Origin: a virus
Taxonomy: Duplodnaviria; Heunggongvirae; Uroviricota; Caudoviricetes
Reading direction: 5' to 3' (one strand)
Virus record (IMG/VR): IMGVR_UViG_2724679236_000006
Coordinates: 1 to 5,330 of that record
Length of the DNA stretch: 5,330 bases
Of this stretch, positions 1 to 5,330 are shown in pieces. The notes under the pieces were generated by a model. That model was given only the letters and a program-made list of their open reading frames with translations, ran no database searches and was not told the DNA's origin. Positions within the stretch are counted from its first letter, which is position 1, and the number at the start of each line of letters is the position of its first letter. Position numbers and translations under genes: made by a program.

Positions 1-7
1 TATCACC

Positions 8-307
8 TCAAATAAGTGGTTTGCTGCCTAATTTCATTTTCTGGCGACCAACACAAGTCACACCCATTTCACTGCGTGGCTTGCGGTAGTAAATACGGTT
101 CTGTTTACGCTCGACTTCTTCTGCCTTCTTGCAGCGAAGGCTTCCGAGTGATGCTGCTTTATCTGCTCTGACGCAACCAGAGAGCTTTAGCGCAATCTTT
201 CGCGCCAGTCGCTGTTCTTGCATTGCCTGTTCACGTTGAGCCTGTCTGCGTGCTCTGCGGCGATTTCTGGCGTTATCGTCAGCCAGATATGTAATGACTA
301 CTGTCAT
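8..307 (-). CDS. N: Antitermination protein N (lambda N family)
   Basis: 99-aa ORF with Arg-rich motif NARNRRRARRQAQREQ near the N-terminus and a C-terminus (YYRKPRSEMGVTCVGRQKMKLGSKPLI) closely resembling my recollection of lambda N (recalled, not searched). SD GGAGG sits 5 nt upstream of the ATG at 305-307. Lies directly downstream of the nutL-like site and pL-like promoter on the same strand. Confidence 0.85.
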   Translation of the reverse strand: MTVVITYLADDNARNRRRARRQAQREQAMQEQRLARKIALKLSGCVRADKAASLGSLRCKKAEEVERKQNRIYYRKPRSEMGVTCVGRQKMKLGSKPLI

Positions 308-413
308 GTTGACCTCCGATGATTGACTTTGGCGGTGACGCGCCGGGTGCTTATCTTCCGGTTGCCGTCGTGCAGCTGCACTTCACGTCACCCCAAAGCC
401 AACTACTCTTTGG

Positions 414-456
414 TTCCCGCATTTCGGCGGGACAATCCCATCAATGTTAAAGAGCT
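414..456 (-). promoter_or_regulatory. nutL-like N-utilisation site (boxA + boxB hairpin)
   Basis: On the minus strand, boxA-like AGCTCTTTAACA (plus 445-456) is followed 12 nt later by TCCCGCCGAAATGCGGGAA (plus 414-432), a 6-7 bp stem with a GAAA-containing loop. The same 19-mer recurs on the plus strand after cro (2110-2128). Position between pL and N matches lambda nutL. Confidence 0.7.
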
Positions 457-501
457 TGCCAATCTGTTCCGTTTGGCTACCAGCGTCCTGCTGATGGCTA
501 A

Positions 502-530
502 AGAATACTGTAGGTATTTTATTGTGTAAA
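502..530 (-). promoter_or_regulatory. pL-like promoter (-35 TTTACA, -10 TATTCT, 17-bp spacer)
   Basis: Minus-strand hexamers TTTACA (plus 525-530) and TATTCT (plus 502-507) with a 17-bp spacer. The -10 overlaps the edge of OL1 exactly as the pR -10 overlaps OR1, and carries the same hexamer. Predicted TSS near 495, about 40 nt upstream of nutL boxA. Confidence 0.5.
503..519. promoter_or_regulatory. Operator OL1 (17 bp, GAATAC-N5-GTATTT)
   Basis: GAATACTGTAGGTATTT, an imperfect palindrome with the same half-sites and 5-bp central spacer as OR1. Confidence 0.55.
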
Positions 531-544
531 TATCCAAGGTATTT
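528..544. promoter_or_regulatory. Operator OL2 (17 bp)
   Basis: AAATATCCAAGGTATTT; half-sites ATAT/GTAT with a 5-bp spacer, centred 25 bp from OL1. Confidence 0.45.
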
Positions 545-572
545 ATTTTTGGTGAAATAATGATAAGTAAAT

Positions 573-589
573 GAATACAAAGGATATTT
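573..589. promoter_or_regulatory. Operator OL3 candidate (17 bp)
   Basis: GAATACAAAGGATATTT; half-sites ATAC/ATAT with a 5-bp spacer, centred 45 bp from OL2. A weaker intermediate candidate lies at about 555-571 (ATAA-N5-AGTA). Confidence 0.4.
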
Positions 590-673
590 ATTTTTCGGTG
601 TCTGCTTGTTCAGTGCTTTTTATGTGGGATATGTGAAGTGGATCCCGATAGCTATTGCTGCCGGGATTATGGG

Positions 674-1042
674 TTAGTCAGCGAAGGTTAAGACGAGAAT
701 TACCTTAATGATGTCTGCTACAATAGACACGGCCATAGATAAACCAAAGACGATCCAAGCCATAGAGATGTCTTCACTACCATCGTATAGAGTTCCGTAA
801 TCACTGGTGTAAGGCGTAAATGTCGCGCCTTGATACAACAGGTATAAGCTTGATCCATAGAGGATAAATGCAGATATCCCTTGTATTGCTATGATCACTA
901 GAATCATGAAACGAGCTGATCTATGCGCCCAAGCCTGGCTTATTTTTTCTGATAGAGATTTCGCAATAAAAGCATGCGCTAAGCCGTAAATTGTCGAGAT
1001 TGCCAACATCCCAAAAAAGCTTGCTATAGCGGTTCCAACCAT
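674..1042 (-). CDS. Small membrane protein with three hydrophobic helices, unknown function; co-transcribed downstream of cI in the rex-locus position
   Basis: ORF 674..1063 on the same strand as cI. Preferred start is the ATG at 1040-1042 (SD-like AAGGGG 5 nt upstream), 18 nt after the cI stop. The alternative TTG at 1061-1063 overlaps the cI TGA (1060-1062). Three long hydrophobic segments (VGTAIASFFGMLAISTIYGLAHAFIA, FMILVIIAIQGISAFILYGSSLYLLY, ISMAWIVFGLSMAVSIVADIIKVILVLTF) flank an acidic/aromatic loop (TPYTSDYGTLYDGSEDIS). GC content looks lower than the replication genes. No family recognised by eye. Confidence 0.7.
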   Translation of the reverse strand: MVGTAIASFFGMLAISTIYGLAHAFIAKSLSEKISQAWAHRSARFMILVIIAIQGISAFILYGSSLYLLYQGATFTPYTSDYGTLYDGSEDISMAWIVFGLSMAVSIVADIIKVILVLTFAD

Positions 1043-1059
1043 AAGCGCCCCTTGCGTGA

Positions 1060-1776
1060 TCAAACCAGCCTTAGTTTTGTCTCAATTGCAACGCCTATAA
1101 TCTTGCAGTTTCCATTGATTGGCACGAGAGGCCATGCAGGGTTAAGTCCCTTGAGGTATTTATTTCCGCCGTCGATTATCAGCTTCTTGAATGTTGCTTC
1201 GTTAGAGTCAGAAAGTTTTGCTATGACCAAGCTGCCGTTGATCGCCTCCCTTCCGGTATCGAAAAGAACGAATGTTCCCTCTGGAATGCTTAACCCAACC
1301 GGTGCCGTCATTGAATCACCTTCCACTTTAAGCCAGAACGCATTACCTTGAATATGCGCGTCAGACTCAAGCCAAACATCTATGTCTTTAATGGTGTATG
1401 GTTCGCATGCTTCACACCACGAGCCAGCCTGGATACTGCTTAACACCGGATACCTCTTTCCTGCTCTGTATTCCCCTGCATACCTTACGTTGGCATCGCT
1501 CTTAAGGCTTTCTGCCTGTTCTGCAACCTTGGCAGCAATTGACTGGCTAAAATCAGCAATTGAGACTTGCAACAATCGTGCAAAACCAGATGCAACCTCA
1601 ACGTTTAGCGCGTTTCTGCCATTAAGATAATGCCCTACCGCTCCTTGGGTGATACCCAGTTCATCAGCGATTGAGTATTGGGTTATTCCCAATTCTTTCT
1701 TTTTTGACTCATACAAAGCCTTAAGCCGCTTAGCGTCTTCGAGCTGTTCTGTCGTCAGTGATTTTTTATTTTCCAT
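1060..1776 (-). CDS. cI: CI-type phage repressor (N-terminal HTH + C-terminal S24 LexA-like autopeptidase domain)
   Basis: 238 aa. N-terminus MENKKSLTTEQLEDAKRLKALYESKKKELGITQ parallels lambda CI. HTH segment QYSIADELGITQGAVGHYLNG. Ala-Gly candidate cleavage sites (RYAGEY / RAGKRY) in the linker. S24 catalytic motifs GDSM (Ser) and FKKL (Lys). Diverges from cro across an operator region. Confidence 0.93.
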   Translation of the reverse strand: MENKKSLTTEQLEDAKRLKALYESKKKELGITQYSIADELGITQGAVGHYLNGRNALNVEVASGFARLLQVSIADFSQSIAAKVAEQAESLKSDANVRYAGEYRAGKRYPVLSSIQAGSWCEACEPYTIKDIDVWLESDAHIQGNAFWLKVEGDSMTAPVGLSIPEGTFVLFDTGREAINGSLVIAKLSDSNEATFKKLIIDGGNKYLKGLNPAWPLVPINGNCKIIGVAIETKLRLV

Positions 1777-1788
1777 AGCTTAATTCTA
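1777..1788 (-). promoter_or_regulatory. pRM-like -10 (TAGAAT) giving a leaderless or near-leaderless cI transcript
   Basis: Minus-strand TAGAAT (plus 1783-1788) ends 6 nt before the cI ATG (plus 1774-1776), with no SD between them. Matches the lambda arrangement where pRM mRNA begins at the cI AUG. The -10 abuts OR3. Confidence 0.4.
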
Positions 1789-1803
1789 ATAGCTAAGGTA
1801 CTT
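1787..1803. promoter_or_regulatory. Operator OR3 candidate (17 bp, degenerate half-sites ATAG/GTAC)
   Basis: TAATAGCTAAGGTACTT; same 4+5+4 architecture, centred 24 bp from OR2; weaker match to consensus, as expected for an OR3. Confidence 0.4.
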
Positions 1804-1810
1804 AAAATAA

Positions 1811-1827
1811 AAATACCTTGAGTATTG
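1811..1827. promoter_or_regulatory. Operator OR2 (17 bp)
   Basis: AAATACCTTGAGTATTG; half-sites ATAC/GTAT with a 5-bp spacer; overlaps the pR -35. Confidence 0.5.
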
Positions 1828-1853
1828 ATTGTTTTGAATACCTGTAGTATTCT
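1825..1853 (+). promoter_or_regulatory. pR-like promoter (-35 TTGATT, -10 TATTCT, 17-bp spacer)
   Basis: TTGATT (1825-1830) and TATTCT (1848-1853). Predicted TSS near 1860, giving a leader of about 22 nt to the cro ATG. Operator overlap mirrors lambda pR/OR1/OR2. Confidence 0.5.
1836..1852. promoter_or_regulatory. Operator OR1 (17 bp, GAATAC-N5-GTATTC)
   Basis: GAATACCTGTAGTATTC, symmetric at 6 of 8 paired positions; centred 25 bp from OR2; overlaps the pR -10. Confidence 0.6.
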
Positions 1854-1882
1854 TTGTTCATGGTTAATAACGGAGAGTGCAT

Positions 1883-2077
1883 ATGATTCGAATGACACTT
1901 GCCGATTACGCCAAAATCCATGGACAGGCTAAAGCAGCCAGTGACTTTGGTGTAATCCAGTGCGCTATCAGCAAGGCCATTCTGGCAGGCCGTAACATCA
2001 TGGTTACGGTAAAGCCTGATGGCAGTGTGATTGGAGAGGAAGTTCGTCCTTTCCCAAGCAACAAGAAAAACAAATAG
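1883..2077 (+). CDS. cro: Cro-type repressor
   Basis: Translation [62 protein letters not shown] parallels lambda Cro along its whole length (recalled, not searched). SD GGAGAG at 1867-1872. ATG 1883 is preferred over 1877 on SD spacing. Confidence 0.9.
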
Positions 2078-2083
2078 TAACAC

Positions 2084-2128
2084 CGCTCTTTAACAGTCAT
2101 GGTCCTCATTCCCGCCGAAATGCGGGAA
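2084..2128 (+). promoter_or_regulatory. nutR-like site (boxA CGCTCTTTAACA + boxB hairpin)
   Basis: boxA CGCTCTTTAACA at 2084-2095, starting 7 nt after the cro stop. boxB TCCCGCCGAAATGCGGGAA at 2110-2128 is identical to the nutL boxB. Confidence 0.75.
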
Positions 2129-2185
2129 TACAACGCGCATACGTTGATGCGCATAACTTCTTATTTGTTAAGGAAATACTTACAT

Positions 2186-2464
2186 ATGGAACTTACAAGT
2201 ACTCGCAAGAAAGCGAATGCAATTACAAGCAACATCCTGAATCGAATTGCTGTACGTGGTCAGCGAAAGGTTGCCGACGCGTTAGGGATTAATGAATCAC
2301 AAATTTCGCGATGGAAAGACAGCTTCATCCCCAAAATGGGAATGCTTCTGGCTGTTCTTGAATGGGGTGTTGAAGACGAGGAGTTGGCGGAACTGGCTAA
2401 GAAAGTAGCCAGAATGCTGACAAAAGAAAAAGCCCCGAAGAACGGCGAATTCTTCGAGGCTTGA
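2186..2464 (+). CDS. cII: CII-type transcriptional activator
   Basis: 92 aa from the ATG at 2186. ILNRIAVRGQRKVADALGINESQISRWKDSFIPKMGMLLAVLEWGVEDEE aligns with lambda CII (recalled). The ORF-track start at 2099 would overlap nutR and is rejected. SD AAGGA lies upstream. Confidence 0.88.
   Translation: MELTSTRKKANAITSNILNRIAVRGQRKVADALGINESQISRWKDSFIPKMGMLLAVLEWGVEDEELAELAKKVARMLTKEKAPKNGEFFEA
2219..2232 (-). promoter_or_regulatory. pRE-like CII-binding site (TTGC-N6-TTGC) inside the cII 5' end
   Basis: Plus GCAATTACAAGCAA is minus TTGCTTGTAATTGC, a direct TTGC repeat with 6-bp spacing, as at lambda pRE. It sits in codons 12-16 of cII, oriented to drive leftward transcription through cro into cI. 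Confidence 0.5.
2421..2459 (-). terminator. Intrinsic terminator on the minus strand (oop-RNA-like antisense terminator overlapping the cII 3' end)
   Basis: Minus-strand RNA CCUCGAAGAA-UUCGCCG-UUCUUCGGGG folds into a 10-bp stem (one G-U pair) with a 7-nt loop, followed by CUUUUUCUUUUG. No U-tract follows the hairpin on the plus strand, so it is unidirectional. Confidence 0.5.
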
Positions 2465-2498
2465 TGTAGAAAGACTGGATCAATCTACAGGAGTAATT

Positions 2499-2660
2499 AT
2501 GACAAAACGTCGTAAGAAATACCAGGAAAAAGAAGAGATTCGACACCCTGATTTACCTGAGGGATTAGTGGTAGCCGCAGCAAATAACAGGGCGTTCGCA
2601 GAGCGCCTTGTTGGTGTTTACAGACTAGCCAAAGCAGGAGTGAAACATGGGTGTCGTTAA
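2499..2660 (+). CDS. Small basic hypothetical protein (53 aa) between cII and O
   Basis: ORF below the track's length cut-off: [60 protein letters not shown] at 2489-2493, 5 nt before the ATG at 2499. Stop at 2658-2660 overlaps the O start by 14 nt. Confidence 0.35.
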   Translation: MTKRRKKYQEKEEIRHPDLPEGLVVAAANNRAFAERLVGVYRLAKAGVKHGCR

Positions 2661-3477
2661 GTTAGCTGATTACAGGCCTCAACTGGAGGTCGTGGAGCAT
2701 CGCGTGGCAGAACTCGAAGATGGCTACACTCGGACTGCAAACACACTGTTAGAAGCCGCCATGCTTTCTGGGCTTACTCTACATCAGTTACTGATTGTTA
2801 TGGCTGTGTGGCGCAAGACATACGGTTACAACAAAAAAATAGATTGGATCGGAAACGAACAGTTCGCTGAACTCACTGGCATGGCACCAACCAAATGTTC
2901 TACCGCCAAAAACGAGCTTATCAGAATGGGAGTTCTCATTCAGGTGGGGCGTCAAGTTGGTATGAATACAAACATTTCCGAGTGGAAAACGAAAGTTAAC
3001 GGATTTGGTAAAACATTTACCAATTCGGTAAAACAAACCTTCACTAAATCGGTAAAAAGCAATTTACCGAATCAGTCAAACACAAAAGACAATATACAAA
3101 AGACAATAAATACAAATACCCCCTTACCCCCTAACGGGGGCGGCGATGGGCAGGTTAAACCTGAACGTCGCAAGGCAGAACGCATCGACTACGAATCCTT
3201 CCTGAACGCCTACAACACCGAAGTCGGTGACAGACTGCCACACGCTGTTGCGGTCAACGAGAAACGCAAACGCCGCCTGAAGAAAATCATCCCGCAACTG
3301 AAAACGCCAAACGTGGACGGTTTCAGAGCGTATGTCAGGGCGTTTGTGCATCAGGCCAAGCCGTTTTACTTCGGAGACAACGACACGGGCTGGACGGCAG
3401 ATTTTGATTACCTGCTGAGGGAAGATTCGTTAACGGGAGTACGGGAAGGGAAGTTTGCAGACAGGGGAATTGCATGA
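2647..3477 (+). CDS. O: Replication initiator, lambda O family (ori-binding)
   Basis: 276 aa. [18 protein letters not shown]...[16 protein letters not shown]...[18 protein letters not shown]...NTNISEW parallels the lambda O N-terminal domain (recalled). Iteron and AT-rich ori sequence embedded mid-gene. In-frame stop immediately upstream of the ATG; SD AGGAG at 2633-2637. Stop overlaps the helicase start (ATGA at 3474-3477). Confidence 0.9.
3005..3120. repeat. Origin-like iterons plus AT-rich tract inside the O gene
   Basis: Three copies of GGTAAAA (3007, 3027, 3051). Two sit in near-palindromic iterons: TTGGTAAAACATTTACCAA (3005-3023) and TCGGTAAAAAGCAATTTACCGA (3049-3070). Followed by an A-rich tract at 3073-3117. 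They encode a low-complexity linker ([16 protein letters not shown]...), as in lambda. Confidence 0.6.
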
Positions 3478-4850
3478 AACAGGATATCGAAGCGAGCGTT
3501 ATCGGTGGCCTGCTGATTGGTGGATTAACACCAGCCGCCAGTGACGTTCTGGCAACGCTTGAGCCGGAAGCGTTTTCAATTCCGCTCTACCGGAAAGCCT
3601 TCGAGGTTATCCGCAAGCAGGCGAGAAACAGAAACCTAATCGACGCACTGATGGTTGCTGAGGAATGCGGAGAGGAGCATTTCACGTCAATCCTGATGAC
3701 CAGCAAAAACTGCCCGAGCGCCGCAAACCTGAAGGGATATGCCGGAATGGTCGCGGATAACTATCACCGCCGTCTGGTGCTGGAAATCATGGATGAAATG
3801 CGTGAACCAATTCAGAGCGGAACCATCGACGCATCGAGTCAGGCGATGGATGAACTTGTAAAGCGTCTTTCAGCCATCAGAAAGCCCCGTGACGAGGTTA
3901 AACCTGTACGGTTAGGGGAAATCATCACTGACTACACTGACACGCTTGACAGGCGTCTGAGGAACGGAGAAGAGTCAGATGCCCTGAAGACCGGAATCGA
4001 AGAACTTGATGCCATCACCGGAGGGATGAACGCAGAAGACCTGGTTATTATCGCCGCTCGTCCTGGTATGGGGAAAACCGAACTGGCGCTGAAGATTGCC
4101 GAAGGCGTTGCAAGCCGCGTTATCCCTGGTTCTGACGTTCAGCGCGGAGTGTTGATTTTCTCGATGGAAATGAGCGCATTGCAGATTGCAGAGCGAAGCA
4201 TCGCCAACGCCGGGAGGATGTCGGTTAGCGTGCTGCGAAATCCTGCATCGATGGATGACGAAGGCTGGGCGCGCGTTGCTAACAGCATGAGTCAGCTTGC
4301 AGATTTGGATGTATGGGTAGTCGATGCCTCGCGGTTATCGGTTGAAGAAATTCGCTCAATTGCAGAGCGGCACAAACAGGAAAATCCAAACCTGTCACTA
4401 ATCATGGTGGATTATCTTGGACTGATTGAGAAGCCGAAAGCAGACCGCAACGACCTCGCAATTGCTCACATCTCAGGAAGCCTGAAGGCGATGGCGAAAG
4501 ACCTGAAAACGCCTGTTATCTCCCTGAGTCAGCTTTCACGCGATGTTGAGAAGCGACCAAACAAACGCCCGACAAACGCAGATTTGCGTGATTCAGGAAG
4601 CATTGAACAGGACGCAGACTCAATCATCATGCTCTATCGGGAAGCGGTATATGACGAGAACAGTAGCGCCGCGCCATTTGCTGAAATCATCGTGACGAAA
4701 AACCGTTTTGGCTCACTTGGTACGGTTTACCAGCTGTTCTGCAACGGACACTTTGTTGCATGTGACCAGGATGAAGCCAGACAGATTTGCACAGCATCAA
4801 ATGCACCTGCTGCGCGTGGCAGACGATATGCACAAGGGGCTGACGTATGA
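3474..4850 (+). CDS. Replicative DNA helicase, DnaB family
   Basis: 458 aa. Walker [10 protein letters not shown], Walker B-like LIMVDYLGL, and [33 protein letters not shown] typical of DnaB C-terminal motifs. Translationally coupled to O. This is a P22 gene-12-type arrangement rather than a lambda P helicase loader. Confidence 0.9.
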
Positions 4851-4875
4851 CAATCTACATCACTGAGCTAATAAC

Positions 4876-4906
4876 AGGCCTGCTGGTAATCGCAGGCCTT
4901 TTTATT
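4876..4906 (+). terminator. Rho-independent terminator (tR2-like) after the helicase gene
   Basis: AGGCCTGC-TGGTAATC-GCAGGCCT (8-bp perfect stem, 8-nt loop) followed by TTTTTATT, 26 nt after the helicase stop. Confidence 0.7.
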
Positions 4907-4921
4907 GGGGGAGAGTAAATC

Positions 4922-5248
4922 GTGGCTGACTGGCAAATACCAATCATCATTCTTGCCGGAGCTTCGCTGGTTGCTGGCTTTATCCTGCTGAAAAAGCATA
5001 AAGACCGTGATCAAAAAGTCGAAGTTCTCTATGGGTATCCAGCGAACAGCACAACATGGCTGACCATTTACCACTACCGAAAATCAGGACGCTGGGTATT
5101 CGAATGGGATGATCTGTTCGCTGACAGGCGACCGAAGTCATTGGGAGACATCAGCGAATGCATGATGTTTGAAGAAAGAAAATCCGGCGCAACTCGAGAA
5201 GAGTTTAACGAAGCGTGGAGGCGATTAAGTGAGAGAGGGTATCAATGA
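4922..5248 (+). CDS. Hypothetical protein with N-terminal transmembrane anchor (108 aa)
   Basis: GTG start at 4922 with SD GGGGGAGAG at 4906-4914. N-terminal hydrophobic helix IPIIILAGASLVAGFILL followed by a KKHKDRDQK stop-transfer-like stretch, then a charged and aromatic soluble domain. No family recognised. Confidence 0.55.
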   Translation: MADWQIPIIILAGASLVAGFILLKKHKDRDQKVEVLYGYPANSTTWLTIYHYRKSGRWVFEWDDLFADRRPKSLGDISECMMFEERKSGATREEFNEAWRRLSERGYQ

Positions 5249-5270
5249 GCAGAATTAAGTCGAGGTAACG

Positions 5271-5330
5271 ATGAAGCAAATATACATGCTTCGCAACGAA
5301 GCAATCAGAAATAACGCCATAGACGCAATA
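5271..5330 (+). CDS. ninB: 5' end of a downstream gene, possibly NinB/Orf-family recombination protein (partial, runs off the window)
   Basis: ATG at 5271 with SD GAGGT upstream. The first 20 codons (MKQIYMLRNEAIRNNAIDAI) loosely resemble the lambda NinB N-terminus (recalled). Too short to be sure. Confidence 0.35.
   Translation, partial: MKQIYMLRNEAIRNNAIDAI

Follow-up and report, generated by a model that had tools for sequence, protein, structure and literature searches.

We tentatively propose that HkaS, a small prophage-encoded protein whose gene directly follows that of the CI repressor, is an exclusion factor expressed from the prophage and acting within the cytoplasmic membrane, probably on genome passage. 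The gene lies in a 5,330-nucleotide stretch of tailed-phage DNA (positions 1 to 5,330 of IMG/VR record IMGVR_UViG_2724679236_000006), which is referred to here as the window. The membrane architecture of the prophage-encoded protein is predicted confidently, and we infer its expression in the lysogen from operon position only; HkaS is a reasonable candidate for a protein that bars other phages from the lysogen.

Gene structure and position in the immunity region

Two start codons are available to the minus-strand open reading frame (ORF): a TTG (674 to 1063, 129 aa) that overlaps the TGA stop codon of cI (1062 to 1060) by 2 nt and an ATG (674 to 1042, 122 aa) located 17 nt downstream of that TGA. 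Judged from the sequence, the ATG is the true start, because a Shine-Dalgarno motif, AAGGGG, is situated 5 nt upstream of it and each of the four diverged lineages of the gene retains a purine-rich counterpart (Table 1). The TTG start and its 129-aa product were rejected, given this retention and an in-frame TAA immediately 5′ of the ATG in the Salmonella lineage; a length of 122 aa is shared by the PHROG profile and by those database members of the family that are intact. Of the size range of 122 to 129 aa given in the original prediction, the lower value therefore holds and the upper value does not, and the placement of the start within 0 to 18 nt of the cI stop, on the same strand, agrees with the 17-nt gap. 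A gene on the plus strand beneath the hkaS ORF was also rejected, the plus-strand ORFs there being only 30 to 32 aa.

In the window, hkaS stands alone between cI and OL, with no RexA-like partner gene. It holds the slot between cI and OL/pL that corresponds to that of the rex genes, as had been predicted: the order in lambda is cI-rexA-rexB-OL, and the order in the HK620 record is cI-hkaS-tIMM-OL-pL-nutL-N. The window cI is 99.6 to 100% identical to the cI genes of HK620, mEpX2, HK140, and HK630. Cotranscription of hkaS with cI from pRM/pRE, another element of the original prediction, is most likely, because the two genes share a strand, are separated by 17 nt, and have no terminator-like site between them on the minus strand (an intrinsic terminator separating them was rejected on this ground). 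The position of tIMM after hkaS in the HK620 record implies cotranscription in that phage, too. By analogy with the organization of lambda and HK620, a pRM within the control region upstream of cI would drive both genes in the lysogen. Past the end of hkaS is a GC-rich hairpin that may be the 3′-end or terminator structure of the cI-hkaS transcript, and different hairpins occupy the same place in other lineages.

The left edge of the slot contains operator-like 17-mers at 573 to 589, 528 to 544, and 503 to 519, along with the −35 (TTTACA, 530 to 525) and −10 (TATTCT, 507 to 502) elements of pL, followed by a nutL boxB hairpin at about 416 to 432 and by N, which in other loci shows mosaicism with respect to the cI-hkaS unit. 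An Rfam search of the window returned no match, and the svsR small RNA, which lies at a cI 3′ end (PMC12803456), was set aside as unconnected with hkaS.

Table 1. Features of the immunity region (nucleotide positions in the window) and of HkaS (residue numbers)
Feature	Position	Strand	Description
N antiterminator gene	8–307	−	phrog_271; first gene of the pL operon
OL operators and pL	502–589	−	Left edge of the slot
GC-rich hairpin	642–667	−	Without U-run; begins 7 nt past the hkaS stop
hkaS CDS	674–1042	−	122 aa plus TAA stop (676–674); predicted three-pass inner-membrane protein; phrog_6534 match
cI-hkaS intercistronic spacer	1043–1059	−	17 nt; Shine-Dalgarno AAGGGG at 1053–1048, kept in four lineages
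cI repressor gene	1060–1776	−	HTH_3 and Peptidase_S24; first cistron of the operon
OR/pRM/pR control region	1777–1876		28% GC; operator 17-mers of AAATACC...GTATT type
TM1	HkaS residues 2–29		AlphaFold2
Basic cytoplasmic loop	HkaS residues 28–44		Predicted; short helix at 31–38
TM2	HkaS residues 41–73		AlphaFold2
Periplasmic loop	HkaS residues 73–91		Predicted; acidic, Tyr-rich beta-hairpin
TM3	HkaS residues 89–121		AlphaFold2

Identity and search for relatives

The window ORF corresponds to hkaS of coliphage HK620 (GenBank accession number AF335538; 96.7% identity), which is annotated as “unknown,” and it matches residues 1 to 122 of the 122-position profile of PHROG 6534 (E value of 7.4e-79), which is also labeled unknown. 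The gene is already catalogued and is not new as a sequence, and the original view of an unclassified protein is to be corrected in this respect. Its relatives are those of its own family: a profile search of 1.84 billion representatives recovered just the HkaS cluster and a 44-aa fragment, a word-indexed protein search recovered 12 clusters, all of the HkaS family, and a scan of GTDB species-representative genomes found no hkaS.

Searches for a known family gave no specific match, as the original prediction had anticipated, whether among superinfection exclusion (Sie), abortive infection (Abi), and defense families or in Pfam, NCBIfam, and the PDB. A PDB sequence search returned no match, fold searches returned nothing specific, and no Pfam or NCBIfam family exceeded its curated threshold; subthreshold matches to Cation_ATPase_C (19 bits against a cutoff of 27), TssN, and DHHC were confined to close members of the family and were judged compositional. 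At an E value of ≤10, PADLOC gave no match, RexAB included, and PHROGs gave only the family itself and no Sie family. Direct profile comparisons with hhalign yielded probabilities of 0.7% for RexB, 0.3% for P22 SieA, 0.05% for SieB, 0.45% for the P22 class I holin gp13, and 0.08% for 434 Hex. This lack of resemblance to known Sie, Abi, and defense families counts against reading HkaS as an exclusion factor. The searchable literature yielded no report on the gene, its expression and phenotype included.

The “transmembrane protein” encoded beside cI in Perceval, a prophage of Escherichia coli LF82, was considered as a possible HkaS and rejected; it is 168 aa long and follows a 340-aa gene, and its comparison with HkaS by hhalign was negative. 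Perceval also carries sitABCD and porin genes.

Predicted membrane architecture

AlphaFold2 models HkaS, with a predicted mass of 13 kDa, as three long helices (mean pLDDT of 92.3), and Kyte-Doolittle windows exceed 1.6 at residues 1 to 27, 42 to 68, and 91 to 122, which bears out the three hydrophobic helices initially described. The acidic, Tyr/Asp-rich loop recognized at the same time was likewise recovered, at residues 73 to 91; its residues include D81, D87, E90, and D91 as well as four of the protein's seven Tyr, and there is no Lys or Arg among them. In every lineage, this loop has a charge of −1 to −4 and the basic loop a charge of +3 to +5. The disposition of these two loops suggests an N-out/C-in topology, with a periplasmic N terminus and a cytoplasmic C terminus that ends in ...LTFAD. 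There is no soluble domain, and the loops consist of just 17 and 19 residues.

Conservation and selection

hkaS is a real gene under purifying selection. Its dN/dS is about 0.14 where dS is measurable, and all 82 of the 82 E. coli-type copies are intact. Sequences from the Salmonella, Hafnia, and unknown-host lineages are 52 to 82% identical and retain the 122-aa length; neither reading frame nor length has changed across four lineages that have reached synonymous saturation, and 43 of the 122 residues are invariant across seven aligned HkaS sequences that span such lineages. Although the annotation is only “hypothetical” and homologues are confined to one narrow family, as might be expected of a spurious or decaying ORF without function, that reading is effectively refuted by the selection on the gene, the intact copies, the fixed length and invariant residues, the retained Shine-Dalgarno motif, and the confident fold prediction. 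The corresponding dN/dS of cI is 0.03 at the same dS of about 0.72, and the faster evolution of hkaS could reflect mere weaker constraint on a membrane protein.

Conservation is unevenly distributed along the protein. Among five lineages only, variability peaks in the periplasmic loop (21% invariant, 51% mean identity) and conservation in the cytoplasmic loop (53% invariant, 71% mean identity), a pattern consistent with diversifying pressure on a surface that faces outward. The cytoplasmic loop contains a conserved motif, SxKIxQxWxHRxARF, and the C-terminal ILVLTFAD is invariant, as are several polar or charged residues inside the predicted helices, i.e., Q54 (TM2) and the pair D110/K113 (TM3).

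The GC content of hkaS (41.7%) is lower than that of the helicase gene (52.1%), as originally noted, but the suggestion of a swapped-in accessory gene does not follow, since cI is also at 45.6% and GC content is low across the immunity module. A recent acquisition argued from GC content was rejected for this reason and because hkaS codiverges with its cI/cro type. This codivergence across the E. coli, Hafnia-type, Salmonella, and fourth lineages shows, as judged from these sequences, that hkaS has long belonged to the HK620-type immunity module.

Linkage to the repressor type and distribution

The same cI type lies 17 to 20 nt upstream of hkaS in 89 of 89 loci with upstream DNA, so the recurrence beside cI on which the original prediction was to be checked is confirmed, and hkaS is carried by all 16 of the 16 phage records with a cI at ≥99% identity. 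The flanks of the cI-hkaS unit are mosaic, with variation in N, cII, O, and P, and the module occurs in phages of four virion types (Lederbergvirus, Lambdavirus, Hendrixvirinae, and Sepvirinae), which indicates that the target of HkaS is not tied to the virion of its carrier.

Strict linkage to one cI type amid such mosaicism is also what might be expected if HkaS tuned the lysis-lysogeny switch or prophage stability, through repressor cleavage, induction, or establishment, and had no part in defense. The most conserved parts of the protein, the loop at residues 28 to 44 and the C-terminal ILVLTFAD, are cytoplasmic; Hex offers a precedent in the same slot that is linked to cI and specific to its own repressor (PMC3564112), and lambda RexA and RexB are reported to aid the lysogenic-to-lytic transition (preprint 10.1101/2021.04.19.439022). 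We nevertheless regard a switch-tuning role as unlikely: the 17-nt spacing suffices to explain the linkage, as it leaves no room for recombination between the genes, the near-wholly membrane-buried protein offers little surface to a DNA-bound repressor or to RecA, and similarity to Hex is absent (hhalign probability of ~0.1%). A more specific coupling of HkaS to its own repressor, in which the cytoplasmic loop and ILVLTFAD relay the state of the membrane or envelope, or an infection, to the CI/Cro decision, seems to us very improbable; the route might be CI stability or a membrane protease. It would explain why the bond between hkaS and its cI lineage has persisted beyond synonymous saturation amid recombining surroundings.

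hkaS is present in 146 of 5426 complete E. coli genomes (~2.7%), including in Stx-converting prophages, as well as in Salmonella and in a Hafnia-type lineage. The E. coli strains that bear it are widespread, with commensal, Shiga toxin-producing (STEC), and animal sources, and this breadth would suit a lysogenic-conversion factor that serves host fitness in ways unrelated to phages, such as bacteriocin immunity or the modulation of a transporter or of envelope stress. Pore-forming colicin immunity proteins have the same general build of three transmembrane helices in ~120 aa, and nondefense cargo occurs in or near the slot (the PagP-like gene of Huey and the sitABCD and porin genes of Perceval). 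Such a role is rather doubtful, however, in that neither Pfam nor NCBIfam matches HkaS to colicin immunity or any other family, no toxin gene is nearby, and the predicted topology is the reverse of that of the ColE1-type immunity protein.

A candidate exclusion factor

The exclusion role that we tentatively prefer would begin with hkaS as the second cistron of the cI (pRM/pRE) operon, from which HkaS would be supplied constitutively to the inner membrane of the lysogen. There it would disturb infection by heteroimmune phages at a membrane stage, with passage of the incoming genome across the inner membrane as the favored step; its binding partner may be a host component used for entry or the phage's own ejection/tape-measure conduit. 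Blocking of entry is the typical activity of small inner-membrane proteins with such a polytopic build, e.g., T4 Imm and P22 SieA, and the absence of a soluble domain, together with the shortness of the two loops, leaves nothing obvious for sensing an infection, which favors Sie over Abi. The variability of the periplasmic loop and the association of the module with four virion types point in the same direction. On these grounds, we favor a genome-entry block over abortive infection.

An Abi effector would take the form of HkaS oligomers that make a gated pore, resembling RexB or a holin, and that depolarize the membrane upon superinfection so that the cell dies before phage release. HkaS shares its slot with lambda rexB and its three N-out/C-in transmembrane helices with class I holins, and the invariant Q54 and D110/K113 could line a pore. 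We think this improbable: RexB requires RexA, whereas hkaS stands alone between cI and OL and has no partner sensor, nor does HkaS have an infection-sensing soluble domain of its own; the ...LTFAD end lacks the charged C-terminal tail typical of holins; hhalign relates the protein to neither RexB (0.7%) nor P22 gp13 (~0.5%); and an ungated pore made constitutively from pRM would be toxic.

Exclusion of heterologous phages is common to the characterized cargos of cI operons that one paper lists, namely, lambda RexAB, 933W Stk, and 434 Hex (PMC3564112), which provides a prior for exclusion by HkaS. Transcription of the slot membrane protein in Perceval is 81-fold over the prophage background (PMC9928086). 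Slot occupancy is not proof of exclusion, since Huey has a PagP-like gene there, Hex stabilizes its repressor, and some slots are empty. In phage Huey, the PagP-like gene follows cI, and the slot is empty in P22 and in Serratia phage OS31.

Few phage genes are expressed continuously in lysogens, and those cotranscribed with the repressor belong to this small group; every characterized example (RexAB, Stk, and Hex) has brought to light its own mechanism of exclusion or switch tuning. In the present case, the slot is filled by one compact gene, whose product, HkaS, has no detectable relatives beyond its own family; it will not surprise specialists, yet it is a good bench target. Should it exclude phages, it would represent a new minimal inner-membrane defense family, of relevance to host range in phage therapy and to prophage competition in STEC, and a link from membrane to repressor, if true, would give the lambdoid switch a new type of input. 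If there is no exclusion, hkaS remains a cleanly testable lysogenic-conversion gene.

Comparison with known systems

Class I holins (lambda S and P22 gp13) resemble the predicted HkaS in having three transmembrane helices, an N-out/C-in topology, and a length of ~100 to 120 aa, but HkaS has neither the dual start typical of lambda S nor the charged tail, and it is encoded in a lysogenic operon, not a lysis cassette. Lambda RexB is alike in its slot between cI and OL on the cI strand, and both are small polytopic inner-membrane proteins whose expression is expected in the lysogen; RexB, however, has 144 aa, four transmembrane helices, and RexA as its partner, whereas HkaS has 122 aa, three helices, and no RexA-like partner. 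P22 SieA is similarly a small, prophage-expressed inner-membrane protein essentially without a soluble domain (expression being presumed for HkaS), but sieA is transcribed from its own promoter far from the repressor and hkaS is inside the repressor operon; SieA acts on ejection proteins (PMC10883804).

In genetic arrangement, 434 hex is similar in being a single gene of ~130 aa that overlaps or abuts an S24 repressor gene and is transcribed from pRM, and the 434 repressor is 52% identical to the window CI. Hex, a “repressor protection protein,” was named for the heterologous exclusion of P22, and it also stabilizes the repressor by shielding it from RecA, with specificity for its own repressor type (PMC3564112). 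The two proteins differ in build: Hex (PHROG 2651) has a polar body behind a single hydrophobic, signal-like segment at the N terminus, whereas HkaS (PHROG 6534) has three predicted transmembrane helices.

RESULTS

Gene layout of the window. The window (5330 bases) comes from a lambdoid phage or prophage and covers its early-control and replication region. Among database records it is nearest to Escherichia phages HZ41 and vB_EcoP-611R6 (~98% identity across 85 to 86% of the window), followed by Stx2c-converting phages. Its gene order is that of the HK620 record (cI, hkaS, tIMM, OL3-1/pL, nutL, N), with hkaS, the gene under study, lying in the cI-OL interval ("the slot") that holds rexA-rexB in lambda. 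The original framing of hkaS, as cargo of the cI operon occupying the rex slot, is sound. A consensus scan placed pL at 530-502 (TTTACA, 17-nt spacer, TATTCT) and returned no terminator-like site on the minus strand between cI and hkaS.

Features of the window
Feature	Position	Strand	Profile and remarks
N antiterminator	8-307	-	phrog_271
nutL, pL, OL	about 416-589
hkaS ORF	674-1042	-
CI repressor, S24/HTH	1060-1776	-
OR/pRM/pR	1777-1876
cro	1877-2077
cII	2186-2464
53-aa ORF	2499-2660		phrog_1331
O-like initiator with iterons	2647-3477
DnaB-like helicase	3474-4850
108-aa ORF	4922-5248		phrog_5903 (function label: unknown); N-terminus hydrophobic

The boxB-like hairpin CCCGCCGAAATGCGGGAA is identical at the nutL (416-432, minus strand) and nutR (2107-2125, plus strand) positions, in keeping with this phage's N protein (phrog_271). 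A strongly terminator-like hairpin of 14 pairs with a T-run (2430-2462, minus strand) lies antisense at the 3' end of cII, where lambda and P22 have the oop RNA terminator. Four ~23-nt iterons, 20 to 24 nt apart within the O-like gene (2991-3080), mark the expected replication origin, and the HK620 record likewise puts rep_origin inside O. Between the helicase gene end and the 108-aa ORF sits a clear intrinsic terminator (8-bp GC-rich stem plus TTTTTATT; 4876-4899, plus strand).

Start and conservation of hkaS. An ORF of ~122 to 129 aa had been predicted at the cI stop on the same strand, and it is present there. The cI stop TGA occupies 1062-1060 (minus strand), and hkaS has two candidate starts, a TTG at 1063 (129 aa) and an ATG at 1042 (122 aa), of which the ATG is the true one: a Shine-Dalgarno AAGGGG (1053-1048) lies 5 bases before it; a purine-rich Shine-Dalgarno at equal distance is kept in four diverged lineages (the E. 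coli type of the window, the Hafnia-type, Salmonella, and a fourth); and the PHROG profile and intact database homologues have 122 aa. In the Salmonella lineage, an in-frame TAA immediately 5' of the ATG leaves no room for an N-terminal extension. The TTG start is ruled out by this same evidence, so that only the lower end of the predicted size range stands.

hkaS is a real gene, and its dismissal as a spurious ORF is effectively excluded. Homologues at 82% (Hafnia-type), 61% (Salmonella), and 52% (fourth lineage) identity all have exactly 122 codons; dS between the window and Hafnia-type alleles is 0.72 (dN/dS of 0.14), and synonymous sites are saturated between the window and the other two lineages. 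E. coli-type copies are full length in 82 of 82 cases (36 nucleotide alleles, 21 protein variants), with conservative substitutions. At equal dS, dN is 0.098 for hkaS versus 0.022 for cI, a nonsynonymous rate 4 to 5 times that of cI.

Within codons 117 to 121 (683-697, minus strand), ~14 nt (GTyTTAACCTTCGC) are near-identical in the four lineages, codons 118 to 120 reading TTA ACC TTC in all of them, whereas synonymous sites elsewhere are saturated and overall codon identity is only 9 of 48 comparable codons. This stretch, which overlaps the C-terminal ILVLTFAD, may have a role as an RNA or DNA element, or may mark a recombination boundary.

Protein architecture. HkaS (13.2 kDa, GRAVY of 0.97) has three strongly hydrophobic stretches, and an AlphaFold2 model computed from a seven-sequence alignment (mean pLDDT of 92.3, pTM of 0.79) has helices at residues 2-29, 31-38, 41-73, and 89-121 and a small beta-hairpin at ~78-86. 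Loop 28-44 contains K28, K33, R41, and R44 (net charge of +3 to +5 in every lineage), and loop 73-91 contains D81, D87, E90, and D91 with hardly any basic residues (net -1 to -4), from which we infer, by the positive-inside rule, a topology of N-terminus out, loop 1 in, loop 2 out, and C-terminus in. The three long hydrophobic helices and acidic loop of the original prediction match these features. Among the seven aligned sequences, 43 of 122 residues are invariant, including Q54 (TM2), the D110/K113 pair (TM3), and W38, H40, and R44 in the predicted cytoplasmic loop, as are the last eight residues (ILVLTFAD) except at one position. Conservation is lowest in the predicted periplasmic loop, with 4 of 19 residues invariant, and higher in the cytoplasmic loop (9 of 17) and helix cores. 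The three-TM N-out/C-in layout and invariant Q54, D110, and K113 would suit a gated pore acting in abortive infection, but HkaS has neither a sensor nor a holin-like charged tail; we consider this reading improbable.

Distribution and relatives. The gene has been known by name since the HK620 genome record, with no function assigned: HkaS is 97% identical to the product of hkaS ("unknown") of coliphage HK620 (GenBank AF335538) and matches PHROG 6534 ("unknown function") over its full length (E = 7e-79). "Unclassified," as it was first described, is accurate as regards characterized families but not in the sense of uncatalogued. We found no mention of hkaS in the searchable literature. It is carried by 16 phage records, counting duplicate RefSeq/GenBank entries (HK620, HK630, HK140, mEpX2, HF4s, HZ41, 611R6, phi296, phi367, and two Stx2c phages), and by 146 of 5426 complete E. 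coli genomes, where it is single copy, chromosomal, and always annotated as a "hypothetical protein" adjoining a "LexA family" gene; it was not found in any GTDB species-representative genome. Pfam, NCBIfam, and PADLOC gave no match above threshold, and a PDB sequence search gave zero matches. A word-indexed search of 5.8 billion clusters returned 12, all of its own family, and a profile search of all 1.84 billion 50%-identity representatives returned nothing beyond its own cluster and a fragment of 44 aa. No profile-sequence comparison reached a probability of 1%, whether against lambda RexB, P22 SieA, P22 SieB, the P22 class I holin, 434 Hex, or the membrane protein that fills the slot in prophage Perceval (E. 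coli LF82). HkaS is an orphan.

Linkage to cI. Recurrence beside cI, raised in the original prediction, is found throughout: among 90 loci collected from IMG/VR, NCBI, ENA, and Logan contigs plus the HK620 record, all 89 having upstream DNA carry a same-type cI (at least 86% identity) 17 to 20 nt upstream of hkaS. In the phage collection, the records with a cI of at least 99% identity are the same 16 that carry hkaS. The flanking N, cII, O, and helicase genes are mosaic, and the cI-hkaS unit spans Lederbergvirus (HK620), Lambdavirus (HK630), Hendrixvirinae (HK140, mEpX2), and Sepvirinae (phi296). With the next-nearest repressors, the slot has no ORF (Serratia phage OS31, 71% repressor identity) or holds an unrelated 200-aa ORF (Erwinia phage 49, 65%); in P22 it is empty. 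Strict linkage amid mosaic flanks, together with the other slot contents of the next-nearest repressors, argues that hkaS has long resided stably in one immunity type and is not a recent insertion. The suggestion that lower GC content marks a swapped-in accessory gene fails on this ancient association, and the gradient (41.7% for hkaS, 45.6% for cI, 52.1% for the helicase gene) is too small to argue recent acquisition; AT bias is expected where a membrane protein has many Ile, Phe, and Tyr residues.

A role in the lysis-lysogeny switch itself would also fit the strictness of the cI linkage and the conservation of the cytoplasmic face. Hex shields the 434 repressor from RecA (PMC3564112), and RexAB is reported to aid the lysogenic-to-lytic transition (10.1101/2021.04.19.439022). 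The 17-nt spacing, however, accounts for the linkage on its own, and we consider such a role quite unlikely.

Elements downstream of hkaS. The 17-mer AAATATCCTTTGTATTC (573-589, minus strand) has both half-sites, AAATA...GTATTC, in common with OL1 (503-519) and is kept in all four lineages, whereas its surroundings are not. In HK620 this stretch is annotated as "tIMM," and OL3 is put at another position. The 17-mer has the look of an extra CI operator, or of one assigned wrongly. A GC-rich hairpin (642-667, minus strand) begins 7 nt past the hkaS stop, and the Salmonella and fourth lineages (L002, L006) have other hairpin sequences in the same place, none of the three being followed by a U-run. 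Rather than an intrinsic terminator of the classical type, the hairpin may represent a conserved, structured 3' terminus of the cI-hkaS RNA. Among otherwise near-identical E. coli prophages (L014-L093), hkaS-N distances fall into classes of ~370, 460, 570 to 620, 710, and 830 nt, implying ~90- to 450-bp insertions or deletions in the pL-nutL-N leader region.

DISCUSSION

By analogy, occupancy of the slot provides a strong prior for exclusion: exclusion of heterologous phages is common to the cI-operon cargos covered by one review (lambda RexAB, 933W Stk, and 434 Hex; PMC3564112), and in RNA-seq of the LF82 lysogen, the Perceval slot membrane protein, the top Perceval gene, stands 81-fold over prophage background (PMC9928086).

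Two of these occupants have features of their own. The Perceval slot (L097:33309-34859) encodes a 340-aa ORF and a 168-aa membrane protein in a RexAB-like layout, annotated only as hypothetical or transmembrane. Hex (L012:2109-2513) starts with a signal-peptide-like segment (MIRIAALLSILLTTSANSEC...), an apparent mismatch with its reported action on RecA-stimulated repressor cleavage in the cytoplasm.

HkaS could instead be a lysogenic conversion factor unrelated to phages: phage Huey has a PagP-like gene after cI, and immunity proteins of pore-forming colicins resemble HkaS in build, but this likeness comes without any family match. We judge this reading unlikely.

We tentatively propose that HkaS may be an exclusion factor, which in the lysogen would block incoming genomes at the inner-membrane step of entry. 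Entry block is favored over abortive infection because HkaS appears almost wholly membrane embedded, without a partner gene or an infection-sensing soluble domain, and because the variable periplasmic loop would fit an outward surface meeting changing phage components. A third reason is that the module is independent of carrier virion type, so that any target would be a host or foreign-phage component.

Small, clear-cut, and widespread, HkaS is a candidate founder of an exclusion family that would be new, if not one to surprise specialists. Its build is closer to that of T4 Imm than to that of RexB, which needs its partner RexA, whereas HkaS has no partner gene. P22 SieA (PMC10883804), too, is closer in build to HkaS than is RexB.

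Follow-up and report, generated by a model that had tools for sequence, protein, structure and literature searches.

In phage lambda, cII ends at position 38653 and gene O starts at 38686, which leaves a gap of 32 nt without any gene in it. The window analysed here, that is, the whole stretch of 5,330 nucleotides (positions 1 to 5,330 of the IMG/VR virus record IMGVR_UViG_2724679236_000006, Caudoviricetes), is a lambdoid immunity-replication region in which the corresponding gap between cII and the replication initiator (2465-2646) measures 182 nt. A preliminary description of this DNA had pointed to the expanded spacer and to an ORF inside it that is extra relative to lambda, and both hold. 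The questions that this locus raises are whether such a small ORF is a gene, whether it is a new one, and what it might do at the border between the lysis-lysogeny circuit (cII, oop) and the replication genes. The features needed to follow the argument are these:

8-307, minus strand: N-like antiterminator (phrog_271)
674-1063, minus strand: strongly hydrophobic ORF of 122-129 aa (phrog_6534; function label: unknown)
1060-1776, minus strand: cI-type repressor
1883-2077, plus strand: cro
2186-2464, plus strand: cII-like transcriptional activator (Pfam Phage_CII, E 1.2e-42; phrog_191)
2422-2488, minus strand: predicted oop-like antisense RNA of about 67 nt (terminator scan and fold)
2474-2506, no strand assigned: lambdoid "boundary sequence" of 33 bp (Sf6 bsq5; HK620 "sequence 5"), 30/33 identical to lambda 38661-38693
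2489-2493, plus strand: Shine-Dalgarno AGGAG of the small ORF, 5 nt before its ATG; lambda gene O uses the same ribosome binding site (RBS)
2496-2504, minus strand (read 2504 to 2496): extended -10 of the oop promoter pO, TGTCATAAT, the reverse complement of ATT-ATG-ACA
2499-2660, plus strand: small ORF of 53 codons, HK97 gp53 family (PHROG 1331)
2636-2640, plus strand: Shine-Dalgarno AGGAG of the initiator, within codons 46-48 of the small ORF and 6 nt before the initiator ATG
2647-3477, plus strand: O-like / P22 gene 18-like replication initiator (Pfam Phage_rep_O, E 4e-36)
3474-4850, plus strand: DnaB-type replicative helicase, P22 gene 12-like (Pfam DnaB_C, E 4e-79; DnaB, E 9.5e-14)

The cII gene stops with the TGA at 2462-2464, and its 3' end is shared with the terminator of the oop-like RNA. 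The product of the small ORF has 53 aa (MTKRRKKYQEK...GCR); the canonical Shine-Dalgarno and the basic N-terminus ascribed to it beforehand are present as described. Its TAA (2658-2660) comes 11 nt after the initiator ATG, which gives an overlap of 14 nt with the initiator in the +1 frame, and the DnaB-type helicase follows as the third gene of the replication module.

The coding status of the small ORF was addressed with 111 loci that carry a homologue, taken from annotated phages, GTDB genomes, IMG/VR contigs, and assemblies of Escherichia, Salmonella, Shigella, Enterobacter, Cronobacter, Citrobacter, Edwardsiella, Trabulsiella, Chimaeribacter, and Entomohabitans. The frame is intact in all 111, with 52-57 codons and the same start and stop geometry, and the differences in length are due to in-frame indels only. 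Selection was estimated by the pooled Nei-Gojobori method on 29 different alleles, which represent at least 10 genera of enterobacteria, with a codon bootstrap. Over the whole small ORF omega is 0.20 (bootstrap 0.14-0.29; dS 1.06), and over its central part, defined as the codons that neither the oop promoter nor the initiator overlaps, it is 0.16 (0.10-0.24; dS 1.23). Synonymous sites are therefore near saturation while the peptide sequence is under purifying selection. In the central part the minimum numbers of changes at the three codon positions are 30, 20, and 69, so that the third position dominates, and the invariant residues are spread through codons 20-47. When the same columns were read in the alternative frames, three of the five gave ratios of 1.15-4.2; the antisense frame that shares the wobble position gave 0.25, as expected for it, with stops in 13 of 26 alleles, and the forward alternative frames contain 1-6 stops. 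The check proposed in advance, conservation of the frame together with the balance of synonymous and non-synonymous change, thus came out on the side of coding, with no frame-breaking indel, and the earlier doubt that the ORF might be non-coding was not borne out. Judged from these comparisons, the small ORF between cII and the initiator is a real protein-coding gene. Compared with the common gp53 allele, the one in the window differs by S19L (2553-2555) and R52C (2652-2654), both private to it; the CGT-to-TGT change that causes R52C is silent for the initiator, whose overlapping codon goes from GGC to GGT.

The gene is not a new one. Its peptide matches phrog_1331 with E 4.5e-35, residues 1-53 aligning to profile positions 1-53 of 53, and its amino acid identity to database members is 94-96%. 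PHROG 1331 comprises HK97 gp53, Sf6 gene 42, ST104 orf27, ES18 gp58, and Stx2-1717 gp23, and the window ORF is a member of this HK97 gp53 family by every feature compared: 96% identity to the common allele, the same length, the slot between cII/oop and the initiator, and the 14-nt overlap, with S19L and R52C as the only differences. The overlap with the initiator in the early-right operon is found as well in HK97, Sf6, ST104, ES18, Stx2-1717, mEpX2, and more than 100 contigs. Homologues in the mEp and HK phage records are named "hypothetical proteins", the gene is also annotated in Stx phages, and among 5,426 complete E. coli genomes PGAP calls it in 573, likewise as a hypothetical protein; wherever annotated, its place is after cII and before the initiator. 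In a few database records the region is counted as part of an "O protein". The layout cII-oop-"orf"-O-P has been described in print, with the statement that lambda "is naturally missing" the orf, and in the alignment given there position 1 is the ATG of lambda O, of the P22 orf48 homologues, or of the HK97 gp53 homologues (Hayes et al., 2012; PMC3349717). The expectation that such an ORF would normally be missed is thus contradicted by the annotations in HK97, Sf6, ST104, ES18, the mEp and Stx phages, and the PGAP E. coli genomes. The small ORF belongs to a known gene family, annotated in lambdoid phages since about 2000, and the finding is correct without being new; as gene, position, boundary block, and overlap with the oop promoter are all in databases and in print, its value as a discovery is low. 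Its distribution gives it some weight, since the small protein is encoded by roughly a tenth of complete E. coli genomes, with Stx prophages of O157:H7 among its carriers, and by many Salmonella and Shigella phages. No functional study of the HK97 gp53 or P22 orf48 types was found in the literature searched.

As regards the protein itself, the gp53 type gave no match in Pfam (cut-off E <= 0.1), NCBIfam, or PADLOC, and none in the PDB by sequence profile. AlphaFold2 with the family alignment returned a low-confidence model (mean pLDDT 66.7) in which residues 1-20 are charged and unstructured, probably disordered, followed by predicted helices at 21-29 and 31-49; a Foldseek search of the PDB with this low-confidence model as query retrieved no relatives. 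The invariant residues (L23, V24, A27, N30, F33, A34, E35, R36, G39, A44, and G47) fall mostly in the helical part. An exhaustive HMM search against 1.84 billion representatives yielded 23 small proteins, all of 84 aa or shorter, and no fused homologue. The family is therefore narrow and recent-looking.

The left end of the small gene coincides with a conserved junction. The 33-bp boundary block, which is annotated in the Sf6 record as bsq5 exactly at the equivalent place and has also been described by others (PMC3349717), contains the 5' end of oop, the Shine-Dalgarno and ATG of the small ORF, and the -10 of the oop promoter. In a local alignment the ATG of the small ORF (2499) falls on the ATG of lambda O (38686). 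The extended -10 of pO overlaps the start codon and codon 2, and the first three codons of the gene form part of the promoter. Lambda pO has the same element, and a mutation of its -10 has been described (PMC3349717). Codon 2 reads ACA, CCA, GCA, or TCA across alleles, so that CA, the TG of the extended -10, is always kept while the amino acid varies, and the -10-like hexamer is kept in 26 of 26 alleles. A simple scan for paired hexamers recovered no full sigma-70 site, so that the -35 is weak.

The 5' end of the predicted oop-like RNA was placed at 2488 by alignment to the lambda oop start (38675), 1 nt from the Shine-Dalgarno of the small ORF. Its terminator, a 14-bp hairpin (2462 to 2430) with a T-run (2429 to 2420), lies inside the 3' end of cII, and the fold (dG -27.8 kcal/mol, z -6.2) has two hairpins, a 5' stem-loop and the terminator, as in lambda oop (77 nt). 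A hairpin with a T-run is kept in at least 24 of the 26 alleles, 63-89 nt from the -10-like hexamer, with about 20 different stem sequences, and is kept even where a YdaT-type gene stands upstream in place of cII. In the P22 record an oop terminator, an oop promoter, and orf48 are annotated between c1 and gene 18. Rfam returned no oop-family match in the window (E <= 1). Synthesis of the oop RNA and a lowering of cII expression by it have been shown only for lambda and lambda/P22 hybrids (PMC3349717). An oop-like RNA is thus predicted to be made beside the small gene, and gene and antisense unit coexist. It had been suggested that an antisense promoter might explain the region entirely; this was right as to the position of pO on the start codon and as to the predicted RNA running from 2488 to 2422, but it would explain no more than the first few codons and leaves the protein-level constraint on codons 12-44 unexplained. 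In comparison with the cII-oop-pO-O junction of lambda, then, the window shares the block (30/33), the position of the ATG, the extended -10 TGTCATAAT on the opposite strand, and a two-hairpin RNA ending inside cII. It differs in that the lambda ATG opens gene O itself, whereas here it opens a separate gene of 53 codons, and 148 nt further on the initiator has a second Shine-Dalgarno and ATG. The RNA predicted here is also shorter (about 67 nt versus 77) and has another terminator stem.

The same slot is occupied differently in other phages. P22 orf48 (Pfam DUF2740, PHROG 1913) starts at the ATG of the boundary block and overlaps gene 18 by 8 nt, an overlap that is constant in the orf48 family, and purifying selection acts on this type as well (omega 0.25, 0.07-0.74). 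It resembles the gene of the window in its slot, in taking its Shine-Dalgarno and ATG from the boundary block, in being small and basic, in overlapping the initiator, and in the kinds of initiator and helicase that follow. The sequences are unrelated, and the initiator behind orf48 has the N-terminus MSNLAT or MSNISN, not the decapeptide linked to gp53. A homology between the two types, suggested by eye from a shared pattern (xAExxxxVxxLxKxG), was discarded at an hhalign probability of 0.4%, and the window ORF gave no hit to DUF2740 (PF10872) or any other Pfam family at E <= 0.1. In RefSeq, P22 orf48 (NC_002371, 32349-32495; locus L017, 1350-1496) is called "tail protein", as is PHROG 1913; this looks like an annotation error, because the gene, a member of Pfam DUF2740, lies between c1 and the replication gene 18.

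Viral contigs were scanned for the boundary block, and the 79 with enough downstream DNA were classified. The block is followed directly by a lambda-type O and then a lambda P-type loader, with no small ORF, in 27 of them. Another 45 (27 gp53-type and 18 orf48-type) have a small ORF, an initiator, and then a phage-encoded helicase of DnaB or primase type; the remaining contigs are incomplete, and none is of a mixed kind. One and the same P22 18-like initiator domain is found after both kinds of small ORF, and each kind brings its own initiator N-terminus. In two IMG/VR loci (L217 and L156) the slot holds a 214-aa T5orf172/MUG113 protein, a third kind of cargo after the boundary block, and the next genes encode an O-like initiator and an IstB/DnaC-like AAA+ loader. 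The converse scan, anchored on the helicase gene, gave 77 usable loci, 48 with a gp53-type ORF, one with an orf48-type ORF, and 28 with none. These 28 have the same DnaB-type helicase and an initiator with a related C-terminal region, behind an unrelated upstream gene and no boundary block. In L237 and 27 similar IMG/VR loci the initiator has 315 aa (MSNTAKIYDF...), and it is preceded by a 90-aa gene with no Pfam hit and no cII. The small ORF is therefore not obligatory for the DnaB-type replication system, and the idea of an obligatory accessory of helicase-type modules was dropped. What remains of the correlation between small ORF and helicase is confounded by shared ancestry, and the small ORF goes with the cII-oop context.

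At the right end, the overlap between the stop of the small gene and the start of the initiator, which had been noted from the window, proved to be kept in every allele. It is invariably 14 nt in the 26 alleles first examined; outliers at the edge of the family have overlaps of 17 and 26 nt with a changed junction sequence and initiators that start MAATVTSLDDYR or MGNAARHL. The initiator start in all 26 alleles reads (A/G)TG GGC GTC GTT AAG, with GTG in three of them, and in every allele the initiator has its own Shine-Dalgarno (GGAG or GGGG), which is carried together with the start by the last 8 codons of the small ORF. The first 10 codons of the initiator (2647-2676) belong to the same conserved cassette, since the decapeptide is common to three initiator clusters. 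Past it the initiators diverge into at least three clusters: one like lambda O and P22 18, one like HK022 gp54 and Sf6 gp43 (no Pfam hit), and one of 386 aa. Megablast identity to mEpX2, HK542, and IME10 ends at window position 2677; given this and the divergence of the initiators, the evolutionary unit runs from the oop terminator to initiator codon 10, comprising the oop terminator, the oop promoter, the RBS, the small gene, and initiator codons 1-10. It is joined on the left to cII-type or YdaT-type genes and on the right to at least three initiator clusters.

Across loci L001-L112, all initiators behind a gp53-type ORF share the decapeptide whatever their DNA-binding domain, those linked to orf48 start MSNLAT or MSNISN, and the initiator found without a small ORF begins MSNTAKIYDF, like lambda O (MTNTAKILNF). 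A short N-terminal tag therefore seems to be conserved across otherwise unrelated initiators. The MGVVKL... start may resemble the ClpX recognition signal at the N-terminus of lambda O.

The persistent overlap suggests translational coupling of the initiator to the small gene, with which the geometry agrees. The fold of 2590-2700 (MFE -31.7 versus a shuffle mean of -31.3; z -0.12) gave no sign that the initiator RBS is sequestered. As the mRNA structure is insignificant and the initiator has a good Shine-Dalgarno of its own, coupling is not demonstrably required. Coupling through a leader peptide under antisense control is known from plasmids, namely R1 (tap/CopA-repA) and IncI (repY/Inc RNA-repZ). 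These systems are like the window in having a small ORF that overlaps the downstream initiator and an antisense RNA next to the start of that ORF. They are unlike it in three respects: the peptide of the window is conserved at the protein level, its initiator RBS is not detectably sequestered, and the known target of oop is the upstream cII, not the leader.

Taking these results together, the reading that we consider probable is that of a gene of the early-right operon which uses the lambda-O RBS, is locked to the oop promoter at one end and to the initiator start at the other, is probably coupled to the initiator, and encodes a peptide with a role in trans. Expression as part of the early operon is supported by a simple consensus scan of 2100-2900, in which neither a sigma-70-like promoter nor a plus-strand terminator came up. 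Ribosomes that finish the small gene would terminate in the start region of the initiator and would help initiation there. Whatever initiator had been recombined in, its synthesis would in this way remain linked to the conserved signals upstream, and these signals would include the pairing site of the oop RNA, which ends 1 nt before the Shine-Dalgarno of the small gene. As the peptide sequence is under purifying selection, the peptide would also have to act in trans, besides any coupling in cis. From timing and position, the most likely guess, offered tentatively, is that the small protein helps to start phage DNA replication or to adjust it. We give little credence to a broader proposal, that the gp53 and orf48 types are functional analogues, small trans-acting proteins that tune the production or activity of the initiator specifically in those lambdoid replication modules that bring their own helicase. 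If it were true, the gp53/orf48 class, with its synthesis set by the conserved RBS next to oop and pO, would be the phage counterpart of the antisense-controlled leader ORFs of plasmids, with an active peptide.

The main rival, which we regard as unlikely but by no means negligible, sees the small gene as accessory cargo at a recombination hot spot, serving, for example, anti-defence, host takeover, or competition between phages, with no part in replication and an overlap due to genome compaction. Several of the observations above fit it: the slot after the boundary block holds unrelated genes (gp53-type, orf48/DUF2740, and the 214-aa T5orf172/MUG113 protein) and is empty in lambda; gp53-type and orf48 ORFs are interchangeable before the same type of initiator; the same helicase also occurs in replication modules that lack a small ORF; and the family is narrow and recent-looking, with 23 representatives among 1.84 billion. 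Classical morons, in contrast, are unlike this gene, which lies inside the N-dependent early operon with neither promoter nor terminator of its own in the simple scan of 2100-2900, and it has no PADLOC match. The overlap with the initiator start, moreover, persists where the junction sequence has changed, and among contigs with the boundary block all 45 that have a small ORF carry helicase-type modules, while the 27 with the lambda P type have no small ORF. It is also conceivable that translation alone matters, as in R1 tap or IncI repY, so that the small ORF would open or feed the initiator start under antisense control and its peptide would be functionless. The stop inside the initiator start region in all alleles, the pairing of the oop-like RNA up to 1 nt before the Shine-Dalgarno, and the occupation of the slot by two unrelated peptides would all agree with such a pure leader. 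We nevertheless hold it to be improbable, considering the purifying selection on amino acids (omega 0.16 at dS 1.2), with invariant residues through codons 20-47, the lack of a significant RNA structure that hides the initiator RBS, and a length of 53 codons, long for a leader peptide.

Still further from the evidence is the possibility that the frame is incidental and that the region is conserved for the oop promoter, for cis-elements of replication, or for mRNA structure. Both ends of the ORF do serve other signals, since the first three codons lie within pO, with codon 2 keeping CA whatever the amino acid, and the last 8 hold the Shine-Dalgarno and start of the initiator. Between them, however, stand more than 30 central codons with changes dominated by the third position and an omega of 0.16, in a frame that is open in 111 of 111 loci against 1-6 stops in the forward alternative frames, with indels in multiples of three and an insignificant mRNA fold, which makes this explanation highly improbable. 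The least credible proposal treats the small ORF as extending the initiator at its N-terminus, with a programmed +1 frameshift of the ribosome within the 14-nt overlap to connect the two. The initiator does lie in the +1 frame and overlaps, and a few records call the region "O protein". Yet no motif that is slippery or prone to shifting is present in the stretch GTG AAA CAT GGG TGT CGT TAA, all alleles provide the initiator with a Shine-Dalgarno and an ATG or GTG of its own, the overlap varies among relatives (8, 14, 17, and 26 nt), and the 23 representatives, all of 84 aa or shorter, include no fusion. With no slippery site and no fused homologue among 1.84 billion representatives, a frameshift fusion was rejected.

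Some other features of the window deserve mention. The hydrophobic ORF at 674-1063 lies between the N-like gene and the repressor, where other lambdoid phages carry exclusion genes of the rex or sieB type. An 18-nt nut-like hairpin, TCCCGC-N6-GCGGGA, occurs twice (415-432 and 2110-2127; 0 expected by chance), with complementary loops, and flanks the immunity region; the positions of the two copies and the neighbouring CGCTCTTTAA fit nutL and nutR sites of the boxB type, on which the N-like antiterminator (8-307, minus strand) would act. Inside the initiator gene there are four iteron-like repeats of 23 nt (2991-3080; spacing 20-24 nt), followed by two tandem AT-rich 14-mers (3082-3109), as expected for an origin of the lambda/P22 type. 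Directly 3' of the helicase gene, at 4868-4905, a GC-rich hairpin is followed by a T-run (AACAGGCCTGC...GCAGGCCTTTTTATT), and in the P22 and Sf6 records the equivalent of this stretch is a lambda tR2-like terminator with the boundary sequence bsq6.
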